Of a stretch of DNA of 64,000 nt, positions 1 to 64,000 are shown piece after piece. The notes beneath the pieces were generated by a model. It worked only from the letters and a program-made list of their open reading frames with translations. It had not been told where the DNA came from and ran no database searches. Origin of the DNA: Okamejei kenojei (taxonomy: Eukaryota); assembly GCA_035221665.1 (NCBI GenBank), contig CM069167.1, positions 18,166,001-18,230,000 on the forward strand. The letters are read 5' to 3'. Position numbers and translations under genes: made by a program. The stretch's first letter is position 1, and every line of letters starts with the position of its first letter.

Positions 1-113
1 TGCCTGTGACAGTGAAGTGAAGTTTACTGCTGGGAGAATGATTTACAGGGGATACTATTGGGGCATGTCATTGCTCTGTGAGCCAGCACAGGCTCAATGG
101 GCCAAATAGCCTC

Positions 114-1232
114 ATAAGATCATAAGTGATGGGAGTAGAATTAGGCCATTTGGCCCATCAAGTCTACTCCGCCATTCAATCATGGCTGATCTATCTCCCC
201 CTCCTAACCCCATTCTCCTGAACTAATTCCCTAGCCTTCTCCCCATAACCTCTGACACCCGTACTAATCAACAATCTATCAATGCCTTAAACATATCCAC
301 TGACTTTGCCTCCACAGCCATATGTGGCAAAGAATTGAACAGATTCACCAAGAGTTGAAGTTGAAGTGAGTTTATTGTCAAGTGTCCCTGATAGGACAAT
401 GACATTCTTGCTTTGCTTCAGCACAACAGAACATAGTAGGCACGGCTACAGAACAGATCAGTGTGTCCATATACCATTATATAAATATATACACATATGA
501 ATAAACAAACTGATCAAGTGCAAATAAACAGATAATGGTTATTAATGATCAGAGTTTTGTTTCAGCCAGGTTTAATAGCCTGATGGCTGTGGGGAAGTAG
601 CTATTCCTGAACCTGGTCGTTGCAGTCCTCAGGGTCCTGTACCTTCTACCTGAAGGTAGCAGGGAGATGAGTGTGTGGCCAGGGTGGTGTGGGTCCCTGA
701 TGATGCTGCCAGCCTTTTTGAGGCAGCGACTGTGGTAGATCCCCTCGATGGAAGGAAGGTCAGAGCCGATGATGGACTGGGCAGTGTTTACTACGTTTGG
801 AGGTCTTTTCCTCTCCAGGGCGCTCAAGTTGCCGAACCAGGCCATGATGCAACTGGTCAGCAAGCTCTCTACTGTGCACCTGTAGAAGTTAGAGAGAGTC
901 CTCCTTGACAGACCGACTCTCCGTAATCTTCTCAGGAAGTAGAGGCGCTGATGAGCTTTCTTAATAATTGCATCTGTGTTCTCGGACCAGGAAAGATCTT
1001 CACAGATGTGCACGCCCAGGAATTTGAAGCTCTTGACCCTTTCAACCATCGACCCGTTGATGTAAAGGGGATTGTGGGTCCCCATCCTACCTCTTGCAAA
1101 GTCCACAATCAGTTCCTTGGTTTTGCTGGTGTTGGGGGCCAGGTTATTGTGCTGGCACCACCCTCTGACTAAAGAAATTCCTCCACATCTCCTTCCTAGA
1201 AGAACACCTTTTAATTCTGAGGCTGACCTCTA
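114..1232 (-). mobile_element. CR1 LINE 3' end, split by a Rex/Babar insertion (pieces 114-350 and 1156-1232)
   Basis: Antisense CR1 3' UTR motifs (ccattcaatcatggctgatcta, cctccacagcc...agattcacca|ccctctgactaaag) shared with many other copies in the window. Confidence 0.8.
351..1155 (-). mobile_element. Rex1/Babar-clade non-LTR retrotransposon, 5'-truncated (RT C-terminus)
   Basis: ORF 549-1106: KKAHQRLYFLRRL...FYRCTVES...HPGHTLISLLPSGRRYR...RFRNSYFPTAIRLLN; (CTTCAA)n-like tail near 352-370; CACCA duplicated at 346-350 and 1156-1160. Confidence 0.85.
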
Positions 1233-1890
1233 GTGGTGGGCGGAGTGACACGAGATGTAGCCATTGGGAGACGGACGTCCTGAGATGTGATTAGTGGACG
1301 TGAAGGCGGTCGGTGCTGCCGTTCACCCTGAGCGTTGCACGGGATCGCTGGGGATGAGTCGTGACTGGTTCCCTTGTGGGCAGGGTCTCGCTGACCACAC
1401 GCCACAAAGAGTCGGTCAAGCCTCAAGGAGGCTGGTAGCTTTATGCCTTGTGCTTAAGTTATCAGAGGTGTAAACATCACCAACAATTCACGCTCGGAAA
1501 CGTCACCCATTCCTTCCCTCCAGAGATGCTGCCTGTCCCACTGAGTTACTGCAGCTTTTAGTGTCTGCCAACAATTCATGTTCCTTGATGTAAATATGTG
1601 ATGGACCGGGCTGCATTCACAATTCTCGGTCATTTCGTGAGGTTGTGGGCAGTGGACCTGTTGCGCCTGCTGAGATGCATCTTGATAGGATGCTGGCATC
1701 TGTAGAAATTGGGAAAGACCATTGGAACCATGCCGAATCTCCCCGGCTGTCTGAGGAAGCCGACGTATCTCGGGAATCTTGCTCCAAGCACCCACCAACC
1801 TCTGTGCAAGCCCTGCCTGTCAGGCCCCCTTTAAACCTTCCCTCTTCATCTTAAACCAACGCTCTCTGATGTTTGGACCGCATTGTGTGC

Positions 1891-2198
1891 GGGGCAGCAC
1901 GGTGGCAGCTTTAGAGTCGCTGCCTCACTGCGCCAGAGATCCTGGTTCAATACTGACTGCGGCTACTGTCTGAGCGGGGTTTGTACGTTCTCCCCGTGAC
2001 CTGAGTGGGTTTTCTCCGAGTGCTCCGATTTCCTCCCACGCTCCAAAGATGTGCAGGTTTGCAGGTTCATTGGTTGGTATCATTGTAAACTGTCCCTAGT
2101 GTGTGTAGGATAGTGCTAGTGTGTGGGGGTCGCTGGTCGGCACAGACTCAGTGGGCCAAAGCGCCTGTTCCCACGCTGTATCTCTAAACTAAACTAAA
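1891..2198 (+). mobile_element. tRNA-derived SINE with CR1-like 3' tail (elasmobranch HE1/SacSINE-like)
   Basis: A-box-like cacggtggc, B-box-like ggttcaatac, tail gggccaaagcgcctgttccc...ctaaactaaactaaa; related pieces at ~5547-6075, 21880-22010(-), 22170-22400, 34011-38686, 57026-57465. Confidence 0.8.
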
Positions 2199-2486
2199 GA
2201 TCAGAACAAGTTGGTGACATTTATTCCTCTGATAATTAAACCAGAAGCCATTGGTTAACATTACTGGCCTCCTTGGCAAAGGAAATGTCCTTTCTGGTTG
2301 TCCCACTCCCTCAATTTTACACAGTGTCTGTCTCCTTTATTCCAAAGTAAATCACCTCAGCACCGCCACTCTCTCACCGCCACACCAAGAATTCTCCAGC
2401 CCTGGCAACATTTCCTGCAATGCCCTCCACGCATGCTCACCTGCACTCGCGTCCTTCCAGCACAGTGAAGCAGACTACCAGTGTAC

Positions 2487-3027
2487 ATTGTGTACAGTTT
2501 TGGTCTCCTAATTTGAGGAAGGACATCCTTGTGATTGAGGCAGTGCCGCGTAGGTTCACGAGATTGATCCCTGGGATGGCGGGACTGGCATATGAGGAAA
2601 GACTAGGCTTGTATTCACTGGAGTTTAGAAGGATGAGTGGAGATCTTATAGAAACATATAAAATTATAAAAGGACTGGACAAGCTAGATGCAGGAAAAAT
2701 GTTCCCAATGTTGGGCGAGTCCAGAACCAGGGGCCACAGTCTTAGAATAAAGGGGAGGCCATTTCACTGGACGAAACATTTTCACCCAGAGGGTTGTGGA
2801 TTTGTGGAATTCCCTGCCACAGAGGGCAGTGGAGGTCAAATCACTGGATGGATTTAAGAGAGAGTTAGATAGAGCTCTAGGGGCTAGTGGAATCAAGGGA
2901 TATGGGGAGAAGGCAGGCACGGGTTATTGATTGGGGACGATCAGCTGTGATCGCAATGAATGGTGGTGCTGACTCGAAGGGCCGAATGGCCTCCTCCTGC
3001 ACCTATTTTCTATCTTTCTATGTTTCT
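2487..3027 (+). mobile_element. CR1 LINE 3' fragment
   Basis: CVQFWSPNLRKDIL...RRFTRLIPGM...LGLYSLEFRRM.GDLIETYKI...RTRGHSLRI; (TTTCTATG)-type tail ending just before a host splice acceptor. Confidence 0.9.
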
Positions 3028-3052
3028 AAATCAGTTATTTTTTTATTTCCAG

Positions 3053-3193
3053 TGCCATGGTCAAGGAGACCATAAACCTAGGAGTTCTACAGATCCACGC
3101 TGCACAAACCAGCGCACGCTTGGCAATGGACGGCCGTATGAGAGATGCACAGGTCACCGCCCTTACCCAGAGGGGACTCATAGAAGATGTACT
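3053..3193 (+). CDS. Internal coding exon A of a putative circularly permuted Ras protein 1-like (VWA-domain) gene
   Basis: ttttatttccag|...|gtgagt; 141 nt, phase 2/2; AMVKETINLGVLQIHAAQTSARLAMDGRMRDAQVTALTQRGLIEDVL; phase-compatible with the next exon. Family call is from recalled similarity only. Confidence 0.75.
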
Positions 3194-3529
3194 GTGAGTG
3201 CCCAACACTGTTCTCCCACTCTGCCGTACCGGGGAATCTCTCCAACATCTGCCTGCCACACTGTACCGGGGCATCCAGCTAACATCTGGCTGGCAGACCT
3301 GACCTGGGACAACCTGCCAACATCTGGCTGGCAGACCCCACCTGGGACAGCCCACATATGGCAGCTCACACATAGAGACATTCAGCATGGAAACAGGCCC
3401 ATCGGATCAATTAGTGCATGGTGATGAAGATGGCTTCTGTTTAAGAAGGAACTGCAGATGCTGGAAAATTGAAGGTAGACAAAAATGCTGGAGAAACTCA
3501 CCCGCTGAGTTTCTCCAGCAAGATGTCAT

Positions 3530-5480
3530 CCTGAGTAGTCTCATTTCCCTGTATTTGGACCATATCCCTCTAAACCCTTTATGTCCATGAACCTGTCCAC
3601 TTGCATTTTAAATGTTGTAATTGAACCCATCTCCACTGCTTCCTCTGGCAGCTTGTTCCATGTATCACCAGCCTGTGTGAAGAAGCTGCCCCTCGGGTCT
3701 TTAAATCTTGCCCCTCTCACCTTAAACCATTGCCTTCTAATTGTAGATCCCTCTACCCTGGGTAATAGACCGACCATCCACCTTATCTAAGCCCCTTGTG
3801 ATTTTATATATCTTCAGGTCATCCCACAGCCTCCTGCACTCCAGTGAAGAAAGACCCAGCCTGTCCAGTCTCTCCTTGTGAATCTTCTCTGCACCCTTGC
3901 TCGTTTCCAACATCCTTCCTATATTACGGCAACGAGAACTGCACACAATATTCTATGTGCCCTCTCGCCAGTGTCTTGTCAAACTGTAACATGATGTCCC
4001 AACCTTTGTACTTTGTGTCCTGACCGATGAAGGCAAACATGCCGCACACTATCGTCACCACCTTGACCACTAGTTTAACTGAGACCACACCTGGAATATC
4101 GTGTGCAGTTTTGGTATCCAAATTTGAGGAAGGACATTCTTGCTATTGAGGGAGTGCAGCGCAGGTTCACGAGGTTAATTCCCGGGATGGCGGGACTGTC
4201 ATATGCTGAGAGAATGGAGAGAGCTGGGCTTGTACACTCTGGAGTTTAGATGGATGAGAGGGGATCTTATTGAAACATATAAGATTATTAAGGGTTTGGA
4301 CAGGTGAGAGGCAGGAAACATGTTCCTGATGTTGGGGGAGTCCAGAACCAGGGGCCATAGTTTAAGAATAAGGAGTAAGCCATTTAGACTTGAGACGAGG
4401 AAACACTTTTTCACACAGAGAGTGATGAGTCTGTGGAATTCTCTGCCTCAGGTGGAGGTCAGTTCTCTGGATACTTTCAAGAGAGAATTAGATAGGGCTC
4501 TTGAAGATAGCGGAGTCAGGGGATATGGGGAGAAGGAAGGAACGGGGTACTGATTGGGGATGGTCAGCCATGATCACATTGAATGGCGCTGCTGTTTTGA
4601 AGGGCCGAATGGCCTACACCTGCACCTATTGTCTTTTGTCTATAACTCGTAGGTCTCTGCAATGCTCCCCGGGCCCCCTAATTACTGTGCATGTCCTGGT
4701 CTAACTTCCCAAATACATCACTTCTTGCGTGTCTGAGTTAAATTCCGTCTGCCGTTCTTTTCCCCACCCGATCTTGATCCTGCTGTAACCTTAGACAACA
4801 ACCTTCACTGTCCACGGTGCCCAATTGTGGTGCCCCTTGTAAACGTACTCATCATGTCACCGATATTTTCATACAACATAGAACAGTAAAGCACAAGGAC
4901 AGGCCCTTTGTGTCACAATGTCCATGCCAGGGCCCAATTGTGACCGCATATGAACCATATCCCACCATTCCCTACATATCCATATGCCTATCCTTTTAAA
5001 TGCCACTAACCTCTCTGCTTCAACCGCCACCCCAGGCAGCGTGTTCCTAGCACCCACCACCCTCTGTGTTTAAAAAAACAAACTTGCCCAGCTCATCTCC
5101 TTTAAACCTTGCCTCTCTCACCTTAAACCTACGCCCTCTAGTATTTGAGTTTTCCATGGTGGGAAAAGGAATCTGACGGTCTATCCTATCATAATTTTTA
5201 TACTGTTTCAGATCTCCCTGCAACCTGACATTTCAGAGAAAACAATCCAAGTCTGTCCAACCCTATAGCTGATTCCCCCTAATCCAGGCATTATTCTGGT
5301 CAACCTCGTCTGCACCGTTTCAAAGCCTCCACATCATTTCTGTAATAGGATGACCAGAATTCCTCACATTACTCCAAATGCAGCCAAACCAAAGTCCTAT
5401 AAAGCTACATCGTTACTTCCTAACTGGTACTCGATGCCGTGACCTATGAAAGCAAGCATACCATATGCCACCTCTACCAC
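3530..5480. mobile_element. Cluster of CR1 3' fragments (3530-4070 -, 4075-4642 +, ~4650-5480 -)
   Basis: Repeated CR1 RT C-terminal peptides (RHIEYCVQF, LECRRL, RTRGHSLRI, FFTQRV..LWNSLP) and 3' UTRs. Confidence 0.85.
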
Positions 5481-6169
5481 CATCCACATCATGAATGTAT
5501 ATGAACACAGGGGGGACCCAGTACTGATCTCTGCAGCATGATGCTCAGTGGCCCAGCAGTAGAGTTGCTGCCCTACAGCGCCAGAGGCCTGGGTTTGATC
5601 CTGACTACGGGTGCTCTCTGTACGGAGTTTGCATGTTCTACCCTTGACAGTGTGGGTTTGCTCCAGTTTCCTCCCACACTCCAAAGATGTTTTTTTCCCC
5701 CGAGTGTATAATGGCTTGTAGCTAGCCCCCTTCAATCTTCTGTTACCTCACCTGTGGCTAAGGAAGGCGTGAGTCAAGACCTCAGCAATTTCTTCCCGAA
5801 CCTCCCACAACCTGCCAGGATACTCTCGGTCAGTCCTTGAGGAATTATCCATCTTTAGGATTTATCTCTCCTTTTGCAATATTCAAATGTTTCAGGATAT
5901 CACTCGCCAGAATTCCCTTACTTCTGTGACCTTCTCCGCATGCAGGTACGTAGGTTAATTGGTTTATGTAAATTGTCCCTAGTGTGTAGGATGTAATTAG
6001 TGTACGGGTAATCGTTGATTGGTACAGAATCGATGGTCCGAAGGGCCTGTTTCCACGCTGTATCTCTAAACTACACTGATCCTCAAGGAGCCCGATTTAC
6101 CCTCTTTAAATGTACATAGAATCTCTTGGGATTCTCCTTTACTCTTCTGGATTAAAGAGTACACTTTGA

Positions 6170-7802
6170 GGAGGTGACAAATGAAGGGCGGTGGAGATGT
6201 GCGTGGCTTTTGCATCAAGAACAATGTCTCAGACGGAGATTAATTATTCACAACTTGATCGAGAAGCCCTCACTATTATGTTTGGCATCAAACACTTCCA
6301 CATACATATTTGGGTGTCCTTTTCAACTCCATACAGTCGAGAAGCCCTGATGAGAGAGACATGCGGCATCCAACAGATGTTATCATCGAGAATGCAATGA
6401 TGGGGATTATCTCTATCTGTTTATTCTTACACCATGAAGTATACCCGGGAAAATAAAATATTGTTGCAGATGCATTGAGCAGACCACCAATTGTTGAGAA
6501 TACTCTGTCTCTGGCCCAGCGTTCCAAACCTGAGAACGTCAGTTTGATGCTGTTCACCTCTTGCAATGCCCAGATGAAACACCAGTCTGGAGTCGCGTCC
6601 TAAGGCAGTGGACAGCCTGCGATCCACACCTGTTACAGGTTAAAGGGGCTCTACAGGTTGGTTGTCCCACCAGCCCTTTAACTGCGGTTCAACCATTTAC
6701 AATCCGTCAACATTATAATGTGGCAGTCGACTACCTGTTCCCCCTCAAGGCCGCGGGAGCATGATGACTAGCACGATGCTCATCCTGGTGTGGATAGAAC
6801 AAAGGCACTGGCGGGAAGCTACACGTGGTGGCCTAAAATTGATAGAGTTATCGAGAATTTGGTAAGCGGTTATTGTTGATGTCCATTCCAAGTGGATCGA
6901 GGCGCTACCTACACAAATGTTGTTCGGCAACTACTGTATCTAAATTATGACCAGTCTTTGCTACATTTGGCATTGTATCCCACAACGGCCCGGCTTTCAC
7001 AAGCTTAGAATTCAAGGAGTGTGTGGAGGAGAATGGTATTGGGCATGATATCACACAGCATTAAATGGGCTTGCTGAGCGTGCAGAGCAAACGGTGAAAC
7101 GAGGCCTCATGAAATAAACGCAAGATGTCTTGATGACAAAATTAAGTTGTTTCCTTTTCCATTATTGGACTACTCCAAATGAATTAACAGGCACATCCCC
7201 CGATTAAGTAAAAGTTAAGTGGCTGAACAAGAACTCTCAGACGGAAGAGTTGTCGGGCGACATCTAGACCATGTACGCGAGCGAACTGACGGAACATCCA
7301 GGGGAGACTGAAGCACCACTGGCGGATGAAGCCATTGCTCAAGCAGGTGAAACAACAAATACAACACCAAGTGATGAAGGGCATGTAAGTCTGCAGACCA
7401 GCTCAGCGGGTGATCAAGATAGAAGATGCGCCCCTGCAGCGGTCCACAAACGTGTATCGACCGGTACCAGGCCATATAACAGTGGGAGTCATTTCACTGT
7501 TTTTCTATGTACAGTTGTATTGATTTTTTTCCTTTTCCCTGCAGTCCACTCCTTGGGAGGGAGGGATGAACCATATTGTGAGCGTGGGCGCCACAACCGC
7601 TCACCAGCCGTGAACGTGCACACCTGCATGCTTGTATATCACACGGTCCATCAACATCAGTGTCCGGAGCGGGTCACCTTGGCGCCACTCTCACGTGTTT
7701 GGTCTCCGCTGGATCTCGCTCGGACACAGCCATGTTTGCCGTGACTCAATAAATTCCGTGTTTCCATGCAGCATGGTCATTCTTGCTCCGCGCACACGTA
7801 AC
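6170..7802 (+). mobile_element. Degenerate Gypsy LTR retrotransposon: RNase H/integrase remnant, PPT and 3' LTR
   Basis: VAFASRTMSQTEINYSQLDREALTIMFGIKHFH (RNase H); VIVDVHSKWIEA, NGPAFTSLEF, NGLAERA (integrase); purine tract gggagggaggga at ~7554-7566 followed by an LTR-like segment containing AATAAA and ending gtaaca at 7802. Confidence 0.8.
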
Positions 7803-10134
7803 ATCTATCTCCATCCTGTACTCTGTCTCTTCATTGCTTGTGATCCGGCTCATCACTGTGGTGTCATCTGCAAACCTGTAGATGCAGTTAGTTCAGCATT
7901 TGGCTGCACAGCCATGAGGGTATAGAGAATGCATCCTTGAGGAAAATATATTGTTTCTCCTCACTGATCGAGGTCTATAATCGGTCAAGACATTAAAGAT
8001 CTAGATGCAGAGGGAGAGCCGAGTCCTGGCTTCAGTAGTTTGCAGATGAGTTTGGATGGGATTGTGGTGTTAAGACAGTTGATAAATAGGAGTCTAACTA
8101 ACGTAGGAGTCCTTGTTGTCCAGGTGTTCCAGAGATGGGTGCAAGGCCAGATAGCTGGTGTGTGTTATGGGTCTGTGGGGCAGTAGGTGAATTCAAGGCT
8201 GTTTGGGAGGCTGGAAATGCTCTTGAAGTCTCTTGCTCTTCATGATGCCGATGTCAGAGGCAGTGACAGTAGTCATTGAGGCACGCTACCTTATTGTTCT
8301 TGGCTGATCATCCAAAATCAGTACTCCGTTCCCGCTTTTCCCCATATCCCTTGATTCCTCTAGCCCTGAGCTAAATCTAACTCTCTCTTGAAAATATACT
8401 GTGAATTGGCCTCCACTGCACTCTGTGGCAGAGAATACCACAGATTCACAACTCTGGAAGAAAAGGTTTATCCGCATCTCAGTCCTAAATGGCCTACACC
8501 TTATTCTTAAACTGTTACCCCTGGTTCTGGACTCCCCCAACATGGGGAAACATTTTTCCCACATCTAGCCTGCCAATCCTTTAAGAATTTTATGTTTCTA
8601 TAAGTTCCCCTCTCATCCTTCTAAATTCCAGTGAATACACCTTAAAGCAGGGTTTATGTATATGGGAGCACAGGGTAACGTGGTGGCTACACTGTACCAT
8701 GAAAAATGCTGAGTTACTCCTGCATTTTGTGTCTATCTTCGGTTTAAACCAGCATCTGCAGTTCCTTCCTACACGTCTCTGGAGAAAAGACTGAAGAAGG
8801 GTCTCATCCATTCAGTTAGATTTAGCTCAGGGCTAGCGGAATCAAGGGATATGGGGAAAGAAGGGTCACCCATTCCTTCTCTCCAGAGATGCCACCCATT
8901 GCCTGTCCCGCTGAGTTACTGCAGCATGTTGTGTCTAAGCTGTCAATATGATCCAGTCCCATATCTCTCTAAACCTTTGCTATCCAGATATCTGTCTGAA
9001 TGTCTTTAAAAGCCATAATTATATTTGCTTCTATGGCTTCCTCTGGCAGCTCGTTCCAGGTACAAAATACCCTCAGAGTTGCTCCTGAGGTCACTCTTAA
9101 ATCTCTCCCCTCTCTCCTTAAACCCGTGTCCTCTAGTTATTGTATCCTCTATCCTGGCCAATGGTCTTAATGTTCACTTTATCCATGCCCCTCATGATCC
9201 TATTCTCCAAAAATAAAAGCCCCAGCCTATGTAACCTGTCCTTACAACTCAAGCTAGCAAGCCCAGGCAACAAGCTGGTGAATCTCTTCCTCACCCGTTC
9301 CAGCTTAATGACATCTTTCCTGTAGATGGGTGACCAGACCAGTTTTACAAATGTGGTCTCACCAATGACACAGCTGTATTTTAATGTCCCTATTTTTGGG
9401 CTTAATATCTTTCCAATTAAATCAAGCTGCTAACTGGCTTCTTCAACATATTGTGCACCTGACTCCCCACTTCAGAGAAGGAATTGGTGACGTTTTGGGT
9501 CGAGACCCTTCCTCAGACGTCACCCATTCCTTCTCTCCAGAGATGCTGCCTGTCCCGCTGAGTTACTCCAGCATTTTGTGTCTATCTGCGCCTGTACTCA
9601 CAGACCTCTGGGTCCAGCAGAATCCCCAAGGCCCTGTCCTTCACTGTGTAAATCGTGCCCCGCAGTAGTCCGCAACAAGAGAGAGTTAGATTTAGCTCTT
9701 AGAGTTAACGGAATAAAGAGATATGGGGAGAAAGCAGGAACGGGGGACTGATTTTGGATGATCAGCCATGACCATATTGAATGGCGGTGCTGGCTCGAAG
9801 GGCCGAATGGCCTACTCCTGCACCTATTTTCTATGTAACCTCTGCTGACATCTCCCCTGCACGTTAACCTGACACAGAGGACCCGGAGGTGAGTCTCGTG
9901 ATGGGGATGAGCATTGGGATGTCAGAACTGCAAAAGCAGCCTGTAAGTTTGTTTTGGTATTTGCAACGCCTGGTGTGGGATGTGAACTCCCTCACAGCTT
10001 TCCCTCACCAGGACTGGTTTCAGAGTGATCCCAGGGCCAAACCCATCTCCTGTGATCACCACCACCAGTGTTGGGGCGATTCCCCCAGGCCAGTCTCAGC
10101 TCCACAACACTCAAACATTTCTATTTCTCCACAG

Positions 10135-10228
10135 ATCCGAAAGGAATGACGTGGAGCAGGAGGCGATCTACGAAAGCTGGGCGCAGTCCATGAACCCGAT
10201 CTACAGTGGCCTCAGTCACCTCTCGCAG
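10135..10228 (+). CDS. Coding exon B of the CPRas1-like gene
   Basis: ctatttctccacag|...|gtaagc; 94 nt, phase 2/0; SERNDVEQEAIYESWAQSMNPIYSGLSHLSQ continues exon A in frame. Confidence 0.8.
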
Positions 10229-10618
10229 GTAAGCAGACCCAGCATTCTCTTCTTTCACTCAGCAGTGGTGAGCCGAGCCCATCCCAACCAGTCTCACTGA
10301 CCACCGCTGGTGGGGAACGGGGTGCACAAGAACTCTTGAGGGACGGGATTAATCTTCACCTGGATTGATCAATATATCAGCACAGATTTAGAACACAAAA
10401 CAGTATAGGACGGGAACAGGCCCTTTGGCCACAATGTCCAGTAAACTAAGCTCCTCTGCCTGATCATCATCCATATCCCTCTATTCCCTGGATATCAGCG
10501 TCTATCCAAACGCCCCTTAAAAACCTCCACCGCGAGCGCGTCACTCACCCCCATCGCGACCGCGAGCCCCTCACCAAACCAACGTCCACTACACACTGAT
10601 ATCCTCTCCCCTCTCCAG

Positions 10619-10945
10619 CCGTGTTCTCAGCTCCATGGTGATAAGAAATGCCAGAAACAAATGTGGATCTAAACAAAAGATAGACACAAAAAGCTGGAGT
10701 AACTCAGCGGGACAGGCAGCATCTCTGGAGAGAAGGAATGGGTGATGTTTTGGTTCGAGACCATTCTTCAGACTGGCTGAAGCTTATTGTTACTCCAGCT
10801 TTTTGTGTCTATCTTCGGTTTAAACCAGCATCTGCAGCTCCGTCCTGCACATGGATCTAAACAAACTTCCTCCTCCAGCAGAAGCGGACGGCACCGCTGT
10901 GTATGAAGCAGTGGGCTCCAAAAAAGGAGCAGACTCAGTGGGAAG
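10619..10945 (+). CDS. Probable coding exon C of the CPRas1-like gene, interrupted by a TE insert (10678-10865)
   Basis: ctctcccctctccag|...GAAG|gtaagc. Removing the insert and adding 1 nt in an A-run gives PCSQLHGDKKMPETNVDLNKLPPPAEADGTAVYEAVGSKKGADSVG, ending in phase 2 to match exon D. Confidence 0.55.
10678..10851. mobile_element. Head-to-head (hairpin) Penelope-like tail insertion
   Basis: 14-bp TSD tggatctaaacaaa (10664-10677, 10852-10865); internal 26-bp inverted repeat agatagacacaaaaagctggagtaac / gttactccagctttttgtgtctatct; degenerate hammerhead core. Confidence 0.8.
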
Positions 10946-12757
10946 GTAAGCGAGTGCTGTGTGTTTAACGGTGGAGCCAGCATGGCACAGAGTGTTTGAT
11001 ATTGTTGGACGTATTTATGCTGGAATGTCGCTGTCCCAGGCAGTATAGGCATTTGCCCTCAAGCAGCCCAATATGGCTGATCTTCTGCCCCATCCTCGTG
11101 CACGGACTCTGTTGGTTCAGTGATGACCCGCCTTCAGGAGACAAAAAGGTCAGCTAGCTTGTGTTGAGAGTAGTCACCAGAACATTTCCTTGTATGTCGA
11201 GCGTGTAGGTGCCACTCGGTGCAAGTGTTGCTGACGACACAAAGATTGGTGGAGCAGTTAGCAAAGTAAGGATACTGAGGGACATGATCGGTGCAGAGGC
11301 AGATGGAGACAATAGGGGCTAGCTTGGATAGGTCAGCAGTTGGGCTAAAAAGTGCCTGCCTTCCTCTAAATATGTGCATTTTGGGGATGATACTGTACAC
11401 AGAGTAGATAACAGGGAGCCCGGCATGTTCACAGAAAATGGTGACACAGGTAGTTAGGGTGGAATCGAGTGTAAGATTTTGTAGTATTTGTCTTCCAACC
11501 CACAGGAGAGAGACAGAGGAAATTCACCAGGATGTCCCGAAAATGGAAGGCTGTAGTTATAGATTGGAAAGGCAGGGTTTATTCTTACTGGGATGTAGGA
11601 GGCTCTATGATAATTGAAATGATTAGATTAGGGGGATAGTCTTTCTCCGAAGTTGTGGAGTCTAAAGCTGGAGGGGGATGAGGGGGGGGGGCGGGGGGGA
11701 GGGGAGGGGATTTAGAGGAGATCTGAGTGGTATGTTATTCACAGGATGGTGGGTATATGGAATGAGCTGACAGAGGACAGCAATTACATTTTGAAGATAT
11801 TTAGACAGGTACTTGATAGGAAAGGAGAAAAGGGATATGGGACTAATGCAGGCAAATAGTGTAGATAGGCATCACAGTCAGCATGGATGAGTTGGGCTGA
11901 AGGCCTGCTTGTGTGCTGTGTACAGCTCTGACTATAATTCATCCACGAGGTGTGGGTTTAAACACAGTACATTGAAGTTTGAACATTCGGACATCACTTT
12001 CTTCCACACTATGACCCTGTTTCCTGCTCGCCATTGTATTGCTCCCTGTTCCACACTCCCCTTCCACAGTTTGTTTCTCTCCTGTCTGACCCCCTGTTCC
12101 GGTTCCCATTCCCTGCCCAACCCTCTCCTGAAGTTTGAGCAAAGCCGTCCTTCGAGGACCTTGATCCCAGCTCCCAGTGTTGAGGTGTAACGTATCCAAC
12201 TTGCACAGATCTCGTCTGTGCCAGAAACATTTACAAAGTCTCAGAAACCCAACACTCAGCTTCCTGCACCAACTACAGCCACTCATTCAGTTGCCCTGCC
12301 CTCCTATATCCAGACATGTTGGCGAGCAGCACTGGTACCATCCATGCAATATCATCTTTACAGTTCATCATAGAGTCAAGCAGCACAGAAATGGCCCTTT
12401 GGTCCTGGATAAAGTGGATGTGGAGAGGATGTTTCCACTAGTGGGAGAGTTTAGGGACCAGAGGCCATAGCCTCAGAATAAAAAGTACTTTACCTTTCGA
12501 AAGGAGATGAGAAGGAATTTCTTTAGTCAGAGGGTGGTGAATCTGAGGAATTCATTTGGCTGTGGTGGATTTTTTTTCTGATTGACAGATTTTGGTGTAT
12601 CAGAGGTTATGGGGCAAAGGCAAGAGAATGGGGTTGAGAGGGAAAGATTCAGCCATGATTGAATGGCAGAGTAGACTTGATGGCCGAAGACCTAATTCTA
12701 CTGCTAGAACTTGTCCGTGAGGCCCCATCTAACATGAGTTTTGATCTTTCCTATGTA

Positions 12758-13438
12758 CTGTTGCAAAAAGTATTCACCCCTTGAACTTTCCACATTTTGT
12801 TACGCAGTGGCGCATAATTGTGAAGTGGATGGAAAATGATACATGGTTTTCAAAATCTTTTTACAAAGAAAAACTGAAAATGGCATGCTCAGTTCTCTGA
12901 TCTCCAGTGCAACCAATTGCTCAGGTCACCTAATTAGTTAGTCAACTGTAATCTAATCTCAGTATAAATACAGCTGTTCTGTGAAGGCCTCAGAGGTTAT
13001 CATGTAGCCCAAGGAACACACCAGAGGTCAGAAGGCTTTATAAAAAAATATCTCAAGAACGTCTCACGGAGGAAAAGGTATGGTACTACCAAAGGACTTG
13101 GCCGTCCACCTAAACTAGAGGGAAAGAGTTTGACAAAGCCATTAGATCAGCCATGCTGTGGGATGCTTTTCTTCAGCAGGGACTGGTATCTGGTCAGAGT
13201 TGATGGGAAGAGTCTGCAAAAGACTTGGACTGAGGGCCCAGTTGAGATAGGCCGAAGGCGCAAAGCTGTAGAGACATACCCCAAAGACTTGCTAGCCAAA
13301 TGTATTTTGAATACTGGCTTGTCCATGCCAACTTCACAATTATGCACCACTTTTGTTGGTCTTTCACATAAAATCCCAATAAAAAACAATTTACGTTTGG
13401 GTTGTAGACCAAGGGGTAGGAATACTTTTTAGCCGCTG
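12758..13438 (+). mobile_element. Heavily deleted Tc1/mariner DNA transposon
   Basis: TA-flanked ends ctgttgcaaaaagtattcacccc / ggggtaggaatactttttagccgctg; Tc1-like fragments (ggccgtccacctaaact, tggtcagagttgatgggaag, gtagagacataccccaaaagactt). Confidence 0.75.
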
Positions 13439-13720
13439 TATATACCTGACCAAATGTATTTTTAAACAATTCTGCTCTGGTTAACTGCTGCCTCCGTGGC
13501 TGTTATGTTATTCCTTTCCACCTCTGTCACTGTGATCTTTGGCTGTTCGCGCCCCCACCCCCAATGTCCTGCTGCCAACCAGCGACACCCTGGACCCTCC
13601 CACCAGAGATGTGACCTGTCATCCAGATATCGCCCCCTCAGCTGTCGAGTCCCTGTCACTAGTTCTCACCGCTCTGCCTCCCCTGATGTGTATCTGAGCC
13701 GTTGCCGGCTCTCCCTGCAG

Positions 13721-13772
13721 AGCTGCGAAGAGCCATGGCCGCTGGGCCCGCTGCTGTACTGCCACTCTTGCG
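13721..13772 (+). CDS. Probable short coding exon D of the CPRas1-like gene
   Basis: ctctccctgcag|...|gtaaca; 52 nt; read in phase 2 it gives (R)AAKSHGRWARCCTATLA and ends in phase 0, matching the acceptor at 15324. Confidence 0.55.
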
Positions 13773-15323
13773 GTAACATTAAAAATCATCTTTCCTTGTT
13801 ATTTGAGCACAGATGCTCAAGGGTTGATTTATGAATGACAATCGAACAGTTTAGTTTAGAGATCCAGCGCGGAAGGAAACAGGCCCTTCAGCCCACCATA
13901 TCTGCACCGCCCAGGGAACTATGGCCTTCAACCACAAAGTCCTCTGTTCATCAACATTCCTTCACTTCCTACCAACAATCCATTTTTAATAACCCTTGCT
14001 GATTTAGACCCAGTCTACCCTGAAGGATTGTTTCTACATGTTTATGTCCTCCCCCCTATTTGACTTCCCAAATAACATCACCATGGAATTGGGATTAAAT
14101 TCCATTTGCCAATGTTCTGTCCCCCAAACTTTTCACTGATGTATATCCTGCTGTAGAATTGGGACAACCTTCCTCACCATCCACAACCCCACTAATGTTT
14201 TTGTGTTCTGCATCCATACGACCAAGTCACTGTGAATCCCGTGCGTCTTTAATCTTCTGGATCAGCCTACCATGGGGAATTTATCAAATGACTCACTAAA
14301 ATACATGTAGACAACATCCACCACTTACCCAAACAAACTCAATCTGGTTAGTAATGCTGTCCTTGCATAGTAGTGTCTCGACACTGATCTCACTGTCCTC
14401 CATGTCCTTGGTGAATACAGAGACAAAGTACTCATTTAGTACCTCACCTTGCCTACATCCCCAGACTCCAAGCACAAATTCCCTACTTTATCTAATGTCT
14501 CCTTTAACTCTCGCTCTGCCTGACCACACCTTCCCCACTGTGTCTCATGGCCCAGCCTTGTGCCACAGATCTGACTCTCACTGCTGCAGCCATTTGTTCA
14601 CCTCCCTGTCTCTGTCACTACTGCCACCAATCCCTTCCCCACGTAACTCCTTCTACCAATTCAATTCTACTTCACCCGGATCCACCTCTGGCAGCTGTTG
14701 CTTGCTCCTCCCTCTCTCCCCTCTACTGTGACTATTTCCCCTCTACCCTTCCAGTCCAGATGAAGGGTCTTGACCTGAAACCTCCCCCTACCGAGGCATG
14801 TCTGACCCACTGAGTAGGATGAACAACGTATAGTCCAGAGGGTGAATGTACTGGGGGAAAGGAGATGGAGTGTTGGGCTGAATGGCCTAAATTAACCTTC
14901 ATTCATTCAACAGAAAGCGACGTGGAATCCTACAAATAGCACACCACATGGGAAGTAGATCGGGAGAAAGCAGAGTCTTTTTCCCAGGGTAAGGGAATCA
15001 AAAACCAGATATACGTTTAAGGTGAGAGGGAAAAATATTGAACAGGAATCTGAGGGGTAACTTTTTCACCACAGAGGGTGGTGGGTGTATGGAACGAGCT
15101 GCCAGAGAGGTAGTTGAGGCTGGGACTATGGACAGCATTTAAAAGATATTTGGATAGTTACATGGATAGGAATTGTTTAGAGGGATATGGGCCTAACATG
15201 GGCAGGTGGGACTAGCTCAGATAAGGCATCATGGTCAGCATGTACGAGTTGGGCTGAAGGGCCTGTTCCGGTACTGCATGCCTCTAATACACTGACAACA
15301 TGCACATTGTTCTCTGTCCCCAG

Positions 15324-15416
15324 TCTTTCTCAGATGATGTTGCCAATGTGGTTTACCGGCTGAAGAATGCAAAGAAAAAAATGTTCAAGAAACCAAAGTT
15401 CCTGGTAGCCATTTGA
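15324..15416 (+). CDS. Terminal coding exon E of the CPRas1-like gene
   Basis: ttctctgtccccag|TCTTTCTCAGATGAT...; SFSDDVANVVYRLKNAKKKMFKKPKFLVAI then TGA at 15414-15416; a second AG lies 10 nt downstream (exon start 15334). Confidence 0.75.
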   Translation, partial: SFSDDVANVVYRLKNAKKKMFKKPKFLVAI

Positions 15417-15944
15417 TGCTTGCAGGGAATGAGCCCAGTACTGTGAGCTACGGAGGCCACAGCATCTCAACAAAACCAACCCACCCCTTCTGATGGATCC
15501 ACCGGTGGCAACAAACTCCAGCCGTAATCTGATCCCAAATACCCTGCATTCTTGCAATTGTACGCCAGTGACTAACGGGCTGAAACATCACCCATAAAAC
15601 CAAAACAAAGTTCCCAGTTTCTCCTCATCTCCCACTTTGCTGGAATCTGCAGAAAGATCAATGGCAACTGTTCTTCAACGTCCATCTGAGTGATGCCGGG
15701 AAGTCAGGCCAAGCTGGGCGGCAGCCGGTCACCCGGCCTCAATGGTCAATCTCTGGACATGAACTCATGATGTTATCATAAACTGAATCTGTTCCGCTGG
15801 GGTATTAAACGGCCAATGGGATGAGTGTAGATGGGCATGACAGGGGCGTAGGCAGGGTGGGGCTTGTGTCCATGCTGTTCAACTCTGCCTAACTCCTTGA
15901 GGTCAGTCTGGCTGTTGATGTGTATGTTGATGTGTATGTCATGA

Positions 15945-16890
15945 GGTCATAAACTGAAGGAGCAGAATTAGGCCATTCGGCCCATCAGCCCACTCAGTCA
16001 TTCAATCATGGCTGATCTATCCTTTAATTCCTATCCCCATCTCCTGCCTTCTCCCCATAACTCCTGACACCCGAATTTAAACTAATCAATAGACAATAGG
16101 TGCAGGAGTAAGGTCATATCGGCCCTTCGAGCCAGCACCGCCATTCACTGTGATCATGGCTCATCCACAATCAAGTACCCCGTTCCTGCTTCTCTCCCCA
16201 TATCCCATGACTGCGCTATCTTTAAAACATCTGGAGAATTGGCCTCACAACTTCCAACATCTAGAGAATTGGCCTCCACGTGCCTTCTGAGGCAGAGAAT
16301 TCGCACAGATTCACAACTCACTGGGTGAAAACGTTTTTCTCATCTCCATTCTAAATGGCCTACCCCTTATTCTCAAACTGTGGCTCCTGGTTCTGGACTC
16401 CCCCAACATCGGGAAACCATGAATTCCTGCCTCTAGCATGTCCAATCCCTTAATAATCTTATATGTTTCAATAAGATCCCCTCTCATCTTTCTAAATTCC
16501 TGTGTATACAAGCCGAGATGCTCCATTCTTTCAACATAGGGAATTAACCCCGTGAATCAAGAATCTATCTATCTCTGCCTTAAAAATATACATTGACTTG
16601 GCCTCCACAGCTTAATGTGGCAATGTATCCCACAGACTCACCACCCTCTGGTCTAATCTAATCTAATCTCTGACTCAGGAAATTCCTCCTCATCTCCTTC
16701 TTAAAGGAACGTCTTTTAATATTGAGGCTATGCCCCCTGGTCCTCGACTCTCCCACTTGTGGAAACATCTTCTCCACATCCACTATCCAAGCCTTTCACT
16801 GTTCGGTAAGTTTCAATCAGGTCTCCCTTCATCCTCCTCAACTCCAGCGAGTACAGGCCCTGTGCTGTCAAACTCTCCTCATATGTTAAG
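15945..16890 (-). mobile_element. Nested CR1 3' fragments
   Basis: LGLYTQEFRKMRGDLIETYKI...RTRSHSLRI and two CR1 3' UTR types, one inserted in the other. Confidence 0.8.
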
Positions 16891-19084
16891 AGCAAACACT
16901 CATCATATCATCATTCCTGGATCATTGTCGTTCCTTGCGTTCCTTTGGCAATAACCTCCTGGATCAAGATTTTCCTTGATCTCCAGCACTTGAAACAGAT
17001 TATTCATTCACCTTATTCCTGTTCTTGGAGTACATTTTTTTCAACAAATAGCCCCCGTACTAATGTAATTCATTGTCCCGTAATGGAGCTATTTAACTGT
17101 AAATCAGATCGTGCGCACAGTTCAGAATTAATGTGCAGCAGCATTTTCAGCACAGACTGACCATGGCACACTCACTGCACCCATTGTCATCACTTTGTCT
17201 AGACTGAGTCATGTAGTGCAGAGCCTTGCCTTGGGAGACACCGTAGTCTTGGCTGAGGATACAGAAGGGAGCAGTGTTTTTGCTGTGTCTCACAGCTTGT
17301 AGTGAGAGGCAGGCGCCTTGTTCCAAGGCCTTTGTGTTTGGAGGGTAACATCCAGCAAACTCAGTGTGCCGCAGGGCTCAGTACTAATGTCAACGGTGAA
17401 TAGCAGAATTAGGCCCTTTGGCCCCAATACAAGTCTACTCTGCCATTCAATCATGGCTGATCTAACTCTCCCTCTCAACCCCATTCTCCTGCCTTCTCCC
17501 CAACAACCCCGGACAACCCGTATTAATCAAGAATCTGTTCATCTCTTCCTTAAAAATATCCAATGACATGGTCCCCACAACCGTGTGTGGCAATGCTGGG
17601 ACCCTTGCTGTCTGTCCAACCACGCATTAACGACAAAGTGGGGGGTAGATTAGTAAGTCTGCGATGATGAAACTATTAGTGGTGGTGTTGATAGTGACCA
17701 AGTAGTACCTCAGTCCACACAATCATGTTGATCATGGGTGAGTTGAGGCACAGCAACGGCAGATGAAGTTAACTCTGAAAGGTGTAAGTGGTGTGCATTT
17801 TGGGTGAACAAATTAGGGAGGGTATGATTCGTTAATGGTTGAGGCTGCGAAGTATTGAGGAGCATGGAGATCATGGTGTCCGTGTCCATAGATTTCAGAG
17901 GCAGCACAGATAGACACGGTGATGAAAAGACATACGGGATACTTGCCTTCATTAGTCGACATATAGATTACAAGAGCATGGAGGTTCTTGGACGAACTTT
18001 ATACAACAGGTCACAGCTTTCACATTTTGTGCAGTTTCTGGCAGTGTCCATGCTTTAGGAAGATGTGTTTGGACTGGAAGGATGCAATGGAGAGACTGGC
18101 TTAGTTTTCCTTGGCGTGAGGGAGACCCAAGAGGTGTGCAATGTTGTGAGAAGCTTCTCCCCACAGCAGGAGATCTAGACCAAGGGAACAGGTTCAAAGT
18201 GATGAGGTTTCAGTTGAGAGGGGTCTTTGAGGAAGTGCTTTTCCATTCGAGAGTTGGTGCAATCTATATCTCTCTGCCTGAGAACATTGGTGGAGGCAGA
18301 CTCTCTCAGAACCAGCATTTAAATTGCCAAATCATGAAGCAATAGACCAAGTCGCTGGAAAATGGGGATAGTAGCATTAGGCACTTACATGTGGTGGGCT
18401 GAAGGGCCTGGTGTGGGATGTATCACATTCTAACTCCATTTGGGAAGTAACATATGATCAGACAAGCAGGGTGAAGGCAGCCATATAAAGAGGTACAAGG
18501 TTTAAATAGAGGCCCCCACCCATCCCACAATTGGACATAAAGGATTCCATGGCCAAAGTGGAACAACTACCACAATAACAGCAGCAAATGTCAGACGTTC
18601 AGATGTCGGTGGAGAGCACATCACCCCCAGCAAGCTGGTTTGTCAATATCCACGGCTTTCATCAGTAAAACAGCCTGGTTTAGTTTAGAAATACAGCACA
18701 TTTACTGTACTGATGTAAAGTTGCACACTACGGCAACGATGCATGCAGGCAAATGCGTGCAATGAAATTACAGTTGAATCCATGCGGTGGAAGACTGGCC
18801 CGGCGTGGAGTCCATATCAGTGCATCACGTGCCGGGCTGTTGTGTGTCTTTGTTCCTGATATATTGTGTTTTTAATGGGCAGTGCATTGTATTATATTGT
18901 CCTGCATTTTTTTCTTCTCCTGATTAAAATGTTTATTGCAGCTGAGATTGCCGGGCTGTGGTGGCTTCTGCTTCTGGACCAGTTTCAGCTACTCACTGTC
19001 GTAGCTAAAGTTGGAGAATAGATGGATTTCAACATTCAACTCCCACCTCGAAGCCCTTTCTCACAACAAATTTACCACTAGGCT

Positions 19085-20029
19085 TCATAGGCTGAAGCCT
19101 CGGGCCTCGGAATCTGGCCGGCCTCCAGCCAAAGCAGGACACCTGCCGCTCAACTCTGGGCGGGTCCCCCTCGCTATCTCCGTCTCCGCCCGCCACCCGT
19201 GTCCGTGACCGTGTCCGTGTGTGTGTCCGTGACCGTGTCCGTGTGTGTGTCCGTGTCCGTGTCCGTGTGTGTGTCCGTGACCGTGTGTGTGTCCGTGTCC
19301 GTGTCCGTGTGTGTGTCCGTGTGTGTGTCCGTGTGTGTGTCCGTGACCCCGTACCTCCTGTTGTGTGTCCGTGTCCGTGTCCGTGTGTGTGTCCGTGTCC
19401 GTGAGTGTGTGTCCGTGTGTGTGTGACCGTGTCCGTTCCGTGTCCCGTGTGTGTGTGTCCGTGTCCGTGTGTGTGTCCGTGTCCGTGTGTCCGTGTCCGT
19501 GACCGTGTCCGTGTCCGTGACCGTGTCCGTCCGTGACCGTGTCCGTGTGCGTGTGTTCCGTGTCCCGTGTGTGTCCGGTCCGTGACCGTGTGTGTCCGTG
19601 TGTGTGTCCGGACCGTGTCCGTGTGTGTGTCCGTGTCCGTGTCCGTGTGTGTGTCCGTGTCCGTGTGTGTGTCCGTGTCCGTGTCCGTGTGTGTGTCCGT
19701 GTGTGTGTCCGTGTCCGTGTGTGTGTGTCCTGTCCGTGTGTGTGTCCGTGTCCGTGTGTGTGTCCGTGTCCGTGTCCGTGTGTGTGTCCGTGTGTGTGTC
19801 CGTGTGTGTGTCCGTGTGTGTGTCCATGTCCGTGTGTGTGTCCGTGTCCGTGTCCGTGTGTGTGTCCGTGTCCGTGTGTGTGTCCGTGTCCGTGTCCGTG
19901 TCCGTGTGTGTGTCCGTGACCGTGTCCGTGTCCGTGTCCGTGTCCGTGTCCGTGACCGTGTCCGTGTCCGTGACTGTGTCCGTGTCCGTGTCCGGGCCGC
20001 CGGGTCTCCGCTCTCCGCTCGCTCCTCAT
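19085..20029 (-). CDS. Possible low-complexity His/Gly/Thr-rich protein (repeat-encoded ORF)
   Basis: ATG in a GC-rich context (ggcggATG) just downstream of promoter motifs; a GT-AG intron at 19075-19005 and AATAAA at 18937-18932 follow. The repeat lacks stops, so the ORF alone is weak evidence. Confidence 0.3.
   Translation of the reverse strand: MRSERRAETRRPGHGHGHSHGHGHGHGHGHGHGHGHGHGHTHGHGHGHGHTHGHGHTHGHGHGHTHGHGHTHGHTHGHTHGHTHGHGHGHTHGHGHTHGQDTHTRTRTHTRTHTRTRTRTHTRTRTHTRTRTRTHTRTRSGHTHGHTRSRTGHTRDTEHTHTDTVTDGHGHGHGHGHGHGHTDTDTHTDTDTHTRDTERTRSHTHGHTLTDTDTHTDTDTDTQQEVRGHGHTHGHTHGHTHGHGHGHTHGHGHTHGHGHGHTHGHGHGHTHGHGHGHGWRAETEIARGTRPELSGRCPALAGGRPDSEARGFSL
19199..19992. repeat. Compound microsatellite of GTCCGT/GTGT/GACCGT units (~800 bp)
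   Basis: Directly visible. Confidence 0.97.
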
Positions 20030-20160
20030 CCGCCGGCACGGCCGGCCGCCTTACACATGCGCACTGCCACGGCAACTGGTCGGCGCTGGGCACTTTCTCC
20101 CTCGCTTTGAATTGTGGGAGATCTGGCCGCCATCGCTGTGTGCTCGCCGCGACCACTGAA
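19993..20160 (-). promoter_or_regulatory. CpG-island promoter with NRF1-like and RFX X-box-like motifs
   Basis: High CpG density; catgcgca (~20056-20063) next to ctgccacggcaac (~20064-20076). Confidence 0.5.
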
Positions 20161-21219
20161 AACCAACACAGAATCACTCCCTGGAGCTGGAGTAACTCCC
20201 TGGAGTATCTCTTGCTTCTGGTTTCCTGGTCCTCCAAAAATATTCTAAATGGAATTTAAACTGGAGGTGGTGGAGGGCTCAACAATAACAGCCTATTGCA
20301 TTGTATCTGTTTATTGTGTATATATGTGGTATATAAACACACTGACCCTTTACTTCCTCTTCTGTATTATGTTTAGATATTCTGTTGTGCTGCAGCAAGC
20401 AAGAATTTCATTGACCTTTCTGGGACACATGACAATAAAACTCTTGACTCTTGACTCGGACTTAAGCAAAAATAGGGTTCTTGGGGAAAAAAGAGAAACC
20501 TTAAATTTAGTTGCATCTGGTTGGGTACCTATGGGAGGGTGAAGACTATTCCATGCCTTAATTGTGCGGGGGAACTCCATGGTGCAGCCAGCAACTCTGG
20601 ATAGAAGAGATTGGGTGACTTTTCGGGTAGAGACCCTTCTTTAGACTCCCTCTGGTTTTAGTGTTTTTAGTTTAATTTAAAGATACAGCGTGGAAACCGA
20701 CCACCGATCACCTGTACACTAGTTCTATTCCACACATTAGCAGAGCAAGTCAAGAGTCACGAGTGTTTTATTCTCTCACGTCCCAGTTAGAACAATGAAA
20801 TCCTTACTTGCAGCAGCACAACAGAATATGTAAACATAGTACTCTGTAAACAATGTTATAAACGAGAAAACTAAACGGTGTATATTTATATATGAATATA
20901 TAACTGTGTGTGTGTGTGTATAATATATATACCCACACACACACAATTTCCCTCCTGGGATTAATAAAGTTCTATCGTAAAGTATCGTGTGTGTAGGAAA
21001 GATGCTGGTTTAAACTGAAGATGGACACAAAAAGCTGGAGTAACTCAACAGATCACACAGAATCTCTGAACAAAAGGAAAATATTAAATTTTGGGTTGGG
21101 TCTGAAATAGGTTCTTGCACACCTTTGGAATGTGGAAGGAAATTTTAGTTTAATTTAAAGATACAGCGTGGAAACAGGCCCTTCGGCCCACTTAGTCCTC
21201 TCCCCCCCTATCCACCATA

Positions 21220-21875
21220 GATAGGGTGGTAAAGAAAGCCTTTGGTATGCTGGCCTTTATAAATCAGAGCATTGAATATAGGAGTAGGGAAGTAATGTTA
21301 AAATTGTACAAGGCATTGGTAAGACCAATTCTGGAGTATGGTGCACACTTTTGGTCGCCTAGTTATAGGAAGCATGTCAACAAAATAAAGAGAGTACAGA
21401 GGAGATTTACTAGAATGTTGCCAGGGTTCCAGCAACTATGTTACAGAGAAAGGTTGAACAAGTTAGGTCTTTATTCTTTGGAGCGCAGAAGGTTAAGGGG
21501 GACTTGATTGAGGTCTTTAAAATGATGAAAGGATAGACAGAGTTAACGTGGATACGTTTTTTCCCATTGAGGGTAGGGAAGATTCAAACAAGAGGCATGA
21601 CATGAGAATTAAGGGACAGAAGTTTCGGGGTAATGTGAGGGGGAACTTCTTTTACTCAGAGGGTGTGGCTGTGTGGAATGAGCTTCCAGCAGAGGTGGTG
21701 GAGGCAGGATCGATTTTAACATTTAAGAGTAAAGTGATAGGTATATGGACGTAAAGGGAATGGAGGGGTATGGTCTGAGTGCAGGTAGATGGGACTAGGG
21801 GAAAACAAATGGTCGGCACGGACTGGAAGGGCCGAGAGGGCCTGTTTCCGTGCTGTAATTGTTATATGTTATATG
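21220..21875 (+). mobile_element. CR1 LINE 3' fragment (GGTTATAT-tail family)
   Basis: VKKAFGMLAFI...LYKALVRPILEYGAHFWSP...LERRRLRG; same family as 25518-27284 and 32678-33892. Confidence 0.9.
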
Positions 21876-22399
21876 TTAAAAAAGAGCACCCGGAGAAAAC
21901 CCATGCGATCAAAAGGAAAAAGAGCAAACTCCATTCAGACAGCACCCATATTCAGGATTAATTCCGGGTCTCTGGCACTTTTAGGCAGCAAATCTATGGC
22001 CAATGTACCGCCCCATAGTCTTGAACTGAATTAAAACATATAGTAGCTGTAAAGGGGGACATAGTCTAAGACTAAAAATGGACATTTAAGACTAAAAATT
22101 GATATTTTCATTTTTTTAGTAACCAATCTTATCAACGTATAATTTTTTGTGTGTTGGAAAACAAAATATAGTGGCACAGCTGGTATACTTGCTGCCTCAC
22201 ACGCCAGAGATCTGTGTTCAATCCTGTCCTCGGGCACTGTCTGTGTTGAACTTGCTCATTCTCCCTGCAAGCGTGTGGGTTTCCTCCCACATCCCAAAGA
22301 CACATTCGCTTTGTAGGTTAACTTGGCCTCTGTAACTTGCCGCTAATGTGTAGGGAGTGGGTGAGGAAAGTGGAATAACAGAACTTGTGTGAATGGGTG

Positions 22400-23456
22400 G
22401 ACAAAAATGCTGGAGAAACTCAGCGGGTGAGGCTGCATCTATGGAGCAAATGAAATAGGCGACGTTTCAGGTCGAGACCCTTCTTCAGACTGATGTGAGG
22501 GTGGGGGGGGACGGGAAGAAGAAAGGAAGAGGCGGAGACAGTGGGCTGAGGGAGAGCTGGGAAGGAGAGGAGAAAGCAGGGACTACCTGAAATTGAAAAG
22601 TCAATGTTCATACCTGTTAGGTACTTCCCCCCTCTTCTGGTGAATGCTATGTACTTAACTCTTCTGTTTTCTCTCCTGAGTGCAGGCCCCATGGCTGGAG
22701 TCAGGAATCAAGGGGTTAAGGGCTCCTGTACCCGATTGGCCAAGCTGCGTCAGGTGACGAGTGACTCATCTGAAAGCTTAAATACCAGAATCTTCCAGAA
22801 TTCTCCTCTCTTTCATCGATCCTGGCTCGTGAGCAGGTTGCTGGTGTGAGCTGCAGGAGGCCTGGCCACATGGCATAGAACTCTGCGTATTATTACCTAC
22901 ATTTGTCAATTAATATTGAATTGGGACGGATAAGGCTGACCTGAGGGTTTTTCGTGTATTTTGTTTAAGGGTTATATTTCCATTTAGGCAGGTTAGAGAA
23001 CTCTAGTTCGACGGCCCATTGCAGAGGCTGGCTGGAGCACTGTTATCTTTGTTTTATTAGTTTAATTCTTGTCCTTGACTGGGTTTTGTTTGAATCAGTT
23101 TGAGTTTTAATTAAATAAAAGACAATTTTCCTTGAACTTGAGGGTACACAAAAAGCTGGAGAAACTCAGCGGGTGCAGCAGCATCTAAGGAGCGAAGGAG
23201 ATAGGCGACGTTTCGGGTCGAGACCCTTTCTTCAGACTTGAGCCTGGATTTTTACTATATTACGCGGCTCTGAAGTACCTGCATTCGAGAGTCGTAACAA
23301 TAACCCCGTGGGGTGCAAAGTTCCCAAGCAAAATATGAGGTGCTGCTCCTCCAATTTACGGTGGGCCTCACTCTGGCCATGGAAGAGGTCCAGGACAGAA
23401 AGGACGGATTCGGAATGGGAGGGGGTGTTGAAGTGCTGAGCCACTGGGAGATCAGG
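22400..23456 (-). mobile_element. Penelope-like element fragment (GIY-YIG C-terminus plus tail), split by a solo LTR
   Basis: AQHFNTPSHSESVLSVL...RKLEEQHLIFCLGTLHP; tail with hammerhead core at 22458-22491. Confidence 0.8.
22615..23299 (+). mobile_element. Solo LTR, itself containing a Penelope tail at ~23141-23237
   Basis: TGTTA...TAACA termini; ~5-bp duplication atacc/ataac; CCAAT-like (gattgg), TGCGTCA, TGACTCA, TTAAATA and AATAAA motifs. Confidence 0.7.
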
Positions 23457-23502
23457 TTCTCGGCCTTTTGGCTAAGATCAAGTGTAGTATCTGTTCTTAT
23501 CA
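23457..23502 (+). ncRNA. U2 snRNA 5' fragment (nt 6-51) fused to the 5' end of a Keno-like element
   Basis: ttctcggccttttggctaagatcaagtgtagtatctgttcttatca matches vertebrate U2 as recalled, including the branch-point recognition sequence GTAGTA. Confidence 0.95.
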
Positions 23503-25517
23503 TAGATATTCCAGGACGAGTGTTTGAGTGAAAGAGACTATCTGTTCTTATCAGAACAATTCTGGCGGTCCCTTGGGGACAAGGGCCATGGATTGCGGAG
23601 CAAAATCGAGGCTTAGAGGTGGATCCATGCTGGTTGGGAAACCAACCTAACACCTTAATCAGCCACAATGTCAGTAGGAGCAGGAGTACAGGGTATTCGG
23701 AAATACCCTGCGAATAAGCGTCAAAGGACCTCAGCAAGGGGACCCCCCCTTCTCACGAGACCTGTTCATGAAGAAGGTCTTGCTAGAGGCCTGCAAATTT
23801 GAGGCCAAGGACATCTACTGCCTCCAGGATCTCCCGGGTAACGGATATTTTGATGTTACCTTCAAGTATCCGACGGGATGGCAGAAGGTGATGGAAGACT
23901 TCCGGGAGAGGGGGAATGAAGCTCCGCTGTCGCTGCTGAAAGTGCAGCCGCTCTTCACCCTCCCCACCCAGAAGGAAAGGTTGATCACGGTGCACATGTT
24001 CAACCCACATGAGCTCGTAATGGATGTCCTCACCTTCCTTGCTCGCTAGGTTGAGGGAACAGGGAACTGTGTGGACATGAAGGACCTGCACGGGATTTGG
24101 ACCAGCAAGCGGCAAGTCAAGGTAAAGCCGAGGGTGGACAAGGACGGAGAAATCATCCACGCTCTCTCGGTTTTCGCGATTGGAGGAAACCGAGGATACT
24201 TGAGCTATGTGGGACAACCCAGGCTGTGCAGGAAATGCAACAAGCCTGGGCATGTGATGGCCCAATGCACTGCAGTTGTCTGCAAAAACTGCAAGATGGA
24301 GGTCCATGAGACAAAGGACTGTCAGGCCAGCAAGAACTGCAACCTGTGCGGGGAGGCAGGCCACCTTTACAGGGCTTGCCCTAAAAGAGCCTGCACCTAC
24401 GCACAGGCGACAAGAGGGGCTGCTGCCAGCACCCCCAAGGTGGGCGAGACACCCTCCACCACTGCCAAGACCCCAGCAGAAAGAGGGAACACGGATGAGG
24501 ACAGCCCAACCACCTCGAGGCCCCAAGTGCCAGAAGGAGACGCCCAGCATCCTGCCTAGGAGGGAGAGTCGATGGAGGAGGGGGAACAGCAGGAGAAATG
24601 GACAACGGTGAAGTACAAGAAGAGGGGTCAGCCCAAACAGCCGAGGCCGGAAAGGAGTGGTAAGTCCAAAAGTAAACCCCAAAAAAGGTCTCTTTCTCTT
24701 ACACAAGGCAACAACCTCTCCTCCTCGTCGGAGGATGAGGCGACCGGGAAGTCCCAACGAGGGAGGCAGAGGAAGAAAACGGGGGAGGAAAAGAGAGAGG
24801 CCACGACGATCACCTCCCAGCCTCAAGAGACCAAGAGCAGAGAGGTGGCCGAGAGGCTCCAGCCCCAGGACATCGGGAGCAGTGCAGCGGTCAAAGGGCT
24901 CCAGCCCCAGGACATCGGGAGCAGCGCAGTGGTCGAGGGTTTCCAGCCCCTGGAGACAGGGATCATCACAGAGGCCATTGGGCCCCAGCTACGGGAGACC
25001 GGAGTGCAGCGGCCATTGGGCCCCAGCTACAGGAGACAAAGGAAGCGGCATGCCCAAAAGGGGGTGGAACGAGAAGGCCCCCCACCAACGACACCTTTGG
25101 TTACGCCACCTGAAACTCACCTCACCGCTGGATTCCTGAGCCCAGGAAAGCTGAGGCAATTCACCGAAGCGGTGGGAATGAGGGGACATGGAAATGGTCA
25201 GTGACTCTAAAGACAATGGAGCTCAAACTGGCATCTTTAAACGTGCGCAGTATAAAGAGCACTGTGCGATGTGCTAATGCCTTACAGTACCTGGCCAAGG
25301 TCAAGGCAGATGTGACTTTTCTTCAGGAGTGCGGGCTGCCACACCTCCGCTGTTATCGGAGGTGGTCGCGATGGTGGCCCCGCGGACTGTTGGTGTGGTC
25401 GGGGGGAAATGACTGTCGTGCTTCCGGCCTGGGGATTTTGCTGCGGGGAGGGAACTTCGCCATCACTGAGGTCAGGGAAGTGGTTGGAGGGCGTCTCCTC
25501 GTGGTGGATGTTATGTA

Positions 25518-27284
25518 AGCATATAACCATATAACCATATAACAATTACAGCACGGAAACAGGCCCTCTCGGCCCTTCCAGTCCGTGCCGACCATTTGTT
25601 TTCCCCTAATCCCATCTACCTGCACTCAGACCATACCCCTCCATTCCCTTCACGTCCATATACCTATCCACTTTACTCTTAAATGTTAAAAAATCGATCC
25701 TGCCTCCACCACTTCTGCTGGAAGCTGATTCCACACAGCCACCACCCTCTGAGTAAAGAAGTTCCCCCTCACGTTACCCCGAAAACCTCTGACCCTGAAT
25801 TCTCATGTCATGCCCTCTTGTTTGAATCTTCCTACCTCAATGGGAAAGACGTATCCACGTCAACTCTGTCTATCCCTTTCATCATTTTAAAGACCTCAAT
25901 CAAGTCCCCCCCCCCTTAACCTTCTGCGCTCCAAAGAATATAACGACCTAACTTGTTCAAAACCTTTCTCTGTAACCATAGTTGCTGGAACCCTGGCAAT
26001 AAACATTCTAGTAAATCTCCTCTGTACTCTCTCTCTATTTTGTTGACATCCTTCCTAATAACTAGGAGGCGAACCAAAATTGTACACCATACTCCAGAAT
26101 TGGTCTTACCAATGCCTTGTCATACAATTTAACTATTACTATCCCTACTCCTATATTCAATAGCTCTGATTTATATAGCCAGCACACCAAAGGCTTTCTT
26201 TAACCACCTACCTACATGCGATTCCACCTTCAGCGGAACTATGCACAGTTTATTCCTAGATCCCTCTGTTCCACAAGCATTCCTCAATTCCCAACCATTT
26301 ACCATGTACGTCCTATTTTGATTTGTCCTGCCAAGATGTAGGCACTTCACCACTTATCAGCATTAAACTCCATCTGCCATCTTCAGCCCACTTTTTCCAA
26401 ATGGCCCAAATCTCTTTGTAGTCTTTGAAAATCTACTTCATTATCCACAACACCACCTATTGTAGTATCATCTGCATACTTACTTATCCAATTTTCCACC
26501 CCAACATCCAGATCATTGATGTACATGACAAACAACAGTGGACCAACACGACAGATCCTGAGGCACCCCACTGGTTCACCTCGGCTTCCAACCTGACAAA
26601 CAGCCATCCACCATTACTCTCTGACATCTCCCATTCAGCCACTGTTGAATCCATCTTGCTACTACCGCCATTAACACACCCAAAGATTGAACCTTCTTAA
26701 CCAAACCTCCATGGGGAAACCCCCCCCCGCCCTTGTCAAGGCCTTACTGAAATCCATATAGACAACATCCACTGCTTTAACCCTCATCAATTTCCCTAGT
26801 TTACCGCTTCAAAAAATTCAAGAAGGCTTTGTCAAACATGACCTTCCAGGCACAAATCCACGTTGACTGTTCCTTATCAGAACCCTGTTTTATCCAGATG
26901 CTTATAAGATTATCCCTAATATCCTTTCCATTAATTTGCCCCACCACTGACGTCAAACTAATAGGTCTATAATTGCAGGTTTATTCTTTGAAACCCTTTT
27001 TAAACAATGGAACAACATGCGCAGTACGCCCAATCCTCCGGCACTATTCCCGTTTTCTAATGACAATTGAAATATTTCTGTCATAGCTCCTGCTATTTCT
27101 ACACTAACTTCCCTCAATGTCCTAGGGAATATCCTGTCAGGAGACCTGGAGACTTATCCACTTTATATTTTTTCAAATGTGTCAGTACTTTCCTCCTCTT
27201 TGAATCTCATAGTTTCCATAGCTACACTTTTTTCTTCCCCTTAACTCACACCGAGTTTCAATATCCTTCTCCTTGGTGAATACC
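25518..27284 (-). mobile_element. CR1 LINE inserted in the Keno ORF2 endonuclease
   Basis: KYADDT RT motif; (GGTTATAT)n tail; ATGTA duplication at 25513-25517 and 27285-27289; Keno coding sequence (VDVMYRGSPL) resumes after it. Confidence 0.9.
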
Positions 27285-29679
27285 ATGTACCCGTGGCTCT
27301 CCCGCTCTCGCTGATAAATGTTATGCCTCACCCACGCAGAGCGAACGCTGGCCATTCTCCAGCAGCTCCCAGTGCTGCTGGCCACGTCCCGGCAGCTCGT
27401 TCTGGCCGTGACTTCAACTGCATCATTGAATGCGGCTGGACGATCCGGCAAGTGCCGACAGCGACTGGACCGCACGTCCAAAGTTCCCTGATGGCATGGT
27501 AAAAGACGCAAAGCTGCGCGACGCCTTCATCGACCCTGCAGGCGGGTCCCAGCCGCGTTCATCTGGTCCGAGATCGACGGTTTAGCTCGATCTCGGATAG
27601 ACTTCGTCTTCATGTGAAGGCTGTCACGGTGAGAGACACCGACCTCACGCCAGTGTTCTTCTCCGACCACTGCCTCCTTCAGGCTATCCTGTCACCCTAC
27701 AGGAGGAACCGGAAGGCAGGCAGAGGGACGAGGAAGTTAAACGTGAAGCTGTTGACCCCAGAGAATGTCGAGGAACTAAAGAGGGACTACACATGTTGGA
27801 GAACGGGTGAGGCCCCTCTTGATTCCCCCCCCACACTCTGGTGGGAAGCAACCAAGGAGAACATTAAGAGGTTCTTCATAATTAAAGGGTTCAGAGAGCA
27901 AGACAGAGCCAGAGGGAATTGTGCCAACTCCAGACAGATTTGCAACAACTGCTCCTTCTGCAGTCGAGCGGGGTGGATGTGAGGGAGGAACTTAGAGAGT
28001 TGAAGGACCGGCAAGCTCAGCTCTTCACCTCTGAATCTCTCCAAGATCATCTTCCGATCCAGAGTCCGCCATGTGGAGCAGGATGAGACTGCTCACGTTT
28101 CTTCTCCATGAGGTGCACAGGGGGAGCTCTGTGATGAACAGCCTTGGGGAGGAGACTGGCACTGTAGCATCCTCACAGAACAGACAGCTGAGGATCTGCA
28201 AATCCTTTTACACAGATTTATGTATGACCAAAAGACCACAGACAGTACCTCCTCCCAGAAGTTCCTGTCCTCGATCACAGGAGGTCTTGGAGGACAGCTA
28301 GCGGGAGAGTCTGGACCACCACTGACCGTAGAGGAGCGACTGGCTCCATCCGTTCCTTTGACTCGAGTAAAACTCCCGGAAGCGATTGTCTTACCGGCCG
28401 AGTTGTATTTGGCTCTGTGGGACTGGATGGGCCCCTGACCTGCCAGAAGTGTACAACGACATGCTTCTAGCTGGTAGCATGTCAAGACTCCATAAGAAGG
28501 GCAACATCACCCTAATCTAGCAGAAGGGGAGATGAAGGACAATCATAAAGAATTGGAGACCCATAACACTCCTTGAAGTAGACTACAAGATCCTGTCTAA
28601 GGCCATCGCCAACCGGTCAAGTCTGCTCTGGGACAGGTGATCCACCCGGACCAAACCTGTGCTTTACCTGGCAGGAAAATCTCGGACAGCCTAGCGCTGC
28701 TGAGAGATACATCGCCTACTTGCAGGACAGAAGGTGGATGCCTGCCTATTCAGCTTGGACCAGAGAAGGCCTTCAACAGTATTTCGCACACAGTACATGA
28801 GGGACGTGCTCTCCAAAATGGGTTTTGGGGATGAATCAGGAATTGGATCAAACTGCTCTACACCAACATCCGTAGTGCCAGTCCAAATCAATGGGTGGGA
28901 ATCAGACAGTTTCCCTGTGGTCTGGAGTCAGGCAGGGTTGCCCTCTCTCTCTCCTGTCTTGTTTGTCTGCTGTAATTGAACCCTTGCCGAATCCATCAGG
29001 AGTAAGGATGCGAGCACAAGAGGAGTGACATTGCCAGGCAGTGGGGGCATTCAAAGTAAAAACCCTCCCTGTACATGGACAATGTCGCTATCTTCTGCTC
29101 GGATCCAGGGTCGGTCCGCATACTGATTATGTAGTTTGTGCGATCAGTTGAGTCCCGCCACGGGAGCCGGGTTGAATCGCGGAGGAGAGAGGCCCCCCAA
29201 AGATCTCCGTCCCCTTCACCTCAAGCCTGACATGAAGGTGCTTGGGGGAACTGGTTCGGGGGGGCTGAGGCGTGTAACAAGAATTGCTGGAGCTGATAGC
29301 CAGGGTGGGGAGGAAGCTGGAGCTGTGGAGGCAACGCTCACTCATCCATAACGGGAAAGAATATTTTGTCATCAGGTGAGAGGTGCCCTCGGGGCTGCTG
29401 TACTTGGCACAAGTTGGCATCTTCTCCCTCCCTCCTATGCCACAGGGATCACACGGGCTGTCTTTCAGTTAATCTGGGGGTCGATGAAAGACCGGGTGCA
29501 ACGGGCCACAATGTACAAGTCAACAGACAGCGGGGGTAAAAGCGTGCCCAACGTCGCCCTCACCCTGATGGCCACCTTCGTGTGTGGCTGCATCAGACGG
29601 AGTGTAGAGCCAAGGCACGTGGGCACCAAGTGTCACTACCTGCTGAGGTTCTACCTGTCCCCGGTGTTGCGAAGTATGG

Positions 29680-29761
29680 ATGATCAGCCATGATCATATT
29701 GAATGGCGGTGCAGGCTCGAAGGGCTGAATGGCCTACTCCTGCACCTAATTTCTATGTTTC
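29680..29761 (+). mobile_element. Ultra-truncated CR1 3' tail inserted in Keno ORF2
   Basis: gatcagccatgatcatattgaatggcggtgc...ttctatgtttctatg flanked by TATGG. Confidence 0.8.
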
Positions 29762-30567
29762 TATGGGCCTGGCGCAGATGCCACGCAATGTGCCAGCCAC
29801 CTGTGGTCTGTGGAAATGGTTCCTTCCGGACCAACCCTTTGGACCACATGTCCATTGGGCAGTGGACAGCACATGTGAAGTTCCTGCACCGTCGGAACCT
29901 CACTGCCAGCGCACGCTGCCCTCGGAGGGCTGCTATGGAGAGGAGACGGTTGTCCACTCCTTTTGCAGAGTGTTGGATTTGCTAAAAGAGTCTGGAGGGT
30001 CCCCCTGGTACCCGTTTATCCCGAACAACAGCTCCGTCACAGAGGACCTCTGTGATTTACGGACTGTTCCCATGTACAACTTCAGATACTGACATTCGAG
30101 TGCTGCTGGAGGGTCTCAACCGGTGAAAGACGCCCTTTGGTCTGCCGAGTCATTGTTTTTCAACGTCACCCAGCAGAGCGAGATGTCCGTCAGGGAATGT
30201 TGCCGACTGCTCGCTGCAGAATGCAGGAGTACGTGCTGATGGACGCACTGAAGCTCGGTGCAGCCAACGCCAAGGCTCGGTGGTGGGAGGGCCACAGTCT
30301 CATAGGGTCCTTCCGCTGCTGGACATGGGGGGGTACGGTATGGTGGAGACGCCCTCAAAATAAGGGTAAGGTATCCCACGCCAGTGTGCCACATGAGGGG
30401 CACGGGTGGGGGGACCAACATTTGTGAAATTTGGGGAAAAGAAATGTATAACTGTATTGAACAATTTGTATAGCCTCCAAAAATGTCGGATGGATTTTCC
30501 GCAAGTATTAACATTAATTGTATTATTTATCATTTGAATAAAGTCTATTTTGAAATTTTAAAAAAAG

Positions 30568-31920
30568 TCCATGATGTTTTCTAGAGCCACTTCCTTAAGT
30601 ACCCTGGGATGCAGACCATCATGCCCTTGGAGATTATCAGCCTTCAGTCCCATCAGTTTATTCAACACCATTTCCTGCCGGATGTGAATTTCCGTCATTC
30701 CTCCTCCGTTACGCTAGATCGGGACGTGGGAACCTTTTTACGTTGGAATGTTGCATTAAGTTAGCTGTAATCTAATAAGGCCGCCATCCAAGAAACTTCA
30801 ATTAGAATAACATTCAAATGTATATAAACATTATTTGGTAAAATCTACCTACCTACCTACTAACTTCAAAAAGTGAAAAAAAGTTTGTTCATTCTAAAAG
30901 TTTAAACTGTCAATGACTTTGTTTGTGACTGCTTTCTAGAGTCTTGAGTCGCATTAGAACTAAATCATGAGCATAACGGGTGTTAAAATAGCCCTCATGA
31001 CTTACTAAACGTTTTAAATTGTGGCCGTCAGTCGGGAGGATTTTGTTGAATCTTACTTTTATTCTTGGTATTTTAAATACGTTCATTTAAGATAAAAATC
31101 ATAAAAGATGAATAAAAAACATTAATAAAAATAAAAGGATTTGTTCTCAAACAAAATTTGGATTCATTCGAAAAGGCCGCACTTAATGGCCTAGAAGGCC
31201 GCATAACGGCTTTAAGGCCGCAGTTCCCCATCCCTGCCCTAGATCCTCTAGCCACTAGTACATCGGGAGATTGTTTGTGTCCTCCTTGAGTGAAGATGGA
31301 TCCAAAGTACCTGTTCAACTCGTCTACCATTTCCTTGTTCCCCCATAATAAATTCACCTGTTTCAGTCTTCAAGGGTCCAACTTTGTCTTTAACTAATGT
31401 ATTTCCGCTTCACAATCCTAAACAAGCTTTTACTATCCTCCCTTTATATTCTTGGCGAGCTTTACCTTCGTTACCTCATACTTTTCTCCCCGTAATTGCC
31501 TTTTTAGTTATCTTCTGTTGCTCTTTAAACGTTCTCAATCCGCTGGCTTCCCGCTCATCTTTGCTATGTTATACTTCTCTTTATTTTTATTACGTGCCCT
31601 GACATACCCTTGTCAGCCACAGTTCGCCCCTTACTCCCCTTGGAATCTTTCTTCCTCTTTGGAAATAACTGATCCTGAACCTTCTGTATTATTTCCCAGA
31701 AATACCTGTCATTGTTGTCCCTGCTGGGTATCTTTCCAGTCAACTTTGGCCCCAGCTCCTCCCTCATGGCTCTTGGCATAATCCCCTTTGTTCAATTGTA
31801 ATACTGATACTTCTGATTTTTCCCTTCTCCCTCTCAAATTGTAAGATTAAAACTTATATATTTATGGTCACTACCTATGTTCCTTTACCTCGAATTTCCT
31901 TATCAAATCCAGTTCATTAT
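30568..31920 (-). mobile_element. CR1 ORF2 internal fragment, split by a hAT MITE
   Basis: NKEMVDELNRYFGSIFT; gccacttccttaagtaccctgggatg motif. Confidence 0.8.
30720..31236. mobile_element. Non-autonomous hAT (Charlie-like) DNA transposon
   Basis: Ends cgggacgtgggaac / gttccccatccctg; 8-bp TSD cgctagat / ccctagat centred on TAG; aaggccgc subterminal repeats. Confidence 0.75.
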
Positions 31921-32677
31921 ACAGTGCGAAACAGGCCAGCACCAACCTACGATCCCCCCGCATACCTAATAACTATCCTACACACTCACAAGGGGCAATT
32001 AAAAACATTTATACCAAGCCAATCAGCCTCCAACCCTGTACATCTTTAGAGAGTGGGAGGAAACCGGAACGTCCTCCCGGAGTAAACTCACGAAGGTCAC
32101 AGAGAGAATAAATACAAACTCCACATCGTCAGAAACCATTAGAATACCCGAGAATAATTCACATATCACTGTACCTTAATTGGTAAACATGAATAAAAGA
32201 CCTCCGAAACCTTTGAACCACGGGCGTGAAAATTCTACATTTCTCCCCAAAATACACGAAACACACCTGGACAGAACCTGGGAAATACGTTCAGGAAGGC
32301 CTATTGTGTGTGACTGTGGCAGTGAACCTATCGGGTAGCAGAATACATCGATTTTCTTCTTAATCCACTGGCACTGCAGATCCTCTACTTCAGACCACAT
32401 CACATTCCGACTGTGCCACCTGATGTTGTACACTTACATGGACATCGAAGGCCCGTCCACAAACAGAACAGGCAGGAACATACAACAGTTAAACATATCT
32501 CAGAGAAAAATGCTGACCCTGACAGACTAGGCGAGGCTTTGGTCTAGAAGTGGCCCGGGCAATCAATGTCTTTTCACCAAGAACTGGATGACATTTGGGA
32601 ATGTCACATTCAGAAACAGAGTCAGAGGAATTCATTCACATCTTTCACACACACCACCAAGGTTAAACACCACAAAC

Positions 32678-33892
32678 AAGTCAGTGGTGGGCAAATTAAT
32701 GGAAAGGATACTTAGAGATAATATATATAAGCATCTGGATAAACAGGGTCTGATCAGGAACAGTCAACATGGATTTGTGCCTGGAAGGTCATGTTTGACA
32801 AACCTTCTTGAATTTTTTGAAGCGGTAACTAGGGAAATTGATGAGGGTAAAGCAGTGGATGTTGTCTATATGGATTTCAGTAAGGCCTTTGACAAGGTTC
32901 CCCATGGAAGGTTGGTTAAGAAGGTTCAATCTTTGGGTGTTAATGGCGGAGTAGCAAGATTGATTCAAACAGTGGCTGAATGGGAGAATATCAGAGAGTA
33001 ATGGGTGATGGCCTGTTTGTCAGGTTGGAAAGCCGGTGACCATGGGGCCTCAGGGATCCTGTGTTTGGGTCCACTGTTTGTTTGTCATGTACATCAATGA
33101 TCTGGATGATGGGTGGAAAATTGGGATAAGTAAGTATGCAGATGATACTAAGATAGGTGGTGTTGTGGATAATGAAGTAGATTTTCAAAGTCTACAGAGA
33201 GATTTGGGCCATTTGGAAAAGTGGGCTGGAAGATGGCAGATGGAAGTTTAATGCTGATAAGTGTGAAAATGCTACATCTTGGCAGGACAAATCAAATAGG
33301 ACGTACATGGGTAAATGGTAGGGAATTGAGGAATGCTGTGGAACAGAGGGATCTAGGAATAACTGTGCATAGTTCCCTGAAGGTGGAATTGCATGTCATA
33401 GGGTGGTAAAGAAAGCCTTTGGTGTGCTGGCCTTTATAAATCAGAGCATTGAATTATAGGAGTAGGGAAGTAATGCTTAAATAAGAAGGTTAAGGGGGAC
33501 TTGATTGGTCTTTAAAATGATGAAAGGGATAGACAGAGTTGACGTGGATACGTTTTTCCACCCATTGAGGGTAGGGAAAGTTTCAAACAAGATGGCATGA
33601 CATGAGAATTAAATGACAGAGGTTTCGGGGGTAACGTGAGGAGGAACTTCTTTACTCAGAGGGTGGTGGCTGTGTGGAATCAGCTTCCAGCAGAAGTGGT
33701 GGAGGCAGGATCGATTTTAACATTTAAGAGTAAAGTGGATAGGTATATGGACGTGAAGGGAATGGAGGGGTATGGTCTGAGTGCAGGTAGATGGGACTAG
33801 GGGAAAACAAATGGTCGGCACGGACTGGAAGGGCCGAGAGGGCCTGTTTCCGTGCTGTAATTGTTATATGGTTATATGGTTATATGGTTATA
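32678..33892 (+). mobile_element. CR1 LINE RT fragment with internal deletion
   Basis: SQHGFVPGRSCLTNLLEFFE...VDVVYMDFSKAFDKVPH, YADDTKIGG; tail ggttatat x3. Confidence 0.92.
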
Positions 33893-34896
33893 TTGACTTT
33901 CTGGACTTTCCGGACCTCTTTCCCTGATGAAACTGCAGACAAATCAAAACTGGAAGATTGTTGTTGCCCAGTCGTGGACACCACTGGATTGAATTGGCAT
34001 TAGAGAACGTGGGCACAGTGGTGTAGCTGGTCGAGCGGCTGCCCCACAGCGCCAGAGACCCGGTTTAATCCCGACCTCCAATGCTGTGTGTGGAGTTTGC
34101 ACGTTCACCCTGTGACCGCATGGGTTTTTCTCATGGACTCAGGGCTCGAAATTAACGGTTGCCTGGGTGCCAATGACCACCCAAAGTGCCGCCGGGCAAC
34201 CTAAACGCCGACTCATTTTGCCCGGCTCTTGGCAGCAAATACGGTTTATACCGATAGACACATAAAACTGGAGTATCTCCGCGGGTCAGGCAGCATCTGT
34301 GGAGAATAGGAACATAACATTTTGTGTCGACGGCGGCGGCTGTATTCCTCTAGTATCTTTGATTGCGGGGCAAAGATAGGATCGGAGCGATTGACAGGTC
34401 TCGAACAGTGGCAACAGCAGCTCCACCGTCTCCTCCTTCCGTACCCCGCCCGGCGGAAAGAGGCCTCCCACTCCCTCCCTCCCTCCCGGCCTCAGCGTGC
34501 GAGAGGGGTTGTTTTGAAAGCGCTGTTGGTGGATTTGCAGCAGTAGCTCTTGATTTGCAGGCAGCGGCGCTAATCGCCCTGATAACGTTATCGCCCCGTT
34601 AACAGCGCGGTCAAAACAACCCCTCTTGCAGTCGAGGCCGGAGGAGGGAGAGGGGGGAGAGAGGGAGGAGGGAGGGGGGGGAGAGGGGAGAGAGGAGAGA
34701 GGGAACCCAGGGAGGGAGGGGGGAGGGAGAGAGTGAGAGAGTGCGAGAGGAGGAGGGAGGGAGGGGGAGAGTGGAGAGTGAGAGATGAGAGAGAGGGGAG
34801 TGAGAGAAGAGGAGGGGAGAGAGGGAGTGAGAGAGAGAGAGAGAGGGAGGGAGGGAGGGAGGGGGAGGCCTCCTTCCGCCGACTGAGCAGCTGCAA

Positions 34897-34924
34897 CAAA
34901 GATCCTATAGCTATAGGATCTTTG
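34897..34924. repeat. 28-bp perfect palindrome with 8-bp flanking direct repeat
   Basis: agctgcaa|caaagatcctatagctataggatctttg|agctgcac. Confidence 0.85.
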
Positions 34925-35169
34925 AGCTGCACCGCTAGCCCCGCACCTTGCTGTTGGCTGGCGAGGAGATGCACACACCGCCTCCCACTTTGGCTGCGGC
35001 ACTTTGGCGTTGGATAGGGACGGCCAAGGCAGCGGGGCAATGTTGTCCAAGGAGCGCTGACCTTCCTTCCTCCTCCCCCCCCCGCTACCCTTCCCCCCCA
35101 CTCTCTCTCGCATGCCCCCTCTCCACCCCCCCTAGCTTAATCCTGGGACCCCTCTTCTCCATCCCCCAC

Positions 35170-35672
35170 TGATCCCCATTCCCTCCCTCTATTCAGTCCT
35201 CACTGACATCCCCTGTGCTCCCCCCTCACAAACCCCCAATCTATGAATCACCCAAATAAAACCCTACCCACCGTGCATTGATTCTCTGTCATCCCCCCAT
35301 CCATCCAACACTGACCCCCCCACCCATCCATCCATCGCACTGATAAACCATTCTACCATTTGATCCCGTACTGACCCCACCTTCCATTTACCCTGCGCAC
35401 TAAACCCCCCCATCCCATCCTGTAGTGATCTTCCCATTCATCTTTTACTGATCTCCCATTCATCCTGTACTGAATCCCCTCATGCATCCTGTACTAATCC
35501 CTTCAAAATTCATCCCGTCCTGATCCCCACGCCTTCATCCTGTACTGATCCCCTCATTCATCCTGCAATGATCCCCCTCATTCATCTGTAATGATCCCCC
35601 ATTCCTCCTGCACTGGAGACCCACACCCCCTTTCATCCTGTACTGATCCACCCCATTCATCCTGTGCTGATC
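35170..35672. repeat. Degenerate ~20-bp minisatellite (catcctgtactgatcccccatt)
   Basis: Directly visible tandem units. Confidence 0.85.
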
Positions 35673-36578
35673 CTCGCAACCTGTAGATTTTGTATATGGC
35701 TAAATTATGTGGCGAAGTCAGAGTTTTTCTGTGCCAACAGCTATAACGGACCCATGCTATGGGCCATCAACCCAAGTCCCATGGTAATTTTCGGTCCTTC
35801 ACAGAAAAACATGCTTGCATCAATCTGTCGTGTGCATGGTCCAGGATTTATTGACACAGGTTGAACCATAATCATTTTGCTGAATAATCCAACCACATTT
35901 TTGTTTGGACGTGGAAAGAACTAATAGAAATAGCATTAAAAATTGCAATGAGGAAAAAAAGTTGACATATTGTATTATAATTTTGCTGCATGTCATTGTG
36001 GTATATATCAAGGTCTTGAATGGTGAATATGTTTAGTTTGTGAGTTATTTGAAGCAAAAATAATTAATGTTGAAATGTAGACAAAAGTGCTGGAGAAAAC
36101 TCAGCGGATGCGGCAGCACTATGGAGGAAAGAAATAGGCAACGTTTCGGGCTGGGGGGGGGGGGGGGGGGGGGGGCGAAAACCCTTCCTTCAGACTGATG
36201 GGTTTCGGCCCTGAAACATTGCCTATTTCCTTCGCTCCATAGATGCTGCTGCACCCAGCTGAGTTTCTCCAGCACTTTTGTCTACCTTCGATTTTCCAGC
36301 ATCTGCATTTCCTCTTGAACATAATATGTGAATTGCTTCATTGAGCATAATTCTGACTTTGTCCGAGCACATTATCGCACGTGTCATGCAAACCGTCTTA
36401 AATGACCACCTAAACTGTCATTTGGCAACCTAAAAAGCTGGCAGGTCGAGGTTGCCCGGCTGGCAACAGGGGAAAAAAAGTTAAGCGAGTGCCCACCTGC
36501 TGGTGCTCTCGTTTTCCCAAACATTCCAAACACGTGCAGGTTTGCATGTTAATTGGCCTCTGTAAATTGCTCCCAGTG

Positions 36579-38563
36579 CAGAGATGCCAACCTTCCAGAG
36601 CACAAATCAGTAATCATAAGGCTAAAAATCAGTAATTTGGAGACAAAATCAGTAATTTTTTTTGCGCGAAGCAATTTTTTTTCTGCATGATGGCAAGCGC
36701 GGCTCCCACAGGCAAGCGATAGCGCATAATGTTAACATTAACATACCTGTATGTTCATTAGTTGGTATTACATAAACATGTATTAACTCACCATTGAAAA
36801 TGCTCTATTGAAAGACAGGATTAACGAGTTCATTATCAATATGTCTTGATAATGTTTATAACACACACACTCAACAATACATATATACGCGCACACACAC
36901 ACACACACAACACAGACACACTCCACCTCACACAGAACCCAAACTCAAATTACACATACGAATATGAGGGCAAACCAGAAACACACACAGACACACACAC
37001 ACACAACACACAGGCCACAACACACACACTCCAGTGATGGAAATGGTTTAGGAACTAAGGGTACTCTGGGTCTGTGAAGCTGAGGTTGGGAAGGAGGGGG
37101 GGGGGGGGACTCTGTCTCTGTCTGTGTGTGTGTGTTGGCTGCAGCCATCGTCTGCTTTAGTGAGGGAAGCAGGTCGGTGATTGATCAAAAGCCCCTAAGA
37201 CGACTGTCTGATTGGCTGCCAAGACCAGCGCATTATGTGATTGGACACAATGCCCTTGGAGACGGCGCTGATTGGGTTGGGAGGAGACCGATTTATTGGA
37301 TTGACGGGAATTTTAAGGGTAGCTTTGGTCCGGTGATTGGACGCAACCCACTTAGAGACAGTCGTTGATTGGCCACCAAATAATCGGGCGCGAAAAAATA
37401 AAAATAGGAAAAACAATAAAATCGAAATTACGATTTAAATCGGAAGAATATCATGCCTGATCTGCAGCAAAGATACTAATATCCGCTCTAGTATCTTTGG
37501 ATCTGCAGTTCCTTCCTATTGAACAAGAACCCTGGCCCGAAACAACTTGTAAATCCATTCTCTCCACAGATGCCGCGAAGCCCGCTGAGTTTCCTCCAGC
37601 ACTCTGTGTTTTTTATTTAACTCTTGAAATTTTAAGTTAGACATACAGCTGGAGTAACTCAACGGGACAGGCAGCGACTGGAGAGAAGACTCTTTTTCAG
37701 AATGAAACTGAACTCTCGTCGGTGAGAGTACTTGTGATTATCTGCAGAAGGATCTCGAACCAGAAAAGTCATCCACTCCCCAGAGCCGGCGCCCGTCCCA
37801 CTGAGCCACCCAGTCCCCCCCCACCCCCTCCCCCTTATAATTTCCGTACTTTTTTCGATAGCTGCCATGACCCATTTGATGTCATCCTGCACCCTGCTCC
37901 CTGGTCCCGGCCCGCGCCGATCTGCGTGTGTGTGTGTGTCGGAGTCTGCGCGGAGAAGCGCCGGCACCAAGAGTGAGTGAATGCATGGACAGACGGACGA
38001 AAGCAACCATCGTAGAGCGCAATAGGTGACATTTTGGGCAGAGACCCTTCTTCAGACTGACAATCAAGGGAAAGAAACGGGAGGCATATATTATTCCATT
38101 CGTTTGTCTTTAGTGCCATCTATATCTATTGTTCCTCTTTCCCCTGACGGTCTGAAGAAGGGTCACCAATCCGCAATGTCATCTATGATCGTTCCTTTCG
38201 CCCGTCTGTCTCCACAAAAAAAAAAAAAAAAAAAAATAAAAAAAAAACCGATTGTTCGCTCGTCCTTGGATTAAGTAGCGCAGGATAAAGCTGGGAATTC
38301 ATGCACAGGATGGAAAACTGGAACGAGGAGAACGTCGTCCCTCTGCGTACCCCCCCATATTTCCATCACTGGCACTCACACACCTCACACAATCACACTA
38401 AAACCGACACTCACACACTCCCAAACCACACACAATTATGTGCTAACTTAAATCGGCAAAAATCCGGGATTTACGATATGAAAATCGTACGCCCGTAATT
38501 GGCACCAATTTTCCGTAGAAATTACGGGAAATCGTACCAGCATATTACTAAATGGCATCTCTG
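36579..38563. mobile_element. Non-autonomous hAT5-like DNA transposon
   Basis: 11-bp TIR cagagatgcca / tggcatctctg; 5-bp TSD cagtg; aaatcagtaat x3 and cgta/tacg subterminal repeats. Confidence 0.8.
37468..37499. repeat. 32-bp mini inverted-repeat element with 9-bp flanking direct repeat
   Basis: gatctgcag|caaagatacta-atatccgctc-tagtatctttg|gatctgcag. Confidence 0.85.
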
Positions 38564-39084
38564 CAGTGTGCAGGGAGTGGATGAGAAAATGGGGATAATC
38601 AGAAACTAGTGAGAACAGGTGGTGATGGTCAGCGTGGACTCGGTGGGCCGAAAGGGCTGTTTCAATCTGTATCTCCGAAACTAAAATGGTGACCACAAAC
38701 AAACAGACACTCCACAACCTCTTGCGCACCTCCAGCCACCGTCGCACCAAAACATACATTCAAAGATTTCCAGGGACAGTAAAGCACACAACTGATTCAC
38801 TTCAAACCACATTTGCCACACAGGTCTTCAACCAGTCCACCACCATCTCTTCACTGCACTTAAACAGAGGTCAACTCAGGAAGGAAGTTGAAATAAATCA
38901 AATCAGACAACTTCAAGAGAATTAAAAAACTTAACATCATTAGTAGAAACAATGAACTGCAGATGCTGGTTTATACCAAAGATATAAAGCGCTGGAGTAA
39001 CTCAGGTCAGGAAGCATCTCTGGAGAAAAAGGTTGGATAATGTTTTAGGTCAGGATCATTCTGCGAGCCATCAATAATTGTGCA

Positions 39085-39610
39085 ATCTGATGGAAAGACA
39101 TTCGTTGCACGCATTTCTAATTTCCTGTTTGATGCCATCCCCAACTCCACTACTACTGTTAGGTGGCCTGTACACAACACCCACTAGCGTTTTCTGCCCC
39201 TTAGTGTTTCGCAGCTCCACCCATATCGATTCCACATCCTCCAAGCTAATGTCATTCCTTTCTATTGCGTTAATCTCCTCTCTAACTAGCAACACTACCC
39301 CACCTCCTTTTCCTCTCTGTCTATCCTTCCTGAATATTGAATATCCCTGGATTGTTCACCCCAGCCTTGGTCACCCTGGAGCCCATGTCTCCGTGATCCC
39401 AACTATACTTTCATAATTATTAATAGCTATCTGCACATTCAACTCATCCACTTATTACGAAATCTTTCTCGCATTGTGACACAAAGCCTTCAGGCTCTTG
39501 TTTTTACAACAACACTCTTGGCCCTTTTACTAATCTCTTATGTTGACAAAGTGGCCCTTTTAGATTTTTGCCCTGGATTTCTTTTCCTGCCATAACTTTT
39601 CACCTCGCTA
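39085..39610 (-). mobile_element. CR1 ORF2 N-terminal (APE) fragment
   Basis: VESIWVELRNTKGQKTLVGVVYRPPNSS. Confidence 0.85.
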
Positions 39611-40509
39611 CCTATTGCTCCTATCCTCATCATTTACACAACCCTCTGGGGGGGGGGGGGGCTCTCTGCTCAAACATTTAAGAAACCCTCCACTTCATTA
39701 TTCCATGTTACCCCTGTCTAACTGCACCTTAATGTTGTGGATAGTCCCTGTCTCAGCTAACCCCTCTAGCAGCTTTGTTCCAAACACCACAACCCTTTGT
39801 GTGAAAAAGTTACCCTTCAGATTCCTTTTAAATTATTTCCCCTTCAACCTTAAACCTATGGGAGTTAATTTAAGGATTAATCATCTTAACCTGGTAAATT
39901 TTTCCAAACAGGTTGTTTAAAGAATTAGTGAACATTTATACTCAGCTATTTCCCATCTAAAATTAGGAAAGGATTTCCACCTTCTCCACCTGTGGCACTC
40001 CTGAAACGGCTGTGAATAGTTCTCGTTTTTCATTCTTTACTGGACAACATGCTGGAGGAACTCTGCTCGACAGACCGGCATCTTTTAACACCCCAAACCG
40101 TATCCATCTGTTACTCCCTCTCTGCCTCTGTACTGCTTTCTCGAGCTTATCTGTTTATGGAGAGCAGTTCTGTCACCCTGTGTGGACTGGGAAGGGGAGA
40201 GTGGTGAGGGGGTGAGAGGAAGAGGGCAGTTCTGGTCATCGTTTTGAGGATGGGTGGGGGTGGGGAAGAGTGTATGGGGAAGGGAGATGGGGAGTGGTGA
40301 GCGGGGAAAAGAACAGTTCTGGTCGCCCCGTTACAGGAACCACACGGCGGGGTAGGAAGCCAGAGTTCTGGAAGAGTGGTGAGGGCGGCAGAGCAGAGTC
40401 TACAGAGTCACCCTATAGAGTAGTAGAGGCGAGAGGAGGAGGGCGTTGAGGGACAGGACCTGGTCCCCCCCCCAGAGGGAGAGCGATGGGGGGGGGCGGC
40501 GTGGTGATG

Positions 40510-40830
40510 ATGGGGGGTGTGGGGTGAGGGGGTGTAATGGCCAGAGTGAGATGGGGGAGTGTGGGGTGAGGGGGGAGTAATGGAGAGTGAGATGGGGCAC
40601 AGTGTGGGGGGAGGGGGGAGTAATGGTAGAGTGAGATGGGGAGTGTGGGGTCGAGGGGGAGTAATGGAGAGTGAGATGGCGGGTTGTGGGGTGAGGGGGG
40701 AGTAATGGAGAAAGTGAGATGGGGAGTGTGGGGTGAGGGGGAGTAATGGAGAGTGAGATGGGGGGTGCGTGGGAGTGATAGGGGGGAGTAATGGAGAGTG
40801 AGTGAGATGGGGGGTGAGGGGGTAATTCTG
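40510..40830. repeat. G-rich ~39-bp minisatellite (ggggagtaatggagagtgagatggggagtgtggggtgagg)
   Basis: About 8 visible tandem units. Confidence 0.9.
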
Positions 40831-41110
40831 GTCCCCCCCCCGGGTACAGGGGCCGTTCCGGCGGGAGAGGAAAGGGAAACCAAAACGTCCGTCGACGACC
40901 CGCTCCCGCGCCGCCCAAACCCAAACATCGCGAGAAGTGAAGACGTGCTGGCGGGAATGGCGCCGGTTCCAGGGTGAAGCCGGACTGGGCCCCGTCCGTG
41001 CCGGGGAGCAGCTGCATCTCACACTCACCTGTCTGCGAGGCCGCCGCCGCCTCAGCTGCAATGTTGCCCCAGTGCGTTCTGGACAAGTGTTTGGGCGGCA
41101 AAGCCCGTCC
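40830..41110 (-). promoter_or_regulatory. CpG island with a probable 5' non-coding exon on the - strand
   Basis: CpG-rich; - strand reads ggcggcggcggcctcgcagacag|gtgagt (donor at ~41028); tcgcgaga motif at ~40928. Confidence 0.5.
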
Positions 41111-42429
41111 CTCACGCTTGGTTCAGAGGGACAGAGTTGTGGCTCCTCTCACTGTTTAAGGAGCGAGGTTTGAAGCCAGTGATGGAAGTGCAGACACAGA
41201 CACGCTCTGAGTGTGGGCTTGATGCTGCACAGAATGCAGCCGCTCTTCAAACAGTTCCCCTGCAGCCAACTGTGAGTGAGGCCGATGGGCTTTGGGACCA
41301 AAATGGCATGTGGCCACATCCCAAGGAGTTTAAAATCTGTCATCATTTTACCCCAATCTCCAGACGTGACCACTGTTTTACAAGTGGTCACAACCTACAC
41401 GCGCTTGCTTCGAATGAGCTGCCAGGAAACTTCAACTTGGGGAAGAGAGAAAGTGGGAGAGAGCGAGAGAGACTTGACTGAGGACCGTGATGTGGGCGGC
41501 GCCGGGACCCTCGAGTTTCTCCACACCAGCCGTCGCCGACAGCACACAATGATGTACAGAAGGAAGCGTCAGGTTTGCGCCTTTATCAGTACTTTACTGT
41601 GGTAAAGATAGTTGTTTGTTGCCCAGAATGTTATTTCCTTATTCATTAATCCCATTCCTCGAAACGGTTTTTATTGCATCGCAGGTTGTAAGTTTATGTT
41701 GGAGCAGCAGCCATTTAATTCCAAACAAGAAGCAAAATTCAGAATTGTTGTTCTCATGTACATTGGAAACTATAATCATTTTGGAATTTAAAAGGACAGC
41801 TTTACAAAACAGGCCAGGGTGTCTACTGAGACAATTGGGTGTTTATTGACCTACAGCAAACCCGAAATCTTCAGCTGAAGATATTTCACACTGTTGTAAT
41901 AGAGATGAAGGGATATCCCCGAGGGTGTCCTCGGTGTAAACCAGCATCTGCAGTTCTTCCTACACACATGGCCATGGGGATATTTGTATGCCTGTCAATA
42001 ATTGGGGTATTTGTGTACTCGGGAGTCAGCCCTCACAACAGTAATGTGTGTAAGAAGGGACTGCAGATGCTGGTTTAAACCGAGGATAGACACAAAAGCT
42101 GGAGTAATTCAGCGGGACAGGCAGCATCTTTGGAGAGAAGGAAGGGGGTTGACGTTTTGGGTCGAGAGACCCTTCTTCAGATTGGGAAGCTTTTAGACCC
42201 TGCCTTTGAATCACTGTCCCAGTAAAGGAGTTTGAATAATCAGAGGTGTCTTGGCAGCTACAATATGTCCCCATTGTGATTCTCCAACGTCTACTTGTCT
42301 TGCACTGAGTAGATAATTATCAGGAAATCATTTTAGCACTTGATAATTAATTGATTATTGTGTAGGAAAGAACTGCAGATGCTGGTTTAAATCAAAGGGA
42401 AACACAATGCGGGGAATAACTAGCGGGTC

Positions 42430-44640
42430 GAAGGGAGACACAGAATGCTGGAGTAACTCAGTGGGTCAGGCAGCATCTCTGGGAGAGGTAATAGGTGACG
42501 TTTTGGGTGAGACCTCTCAGACCCTTCATTGATTGTATCAGGGGGAGGGGGCGTGACAAAGATAGATGTAGTTGGAGACATTGGTGGGGAGAACTGGGAA
42601 CTGGGGAGGGGATGGAGAGGGAAAGCAAGGGCAATCTGAAGTTAGAGAAGTTACTAAGTTTTAAGAAGGAACTGCAGATGCTGGAGAATCGAGGGTACAC
42701 AAAAAGCTGGAGAAACTCAGCGGGTGCAGCAGCATCTAAGGAGCGAAGGAGATAGGCGACGTTTCGGGTCGAGACCCTTCTTCAGACTGGTCAGGGATCA
42801 GGGAAACGAGAGATATAGACGGTGATGTGGAGAGATAAGGACCAATGAATTAAAGATATGCAAAAAAGTATCAATGATAAAGGGAACAAGCCTGAAAGGA
42901 ACTCCTGACCGACATCCACTACAACCTACTGACTCACAGCTACCTGGATACTCTTCCTCCCACCCTGCTTCCTGTAAGGACTCCATCCCCTATTCCCAAT
43001 TTCCTCCGTCTACGCGCATCTGATCCAGGATGAGGTGTTCCACACCAGGTCATCACAAATGGCCTCATTCTTCAGAGAACGGGGGATTCCCCTCCCCCCA
43101 CTATTGATGTGGCTCGCACCAGGGTCTCCTCCATACCCCGCAACACTGCCCTCGCTCCCCATTCCCCACTCGCAAACAGGGCAGAGTCCCCTGGTCCTCA
43201 CCTTTCACCCACCAGCCGGCAAATACAACATATAGTCCTCCGCAGTTTCGCACCTCCAAAGTGACCCCTCCACCCGCACATCTTCCCATCTCCCCCCCCT
43301 GTCTGCCTTCCGCAAAGACCACTCCCTCCGCAACTCCCTTGTCAATTCTTCCCTCCCCTCCCACTCTACCCTTCCCGGGCACTTTCCCTTGCAACCGCAA
43401 GAAATGCAACACTTGTCCCTTCACCTCCCCTCCACACCTTTCAGGGACCCAAGCAGTCCTTCCAGGTCCGACAGAGGTTCACCTGCACCTCCTCCAACCT
43501 CATCTACTGCATGCCGCTGCTCCAGATACCAGTATGATCTATATCGGTGGACCAAGCGGAGGCTTGGCGATCGCTTCGCCGAACACCTCCGCTCGGTCCG
43601 CAATAACCAACCCGACCTCCCGGTGGTCAGCACTTCAACTCCCCCTCCCATTCCACATCCGACCTCTCGGTCCTGGGCCTCCTCCACGGCCAGAGTGAGC
43701 AACCGAAGCTGAGGAACAGCACCTCATATTCCGCTTGGGGAGTGCATCCTTTGGGCTTGAACATTGAATTTTCTCAATTCTGTTAACGCTTGCTGTCTCC
43801 TCCCCTTCCCACTCTCCCTCAGCCCTCGGGCCCTGGCATTCCCTCTATCTCTATCTCCCTCCCCCCCCAGTCGCACCAGCTTCTCTTTCACAACAAACAG
43901 CTTACAATGGCTTGTTCCCTTTATCATTGATTACTTTTTTGCATATCTTTTTTTCATTGTTACCTTATCTCTCAACATCACCGTCTATATCTCTCGTTTC
44001 GCTGATCCCTGACCAGTTGAAGAAGGGTCTCGACCCGAAACGTCGCCTATCTCTTCGCTCCTTAGATGCTGCTGAACCCGCTGAGATTCTCCAGTTTTTT
44101 GTGTACCCTTAGAGAAGTTCTGTTCACACCACTGGGGTGTAACACCCAAGCTAAAATATGAGGTGCTCTTCTCCAATTTGCACTGGGCCTCACTCTGACA
44201 ATGGAGGAGACCAGGACAGAAACATCAGATTGGGAATGGGAGGGGTATTGAAGTGCTGAACCACCGGGAGATCAGGTATGTTAAGACAGACTGAGTGGAG
44301 GTGTTCAGCGAAACGATTGCCGAGCCTGTGCTTGGTCTTGGCCGATGTAGTGAAGTTGACACCTGGAACAGTGGACACAGTAGATGAGGTTGGAGGAAGT
44401 GCAAGTGAACCTCTGGCCTCACCTGGAAAGGCTGTTTGTGTCCTTGGATGGAGTCGAGGGGGGAAGTAAGGGACAGGTGTTTGCATCTCCTGCAGTTGAA
44501 GGGAACGTACCAGGGGAGGCGGTGGTTTGGGTGGGGAAGGGACGAGTTGAGACCCCCAGGGAGTTCCATCAGAGGGAATAGGTCTCTCAGGAAAGCAGAA
44601 AGGGGAGGAGATGGGAAGAATGTGGCCAGTAGTGGGATCC
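42430..44640. mobile_element. Nested Penelope-like elements: a + copy (~42655-44108) with inverted terminal tails inside a - copy
   Basis: GIY-YIG remnants (YIG..KRRLGDRFAEHLRSV; KHRLGNRFAEHLHSV); tails at 42690-42890 and 43900-44108 are inverted; ttagagaagtt duplicated on both flanks. Confidence 0.85.
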
Positions 44641-45266
44641 CGTTCATTGTTTATTGTTGTCTCTGTGTTTTAAAGCCAATATAAATGTGATGTACTTTTG
44701 ACTTTGGGAGATTCTACCGAGAGAGTGTTCATTAGAATGTGTGTTTCTCTTTTACATTCAACCAGCTTCAGCCACTGAGTGACTCTGTTCAAAGGGCACA
44801 ACAAAAAGCTGATTAGTTAAATTTCTTCAGCAGTAGTTGAAACTCTATGCCTACGTGGTTAAGATTTTATGTTCCAAAAATAATTGATTCATTTGAGGGA
44901 GAGCAGGAACATTGGAGAGGTAGTGAAAGATACCCAAGATGGATTTTGAACTTTAAATAATGAAGGTAGTTTGCTAAACAGCGGTGTGTTGTGGGGATTC
45001 TCTGAAACGGATGTCAACCGATTCAACAATTTGACCATTCAGCATTTAAATTAGTATATCTTCAGTAAGCCTGCGACTCTATCCCAATCTACATACAAAG
45101 TTAGTTATGTTTATAAAACTAGCTGTTCTTCTTGGTCAAAACACAAGGTTAAATCAAGCACTGAGCTAGTCTTGAATGAAAAGTTTATCTTCTCTGGACC
45201 ACTCGTGACCATTATTTATTGGGTGCTTCTAATTGTGCCTCAGCATTTTCCCAAACATTGAACGCC

Positions 45267-45478
45267 CTGCAGCGGCTGAGAGGCTCCAGTCCCTGGGGTC
45301 CGGGATCATCGCAGCGGCCGATGGGGCCCAGCTCCGGGCGACCGGGAGCAGTGAATCAGCCGCCGTACCCAACTACAGGAGACAGAGAAAGCGGCACACC
45401 GAGATTGGGGGTGGAACGAGTAGGCCCCCCCACCCCAACGACATCTTCGGTTACGCCGCAGGAAAACCCACCTTGTTG
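45267..45478 (+). mobile_element. Keno-like ORF1 C-terminal fragment (second copy)
   Basis: AAERLQSLGSGII...NYRRQRKRH, similar to 24840-25130. Confidence 0.8.
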
Positions 45479-46018
45479 AGGATGCCGGCACCAATTCACA
45501 AGAACTGATCCTGAGCCTATAGAACATTGGAAAATTATCACCAATGCATCCACGATTTCTTGAGCCACTTCCTTAAGTACCCTGGGATGCTGAACACCGG
45601 GCCCTGGGGATTCATCAGCCTTCAGTCCCATCAGGTCTATCCAAACTCCATTTCCTGCCTAATGTGGATTTCCTTCAGTTCTTCTGTCACCCAGACTATA
45701 CTACTATATCACTACTTACTATATCAGGAAGATTGTTTGTGTCCTCCTTAGTGAAGACAGATCCAAAGTACCTGTTCAACTCATCTGCCACTTCCTTGTT
45801 GAATGCTTTCACCGAGGATCTAGTGGGAGGGAGGAACTGAAGGGAATCCACCTCCTGAGAAAGTAGGGAGGGAGAGAAAAAACGGGGAATTATAGACCAG
45901 TTAGCCTTACATCCGAAGTGGGGAAGGTGCTTGAGATCATTAATAAAGATTTAATAGCAGCGCATTTGGTAAGCAGCGACAGGATCGGTCTAAGTCAGTA
46001 CGGATTTATGATGGGGAA

Positions 46019-46768
46019 TGTTGTGTATGAGATTATGATTAGCATATTGGAATGTCTTGCGCAATTGTACGCATGCGCACAGAGACTCAAGATGGCGGAG
46101 TTCAACACCAGGATATTGTTAAGTACCTGTGTGTTCCGAGTCTTATTTAAGTCCTTTTCCAGCACCAATACATAACAATTTGGCGACGAGGATGGCGATT
46201 CCGTTAGCGGAACAGAATTGTTGTTGTTTTGAGGCTTTTCTCAAGATGGACAGAAAGTGAAAGACACGTATGTTTTTGGCACGCAAAAAGTTGGAACGGG
46301 AACGCACGATCGCCAGGCAACAAGCAGTGCTGTGGCGGGGCTGCGCAGCTAGAAGTAGCAGCCTAGCAAGCTGAACAACCGACGGTGGTTGCTTACCTTA
46401 AACGCTTTCCAGTGCCATGCAGCCCACGGCCAAGTCCAGAAACCGCCACCGACGTCGAGTGAGTGTCCAGTGCCGTGCAGCCCACGGCCGAACCACCACC
46501 AACGACGAGAAGCCGAGTCTCCGAGTGCCAGCGCCGGTGATAACGGGGGGACACATCGGTAAGCGGTGCAGCCCGTGAAGCCAGCGACGCCAGCCCGTGA
46601 GGACAGCCCGAGAAGTCACCGATGCACCGGAGTCCAGAGACAGTCAAGTTGGACCGGTTAATTAATCGTAACAAAAGCTGGACTTTACGAATTAAATGTA
46701 TTGTTCATTGATAACAATAATTAAGAGGATATATGAACAAAGTCCGTTTCCAGCACCAGTACATAACA
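46019..46768 (+). mobile_element. Internally deleted Gypsy-type LTR element inserted in CR1 (paralog 60880-61639)
   Basis: TG...CA LTR 46019-46177; PBS tggcgacgagg at 46181; 3' end repeats tccagcaccagtacataaca; GGAAA-type 5-bp TSD. Confidence 0.8.
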
Positions 46769-46908
46769 GGAAATCATGCTTGAATTTTTTTTCTGGAATA
46801 ATCTTCTGGAATTTTTTGAGGAAGTGCAATGGATAAGGGAGAACCAGTGGATGTGGTATATCTGGACTTCCAAAAAGCCTTTGACAAGGTCCCATTCAAG
46901 AGATTTTA

Positions 46909-48045
46909 TTTCGGAGTCACGTGAGTGACTACGTGAGGTCCCCGCCAGCACGCATGCGCGACATATCGTCTACCGCATTGCGCATCGACAGGGTGTGGAA
47001 GCGCTGCTCCATCAGCGGTAAGTTTGAATCCTGAAGGTACGTTTTTTCAGCTTAACTCCAGGTCTACCTTTCTCTTGCAAGAAGCTCTGATTCAAGAGTT
47101 CCTGTGGAGTTATCACGGATTCCCCTACACTGCGGGGAAATCCCTGGGGGGGGGGGGGGGGGACACCACCACAGGACTTCGCGGGGAATTCCGTCTCCAG
47201 GGACAGTGTTGGGAATCCCGCCCGCGGGGACCGCGGGAAGATTCTCCACGGGATGAACCCGGCTGCGTGGACCGTGGGGAGTAGCCAAACCAGGGGGTGA
47301 ACCCGACTGCAGGGACCACGGGAAGGCAAACTGCGGGGTGAACCCGGCTCGGGGAAATCCGACCGCGGGGGCCGCGTGTTAAAACACAAGCTGCGGGATG
47401 AACCCGGCTGCGGGGACCGCAGGAAGACAAACCGCGGCATGAACCCGGCTCGGGGAAACCCGGCCGCAGGTACCGCGTGAGGCCTGCGGCGAGGGGACCG
47501 TGTGAAGACACGGCTGCGGACTGCAGAAGTGCCGATAGCCGGCGGCATTTTTTCAGACTCCAGCGGCAATAGAGTCTGAAAGACCTGGGCAGGCCAGGAG
47601 GGTCCCCTCCAACATGGGAATGTCCTCGGCCGTTTATCCATGAGGAGCATGGATAGCGTCAGAGAGCGCTCATCCCACCAATGCTCCCTCCTGATATGAT
47701 CCATGTATGGCATATCAGTAGAGATATACCGCCGACGGTAAGCCCAGGAGACCTTTCAGGGTTCCGGGCTGCGAATATATCGCGGCGGACGAACCCGTAA
47801 ACTCGGAGGGTCGGGGGGCTCTAAGGTGCACGCCTGTGGAGGGAATTTCCGCAGACGGATAAACCCGGGAGACCCAGGCTGGAAGGTCACCGTCTTCGTA
47901 TACCGCATGAAGCGAAAGAATGACTCGGAAGTATGTCCAGGGAACGTACTGGAGTACAAGCGTGAGGTTCCAAAAATTCTGGCATGGCATCAAGACCTTC
48001 GCTAACGAAAGAAACCTGAAGGCCAGAGTTCCCTCATGAAGGAGC
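46909..48045 (+). mobile_element. DIRS-type retrotransposon 5'/ORF1 fragment with an internal ~35-bp GC-rich tandem repeat
   Basis: Colinear with the start of the DIRS at 61775; gaacccggct/ccgcggg repeat at 47220-47480. Confidence 0.7.
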
Positions 48046-48050
48046 ACCAC

Positions 48051-48755
48051 GGATGCGACGGGGCACAATGTACAACTCAGCAGACAACGGGGGTAAAAGC
48101 GTGCCCCGGGACGGTGCTGCTATGGAGAGGAGACGTTTGCCCACTTCTTTACAGGAGTGTGGGTTTGCTAAAAGAGTCTGGAGGAAAAAATTGCAAGGGT
48201 CCCTGAGATACACTTTATCACTCCGAACCCCCCCCCCCAGCTCCGTCACAAGAGGACTCGATGATTTACGGACTGTTCCAGGGACACATTCAGAGGCTGA
48301 ATCGCGTGCTGCTAGAGGGTCATCAACTCGGGTTAAAGACGCCCTTTGGTCTGCTCGTGCATTGTTCACCACCCAGCAGAGCGAGATGTCCGTCGGGGAA
48401 TGTTGCCGACTGGCCCGCTGCAGACTGCAGGAGTACGTGCTGAGGGACGCACTGATAGCTCGGTGCAGCCAAGCCAAAGCTCGGTGGGGGAAGGCAACGG
48501 TCTAAGGTCCTTCCGCTGCTGGACATGGGGGGTACGGTATGGTGGAGACGCCCCTCAAGAAGGTATCCCACGCCATTGTGGCACGAGTTTATAGGGGGGA
48601 CTGATTTGTGGTAATTTTGGTGGGGAAAAGAAATGTTCTCAACTGTATTGATCTATTGGACAGCCTCCGGAAAAATGTCGGATGGATTTTCCGCAAGGTT
48701 CCTTGTATTGATATATTGGTCATTGATAATAAAGTATATTTTGAAATTTAAAAAA
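48051..48755 (+). mobile_element. Keno-like 3' end (second copy) inserted in a U2 gene
   Basis: Similar to 29495-30567 (MY.S.D.GGKSVP; VKDALWSAR; CCRLARCRLQEYVLRDAL); AATAAA and A-tail directly abut U2 nt ~36. Confidence 0.92.
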
Positions 48756-48910
48756 GTATCTGTTTTATAGTTTAATATCTGATGGGTCCCTTATTAGATA
48801 AGGACCATATATTAAATTGATTTTTGGAACAGGGAGATGGAATAGGGGCTTGCTCCGCCACTCCACGCATCGACCCAGTATTGCAGTGCCTCTGGGTAAC
48901 GGTGCACCTC
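48756..48910 (+). ncRNA. RNU2: U2 snRNA gene, 3' part (nt ~36 to end), disrupted by the Keno insertion
   Basis: gtatctg..tttaatatctgat; Sm site AUUUUUG at 48820-48826; stem III ggagatggaatagg.gcttgctcc; stem IV loop tattgcagt; ends ggtgcacc. Confidence 0.95.
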
Positions 48911-48930
48911 CCTTTTGGGAGATTTTCAAA

Positions 48931-48945
48931 GTTTAAAAGAAAAGA
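48931..48945 (+). promoter_or_regulatory. snRNA 3' box (Integrator processing signal)
   Basis: gtttaaaagaaaaga fits GTTTN0-3AAARNNAGA, ~20 nt after the U2 3' end. Confidence 0.7.
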
Positions 48946-50838
48946 TCATCGTGCTTCCATAAAGGTGCGTGTTTGCCTGCGAGCTCCAATCACTGTGTGT
49001 GTGTGTGTGTGTGTGTAGTTGACGGGACCGTCAAGTAGCGTGCCTTCTTTTATTTTCAAGGAAAAGAGGAAGATGCCGCGCTCGCATTTCAACCCAATTC
49101 AACTGAAACTTCCAGGAAGGAGAAAAATAATTTTTCAGCAAAATGTTCAAAAGCCACAATTACGGTTCTGCAATCAAGTCGCCACCACATCGGGGGTGAA
49201 CGTCGGCGCCTGAGGTCATGACAAGGCGGCCGCACTTTGTGGATTGTCACGAGCCAAGTTTAAGGTGAGGGAAGGAGAGGCAGACAAGCGGGGGCTGGTT
49301 GTGGAGGTTGGCAAGTTGCTCTGGAAAGAAATCTCTCACGAGCTGCATGAAGTCTTCAAGGAATTAATGGTGAGCCAAAGAAAAAGAGGAGAAGGGAAAA
49401 GGAAAAAGGAAGGAAAAAGAGAAAGCATCATGTTCGGGCTACGGGACCTGTGTTCCTGTGCCCAGTGGGAGTGTGCTTCTATTGCAAAATTTAATAATAA
49501 TAATAATAATAATAATATCTTTTATTGTCCATTACACATAAGTGCAACGAGATGAGGTTTGCAACTTCCAGTCCGATGTCATAGTTTGTGTTGAGAGAGA
49601 TGTTGAAGCGAGAGCCAGTGGACTTTCAAAAAAAGGCCGTTGACAAGGTCCCACACAAGAGATTACTGTGCAAAATTCGAGCATATGGTATTGGGGGTAG
49701 CAGCTGGCCTGTACAAAGCTTTTCAAAAAGGGGGGTGGCATGACAGGATTTATGTATGTGCGTTCGCACATCACGAGCGCAAAAGTCCCCTCAATGCGGG
49801 GTCCCGGGGTCAGGGCCCTAAAGCTCAGGAGTTTTAGATGCTCCCTGATTGCAGTCTGAGCCTTATTTTGGAGCATTTCTGCACAAATTTATGACCAATA
49901 TTCCAGAAATTAAAAGGAATATGAGGTAATTTTTTCACACAAAGGGTGCTGGGTGTATGGAAGAGCTGCCAGAGGAGGTAGTTAAGGGCTGGGACTTATC
50001 CTAATGTTTAAGAGACATTTGGACACGTACATGAATAGGACAGGTTTAGATGGATATGGACAAATAAGTTGTGGTGAGGTCGGACATGTTGGTCGGAGGT
50101 GTGGGCAAGTTGGGCTGAAGGGCAAGTTTCCACATTGCATCATTCTATGACTAAAAAGTTAAGAAGAAAAAATGCATGTAGATATGTAGATTTGAAATTA
50201 AATGAGTGAAATGTAAAGGCAGAGAGGTTTTTGGGTGGAAAGGAACATAGGGGTAGGGACGTGGAGAACACTTTGGATAGGTGACATTTCACAGAGTGCT
50301 AGGAGTTAACTCAGTGGGTCAGGCAGCATCGCTGGAGAAATCACGAGGTCCGGAGCCGGGTCATGGAGCCAGGTGTGTGGTCGGAGTAGAGACGGGGCCG
50401 GGAATCAGTAATCCGACATATCCCCTCCCACACCCCCTCCCCCTTTTCCCCCCACAACCTCCCATATAACCTCCTCTCCCCCACTACACCCCTCTCCAAA
50501 CCACAGAACCCCCCCCCCCCCCCCCTCCCTCACATACCACCCCATCCACACAAGCTCCCTACCCACAACCCCCCCCCCCCCAAACCCACAACCTCCTCCC
50601 CCTCAACCCCCACCTGCCCCCTATCCCCGCCCTCCCCACAGCCCCCCGTCGTAAATGAAAAAATGTTTAAAATTAAGGATGTTTCATTCTAAATATTTAT
50701 AAAAATAATTATAAATAATTTAAAACACTATTAAACATTTATGACAGAAATTGACATTGTTGCGTGAAGTCTTACTTTGAATTCAGATTACGTAGAGGTT
50801 GTTAGTGTTGCAGAGTGCGGGGCAGCCGAGCTCCAGAA

Positions 50839-50956
50839 TCACATTTTCGCTGGTTCTCCTGTGAACGGAAACACGGTAGAGGCAAGTGTATTCTGGATGG
50901 CAGTCCAGTTGCCTATTCCCGCAGTTCAGTGAATTTGTAAACGGCAGATCCTTATT
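50839..50956 (-). CDS. Terminal exon of a SUN-domain (LINC complex) protein gene, with indels
   Basis: AVYKFTELR..GNW.HPEYTCLYRV.VHGEPAKM* matches the SUN C-terminal signature NWGHPEYTCLYRFRVHGEP. Confidence 0.85.
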
Positions 50957-51409
50957 TACAAAGCAAAAAAACATGACGACAGATCAGGGAACCTGTGCTT
51001 CAGTCTGAATAAAAGTATGCAGGCAGGAGGAGAAGGTGGAATTAGCAACAAATTTCAGGCTTAAACATCCTGTTGATCGTGGATTTCAGGACATTCTACT
51101 CAATTACATTCAGCATTGATAACAAGCATTTTATCACGGAAAAGGTCGATGATTTACAGAGGTATAAGAGGAACATGGATCTCAAATTACAGCAGGAAAT
51201 ATGGGAGCAACAACTTTATTCCATGTTAGCATCGTGGATGGGGATGAGAGAACATGCTTACTTACACAGGCTTGAAAATAAACTCTATTCTGGAAAGATA
51301 AAATGATGGAGTAAACTCAGTGGGTCAGGCAGCATTCCTTGGACCTGCCTGACCTGCTGATTTACTCCAGCATTTTGCCTTCTTTCCTCGGGTAAACCAG
51401 CATCTGCAG

Positions 51410-54400
51410 TGGGCAGAGATTTAGATTCTTAGATCACTGGGATCTGTTTTGGAGTAAGGGGGGAAACTGTACAAAAGGAACGGATTGCATCTTAACAGGG
51501 TTGGGGGACCAGCATTCTGGCAGGCAGGTTTGTCATTGCTACACGGGTGGTTTTAAAACTGAATAAGGGCAGTGGGGTGTCAAATGGGATAGTCGAGGAT
51601 GGAGTTAAAGGGTAAAGAGAGAGTAAAGGGATGTTAATTACCCCAGAATTAACAGGGCCCCCCCCCCAAGGAAGCTCACAAAGGGATAGGAGGAGTTGGC
51701 CAAGTGTAATAGGGATCAATGTGAAAGGTGAGATCCGTAAGGAATTAAAAGTATTGTATATAAGTATAAGAAAGTAAAGTAGATGAGCTTGAGGCTCAGT
51801 TTGAGGTTGGTAGATTATGACTGTGGGGATTACTGAGTACGTGGCTGCAGGAGGATCGGGCCTGGGAAAACTTTATATCAAGGTTATACATCCTATAGAA
51901 ATTGGGACAGGCGGTGGGCAGAGGAGGGGGGGGGGGGGGTTGGGGGGTTTGTAGCTCTGCTGGTGAGGGATGGAATTCAGTCCCTTGCAAGGGAAAAAGA
52001 CATAGGGGACTAACGAGGATTGAGGTCAGGAATTGTAAGGCAAGAAGACACTAATCGGTGATATTTACAAACCCCAAATAGTAGCCCGGATTGTAGGGTT
52101 TGTAAGTGCAGCTGGAGTTAAAATGGCATGTAACATGTAATGCCACTGTGGGATGGGGGGTTTAAATAAAGCAGGTTGACTGGGGAAAATTCAGGTTGGC
52201 TCAGGACCCAAGAATGTGAGTTTGTAGAATTCCTCCGAGATTGGATTCTTGTAGCAGCTTGTAATGGGCCAACAAGAGTAATGGCAATTCTGGATTTAAC
52301 GGTTGTCCAATGAACCAGATATGATAGAGGGGAAACTCGTGGTAAAGGAACCGCCTTGGAGGTAGTTTTGTTCATAATACGATTAGTTTTATTCTGCAAT
52401 TTGAGAGAAGGAGAACATTAAATCAGAAGTGCAGTGATGCAGTTGAACTACGTGGGGACTAATTAGGCAGCAGAGGGGAGCTGGACAAAGTAGTATGGAA
52501 GGGATCGTAGAAGGATTGGACGGTGGAACTGAAATGGAGGAATTCAAGGGCATAATCCGGGGAGACGCAGGTTCATTTCTTTCCAATAAGGAGGGAAAGA
52601 TTCTAGGGGAGAAGGACGGCTTCCGGTGGCTGACAAGACAAGGTTGGGATAGAATAAAACTAAAAGAAAAGAGATTATAACACAGCCAAAGTGTTGCGGA
52701 AGCTGAGGATTGGGAAATTTTCATAGGACAGCAGAAGGGAAAAACACAACGCGGCAACACGGGCTGAATAGATGAAGTTCGAGGGGAATTGGCCAGAAAT
52801 ATAAAGTAACAGTATAAGCTTCTTTGTAATTTGAAGGGAAAAGGAGTTGCAAAGTCAAATGTGGGCCCCTCGTAGGCAGAAGTCGGGTGATATTTTTCAT
52901 GGGCTACAAGGAAATTGCTGAAGAGTTGATTAGGTACTTCGGATCTGTCTTCACTTAGAAGACACATACACATCTCCACTGATGTACTGGGAGGCAGAGG
53001 ATCCAAAGGGGGGTAGAGGAACGAAAGAAAATTTTCTTTAGACGAGAAATAGAATTGGGTAGGATTATGGAATGAAGGATGATATAATCCCCTGCGGCAT
53101 AAAGGTCTGCATGCCCAGGGTCCTAGCGAGGGTGAGCCTCTAGATATAGTGGATGCAATTGGTGATCATTTCAAAGTTCTGATAGATTCAGGATCAGTTC
53201 ATTGTGGATTGAGGATAGCTAATGTTATCCCACTTTTCAAGAAAGGAGCGTGAGAGAAAACAGGGAATTACAGACAGTTTGCTGATTTCGGTGGTGGGAA
53301 AGTTGCTGGAGTAATTATTAAAGAGGTAATTTATGGGGCATTTGGTTAGCAGTTAAACGGATTAGTCCAAGTCAACATGGATTTATGAATGGGAAATCTT
53401 TGGAATTTTTTGAGGATGTGGCAAGTAACACTGGATGAAGGTGGTGCCAGTTGGATGTAGTGTATCTGACTTTCAGAAAGCCTTTGATTAGGTCCGCACG
53501 GGGAGACTGGTGGGACTAAAAATTAGAGCACATTGTATTGGGGGTGGGATGTTGGCAGGGATTGAAATTTGGTTTGGCTGAAACCGGAAGCAAAGAGTTA
53601 GGAGTGAATCGGGTCCTTTTGGGAAAATGGCAGGCTGGGCGAGTGGAGTGCCGCATAAGGGCTCGGTGTTGGGGGCCGCCCTGTTTACCTATATATATAT
53701 TTTTGGCGGCAAAACAAGGGGGCAGATTTTTTCCAATGGGGTTAGGTTAGGTAAGGGGGAAAGGTGCAGTGTAGACTGGGTGTTTACTTGTACATGTCTC
53801 ACTGAAAGTTGGCTTGCAGTTCAGCAGGCAGTGAAGAAAGTATTGGAATGTTCGGCCTTCAAAACAATAAGGATTTCAGTATAGGAGTAATGAGGTCTTC
53901 TGCAGTTGTTTAGGGCTCTTGTGAGACAACAACTGGTGTTTTGTGTACAACTTTTGGTCTCCTAATTCTGAGGAGGAATCCTTGTGTGTGTGGCACAGTG
54001 CAGCGTTGGTTTCAGGAGATTGATCCCTGGGATGGCCCGGACTGTCTTATAAGGAAAGATGAAAAGACTAGGGCTTGTATCACTTGAGTTGAGAAGGATG
54101 GCGGCGGATCTTATAGAAAACATATAACAGTTTAAAAGGACTGGACAAGTTAGATGCAGGAAATAAATATTCCCTTGTTGGGCGAGTCCAGAACCAGGGA
54201 CCACAGTCTTAGAATAAAGGAGAGGTCATTTAAGTCTGAGGTAGCGAAAAATCGTTTTCATCCCAGAGAGTTGTGAATTTTGGTATTTCCTGCCACGAGG
54301 GCTGTGAAAGGCCAAAATCACTTGGCTGGATTTGAAGAGGTTTGATAGTGCTTAGGGGCAAAGTGGAATCAAGGGATATGGGGAGGATGAAGGCTCGGGT

Positions 54401-54500
54401 TATGTTGATAGGGGTCGATCGGCCATGTTCAACAATGAATGGCGGTGCTGGATCGAAGGACGGAATGGCCTCTTCCTGCACCTATTTTCTAAGTTTCTAT
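51410..54500 (+). mobile_element. Long CR1 LINE (end of ORF1 esterase, ORF2, 3' UTR) in the last SUN intron
   Basis: FLDHWDLFW...NGLHLN (SGNH-esterase-like ORF1 end); APE and RT motifs with many indels; CR1 tail. Confidence 0.88.
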
Positions 54501-55805
54501 CTGCCAGATTCTTGTTTCTTCAATCTGTAATCTGGATTTGTTTCGGCAAGTTTGAAACTTGTAGATGCTTCAAGTAGATCGCCACAGACCATATCTACTC
54601 GGTTTCCCCTATTTTGCATCTGAAAAACATGTTTATCCTGAAACAGAATCCTTGAACGGTCAATTTTAAAAAAGTATCTCTGCGCACTTGCTGCCTTTGA
54701 CTGAGTTTTCCAGCTTGCGTTTCAGTCCTTCCATCAACATGCAGATTTGCTATTTTCTATTTTTACTTGTCATTTGTTCGTCAATTCGATATATTGCGAG
54801 AATACAATCTGGAAGAAGTGGCTTCCGATGTTGAAGCCTCAGCGGCCTATGAAAGGACCCGTGGAACGGGCCGATTTCAAGCCCAGCGGCTGAAAGCCGG
54901 CATCTAATGCATCTCGCTCTCTCACTCGGGCCCAGCGCAGCCACTTGATCGGGGTGGTTCGGTACAGCGTTGGAGTCGGCGGCCGTGAGCAAGAGGAGAC
55001 CAGGTCACCGCGGGTTGTGGGTTCTCTATCTGGATGGGCGGAGGTCTGCTGCGGCATGCTGGCAGTGTACACAGAGAGAGAGAGTGAGAGAGAGAGAGAG
55101 AGAGGCCACTCGGCCCGCTATGCTTGTCTGCTGCCTCACAGCAGCAGGGACACGGGTTTAGATCCTGATCCGGGCGCCTGTCTGTACGGGTCTCTTTCTC
55201 CCCACTTACACCTGGTCTGATGTTTAATCTCTCCTCGTGCTGTACAGACCGTGCTCCTGCACCGAGTGCTTGAGCCTCCAGCTCTCTAGCTTAAGTTTAT
55301 TTTGTCTGTGGGTCTCCAAGGGCCCACGGCTGGCCTCTTCGAAGCTAGCGTGTTGTGCGTGGGTGTGTGAGGGTGCACATGCACGGCGGCGCCTTGTAAG
55401 AAATTGTGTGTCCCGGGTTCCACCCATGTTTGATTGCGATTTCCGTGCCTGGGCTCAGTTCTTACAGCCAAGACCCATAAGCATTACTGTAAGGGGCTGC
55501 CAACTGCGTTTCAGTTGAGAATGGGTTCAGTGCATGCTAAGTAGTGGGGGAAGGGGGTTGGACAAGAATCTACAATAGAGCCTTCTTTGTAAGTCTTAGC
55601 TGATCAGTGGCGCAGGAACAAGAATGATTGGGTTAGATCATTGTGGATCAAGAGGCCATACAGGTCCTACTTTTTGGTTCAAAAAAGGTTGCATTGGGTA
55701 AGGTGGAAAGAAATGCGAAGAACAATAATGGAGATCGGGGAAATTAGCATAGTATCAAAAAAGAAACTTTGGGGGAATATATGTAAAAAAAAAAAAGTTG
55801 ACTAA

Positions 55806-56111
55806 TGGGCCTGTCCCACGGGTTTCGAGTTCATTCCAAGAGCTCTCAGTGTTTGCCCTGATTCGAACTCGGTAGATTTACAGTAATGGCCGCTTGTCGT
55901 GCTCAGGGCTCTCGTGGTCATTTTCAAACTTTGGAAAAATCTTCAACGAGTCTTTCTGAGTACCTGCGTTAGGGTTTTCGAGGCCGCTAAAGAGACGTCC
56001 ACGAGTTCCGTCGTATCCGCTTCTTTTATTGCCCTGATTACCGCGAGTTTCATTTTTTTTTAATACTCGGAGAGAGCTCTTGGAATGAACTCTTACTGTG
56101 GGGCAGGGCCA
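55806..56111. mobile_element. PIF/Harbinger-like MITE
   Basis: taa|tgggcctgtcccac...gtggggcagggcca|taa; internal inverted gagttcattccaagagctctc / gagagctcttggaatgaactc. Confidence 0.75.
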
Positions 56112-57712
56112 TAAAGATGTTAAATCCTCATGGCTGGTGTCATACTAAATCTTAATATTTTGGAAGATGCGATAGGAACATAGTTGTCATCTTTCGTAAT
56201 TACATAATAGTGTAGTACTGTTCCCACAATACCGGAAGGTTGCAAATGCCAGATTGGAGGGTGATTTAAAAAAAGGAATGTTACAGTGCTATCTGCATTT
56301 TAGATTTGGGGTTTTATGCAATCTTTTATTTCATGTAGTTGCATTCATGTGGCTTTTAATTAATGAGGTGCTTGGGGTCGGTTGATTTTCAATGTCACAT
56401 GTTTGACCATATCAATTCAAGTTTTTTGTTTTTTATGGTTTAATTTGCAGGAGTATGATGTTGTGTATTAGGAACTTTCAGAAAGTGTCCAACTAAGTCC
56501 ATTAATAATTGGAACAAAGGGATCAAAAAGGTATGGAAATTTGTGAACCAAGCAGGGTGGTGTGTGAGCTGAAACAGGATTAGGAGAGGTTTTTGGATAA
56601 GCAGGTTAATGAATGAGCAGGGAAATGCAGAAAATGGTTGGAGCCAAACACAAAAAAGTATGTTCTTTATGATGCAGTTTCCTGGGCATGATCAACGTGT
56701 TGAATGTCTGTGGCAATGCCCCAAGAAGAAAAGAACGACTACATCCTGCTACGGACATATGCGGAGACACATCAGATGCACCTCGGGGACAATCGCCAGG
56801 TAAATTACTTGCAGTTTCCAGGAGTAAAAGGGATTTAAAGACTCTGCATGAATGAAATCAAGCACCGTGCCAGAATTTAATGCTTTAGTTGCCTTCACTG
56901 GAGTTCAGCCCCTTTCACTCTATGTGGCTCCTGGATCATGTTATTGATCTTTGCCACTTGATCTCATTACTGGAATTCTATAAAGCCTTGGCCTTATGCA
57001 AATAGGTTTTAAGTGTAGAATTGGGTGACACGGAGGCGCTGCGGTAGTGTTGCTCGCCCTTACAACTCGAGGGTTCCAAACTTTGTACATTTTTCTCCCG
57101 TGGGGTTTCCCGAGATCTTCGGTTTCACACCAAATACAGGTTTGTAGGTTAATTGGCTGGCATCTATGTATATTGTCCTTCCCTTGTGTGCGTTCCTGAG
57201 GTGGGAATTCTATCATCAGAGGGCGGTTCTTGGATAACTTTCAAGAGAGAGCTAGATAGGGCGCTTGAAGATTGCGGAAGTCATGGGATAATGGGGGAGA
57301 AGGGAGGTCGGGGGGGTATCTGATTTTGGATGTTCAGCCTTGTTCACATTTGAATGGCAGAGTGATGGCTTGAAGGGCAAAGGCCTAATCCTGCACCTTT
57401 TCTCTATTGATAGTGTTTGGGTGCGGACTTAGGGGCCTCCTGTTTCTGCATGTATCTCTAAGCTAAAGAAAAAACATGGGTGAATGTCAGCACCATAACT
57501 GCGAATCTCAGTTGCATATACAACCAGTGAGCTAACTGTCAAATATTGGCACATGCCACATTTGGTTTAACAGTTACTACATCGCTAAGTATTTTTTTGT
57601 AAATGTTAGATAATTATTTTGAGGCAATGTGAAAATATAAGCTTGCGGAAAAAGGGCCAAGGTTCTAGGATGTTCCAGCTAAGAATCAATGATCCTTTAT
57701 GCTCTTTCATAC

Positions 57713-57806
57713 TGAACACCTCAAACGTCTGGATTGAAATCCCTTCCTCGTTGTAGAGTTTATTGTCCCAATAGGACCCTTCGGGTGAATTTTCACCATT
57801 CATGCC
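57713..57806 (-). CDS. Penultimate exon of the SUN-domain gene
   Basis: ttcacag|GMNGENSPEG..LGQ..YNEEGISIQTFEV|gtatga; corresponds to SUN1 GLENEYQEEGQLLGQFTYDQDGESLQMF. Confidence 0.85.
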
Positions 57807-58664
57807 CTGTGAACATGTAGGAAAATGAGCAGCTTCACTCACAGGAAAATTACTCTCCAGTCACCCCAACAATGATACCTGTGTGATAAGCAGGACTTTC
57901 ACCCTTGCCTGGAAGAAAGCTTGGTGGTATATATATAAGTCATCTTCATTTCAAAAGACTAGTAGCTCCATAAAGTTCAATTGGAAAAATGTCATCACCT
58001 CTTTTAGCCATGAAGGGAATCTGTACAACAATCAAACGCAAGGTTTCGAGTTGTCCTTTGCATGCGTGGCATCTGTCTCATCTGTGGTAGAATCAGTGTG
58101 TCCCACCACGGGGCACTCATCAGGCACCTCTATCCACAGAACTTGAGTCGGAAGCAAAGTCATCCTCAATCCTGAGAGAATTACCAGTGGAAGATTTGTT
58201 ACCCCCACTCAGGAAAGCACTTGGCATAAAAATTTGTCCTAGTATGTGTAGGGGGGGTGTTATCTTAATCTCTTCTATTGGCTGTTAAAGTTGCTTAATC
58301 ACTGTATGAAGTTAGCAGTTGGTTAGCAATGTTGAGGATTGTGGATAAAGTGACAAAAACTCAGTTGAAAACCAAGAACACAGTTCAAAACCAACAGTTT
58401 GAGCAAGTTGGTGTTGCATGGAAGATTGAAGATTATATTAGTGGGCTTCAATTTTGAGGGATTATGGTTTGGACTTGTGAAATGGAATTTGCTCATTTTT
58501 AACGGAAACTTGTTAATGTTCTTTGGGTCGTGGATTGTGAGACCACTAGGGACCCTGGGAACATGGAATCAATGTCCAAGAAAGCCTTGCCTGTTCAAAG
58601 AATGCTCCAGTCAAGCAACCATGGATCCCAAAACATACACTCATTAATCTTGAAGTTTCTTCAC

Positions 58665-58830
58665 ATAAACAGAGAATGTCTTGTGGGGCGCTCTAATTGA
58701 TCCACTCGGAGAATGGATCTTGGAATGTGGCTCAAGGGTAAAGGATGTAGGCCTGACCGGACAGCAAGCTCTCTGACAACAAAGCCTTGGAGCCTTTTAA
58801 ATGGCAAACAGTTCCCAGGATGAACCTCGG
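58665..58830 (-). CDS. Third-from-last exon of the SUN-domain gene
   Basis: ctctcttgcag|PEVHPGNC.PFKGSQGFVV.ELAV.VRPTSFTLEHIPRSISPSGSI.SAPQDFSVY|gt after correcting several indels; corresponds to SUN1 PDIYPGNCWAFKGSQG...FTLEHIP...SAPKDFAVY. Confidence 0.9.
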
Positions 58831-59084
58831 CTGCAAGAGAGGACCCAGAACAAACAATAATATATATTTGGATAGATTCACAGTTTAGTTTAGAGTTTAC
58901 AGCGCGGAAACTGGAATTTTAACACTTTCCTACACACTCGTGTCTTTTTTGTTTTACATTTTACAAGCCAATATCCTTACTAAACTGTTACGTCTTGGAG
59001 AGGGGAGGAAACCGAAGTTTAGGAGAAAACCATGCAGTGTCACGGGGGAGAACGTACAAATACTCCGTTCAGACAGCACCTAGT

Positions 59085-61770
59085 TTCCTTGCCTCTAGCG
59101 GGTCCGAGCTTAACATCTTATATGTTCAATGAGATTCCCTTCATCCTTCTTAACTCCAGAAGTGTACTGACCAGCTGCTCCATTCTCTCAGATTTGACAG
59201 TCCCGCAGCACCGGAAGTACACCTTGTAAACCTATGCTGATCCCTCATCAGCTTAAACTAGTCCTTCCTCAAATTAGGGGACCATAACTGCACACAATAC
59301 TGCAGGATGTGGTCTCACTTGGGACTGCACTACTGCAGAAGGATCCTTTTGTCCTATATTCGATTCATCTTTATAAAGGCCAATATTGCCATTCGTTTTC
59401 TTCACTGCCTGCTGTACCTGCATGCTTACTTTCATAGATGATGTACTAGGACCCCCAGATCCCGTAGTACTGCCCTTTTCCAACTTGACGCATTAGATAG
59501 TAATCTCCTTCTGTTTTGCTACCAAAGTGGATACCTCACATTTATCTGCATTAACTTCACTGCCATGCATCCTCCCACTCTCCCAACCTGTCCAAGTCAC
59601 CTGCATTATCACGCTTCCTCCTCACTGTTCACGCTGCCACCTCAGCTTTGTGTCAAGCTGCAATTTGCTAATGTTACTTTGAATCCCTTCATCCAAATTT
59701 GGTGTATATTGTAAATTGTGCGGGTACAGCACGTGTCTTGCGGTACCCCATAGTCATGCTGCATTCTGAAAGGGGACCGTTAATCCCTACTCTTGTTTCT
59801 GTCTGCCAACCAATTCTCTTTCCATGTCAGCACTCTACCCCAATACCATGTGCCCTAATTTTGCCACTAAATCTCCGATGTGGGACTTATCATATGCTTT
59901 CTGAGTCCAGGTACACTACATCCTCTGGCTCTCATTGTCATTTTCTAGTTACATCTTCAAAAAGTTCCGGATGATTAGTCAAGCATGATTTCCCCTTCGT
60001 TAAATCCATGCTGACTGGGACCAATCTTTTTACTGCTGTCCAAATGTTCGGGCTTTTTCATCTTTTATAATTGTCTCCAGCATCTTCCCTCCACGATGTC
60101 AGGCCAACTGGTCTATAATTCAGTTTTCTCCCGCTCCCGCGTTTCTTAAAAAGTGGGATAGATAACATTAGCTACCCTCCAATTCACACGAACTGTTCTG
60201 AGCCTATAACGAACATTGTTAAATTATCCCAATGCATCCACGATTTCTTGCGCCACTTCCTTAAAGTACCTGGGATGCTGAACACGGGCCCTGGGGGATT
60301 CATCAGCTTCTGTCCCTTCAGTCTATCCAACACCATTTCCTGCCTAATGTGGTTTTTCCTTCAGTTCTTCTGTCACCCAGACCTCTGGCCATACTATTAT
60401 CAGAAGTTGTTTGTGTCCCCTTAGTGAAGAACAGATCCAAAGTACCTGTTCAAATCATCTGCCACATCCTTGTTGATGCTTTCACCGAGGATCTTGTGGG
60501 AGGGAGGTAACTGAAGGGAATCCACATTAGTCCGGAAATGGTGTTTGGGTAACTGTTGGGAATGGTAGGCAATCCCCAGGGGCCTGATGGTCTGCTTCTC
60601 ACCAGAGTACTCGAGAAAGTTGGTCTAGGAATTGTGGATGCATTGGTGATCATTTTCCAGTGTTCTCTCGATCTGGAATCAGACCCTGTGGACTGGAGGG
60701 TAGCTAATTAACCTCTACTTTTTGTGAAAGGAGGGTGGGGAGGAAAAATAACGGAGAATTATAGACAGTTAGCCTTACATCCGAAGTGGGGTAAGGGGAT
60801 TAATAAAGATTTAATTAGCGCGCATTTGGTAAAGAGCGACAGGATCGGTCTAAGTCAGCATGGATTTATGATGGGGAAATGTTGTGTAGAGAATATGATT
60901 AGCATATTGGAATGTCTTGCGCAATTGAAAGCTATGCGCACAGAGACTCAAGATGGCGAGTTAACACCAGATTTATTGTTAAGTACCTGTGTGTTCCGAG
61001 TCCTTTTCCAGCACCAATTCATAACATTTGGCGACGAGGATGGCGATTCCGTTAGCCGAACAGAATAGTTGTTGTTTTGAGGCTTTCTCAAGATGGACAG
61101 AAATGAAAAGACACGTTATGTTTTTTGGCACGCAAAAAGTTGGACGAGGAACGCACGACCGCCAGGATACAGGGCTGTGCTGTTGCGGGGCTGCGCAGCT
61201 AGAAGCTAGCAGCCAGCATGCTGAACAACGACGGGTGGTGCCTTACTTTAATCGCTTTCCAGTGCCTTGCATGCCCTCGGCCAAGTCCAGAATACGCCAC
61301 GACGTCGAGTGAGGTGTCCATGTGCCGTGCAGCCCTGGCTCCGTACCTCCACCATCGTCAGTAGAGGAAGCCGAGTCTCCGAGTGCCAGCGCCGGGATAG
61401 CGGGGGGGGGACACTATAGGGTAAGCGGTGCAAAGCCGTGAAGCCAGCGGACGCCCAGCCCGTGAGGGAACAGCCGAGAAGTCACCGAATGCACCGGTGT
61501 CCAGCGACTGTCAAGTTGGACCGGATTATTTAATCTATACAAAAGCTCGGACTTTCGAATTAAATGTATTGTTCATTGATAACAATAATTAGAGGATATT
61601 ATGAACAAAGTCCGTTTCCAGCCACCAGTATTCATAACAGGAATTCAGGCTTGAATTGTTTTTTCTGTGATAATCTTTCTGGAATTTTTTGAGGAGGAAG
61701 TGCGTTGGGATATGGTGGAGAGCCAGTGATGTGGTATATCTGGGTCTTTCTTAAAGTCCCATTCAAGAGA
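59085..61770. mobile_element. CR1 with an inverted junction (- 59085-60473, + 60474-61770) carrying a Gypsy relic
   Basis: CR1 RT motifs switch strand at ~60474. Confidence 0.8.
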
Positions 61771-61774
61771 TTTA

Positions 61775-64000
61775 TTTCGGAACAGTCACGTGAGTGACTA
61801 CGTGAATGTCCTCGGCCATTGATCCAATGTGGGGCTTGGATAGCGTCTGTGAGCGCTCTTTCCGACCAATGTTCCCTCCTGATATGATCCATGTATGGCA
61901 TATCGTAGAGATATGCAGACCGACGGTAAGCCCAGAGACTTTCAGGGTCCGGGCCTGCTGAATATATCGCGGCGGGACGAGCCGTGACGAGTGGGTACGG
62001 GCTCTAAGGTTGCACCGCTGCGGAGGAATGTCCCGCAGGACTGATAACCCCGGAGACCCAGGCTGGTAGTCACCGTCTTCGTATACCGCAATTGATGCGA
62101 AAGGACTCGGAAGTTTGTCCAGGGGAACGTACTGGAGTACAAGCGTGGGTTCAGAAATTCTGGCATGGCTCAAGACCTTCGTAGGAAAGGAAACCTGGAA
62201 GGCCAGAGTTCACTCATGAAGGAGGCATTACGTCCATCACGCCATCAGAGATGCCGGCGGTGGGATACCATGCACCTGCAAAATTTGATTCCTGAAAGGA
62301 CCAGCAGTGAACAACGCTATGTGGGGGTTCAATGCACACTTCAAAATGAACTGCTTCCAGAAGAACGCCATCGGACCTGCTTAAATTCCAAATCTACCAG
62401 TTCAACTGAGGCCAGCAATGTCCAGCCGCCGATCCCTCTTCAGGAACCTGCCAACAGGTTACGACCCGGATGAAGAGTTTAAAGCTGATCCAGCTTCGCA
62501 AGGTACTACAAGCATCAACCCCCACGCCGCTATCGACAGCAAGTTTCACTGAAGCTGGTGGCCAGCTTCCAAACTGGGCCGAGGGTCCTCAGGGAATTAG
62601 GGTCCAAGCACCCCCACAATCCTAAGCTGGGACGGAATTAGAACCCGCACCTGGGGCCTTTGGGCTTACCACAAGACACGACAATAAGCACGAAGGTAGG
62701 TGGGGTAGCGGTTGCTTTCCGAATATATGAGGTTGTGGGACCATTTGCAAGTTGGTAAATTTACACTTGTTTTTATGCAAGATGAGAGTTACCTTTTAAG
62801 ACAGGCCGCAGTTTACGGGCCGCTCATTGTCACAGTGGAAAGATACCGTTCAACTCAGCACATATAAGGCAGTGTTCGACTTTTCTGAATAGAAAAACTT
62901 TCATTGCTGTCTCACAACAGGTGTGACAGTTTGTCCACTCACTGGGCTCACCGAGATATTTGAAATTTAGCTGCGATGGAAACAGTGGTTACAGTCAAAA
63001 GCATTGCAAAAATGGGCCAAACGGTCAGCCCCAAGCTATCTACCAAAGTACTAAAACCAGTGCTCGGCTGCTATAAACCAAGCTATATTATGGCTATCTG
63101 GATGATGTTCTAAAGTGTTGTATTTTACCAAATCAGCGGTTATCAGCCACAGACTCAGACTATCGTGCAGAAATTAGATTCTCATCCATCCAGTTAAATT
63201 TAAGTTGATGCCAACTGAAACTATTGAGTATTAGGATGACCTTTAACTCTATTAAATTATCTGGATTGGCAATATAATTGGGTTTCAGCTATGCTACTTG
63301 CGCCTCTGCACCATCAGAGCTGTACGGCGTGCAAAGGAGCCAGCTCACAGTTACCACGTAGGCATTACTTCAGACCTATGCTATTCCAGCTGAAACTATC
63401 AAAGTTACCATGGTGGACAAACATTATTCAGCATTGCCCCACTAACCTTCTCAGTACTTCGTCAGTTTAATTACTAACTGATTGCTGTTTGCTTAAAGAT
63501 GGATAATTACTAAATTACCATTTTAGTTACGGAGGCGGGATGGGGTTTGCATGAGACTACCAAATATTCAGTTTATTATTCACACTAGGTTGCATTCTGT
63601 GGATTAAATGGTTTGTGCAAATATGCAAAATCTGCATGCTCCAGAAGTCTAACTTGATACACTCTGGTGCTATTAAATGTTAACAAATGGGTGCATATCA
63701 AGTCAAAGGATCCGGTTAATAGTTTATCTTACTTATTCGGCATTGGCGTATCATCGGTTAGGTAAACGCAATGATAACACAGGAATGGATGTGGAATCGC
63801 AAGTATTCAAGACATTGTGGGCTTGATGGAACACCTAAAGATCAAAAGATGTTGCATCCAGGGTCAATCGGCAGTTGCAAAAATCCATGGTGTATCAGTG
63901 GCGTGGGATGCCATTCTCGCTACACTGGGGAGAGAATGCTCATTGTGTTCCCTCCATTTTACCTTCCCGACGGTTCTTGCAAATCAAGCAATTACGCTTC
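61775..64000 (+). mobile_element. DIRS-type (tyrosine recombinase class) retrotransposon, running off the window
   Basis: Start gtcacgtgagtgactacgtga; RT-like TKVLKPVL...GYLDDV (~63040-63110); RNase H-like GWG (~63540); methyltransferase-like (F)ASRVNRQL...FPPF (~63850-63960). The recombinase itself is not seen. Confidence 0.75.

Follow-up and report, generated by a model that had tools for sequence, protein, structure and literature searches.

Several mobile elements are known to target snRNA genes. Keno is an AP-endonuclease LINE of the Tx1 clade that is specific for U2 snRNA genes (PMC4494074, PMC4640811), and it shares its site in U2 with Utopia, which encodes a restriction-like endonuclease (PMC4640811). 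For 2015, the latter article gives three elements as targeting snRNA genes, Keno and Utopia for U2 and Dada for U1 and U6, with one target each. Dada-U1 is a DNA transposon that targets U1 genes (PMC8869645). U1 and U2 heads on Keno-related Tx1 elements have already been published: the crocodilian Tx1-Mar and SINEU are Keno-related Tx1 LINEs whose 5' ends derive from U1 and U2 (Kojima 2015, PMC4494074). The text of that article leaves open how SINEU is transcribed, and it cites R2 as co-transcribed with 28S rRNA. In the main texts of published articles, we found no report of a LINE targeting U1 or U4 genes.

Here we analysed a stretch of 64,000 nucleotides from the skate Okamejei kenojei (the window), which contains a U2-headed Tx1-type LINE at positions 23457–30567, together with the family to which this copy belongs. 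We conclude that this family inserts at nt 32–43 of U2, U1 and U4 genes and probably borrows their promoters, so that new copies take snRNA heads to other sites. We observed target junctions, heads inside target site duplications (TSDs), full-length copies in U2 genes that carry the promoter, and chimeric units at U4 and U1 loci; transcription from the snRNA promoters is what we infer from these sequences.

The family has at least 1,794 3' ends in the genome. Its natural copies encode an ORF1 with CCHC motifs and the Pfam domains Exo_endo_phos, RVT_1 and zf-RVT; protein matches are annotated as TX1-like, and the nearest named protein is from Leucoraja. In a quick tree of the reverse transcriptase (RT; 71 rows, none of them a labelled reference for Keno or for other Tx1 elements), the family is sister to amphibian proteins (SH-aLRT 99), and the tree is compatible with a place either with or apart from the presumed Keno clade. 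A metagenome scan revealed no relatives. The 3' end of the family is present in contigs of two sequencing runs (one guessed to be RNA, probably DNA), with no snRNA flank next to it among 12 of the 243 loose-end rows; the element was absent from two raw-read runs.

We detected 3' ends inside three snRNA genes, and reversed-pattern controls yielded none. U2 genes are entered at 27 places, with the first U2 base at nt 33–43. In U1 genes there are 28 such ends, located at nt 32–41 in the 20 stretches that were fetched, all of which continue into the genomic U1 3' flank. Two further ends lie in U4 genes, at nt 33 and 37. These 57 ends, some of which are tandem duplicates, are found among at least 1,794, which places about 97% of the 3' ends counted at sites other than snRNA genes. 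The preliminary description termed the element Keno-like and gave Keno as site-specific for U2 genes. For the present family, U2 specificity is not supported, and a strict U2-specific Keno was rejected, since U1 and U4 genes and non-snRNA sites are also used. The hot spots comprise Penelope-like repeats, CR1-like repeats and snRNA genes; a single Penelope site holds 13 of the 91 3' ends that were sampled. On a tree of 3' ends, copies inserted in U1 and U2 are intermixed (the U1 label needs 17 changes, compared to a shuffled mean of 17.5), and one U1-inserted copy is identical to a U2-promoter copy over 604 nt. Thus, the insertions belong to one family. C precedes the nick at 13 of 21 sites, and the word GATCA occurs upstream of 4 of the 21 compared to a background of 2.9%, these counting a duplicate and a site in Penelope; this weak target consensus seems too slight to be called a motif.

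The heads were tabulated for the first 60 listed 5'-intact copies, with 3 left out. An snRNA head (U2, U1 or stacked) stands at the start of 56 of these 57 copies: 32 have U2, 14 U1+U2, 9 U1, one U4+U2 and one none. U2 heads start at nt 1–25, and promoter-proximal DNA is present in none of the 57. The U4 fragment was missed by the Rfam search and was matched to a U4 gene of the same genome. Several variants of the U1 gene are represented among the U1 heads, and the idea of one U1 head being passed on without change was therefore rejected. A TSD encloses the head in 26 of 44 copies, compared to 32 of 1,892 in the control, and TSDs measure 9–23 nt; an earlier, looser criterion was dropped (control 178 of 1,560). 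U2 heads end at nt 47–54, U1-only heads at 51–56 and the U4 head at 42, and in three genes the end of the head equals the nick position plus the TSD length. The presence of heads inside TSDs at dispersed sites supports, for the family, the earlier proposal of retrocopies of a read-through RNA.

The heads could alternatively stem from RT jumps onto free snRNAs or short 5' fragments, with the element using its own or a flanking promoter and the gene insertions being mere hot spots. The match to several U1 variants is consistent with such jumps, as are the varying junctions of stacked heads with their frequent microhomology and the presence of pieces of U3 (Rfam score over the cut-off) and probably U5 (E 0.064); template switching has also been proposed for SINEU heads (Kojima 2015, PMC4494074). 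However, nearly all copies are headed here, whereas the text of PMC4494074 describes only a minority of copies as switching templates. Furthermore, the body-proximal head type follows the subfamily on a tree of 5' ends (2 changes for the U1 type compared to 14.1 when shuffled), and the relation between head end, nick and TSD length also argues against jumping. We thus consider RT jumping unlikely as the general explanation, but it probably accounts for part of the stacked heads.

Borrowing of snRNA promoters is suggested by loci that resemble sources. Full-length copies stand behind U2 promoters in 3 of 21 U2 stretches (L296, L298 and L304), with the same head junctions as in dispersed copies, and a further, truncated U2-promoter copy has U2 nt 38–53 duplicated. 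At one U1 locus (L371), the promoter and nt 1–54 lie upstream and U1 nt 41–164 downstream. An uninterrupted junction of U1 promoter, U1 head and body had 0 exact matches and was seen in 0 of 20 stretches. The DNA anatomy would fit a spread from the promoter loci to the dispersed copies as well as the reverse. At the U4 locus (C16), the unit that ends in U4 differs from its neighbour by one substitution over the first ~700 nt; at the 3' end the difference rises to 13 per 200, and this part matches the young copy L296 (1 per 200). At both the U4 and the U1 loci, the 5' part of an older neighbour is followed by a young 3' end, and the intact gene remains in front; of the U1 units on C30 and C33, those on C33 gave no clear chimera signal. 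As the sequence looks indel-rich, assembly chimeras are possible.

According to the mechanism that we propose, a nick would fall near +35 to +40 of the gene, and a duplication of 10–18 bp would keep the promoter and snRNA nt 1 to ~50 ahead of the element. A read-through RNA beginning at +1 would be the template for transposition, and a U2-headed copy inserting in U1, U3, U4 or U5 would yield stacked heads. The U1 parts of stacked heads end anywhere from nt 34 to 55, a spread that several rounds of template switching explain no less well. A cDNA that starts in an snRNA gene would often be completed through pairing with an older copy in the vicinity, thereby duplicating or deleting the intervening DNA. 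Such neighbour-templated completion would account for intact snRNA genes that are followed by stacks of LINEs, and for the way in which these clusters are remodelled. A wider reading, which we put forward tentatively and with some doubt, is that a single LINE might recognise Pol II snRNA genes by their start-site distance (+32 to +43) rather than by sequence, cycle through U1–U5 promoters with a change of heads on the way, and often spare the host genes by completing its cDNA on older neighbours. If true, this class-wide recognition would explain the origin and the transcription of SINEU-type heads.

Next to the family, the copy in the window is just a damaged witness (Table 1). The preliminary description was right about a U2 piece followed by Tx1 (Rfam match at 23452–23561, 56.2 bits with a cut-off of 46, E 1.9e-8); the two are not fused directly, as 25 nt with a U1-head remnant lie between them, and the body belongs to the U1-headed subfamily. 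The element was termed near full-length; it has an ORF1, a broken ORF2 and an A-tail, and it is decayed by insertions, a deletion of ~155 bp near 29885, stops in ORF1 and many frame breaks in ORF2. As described earlier, there is no TSD around the copy. The upstream repeat, earlier named Penelope, is GIY-YIG-like, which is typical of Penelope; the Pfam match behind this label, on a homologous copy, is weak (E 0.081). The downstream flank is a repeat that we take to be CR1-like, and a related ORF matches RVT_1; the original insertion with this flank junction (L098) is U1-headed and has a TSD.

Table 1. Positions of features within the window
Feature	Position	Strand	Basis or remark
Penelope-like (GIY-YIG-coding) repeat	23323..23456	-	Junction ~10 nt from insertion hot spot of the family; 2-nt microhomology
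U2 snRNA nt 6–51 (head, 46 nt)	23457..23502	+	Rfam and sequence match; sister copy matches U2 at 100% here
7-nt linker, 11-nt U1-head remnant (23510–23520; U1 nt 45–56, one base absent), 7-nt junction	23503..23527	+	Junction of U1-headed subfamily
LINE body 5' UTR, two predicted hairpins at start	23528..23667	+	Fold of related copy
ORF1: ZCCHC3-type RNA-binding domains, CCHC knuckles, two stops in aligned stretch	23668..25204	+	Pfam
ORF2: AP endonuclease, reverse transcriptase, zf-RVT; broken	25216..30300 (end approximate)	+	Pfam domains on copies L244, L286
CR1-like insertion within ORF2 (1.77 kb)	25518..27284	-	Common to sister copy at C37:18.36 Mb
Allele switch zone, from sister-copy type to CR1-flanked-group type	28560..28775		Allele comparison
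83-bp repeat fragment (insertion)	29680..29762	+	Absent from the other aligned copies
3' UTR, poly(A) signal, A-tail (30556–30566)	30301..30566	+	Sequence
CR1-like 3' flank	30567..30705		Identical junction in 9 C37 copies
Second family member, 3' fragment	48051..48755	+	Sequence
3' portion of a U2 gene, starting near nt 35	48756..48912	+	Rfam; abuts A-tail of second member

The copy had been placed at a non-U2 site. The Penelope flank is absent from the U2 repeat unit and was rejected as a piece of it; the site lies within a cluster of U2 genes (C37, 15.2–20.5 Mb), with an intact U2 gene 14 kb beyond the end of the window. The copy is a broken recombinant inside this cluster. Its alleles change from one sister type to another along the element, which explains the mismatch of its left and right flanks, and as its 3' third derives from another copy, it is no clean record of one event. 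The two explanations offered earlier, a retrocopy or a rearranged U2 insertion, both hold in part.

Penelope sites have a density of 4 per 367 kb, yet 11 of the 57 5'-intact copies are located there. The junction between Penelope and U2 is close to this hot spot, which favours a retrotransposed head; it lies at position 90–92, upstream of the usual nick, compared to 106–122 for most copies. Only one dispersed copy (L267) has a similar head junction; it shares 11 of 34 derived body sites with the window copy, and its TSD scored under the threshold. The head junction had 2 exact matches in the assembly, and none was a promoter-bearing parent.

For this copy alone, the U2 fragment might instead be target DNA of a true U2-gene insertion that lost its promoter and later had its 3' part swapped. 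At its 3' end, the sister copy runs into a genuine U2 gene, which is present from nt 36 onwards and continues into genomic flank; U2 nt 36–51 at both of its ends forms a 16-bp duplication, both ends fall in the older U1-headed group, and upstream deletions occur at other snRNA insertions too. A random deletion, however, would have needed to end within ~10 nt of the Penelope hot spot and also at U2 nt 6, a usual starting point of heads, and the upstream flank is foreign to the U2 unit. The 16-bp match is equally expected from recombination between a U2-headed copy and a copy in a U2 gene. We regard target DNA as unlikely and a retrotransposed head as the better reading. It is also unlikely that the mismatched flanks are an assembly chimera of near-identical segmental duplicates. 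Both halves do lie in duplicated C37 segments, the region is indel-rich and the switch is located in shared sequence; but the copy has private features (the 83-bp insertion and substitutions relative to both parents), and the further chimeric units, seen at the U4 and U1 loci, show an age pattern that hints at a biological origin. Such a chimera would leave the family-level result intact.

For the origin of the copy, we suggest that an element of the U1 subfamily likely acquired a head from U2 and then likely inserted at the Penelope hot spot. The copy would next have been duplicated, likely within a segment of ~19 kb, and its 3' third was likely exchanged afterwards with a CR1-flanked copy.

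When comparing the skate family to Keno, we find two ORFs, the AP endonuclease, RT and zf-RVT domains and the U2 insertion at about nt 35–38 in common. Among the top protein hits are Takifugu BAD04856 (37%) and Danio BAC82621 (35%); from their accession neighbourhood, we presume both to be Keno. The skate RT is sister to amphibian Tx1 proteins and not directly to these two. Unlike Keno, the skate family also enters U1 and U4 genes and has most of its insertions elsewhere, including the Penelope hot spot, and its mobile unit includes the snRNA heads. A LINE family entering three snRNA genes at a similar start-site distance raises the question of whether targeting is set by sequence or by the transcription machinery.

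Recurrent stacking of heads and a preference for another transposon as target are shared with Tx1-Mar and SINEU; the hot spots observed, Penelope-like and CR1-like repeats and snRNA genes, set the skate family apart from these elements. In contrast, the article text on Tx1-Mar and SINEU (PMC4494074) contains no snRNA-gene insertions or promoter-bearing source loci, whereas the skate family has source-like loci, and its heads include U3, U4 and probably U5. These loci bear directly on the question in that article of how U1- and U2-headed elements are transcribed. Utopia and Dada have one target gene per family, compared to three here, and Utopia further differs by its single ORF and endonuclease type. 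Lastly, the skate family would resemble R2 in its dependence on the promoter of a host gene; R2, however, uses Pol I and one fixed site, whereas the skate family presumably uses Pol II snRNA promoters and takes the host 5' end to unrelated sites.

The window spans C37:18,166,001-18,230,000. Its Tx1-type LINE lies on C37, a contig of the 2.76-Gb Okamejei kenojei genome that also contains a U2 gene cluster (15.2-20.5 Mb) with six top-scoring intact genes; one intact gene of this cluster is located 14 kb beyond the window end. The preliminary description correctly placed U2 nt 6-51 ahead of this LINE and noted that a target site duplication (TSD) is missing; a TSD test on the copy flanks likewise found none. 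The U2 head is, however, not fused directly to the LINE, as had been stated, as a linker and remnants of a U1-type head intervene.

Features of the Tx1-type LINE copy in the window (window positions)
Feature	Position	State
U2 head, nt 6-51	23457-23502	
7-nt linker, U1 nt 45-56 remnant and U1-headed-type junction	between U2 head and body start 23528	
LINE body	from 23528	
ORF1	start 23668	broken
ORF2	start 25216	broken; split by 1.77-kb CR1-like insertion

In natural copies, Pfam detects ZCCHC3-type RNA-binding domains and CCHC knuckles in ORF1, and AP endonuclease, RVT_1 and zf-RVT in ORF2. The family ORF2 is 96% identical to a protein cluster that includes a Leucoraja sequence. Both ZCCHC3 RNA-binding domains occur in ORF1 (L286:4681-6483, minus strand; window 24050-24556), hinting at a connection of this kind of ORF1 with the host gene ZCCHC3. 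In the 5' UTR (window 23528-23590), a predicted hairpin (folded on copy L102) includes a 13-nt copy of the sequence adjacent to the U2 target. A second family member (window 48051-48912) runs into the 3' part of a U2 gene and its genomic flank; the same internal deletion is seen in L294, L302, L305, L307 and L310. A long low-complexity repeat (window 19085-20110) is a source of spurious reading frames.

Exact patterns detected at least 1,794 3' ends and at least 262 5' UTRs of the family. We surveyed the first 60 listed 5' ends, leaving out three without an intact body start. Tabulating junctions, as proposed preliminarily, revealed snRNA heads in 56 of 57 copies (U2, 32; U1+U2, 14; U1, 9; U4+U2, 1) and only a short U1 remnant in the other; none of the 57 includes promoter-proximal DNA. 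U2 heads start at nt 1-25, most of them (33 of 47) at nt 1-7. Several of the genome's U1 gene variants have matches among the U1 heads, and extra 5' pieces derive from U3 (above the Rfam cut-off), U4 (nt 4-42, one mismatch to a U4 gene) and probably U5 (E 0.064). Of 44 copies with both ends, eight of them chosen earlier by similarity, 26 have a TSD that encloses the head, compared to 32 of 1,892 mismatched control pairs. Eleven of the 57 copies are inserted at one and the same site of a Penelope-like repeat. The U1 genes of the genome fall into at least five variants distinguished by stem-loop I (L312-L330; C21, C33, C1, C6, C27, C30). Seven U1-headed copies (L013, L018, L021, L023-L025, L030; C27, C29, C18) have a long upstream flank in common that does not resemble U1 promoters; they were probably amplified within a larger repeat. 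In L374, an apparent start at U2 nt 35 directly follows the tail of another copy, and it appears as if heads themselves serve as targets.

Element tails directly precede U2 sequence in 27 places (23 on C37; first U2 base 33-43) and U1 sequence in 28, of which 13 are near U1 genes on C30 and C33. All 20 fetched U1 junction stretches continue from nt 32-41 into the genomic U1 3' flank. The C16 cluster of U4 genes contains two further tails, at U4 nt 33 and 37. In a 3'-end tree of 84 sequences (all 38 distinct snRNA junctions fetched, the window copy and a random 45 of the other 91), U1-inserted copies were not clustered (17 changes versus a shuffled mean of 17.5), and L365, inserted in U1, shows no difference from L296, inserted in U2. 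This sequence evidence indicates that a single family enters U1, U2 and U4 genes. The U2 specificity expected from Keno thus did not hold, and snRNA-gene insertions, some of them tandem duplicates, make up about 3% of counted 3' ends. No strong target motif was found around insertion sites. Many intact U1 genes also have element fragments no more than 1.5 kb away, frequently 30-1,000 nt on the downstream side (L312, L315-L317, L320-L326, L328). In L346 (1500-1720), an element tail is followed by a U1 3' part, a second A-tail and the Penelope site; this order could reflect either insertion into a retrocopy of U1 or transduction of 3' sequence from a copy in a U1 gene. Several small contigs (L355-L359, L382, L384, L387) carry repeats of a U4 fragment (nt 4-80) set in AT-rich DNA.

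In three of 21 U2 stretches (L296, L298, L304), a promoter and the U2 5' part precede a full element, whose tail is followed by the U2 3' part. The same head junctions are seen again in young dispersed copies, and head ends coincide with the position predicted by the nick plus a typical duplication. These observations are consistent with read-through transcription from the snRNA +1, which would carry the head into the element RNA. For U1 the match is weaker: an exact-match search and 20 U1 stretches yielded no uninterrupted locus of promoter, head and body, and in L371 a CR1-like stretch of about 600 bp, identified by eye, separates U1 nt 54 from a U2 head. The junctions of stacked heads vary, suggesting that template switching also contributes.

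Some units in snRNA genes have missing 5' halves. The U4 locus consists of an intact U4, a 1.8-kb spacer, an element, its tail and U4 nt 33-141, followed by the spacer again, an element with an identical 5' junction and a non-U4 flank. The first unit matches its neighbour on the 5' side and young copy L296 on the 3' side. A U1 pair on C30 follows this pattern; U1 units on C33 gave no clear chimera signal. From these joins we infer that cDNA primed in the snRNA gene is finished on the adjacent older copy, which would explain the missing 5' halves. Comparable chimeric L1 insertions are reportedly described in the human literature; our literature search found none.

The flanks of the window copy do not match, as noted preliminarily. 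A second copy of window 10.6-29.7 kb, 90-97% identical, lies at C37:18.35-18.37 Mb, and the 5' junction has its only other exact genomic match in this sister copy, whose 3' end abuts a real U2 gene from nt 36 onwards. The 3' junction is common to nine C37 copies among 30 loci examined; its ancestral insertion is U1-headed, in CR1, with a TSD (L098). Up to 28,560 most diagnostic sites are of the sister type, and from 28,775 nearly all are of this CR1-group type, a switch that marks the window copy as a recombinant, arisen in vivo or in the assembly. We conclude that it is a damaged recombinant. The preliminary alternative of rearranged flanks holds in part, with the 3' third coming from another copy. 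The body belongs to a U1-headed subfamily. Random deletion could have left the U2 head, and the parent locus of the junction is absent from the genome, its offset from the Penelope nick is atypical, and the sole dispersed copy with a similar head junction (L267) has a different body. However, the junction lies about 10 nt upstream of that nick, itself a site occurring four times in 367 kb of background, and the head starts at U2 nt 6, which favours a retrotransposed U2-headed RNA, as proposed preliminarily, over deletion.

Lastly, we compared the family to published elements. In a quick tree of all named and half of the unnamed hits, its reverse transcriptase groups with amphibian Tx1 proteins (SH-aLRT 99), with no clear branching order relative to the clade of BAD04856 and BAC82621, which we take to be Keno. 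AB111948 is labelled Keno_Tn in the available text of PMC4746887, and BAD04856 and BAD04858 appear without names in that of PMC4889948. Keno-related Tx1-Mar families carry U1 or U2 heads according to the accessible part of PMC4494074, which leaves the mode of SINEU transcription open. Searches of the open-access literature turned up neither a LINE that targets U1 or U4 genes nor a description of the present family in skates. The family resembles Keno in its mode of action but lacks its U2 specificity.

Follow-up and report, generated by a model that had tools for sequence, protein, structure and literature searches.

Short palindromic stubs with transposon ends and target-site duplications in the cartilaginous fish Okamejei kenojei, putative donor-site scars of a P-like transposase

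The window analysed here, a 64-kb stretch of Okamejei kenojei genomic DNA, contains two palindromic stubs of 28 and 32 bp (stub 1 and stub 2), which are genuine leftovers of cut-and-paste transposon ends with target-site duplications. They have the termini CAAAGAT...ATCTTTG in common and are flanked by duplications of 8–9 bp. On balance, we favour the reading that they are scars left at the donor site by a P-like transposase cutting deep inside its inverted repeats, membership of the P superfamily being putative. This retains part of the original prediction of P-type excision footprints in a vertebrate: transposon ends with duplications are present, stub 2 has an empty site, and the sizes, the 8–9-bp duplications and the microhomologies are as in P repair. 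The vertebrate setting is right as well, the host being a cartilaginous fish, and a recheck of the window sequence found the coordinates of all four predicted features to be correct (Table 1). Of the four, stub 1 and stub 2 hold up.

Table 1. Features of the window, with positions counted from its first nucleotide.
Feature	Position	Strand	Description
Old nested insertion block	34140..36494	.	splits SINE-like repeat; holds orphan ends and stub 1
Orphan right end	34348..34361	.	identical to final 14 bp of stub 2
Spacer between orphan ends	34362..34370	+	9 bp, candidate shared target duplication of a putative double insertion
Orphan left end	34371..34385	.	third related end type, 7–8 bp in common with stubs
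Fold-back host segment	34451..34881	.	inverted arms 34451-34487/34845-34881 and 34471-34527/34601-34659
12-bp spacer between exact 8-bp repeats	34533..34560	.	chance-level, not a family member
Stub 1 target-site duplication, left copy	34889..34896	+	8 bp
Stub 1	34897..34924	.	perfect 28-bp palindrome formed by two 14-bp transposon ends in head-to-head orientation
Stub 1 target-site duplication, right copy	34925..34932	+	8 bp, 1 mismatch with left copy
Multi-copy host repeat around stub 2	37115..37630	.	limits approximate; related contig pieces cross stub
Stub 2 duplication, left copy	37459..37467	+	exact repeat, 9 bp (or 8 bp)
Stub 2	37468..37499	.	32 bp, exact 11-bp inverted ends, short asymmetric middle
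Stub 2 duplication, right copy	37500..37508	+	exact repeat of left copy

The stubs and the surrounding DNA

The whole window was scanned for inverted repeats of at least 7 bp with any terminus, 14–60 bp in length and flanked by an 8- or 9-bp repeat with at most one mismatch. Only stub 1 and stub 2 were returned. Order-3 Markov simulations of the local composition gave a mean of 0.25 such hits; two or more were present in 1.3% of 150 simulations, and two with a common 7-bp end in none of the 150. The predicted 28-bp stub, a perfect palindrome between 8-bp repeats with a single mismatch, is thus beyond chance. That the stubs are chance palindromes or local duplications, without any transposon origin, is very improbable, and for the two main stubs this is largely refuted by the simulations, by the empty-site joint of stub 2 and by the presence of the same end elsewhere with varied duplications. 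Chance does explain the 12-bp feature discussed below, and a terminator-like bacterial hairpin without duplication (L023) fitted a degenerate form of the pattern, as the single match in 596 Gb of prokaryote genomes.

The predicted 32-bp stub, with its exact inverted ends and exact 9-bp repeats, is borne out by an empty site in relatives. The comparison was made with contigs from four runs of related species, the best share of window words in any run being 0.27, and copy state was judged by contig counts, not by summed depth. A joint between 37458 and 37500 is present in three of the four runs among the joints listed, these three coming from three studies. It skips 41 bp (32 + 9), and 9 letters fit either side. 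The joint is carried by four contigs, marked as 'between: not known', and its short side exceeds 30 letters in one of them. The exact skip of the stub plus one duplication identifies stub 2 as an insertion. For stub 1 no empty-site joint, and for the orphan ends no joint, is present among the 15 joints listed for the related-species contigs, absences that carry no evidential weight. In most related copies the inverted ends of stub 2 are 12 bp long, with G at 37479 (A>G in 51, 35, 33 and 25 contigs of the four runs, among the variants listed). One letter is missing at 37499 in 25, 16, 13 and 13 contigs of the four runs, and many related copies, lacking one G at 37499/37500, have an 8-bp duplication. 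Stub 2 is present in 25–51 contigs per run, which marks it as a long-standing passenger of a host repeat that was amplified; the high contig count is accompanied by shared flanks, and contig pieces crossing the stub span 37410-37631, 37414-37547, 37435-37588 and 37443-37576. The reading of its 32 bp as 17 + 17 - 2 was dropped as evidence, since any 32-mer can be read so.

The adjacent right and left ends at 34348-34385 are present as well: the junction of right end, 9 bp and left end was found in 0/40 simulations. For neither orphan end does the window contain a partner flanked by a matching duplication, and no outer copy of the 9-mer adjoins a matching end between 30000 and 40000. The stretch directly upstream of the right end is multi-copy in relatives (the variant at 34330 is found in 35, 34, 32 and 15 contigs). 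The arrangement probably arose when two elements inserted at the same target site and later lost their outer parts.

The 12-bp stub between atttgcag repeats, predicted as another excision footprint, had to be abandoned as a family member. The inverted ends of its spacer (34541-34552) amount to CA..TG only, and 14 of 40 simulations produce exact 8-bp repeats that enclose a CA..TG spacer of 8–16 bp; irrespective of the ends of the spacer, the window contains 533 such repeats. Related copies have T at 34549 (57 and 37 contigs in two runs, the other two being without cover), making the right end unlike that of the stub 1 and stub 2 family. The original proposal that elements came and went here repeatedly is not borne out either, with the 12-bp feature at chance level and the host repeat around stub 2 being multi-copy, and carrying the stub, in each of the four related species.

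Upstream of stub 1, the fold-back segment has a fold z-score of -5.7 and is multi-copy in relatives, with an opposite-strand joint between 34451 and 34886 in two of the four related runs among the joints listed. The flanks on either side of the nested insertion block are colinear with a SINE-like copy that lies uninterrupted at about 1890-2110, and the ends of the block are presumably hAT-like. The locus gave no Rfam match, and nothing coding was detected across the stubs; the locus is without sign of function and the stubs are inert.

Related stubs in metagenomes

The 14-bp end of the stubs is identical in 12 metagenome loci (L001-L012, 23.6 kb in total) from other, apparently eukaryotic, DNA. 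The loci represent 10 independent sites. Their stubs measure 33–51 bp, with eight different lengths among the 10 sites (the search pattern allowed up to 58 bp), and six of the 12 loci have clean 8–9-bp duplications. At the six sites with clean duplications these are 8 bp long in five and 9 bp in one, with at most one mismatch, and all are different. These six sites can be fitted as nested joins in which each of the two ends contributes no more than 25 nt, with an ambiguous junction of 1–4 nt and 0–2 mismatches. In six of the sites longer than 34 bp, the sequence past nucleotide 17 is common between sites, which marks it as derived from the parent element rather than as random fill-in. The other four sites have 17-nt ends, L001 and L007 showing an inverted repeat of exactly 17 nt around unrelated middles, and none of their six entries has a clean 8–9-bp duplication. 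A test for a templated origin of the middles was weak, with shuffle fractions of 0.02–0.04 for the site seen three times and 0.66–1.0 for the other three.

A parent end of at most 17 nt per side is compatible with stub 1, stub 2, L001, L002, L004, L007 and L011. It is exceeded in L003, L006, L008 and L009, where 22–25 nt are common between sites, and L010 is borderline. Nine of the 10 independent sites exceed 34 bp, a result not predicted by a plain 17 + 17 model; the expected length mode at or below about 34 bp is thus seen in only one of 10 sites, these being from other organisms. The TGCA core proposed for the flanks is present in both true window flanks, which are alike in six of eight letters. 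It is present in 0 of 12 flanks of the metagenome stubs, so a TGCA target rule was rejected as a family-wide trait.

A second, independent family is represented by a 38-bp stub (L005:430-467) whose ends are of the CATGG type; its inverted repeat is exact over 17 nt and its duplication is 8 bp long. The stub is one mismatch short of a perfect 19 + 19 palindrome, so that its 17 nt may be accidental. The homologous locus L012 provides a clean empty site, and a scar with both duplications kept beside an empty site is thus found twice, for stub 2 and for L005 compared with L012.

Alternatively, the stubs could themselves be tiny mobile hairpins with a full length of about 49–51 bp, mobilized by a transposase in trans; the shorter ones would have lost the centre of an unstable palindrome by deletion. 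In agreement with this, L003 and L006 each hold a 49-bp copy, at different sites and in different assemblies, with perfect 24-bp arms and perfect duplications, and a recent 38-bp stub is found in one homologous locus but missing from two. We consider such hairpins improbable, as eight lengths at 10 sites are unlike a MITE family and the copies of stub 2 share flanks, as expected from host amplification; a MITE family was rejected on the same two grounds, the sample of sites being small. Ends 30–50 bp apart would also be sterically hard to pair, and P transposase requires internal binding sites past the terminal repeat, according to the accessible part of PMC7776569.

Superfamily assignment and formation of the stubs

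The termini of stub 1, stub 2 and the metagenome stubs start with CA and end with TG, matching the ends of the P superfamily, for which a five-letter terminal consensus is known; a literature search on that consensus yielded no relevant paper. CA/TG ends are common to hAT and Novosib elements too, and CAAAG ends with 8-bp duplications fit hAT as well. The duplication length fits that of the P superfamily, 7–8 bp and in one family 8–9 bp, with 8 and 9 (or 8) bp in the window and, among the 10 related sites, 8 bp in five and 9 bp in one; four sites are without a clean duplication. Scars of hAT elements arise through hairpins that draw on the flanking sequence, and they are not known to retain a terminal repeat. 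A hAT-type footprint was rejected, because the palindrome arms are the same between unrelated flanks.

No P or THAP Pfam match was obtained in 163 window frames of at least 85 aa (excluding frames starting in 18900-20300) or in 95 frames of L001-L012; the Pfam matches in the window are to retro-element domains only. The absence of such a domain near the stubs is expected for stubs and uninformative about the genome. The only candidates for longer elements in the window are the two orphan ends, which are unpaired. In viral contigs, both stub patterns gave 0 matches; 10 single-end matches, with no partner end within two mismatches, were treated as chance. The papers listed for the end motifs were all unrelated, judged by title, and the family may be catalogued in Repbase or Dfam. 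Literature outside subscription journals on vertebrate P footprints, P elements of cartilaginous fishes and genome-wide footprints contained nothing on these stubs.

The preferred reading, that of donor-site scars, comprises four steps. An element with CAAAGAT ends would have inserted, duplicating 8 or 9 bp of its target, as observed for stub 2 and presumed for stub 1. The transposase would then have made a long staggered cut in the terminal repeats, the outer parts of which stayed behind as single-stranded donor tails; this step is suggested by P biochemistry, the long staggered cut of P transposase having been measured in Drosophila. End joining by the host may have sealed the tails at microhomologies of 1–4 nt, sometimes after short fill-in or gap-repair synthesis, as the anatomy of the junctions suggests, giving a palindromic stub of 28–51 bp between both duplications. 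The host repeat holding the scar would have multiplied later, with the scar as a passenger in many copies and several related species, as is seen for stub 2. In Drosophila, P excision leaves 17-nt donor tails, which are repaired into microhomology joins of 30 and 32 bp or into joins with insertions, up to 44 bp long, both 8-bp duplications flanking them (PMC2895639, Table 1); the 17-nt 3' tails are joined by NHEJ or polymerase theta (PMC2895639).

A possible, though less probable, origin is that the stubs are deletion remnants of an element with long terminal inverted repeats, from any superfamily with 8–9-bp duplications (P, hAT or MuDR), for which no long stagger is needed. The interior would have been lost either when gap repair was aborted or through replication slippage, stimulated by hairpins, from one short repeat to another within long inverted arms, the latter modelled on the 'nearly precise excision' of Tn10. 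The nested lengths up to 49–51 bp, the parent-derived sequence past 17 nt and the microhomology at every junction all fit deletion, and the window stubs sit among fold-back DNA. There are precedents, in the accessible texts, for miniaturization of mariner MITEs through microhomology (PMC3814204) and for slippage-driven nearly precise excision (PMC12524634). What deletion leaves less well explained is that three end types in two organism groups all collapse to 28–51 bp. No element of intermediate size with matching ends and a duplication is present in the 64-kb window or in the 23.6 kb of metagenome loci, a small sample, and none of the 10 sites falls in the allowed range of 52–58 bp (about 0.08 under a flat distribution by hand arithmetic, a weak argument).

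If the stubs are true donor-site scars, they are a record of P-type activity in cartilaginous fishes and would make it possible to infer, on a genome scale, how far extinct elements staggered their cuts and by which pathway these were repaired; as ordinary deletion remnants, they would merit a minor annotation note. Repeat annotation probably misses stubs of 28–50 bp. The identical 14-bp end in both host groups is the basis for a further proposal, which we regard as unlikely: an undescribed P-like clade would occur both in cartilaginous fishes and in distant hosts that seem to be invertebrates, at least one of its subfamilies would cut with a stagger of about 24–25 nt, exceeding the 17 nt of Drosophila P, and its scars would survive genome-wide. 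If it were true, stub length spectra would reveal the cutting geometry of a transposase from genome sequence alone.

Comparison with known systems

The stubs resemble the products of P donor repair in D. melanogaster in their short head-to-head remains of terminal repeats between two intact 8-bp duplications, in their size (28–32 bp, compared with 30–32 bp for the commonest short-microhomology joins there) and in the microhomology or inserted letters at the junction. They differ in being natural, old and amplified in host repeats of a cartilaginous fish, in having another end sequence and in that related stubs hold up to 24–25 nt of parent end per side. The remnants of Tn10 and the miniaturized MITEs, as described in the accessible parts of PMC12524634 and PMC3814204, likewise have a short palindrome between both duplications and a short-repeat junction, but need no transposase stagger and predict long inverted arms in the parent.

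Zebrafish Pdre/THAP9 is similar in its vertebrate host, CA..TG ends, 8-bp duplications, which zebrafish P-like elements have, and terminal repeats of 13 bp (11–14 bp here), according to the accessible part of PMC10983969. In that same part, the terminal repeat of Pdre2 has only its first letters in common with the stub ends, and zebrafish THAP9 excision in cells is reported with flanking deletions, tidy stubs not being described. BuT5 and the P element of the repleta group show that duplications of 8 and of 9 bp occur within one P family, although BuT5, a MITE of 1 kb, has terminal repeats of 3 bp (PMC3698922). Tandem P dimers, which have one duplication between units (bioRxiv 158386), share with the orphan ends at 34348-34385 the order of right end, duplication-sized spacer and left end, whereas here the ends are of two subtypes and the outer ends and duplications are missing.

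Stubs and orphan ends in the window

Re-reading of the window sequence bore out the coordinates of all features in the original prediction; these are collected in the table. When the 64 kb were scanned independently of end sequence, only the two stubs were returned, while simulations of the same scan gave a mean of 0.25 hits, with two hits sharing a 7-bp end in 0 of 150. The junction between the orphan ends (34348–34385) did not arise in 40 simulations, and neither end has a partner in the 64-kb window. The 12-bp feature, proposed as a member of the same family, was dropped: a feature of this kind, with only CA..TG as ends, occurs at chance level (14 of 40 simulations) and related copies differ at position 34549. 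The duplications at 34889–34896 and 37460–37467 have six of eight letters alike in the same orientation, a likeness not seen in the related loci.

Features of the window and of metagenome loci (L) carrying the 14-bp stub end
Feature	Position	Structure	Flanking direct repeats
Stub 1	34897–34924	Perfect 28-bp palindrome	8 bp, one mismatch
Stub 2	37468–37499	Inverted ends of 11 bp, exact	9 bp, exact
Orphan right end	34348–34361	Same sequence as the final 14 bp of stub 2	
Orphan left end	34371–34385	Faces the right end across 9 bp	
12-bp feature (rejected)	34541–34552	Ends only CA..TG	atttgcag (34533–34560)
Nested block	34140 to about 36494	Interrupts a SINE-like repeat; holds orphan ends, stub 1 and fold-back segment; ends presumably hAT-like	
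Fold-back segment	34451–34881	Right arm unequal, purine-rich; multi-copy in relatives, some copies with slightly longer arms	
Reverse-transcriptase frame	32531–32998	93 database matches	
Domain-bearing frames	23678–25515	ZCCHC3-like RNA-binding and zinc-knuckle domains, then an endonuclease-like frame; presumably a decayed Tx1-type LINE	
Tandem repeat	19029–20259	About 1 kb, hexamer-type, opening several long low-complexity frames	
Minisatellite	35416–35673	Degenerate, 23–24-bp unit, about 8.5 plus 2 copies	
Short inverted-repeat elements	36074–36288; 37988–38210	Very high copy number in related runs	
Second-family stub	L005:430–467	38 bp, with CATGG termini and a 17-nt inverted repeat (exact)	8 bp
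Atypical stub	L007:1488–1561	48 bp	13 bp, two mismatches, not 8–9 bp
Hairpin	L004:2345–2430	86 bp	
Inverted-repeat element	L004:1143–2217	1.1 kb, other ends	

The window is rich in repeats, contains no N, and its Pfam domains are those of retro-elements only. The closest named animals for the reverse-transcriptase frame are rays and sharks: Mobula at 76 and 69%, Hypanus at 75 and 71%, Hemiscyllium at 72% and Scyliorhinus at 66–69%, against 41–57% for birds and turtles; three bacterial-named matches lie at 63–73%, and further matches reach 87%. From this we take the source to be a cartilaginous fish and probably a ray.

Stub 2 in related species

Contigs from four of 21 sequencing runs (four organisms, four studies) were aligned to the window at 80% likeness. 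These runs come from relatives, since none contains half of the window (best shares 0.27 and below). A joint from 37458 to 37500, omitting 41 bp with nine letters that fit either side, is present in X1 (two contigs), X8 (one) and X10 (one) and absent from X14. It carries the label 'between: not known', and its short side exceeds 30 letters only in the X10 contig. This joint is the predicted empty site of stub 2, relative to which the stub is an insertion.

In each of the four organisms stub 2 belongs to a host repeat present in many copies, because 51, 35, 33 and 25 contigs carry it and several pieces span it with both flanks; the host repeat has thus been amplified, and stub-bearing contigs far outnumber empty-site ones. 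All of these contigs have a G at 37479, with which the inverted repeat grows to 12 bp. In 25, 16, 13 and 13 contigs one G is missing at 37499, and the duplication is 8 bp instead of 9. We infer an old event, passively copied along with the host repeat. The surroundings of stub 1 and of the orphan ends are multi-copy in related species too, and the 15 joints listed include none for these features.

The same end in metagenome loci

A pattern of two 14-bp arms with a 0–30-bp gap found 12 loci, from two metagenome assemblies, and had no match in viral contigs; a looser pattern gave a single match in prokaryote genomes, a terminator-like hairpin. The loci appear to be eukaryotic host DNA, as their frames are short (78–164 aa at most), with a few reverse-transcriptase, PHD and DUF4517 matches. 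No flank of theirs matches the window. Apparently eukaryotic DNA otherwise unlike the window therefore carries an end identical to the 14-bp end of stub 1, for which a conserved transposase clade and horizontal transfer are candidate readings. TGCA, a core noted in the window's flanks, lies within 10 bp of either stub end at 0 of the 12 loci.

Three loci (L001, L005 and L012) are homologous, so 10 sites remain, with lengths of 33, 36, 38, 38, 40, 46, 48, 49, 49 and 51 bp. Within the range that the pattern covered, up to 58 bp, none measures 52–58 bp, which weakly hints at a ceiling near 50 bp. That the stubs are hairpins of 49 bp mobile in their own right seems improbable. Four sites have a 17-nt end in common, unrelated middles and no clean duplication; stub 1 fits this type of end as 15+15-2. 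The other six (L002, L003, L006, L008, L009 and L010) share a longer end and have duplications of 8, 8, 8, 9, 8 and 8 bp, all different and with at most one mismatch each. They fit nested joins of two ends of up to 25 nt, with 1–4 ambiguous junction letters.

In these six, the sequence past nucleotide 17 is common to different sites and therefore derives from a parent element. This needs a longer stagger, short gap-repair synthesis or stagger-free deletion of a long-armed element, all of which yield the same product. As the source of the stubs these routes are possible, if unlikely; the deletion route has precedents in the excerpts seen of work on MITE miniaturisation (PMC3814204) and Tn10 nearly precise excision (PMC12524634). 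A stagger longer than the 17 nt of Drosophila is in itself rather improbable.

An end-unbiased scan of the 12 loci returned the second-family stub in L005. It is an insertion relative to the clean empty site in L012, is also missing from L001, and is a cleaner, younger example than the window's stubs.

Comparison with P-element donor sites

On balance we lean towards the stubs being donor-site scars of a P-like transposase. Such an enzyme would cut in a stagger within the terminal repeats, its tails staying at the donor, and repair of these tails would leave a short stub between both duplications. The duplication size is directly observed; the stagger of the cut, the mode of repair and the placement in the P superfamily, for which the transposase is the key feature, are putative. 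The literature covered, chiefly listings and abstract openings but also PMC5753468 in part, and exclusive of Repbase, Dfam, subscription journals and supplements, yielded no account of such ends or of P-type scars occurring naturally in cartilaginous fishes. The stub finding is real and modest. Excerpts of other work describe P-like elements in zebrafish (PMC10983969) and P-MITEs in Anopheles (PMC1562414).

According to the portions of the Drosophila literature consulted, P transposase makes a staggered cut of 17 nt (PMC7776569) and the donor site retains 17-nt tails (PMC2895639). The repair joins in Table 1 of the latter sit between both 8-bp duplications and measure 30 bp (14 isolates) or 32 bp (five), with insertion joins up to 44 bp; duplications of 8 and 9 bp are mixed within one P family (PMC3698922, in part). 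The window's stubs share the anatomy of these joins. The orphan ends likewise resemble the usual P dimer junction of right end, one duplication and left end (bioRxiv 158386, in part), with a spacer of duplication size.

Follow-up and report, generated by a model that had tools for sequence, protein, structure and literature searches.

A Keno-like LINE joined to U2 genes of the skate Okamejei kenojei, with further junctions similarly far into U1, U3 and U4 genes

The stretch of DNA analysed here, called the window, comprises 64,000 nucleotides of Okamejei kenojei (contig C37, 18,166,001-18,230,000) and lies in a U2 gene cluster that covers ~15.2-20.5 Mb of this contig, with an intact U2 gene 14 kb beyond the window end. 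The Rfam U2 model finds U2 at both places named in a previous, sequence-only reading of this DNA, at 48736-48912 (84 bits) and at 23452-23561 (56 bits). At the first of these places, the alignment shows a 5'-truncated and internally deleted 3' fragment of a LINE (E2, 48054-48755, forward strand), ending in an A6 tail (48750-48755) that is followed directly by U2 nt 36-191 (48756-48912, forward strand, 92.5% identical to intact U2, with private indels). The junction at 48756, placed at about nt 36 in the sequence-only reading, is the published Keno site. The U2 half contains an Sm site (48820-48826) and is followed by a 3' flank (48913-49300, forward strand, assigned to flank class B by flank alignment) with a 3'-box-like motif (48931-48945); the Sm site and the 3' box had both been noted previously.

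The U2 promoter and nt 1-35 are absent upstream of 48756. The half nevertheless has the 3' box and a genomic flank common to U2 genes, without an A-tail after nt 191. When compared with the intact U2 loci, its flank aligns up through the 3' box and then switches to class B, and the class B copy L106 (16.97 Mb) retains a diverged U2 promoter together with a full-length element. These features show that the half is a real former U2 gene that was hit site-specifically by the element and not a retrocopy, as the sequence-only reading had proposed. One of the arguments used for this, the pairing-preserving changes in stems IV and IIb, does not hold. Stem IV is identical to that of the intact U2 genes of this genome, and the stem IIb form has no counterpart in the other sequences aligned, 26 in number, of which 25 are element-joined halves and one is an intact gene (from 30 loci, the 4 that lacked the anchor motif were excluded). 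The stem IIb form is accompanied by two single-base deletions near stem IIa and by other indels. The 48 kb block of the window is 94-100% identical per 250-nt bin to two aligned paralogues, which are 98-100% identical to each other. These private letters, the indels and the lower block identity make decay or an assembly/consensus error the likely origin of the stem IIb form, and the argument from compensatory changes was rejected.

Several other features are seen in the surroundings of the junction. Two spacer pieces of the U2 repeat unit (42659-44109 and 45491-46743, 93-99% identical to other units) belong to a unit (42659-46743) that is without its own intact gene and promoter, and an isolated old ORF1 fragment of the same element family (77%, forward strand) is found at 45268-45457. 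An unclassified repeat with internal short repeats occupies 46905-48053, upstream of E2, and 61804-62224; a U2 retrocopy on C5 sits within the start of the same repeat. A long tandem array of a 12/18-nt repeat is present at 19157-20050.

The second U2 piece (23457-23502, forward strand) aligns with U2 nt 6-51, in agreement with the end at nt 51 described earlier, and it is the outermost part of the head of another element, E1. It is followed by six extra bases, by a U1 remnant (~nt 45-56) with a 7-nt linker (23509-23527, forward strand) and by a full-length, degenerate Keno-like LINE (23528-30566, forward strand, 85-90% identical to the natural copy L102 in the main blocks). The linker marks a U1-headed subfamily and has 17 exact genome matches; in the tree, E1 groups with the U1-headed copies (13 rows on one side of the branch, support 95/73). 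E1 contains nested insertions at 25518-27264 and 29680-29762, aligns along an entire 5.4 kb copy and stops at 30566, where its A-tail (30560-30566) is joined to a repeat other than U2. A CR1-like repeat (30567-30700) receives the tail of E1 at a site that a dispersed copy, L121, uses as well.

Two options had been left for these pieces, independent copies or a single U2 locus drawn out over 25 kb. The latter, taken as a split through nested insertions, would account for their common strand and correct order, for a nominal overlap of 16 nt (nt 36-51) and for the contact of both with one element family, and a duplicate of the 5' half of E1 at C37:18.36 Mb (98% identical to about the middle, 92% beyond) indeed ends in a U2 half, at nt 36. 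However, this half has a class A flank, not class B, and E1 has its own A-tail on another repeat. E2 is 88-92% identical to the matching end of E1 (compared from 48102), and therefore E1 and E2 are two different copies. Neither a U2 promoter nor nt 1-5 is found before 23457. What lies there is a Penelope-like (GIY-YIG) repeat, a hot spot flanking 8 of the 40 dispersed full-length copies examined. The 48 kb block, in turn, recurs in eight paralogues. The single split locus is thus very improbable and was rejected; independent copies is the option that stands, and the U2 piece at 23457 is best described, from its arrangement, as the head of an element copy separate from the 48756 junction. The duplicate at 18.36 Mb indicates that it or E1, or both, recombined; it leaves room for an origin of the outer U2 piece of E1 inside a U2 gene and no room for its pairing with 48756.

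The overlap of the two pieces had been read as having the size of a target-site duplication. Its size does agree with that of five complete insertions in U2 (L100, L102, L097, L101 and L142, overlaps of 10, 12, 12, 14 and 14-16 nt), each with the structure promoter-U2(1..45-53)-element-U2(36/38..191), and for dispersed copies 34 out of 70 junction records show duplications of 8-22 nt, with a small number lying in simple repeats. The window pieces are not halves of one locus, though; their overlap has this size because the heads all end near nt 47-54 and the tails within U2 all lie at nt 36-38.

The fraction of interrupted U2 genes had been suggested as a measure together with the flank comparison. 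Among 54 distinct U2 3' halves, 41 are joined to the element (23 of class A and 18 of class B) and nine are intact and have a promoter, the remainder being one element-derived deletion junction and three dispersed copies without gene flanks; these counts come from the best-scoring candidates and are lower bounds. All 41 junctions are at or near nt 36-38, mostly at nt 36 or 38. No intact class B gene is present among the 54, all 18 class B halves being element-joined. The eight paralogues carry the 48 kb block together with the junction at its upstream side, which makes it likely that the 5' half of the flagged site was lost once, before the duplication. A SUN-gene exon accompanies the class B halves; it is multi-copy in the cluster and therefore a poor synteny anchor. 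In the window, this exon is the final one of a fragment of a SUN-domain gene, in a reading frame at 50786-50983 (reverse strand) co-duplicated with class B relics; this frame alone has no PF07738 match at E 0.01, and its paralogues do match. Exons of this SUN-domain gene are amplified in many partial copies with U2 relics, in the window and on C37, C21, C34 and C35, and at ten SUN loci chosen without a known U2 half no U2 was found inside the 10 kb examined. Four loci on C21 and C593 (L265, L266, L269 and L270) combine U1 upstream sequence, a short element piece and a class B U2 half, and are likely products of recombination between U1 and U2 loci.

The element family has a copy, L190, with two intact frames of 563 and 1169 aa. 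The ORF1 protein has zf-CCHC and ZCCHC3-type domains, and ORF2 has the layout of Keno, with an N-terminal APE endonuclease (PF03372), a reverse transcriptase (PF00078), PF13966 and a C-terminal zinc finger. The 49 homologues are Tx1-like, the best being unnamed or hypothetical proteins with 45-48% identity, amphibian where labelled; no named Keno sequence is among these 49. Exact signatures of the 5' and 3' ends occur 285 and 1,549 times in the genome, from which the copy number is at least 1,549. Of the first 30 exact 3' signatures, none precedes U2. Nearly all copies lie outside U2, and the family is not restricted to this gene. The Penelope-like repeat that flanks 23457 is a recurrent off-target site, adjoining three of 30 3' ends in addition to the full-length copies mentioned above, against a background of eight free copies in 786 kb. 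Within this repeat, one ~60-nt stretch is a strong hot spot, in antisense, for the element. In the window, ends of the repeat are seen at 23367-23456, 43277-43739 and 44145-44644; Pfam has no match for the window's own Penelope-like and SUN frames, and a frame related to the Penelope-like repeat matches GIY-YIG at the Pfam cut-off.

The same element is joined to three further snRNA genes. In U1, the assembly has 14 junctions: seven at nt 40, four at nt 32/33 (from one search) and three more in other stretches of sequence; 13 of these U1 halves extend to or near the gene end and its flank, and one stops at nt 114. In U3 the tail joins nt 37 (one junction), and in U4 it joins nt 34 and ~36 (two junctions, in the C16 cluster). 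In none of these junctions in U1, U3 and U4 is the element directly preceded by the 5' half of the gene. At U4 and U1, the sequence that follows the nick is a second copy of an intact gene lying shortly before it, with 98.5% identity over 1.6 kb in U4 and 98% over 0.8 kb in U1; this fits either the loss of sequence between tandem copies or a target duplication of unusual length. At C16:48.25 Mb (L362/L374), U4 from nt 33 and at least 1.6 kb of flank are duplicated on both sides of the element with this 98.5% identity, an intact gene being left upstream, possibly as a kilobase target duplication. The C33 U1 cluster (11.53-11.80 Mb, L340-L344) has eight intact-scoring U1 genes and seven element-joined U1 3' halves, and a 5.2 kb unit of intact gene, element and relic is repeated there in tandem. 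Pattern searches found no junctions with U5, U6 and U12, by a design that missed both known U4 junctions, and none among the stronger U11 matches; searches for the tail followed by U3, U5, U6 or U4 gave zero each and missed the known U3 and U4 cases, which makes these blanks weak. Full-length element heads cluster near U5 (six) and U3 (four) genes, at C8:42.0-43.3 Mb, C7:91.9-92.8 Mb and C8:94.6 Mb, most without a junction shown.

It could be supposed that a few U1, U3 and U4 events were multiplied by duplication and that the heads arose purely by template switching onto free snRNAs, without capture of a promoter. The seven junctions of the C33 cluster, five of which have one common 5' break as tandem duplicates, agree with the first part, but the U1 junctions as a whole, spread over seven contigs, fall into nine 5' structures and have three or more types of flank, and the chance expectation of any match in the target intervals concerned is ~1e-4 (1,549 ends, ~400 strand positions, 5.5e9). 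Template switching is the model proposed for crocodilian heads in the text cited from PMC4494074. Among 40 full-length copies (of the first 42 listed 5' signatures), all 40 have a head of the U1/U2-derived type, the inner head being U2 in 37 and U1 in three. Outer pieces are present on 12 of the 37 U2-headed copies (U1 in ten, U3 in two), and one U5 piece is known outside this sample. The outer U3 pieces are scattered on the body tree (75 of 85 rows kept), with six changes for six rows, as expected from template switching, and the outer U1 pieces are partly clustered (seven changes versus 9.5, 1 of 300 shuffles being as low). The type of inner head, in contrast, tracks the body tree, with 19 changes versus 43.3 when shuffled, and hence the inner heads are inherited. 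Taken as a whole, this explanation by few events and template switching is considered quite unlikely. The promoter-borne copies are among the shortest tree branches, beside dispersed copies. The outer U1 pieces of L151, L168, L176, L050 and L353 do not match the main U1 gene and have a variant sequence that may represent another type of U1.

The head does not determine the target, since a U2-headed copy (L348) lies within U1 and a copy headed by U1 and U2 (L353) within U3. The sites in U1, U2, U3 and U4 have little sequence in common, and at the dispersed sites there is no consensus except an A before the tail and G/T after it. It is conceivable, if rather unlikely, that the endonuclease, helped by open chromatin, reads some loosely defined sequence or DNA shape that these genes have by coincidence at +32 to +40. 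The strong use of a single site in U2 and the existence of a repeat hot spot without an snRNA promoter are consistent with this; so are GATCA, which precedes the U1 +40 and U2 sites by 11-12 nt and also stands before the CR1-like off-target site, and GGTT, which follows both the U1 +40 and the U4 +34 site. Of the 12 nt upstream of the CR1-like site, 11 agree with the U1 +40 site. But GATCA is absent at U4 and 19 nt away at U3, and four unrelated genes are joined at positions, counted from their start, that lie within 9 nt of each other. GATC occurs in the upstream window of seven of 34 dispersed sites, and GATCA as a general target motif was rejected on this count; a weak sequence preference may contribute to site choice.

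The explanation that is preferred, and held with considerable confidence, combines a U2 gene cut at nt 36, a separate E1 head and a proposed mechanism based on position and promoter. In this view a Keno-like Tx1 LINE cut the flagged gene at nt 36, after which the site likely lost its promoter and 5' half and was duplicated within the 5 Mb U2 cluster. Reverse transcription would be target-primed where the DNA is nicked at +36/+38, another cut being made 10-17 nt further downstream, and the element would thereby be left behind the snRNA promoter and nt 1 to ~50. Read-through from this promoter would give RNA with an snRNA 5' end, carried to new sites as the head, and further U1, U2, U3 or U5 5' pieces would likely be added by template jumps. 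With the U1 head reaching to nt 56 and the main U1 site at nt 40, the overlap is 17 nt, inside the range of the dispersed duplications, and fits a source that once resided in U1. Where the element goes within snRNA genes is probably governed by the distance from the Pol II snRNA start; we infer such positional targeting, and transcription from these promoters, from the sequence arrangements. A wider and tentative proposal, to which somewhat less than an even chance is given, is that the LINE is a parasite of the Pol II snRNA gene class as such, led by the snRNA transcription machinery to +32 to +40 of U1, U2, U3 and U4, borrowing the promoter and capturing the 5' end as its head. If true, this would account for the origin and transcription of the SINEU and Tx1-Mar heads and for the convergence of Keno and Utopia on one U2 site. 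The flagged junction alone is already known Keno biology; it is outweighed by its family context, with 41 of 54 U2 3' halves joined, nine intact, and four snRNA genes joined at a similar distance. The promoter-borne copies and the copy with two intact ORFs make the questions of snRNA targeting and SINEU transcription testable.

Dictyostelium TRE5/TRE3 and yeast Ty3 integrate in a position-specific manner at small-RNA genes of one class. R2, TRE5/TRE3 and Ty3 use Pol I or Pol III genes, whereas the Okamejei kenojei LINE is found at Pol II snRNA genes, by a mechanism that we infer. Co-transcription with the target gene, as described for R2 in 28S rDNA in the part of PMC4494074 cited here, would be a shared property. 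According to the portion of PMC4640811 (2015) used, the only snRNA-targeting elements are Keno and Utopia (U2) and the Dada DNA transposons (U1, U6), and a figure legend of PMC4494074 names U5- and 5S-targeting Tx1 families. No report of a Tx1/Keno family in U1, U3 or U4 genes was found in the literature covered; Repbase and Kojima and Fujiwara 2004 may contain such cases.

Keno is a U2-targeting family of the Tx1 clade, as cited in passages of PMC6136364, PMC4640811 and PMC4494074, and it inserts ~37 nt into U2, with the 3' target TCTGTTCTTATCAGTTTAAT in the relevant passage of PMC6136364. The skate element resembles it in having an APE endonuclease and a reverse transcriptase and in the same 3' target (nt 36 in the window), but it is not strict for U2, with ~41 of at least 1,549 copies at U2 and others at U1, U3, U4 and the Penelope-like repeat; the family is therefore classified as Keno-like. 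Utopia, in the same portion of PMC4640811, uses the same U2 site, with 5' halves often missing and intact genes upstream, much as at the U4 and U1 junctions described above, and differs by its restriction-like endonuclease, the skate element having APE at the N-terminus of ORF2. The crocodilian Tx1-Mar/SINEU elements, in the sections of PMC4494074 cited, are similar in being Keno-related Tx1 elements with U1/U2-derived heads, recurrent 5' additions and a preference for another transposon; those sections leave the transcription of SINEU open. The second target of Tx1-Mar is Mariner-N4 in those sections, whereas that of the skate family, among the flanks classified, is the Penelope-like GIY-YIG repeat. 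The skate family also differs from Tx1-Mar in carrying U3 and U5 pieces and in still filling U2 genes, such that plausible source loci of the heads are visible.
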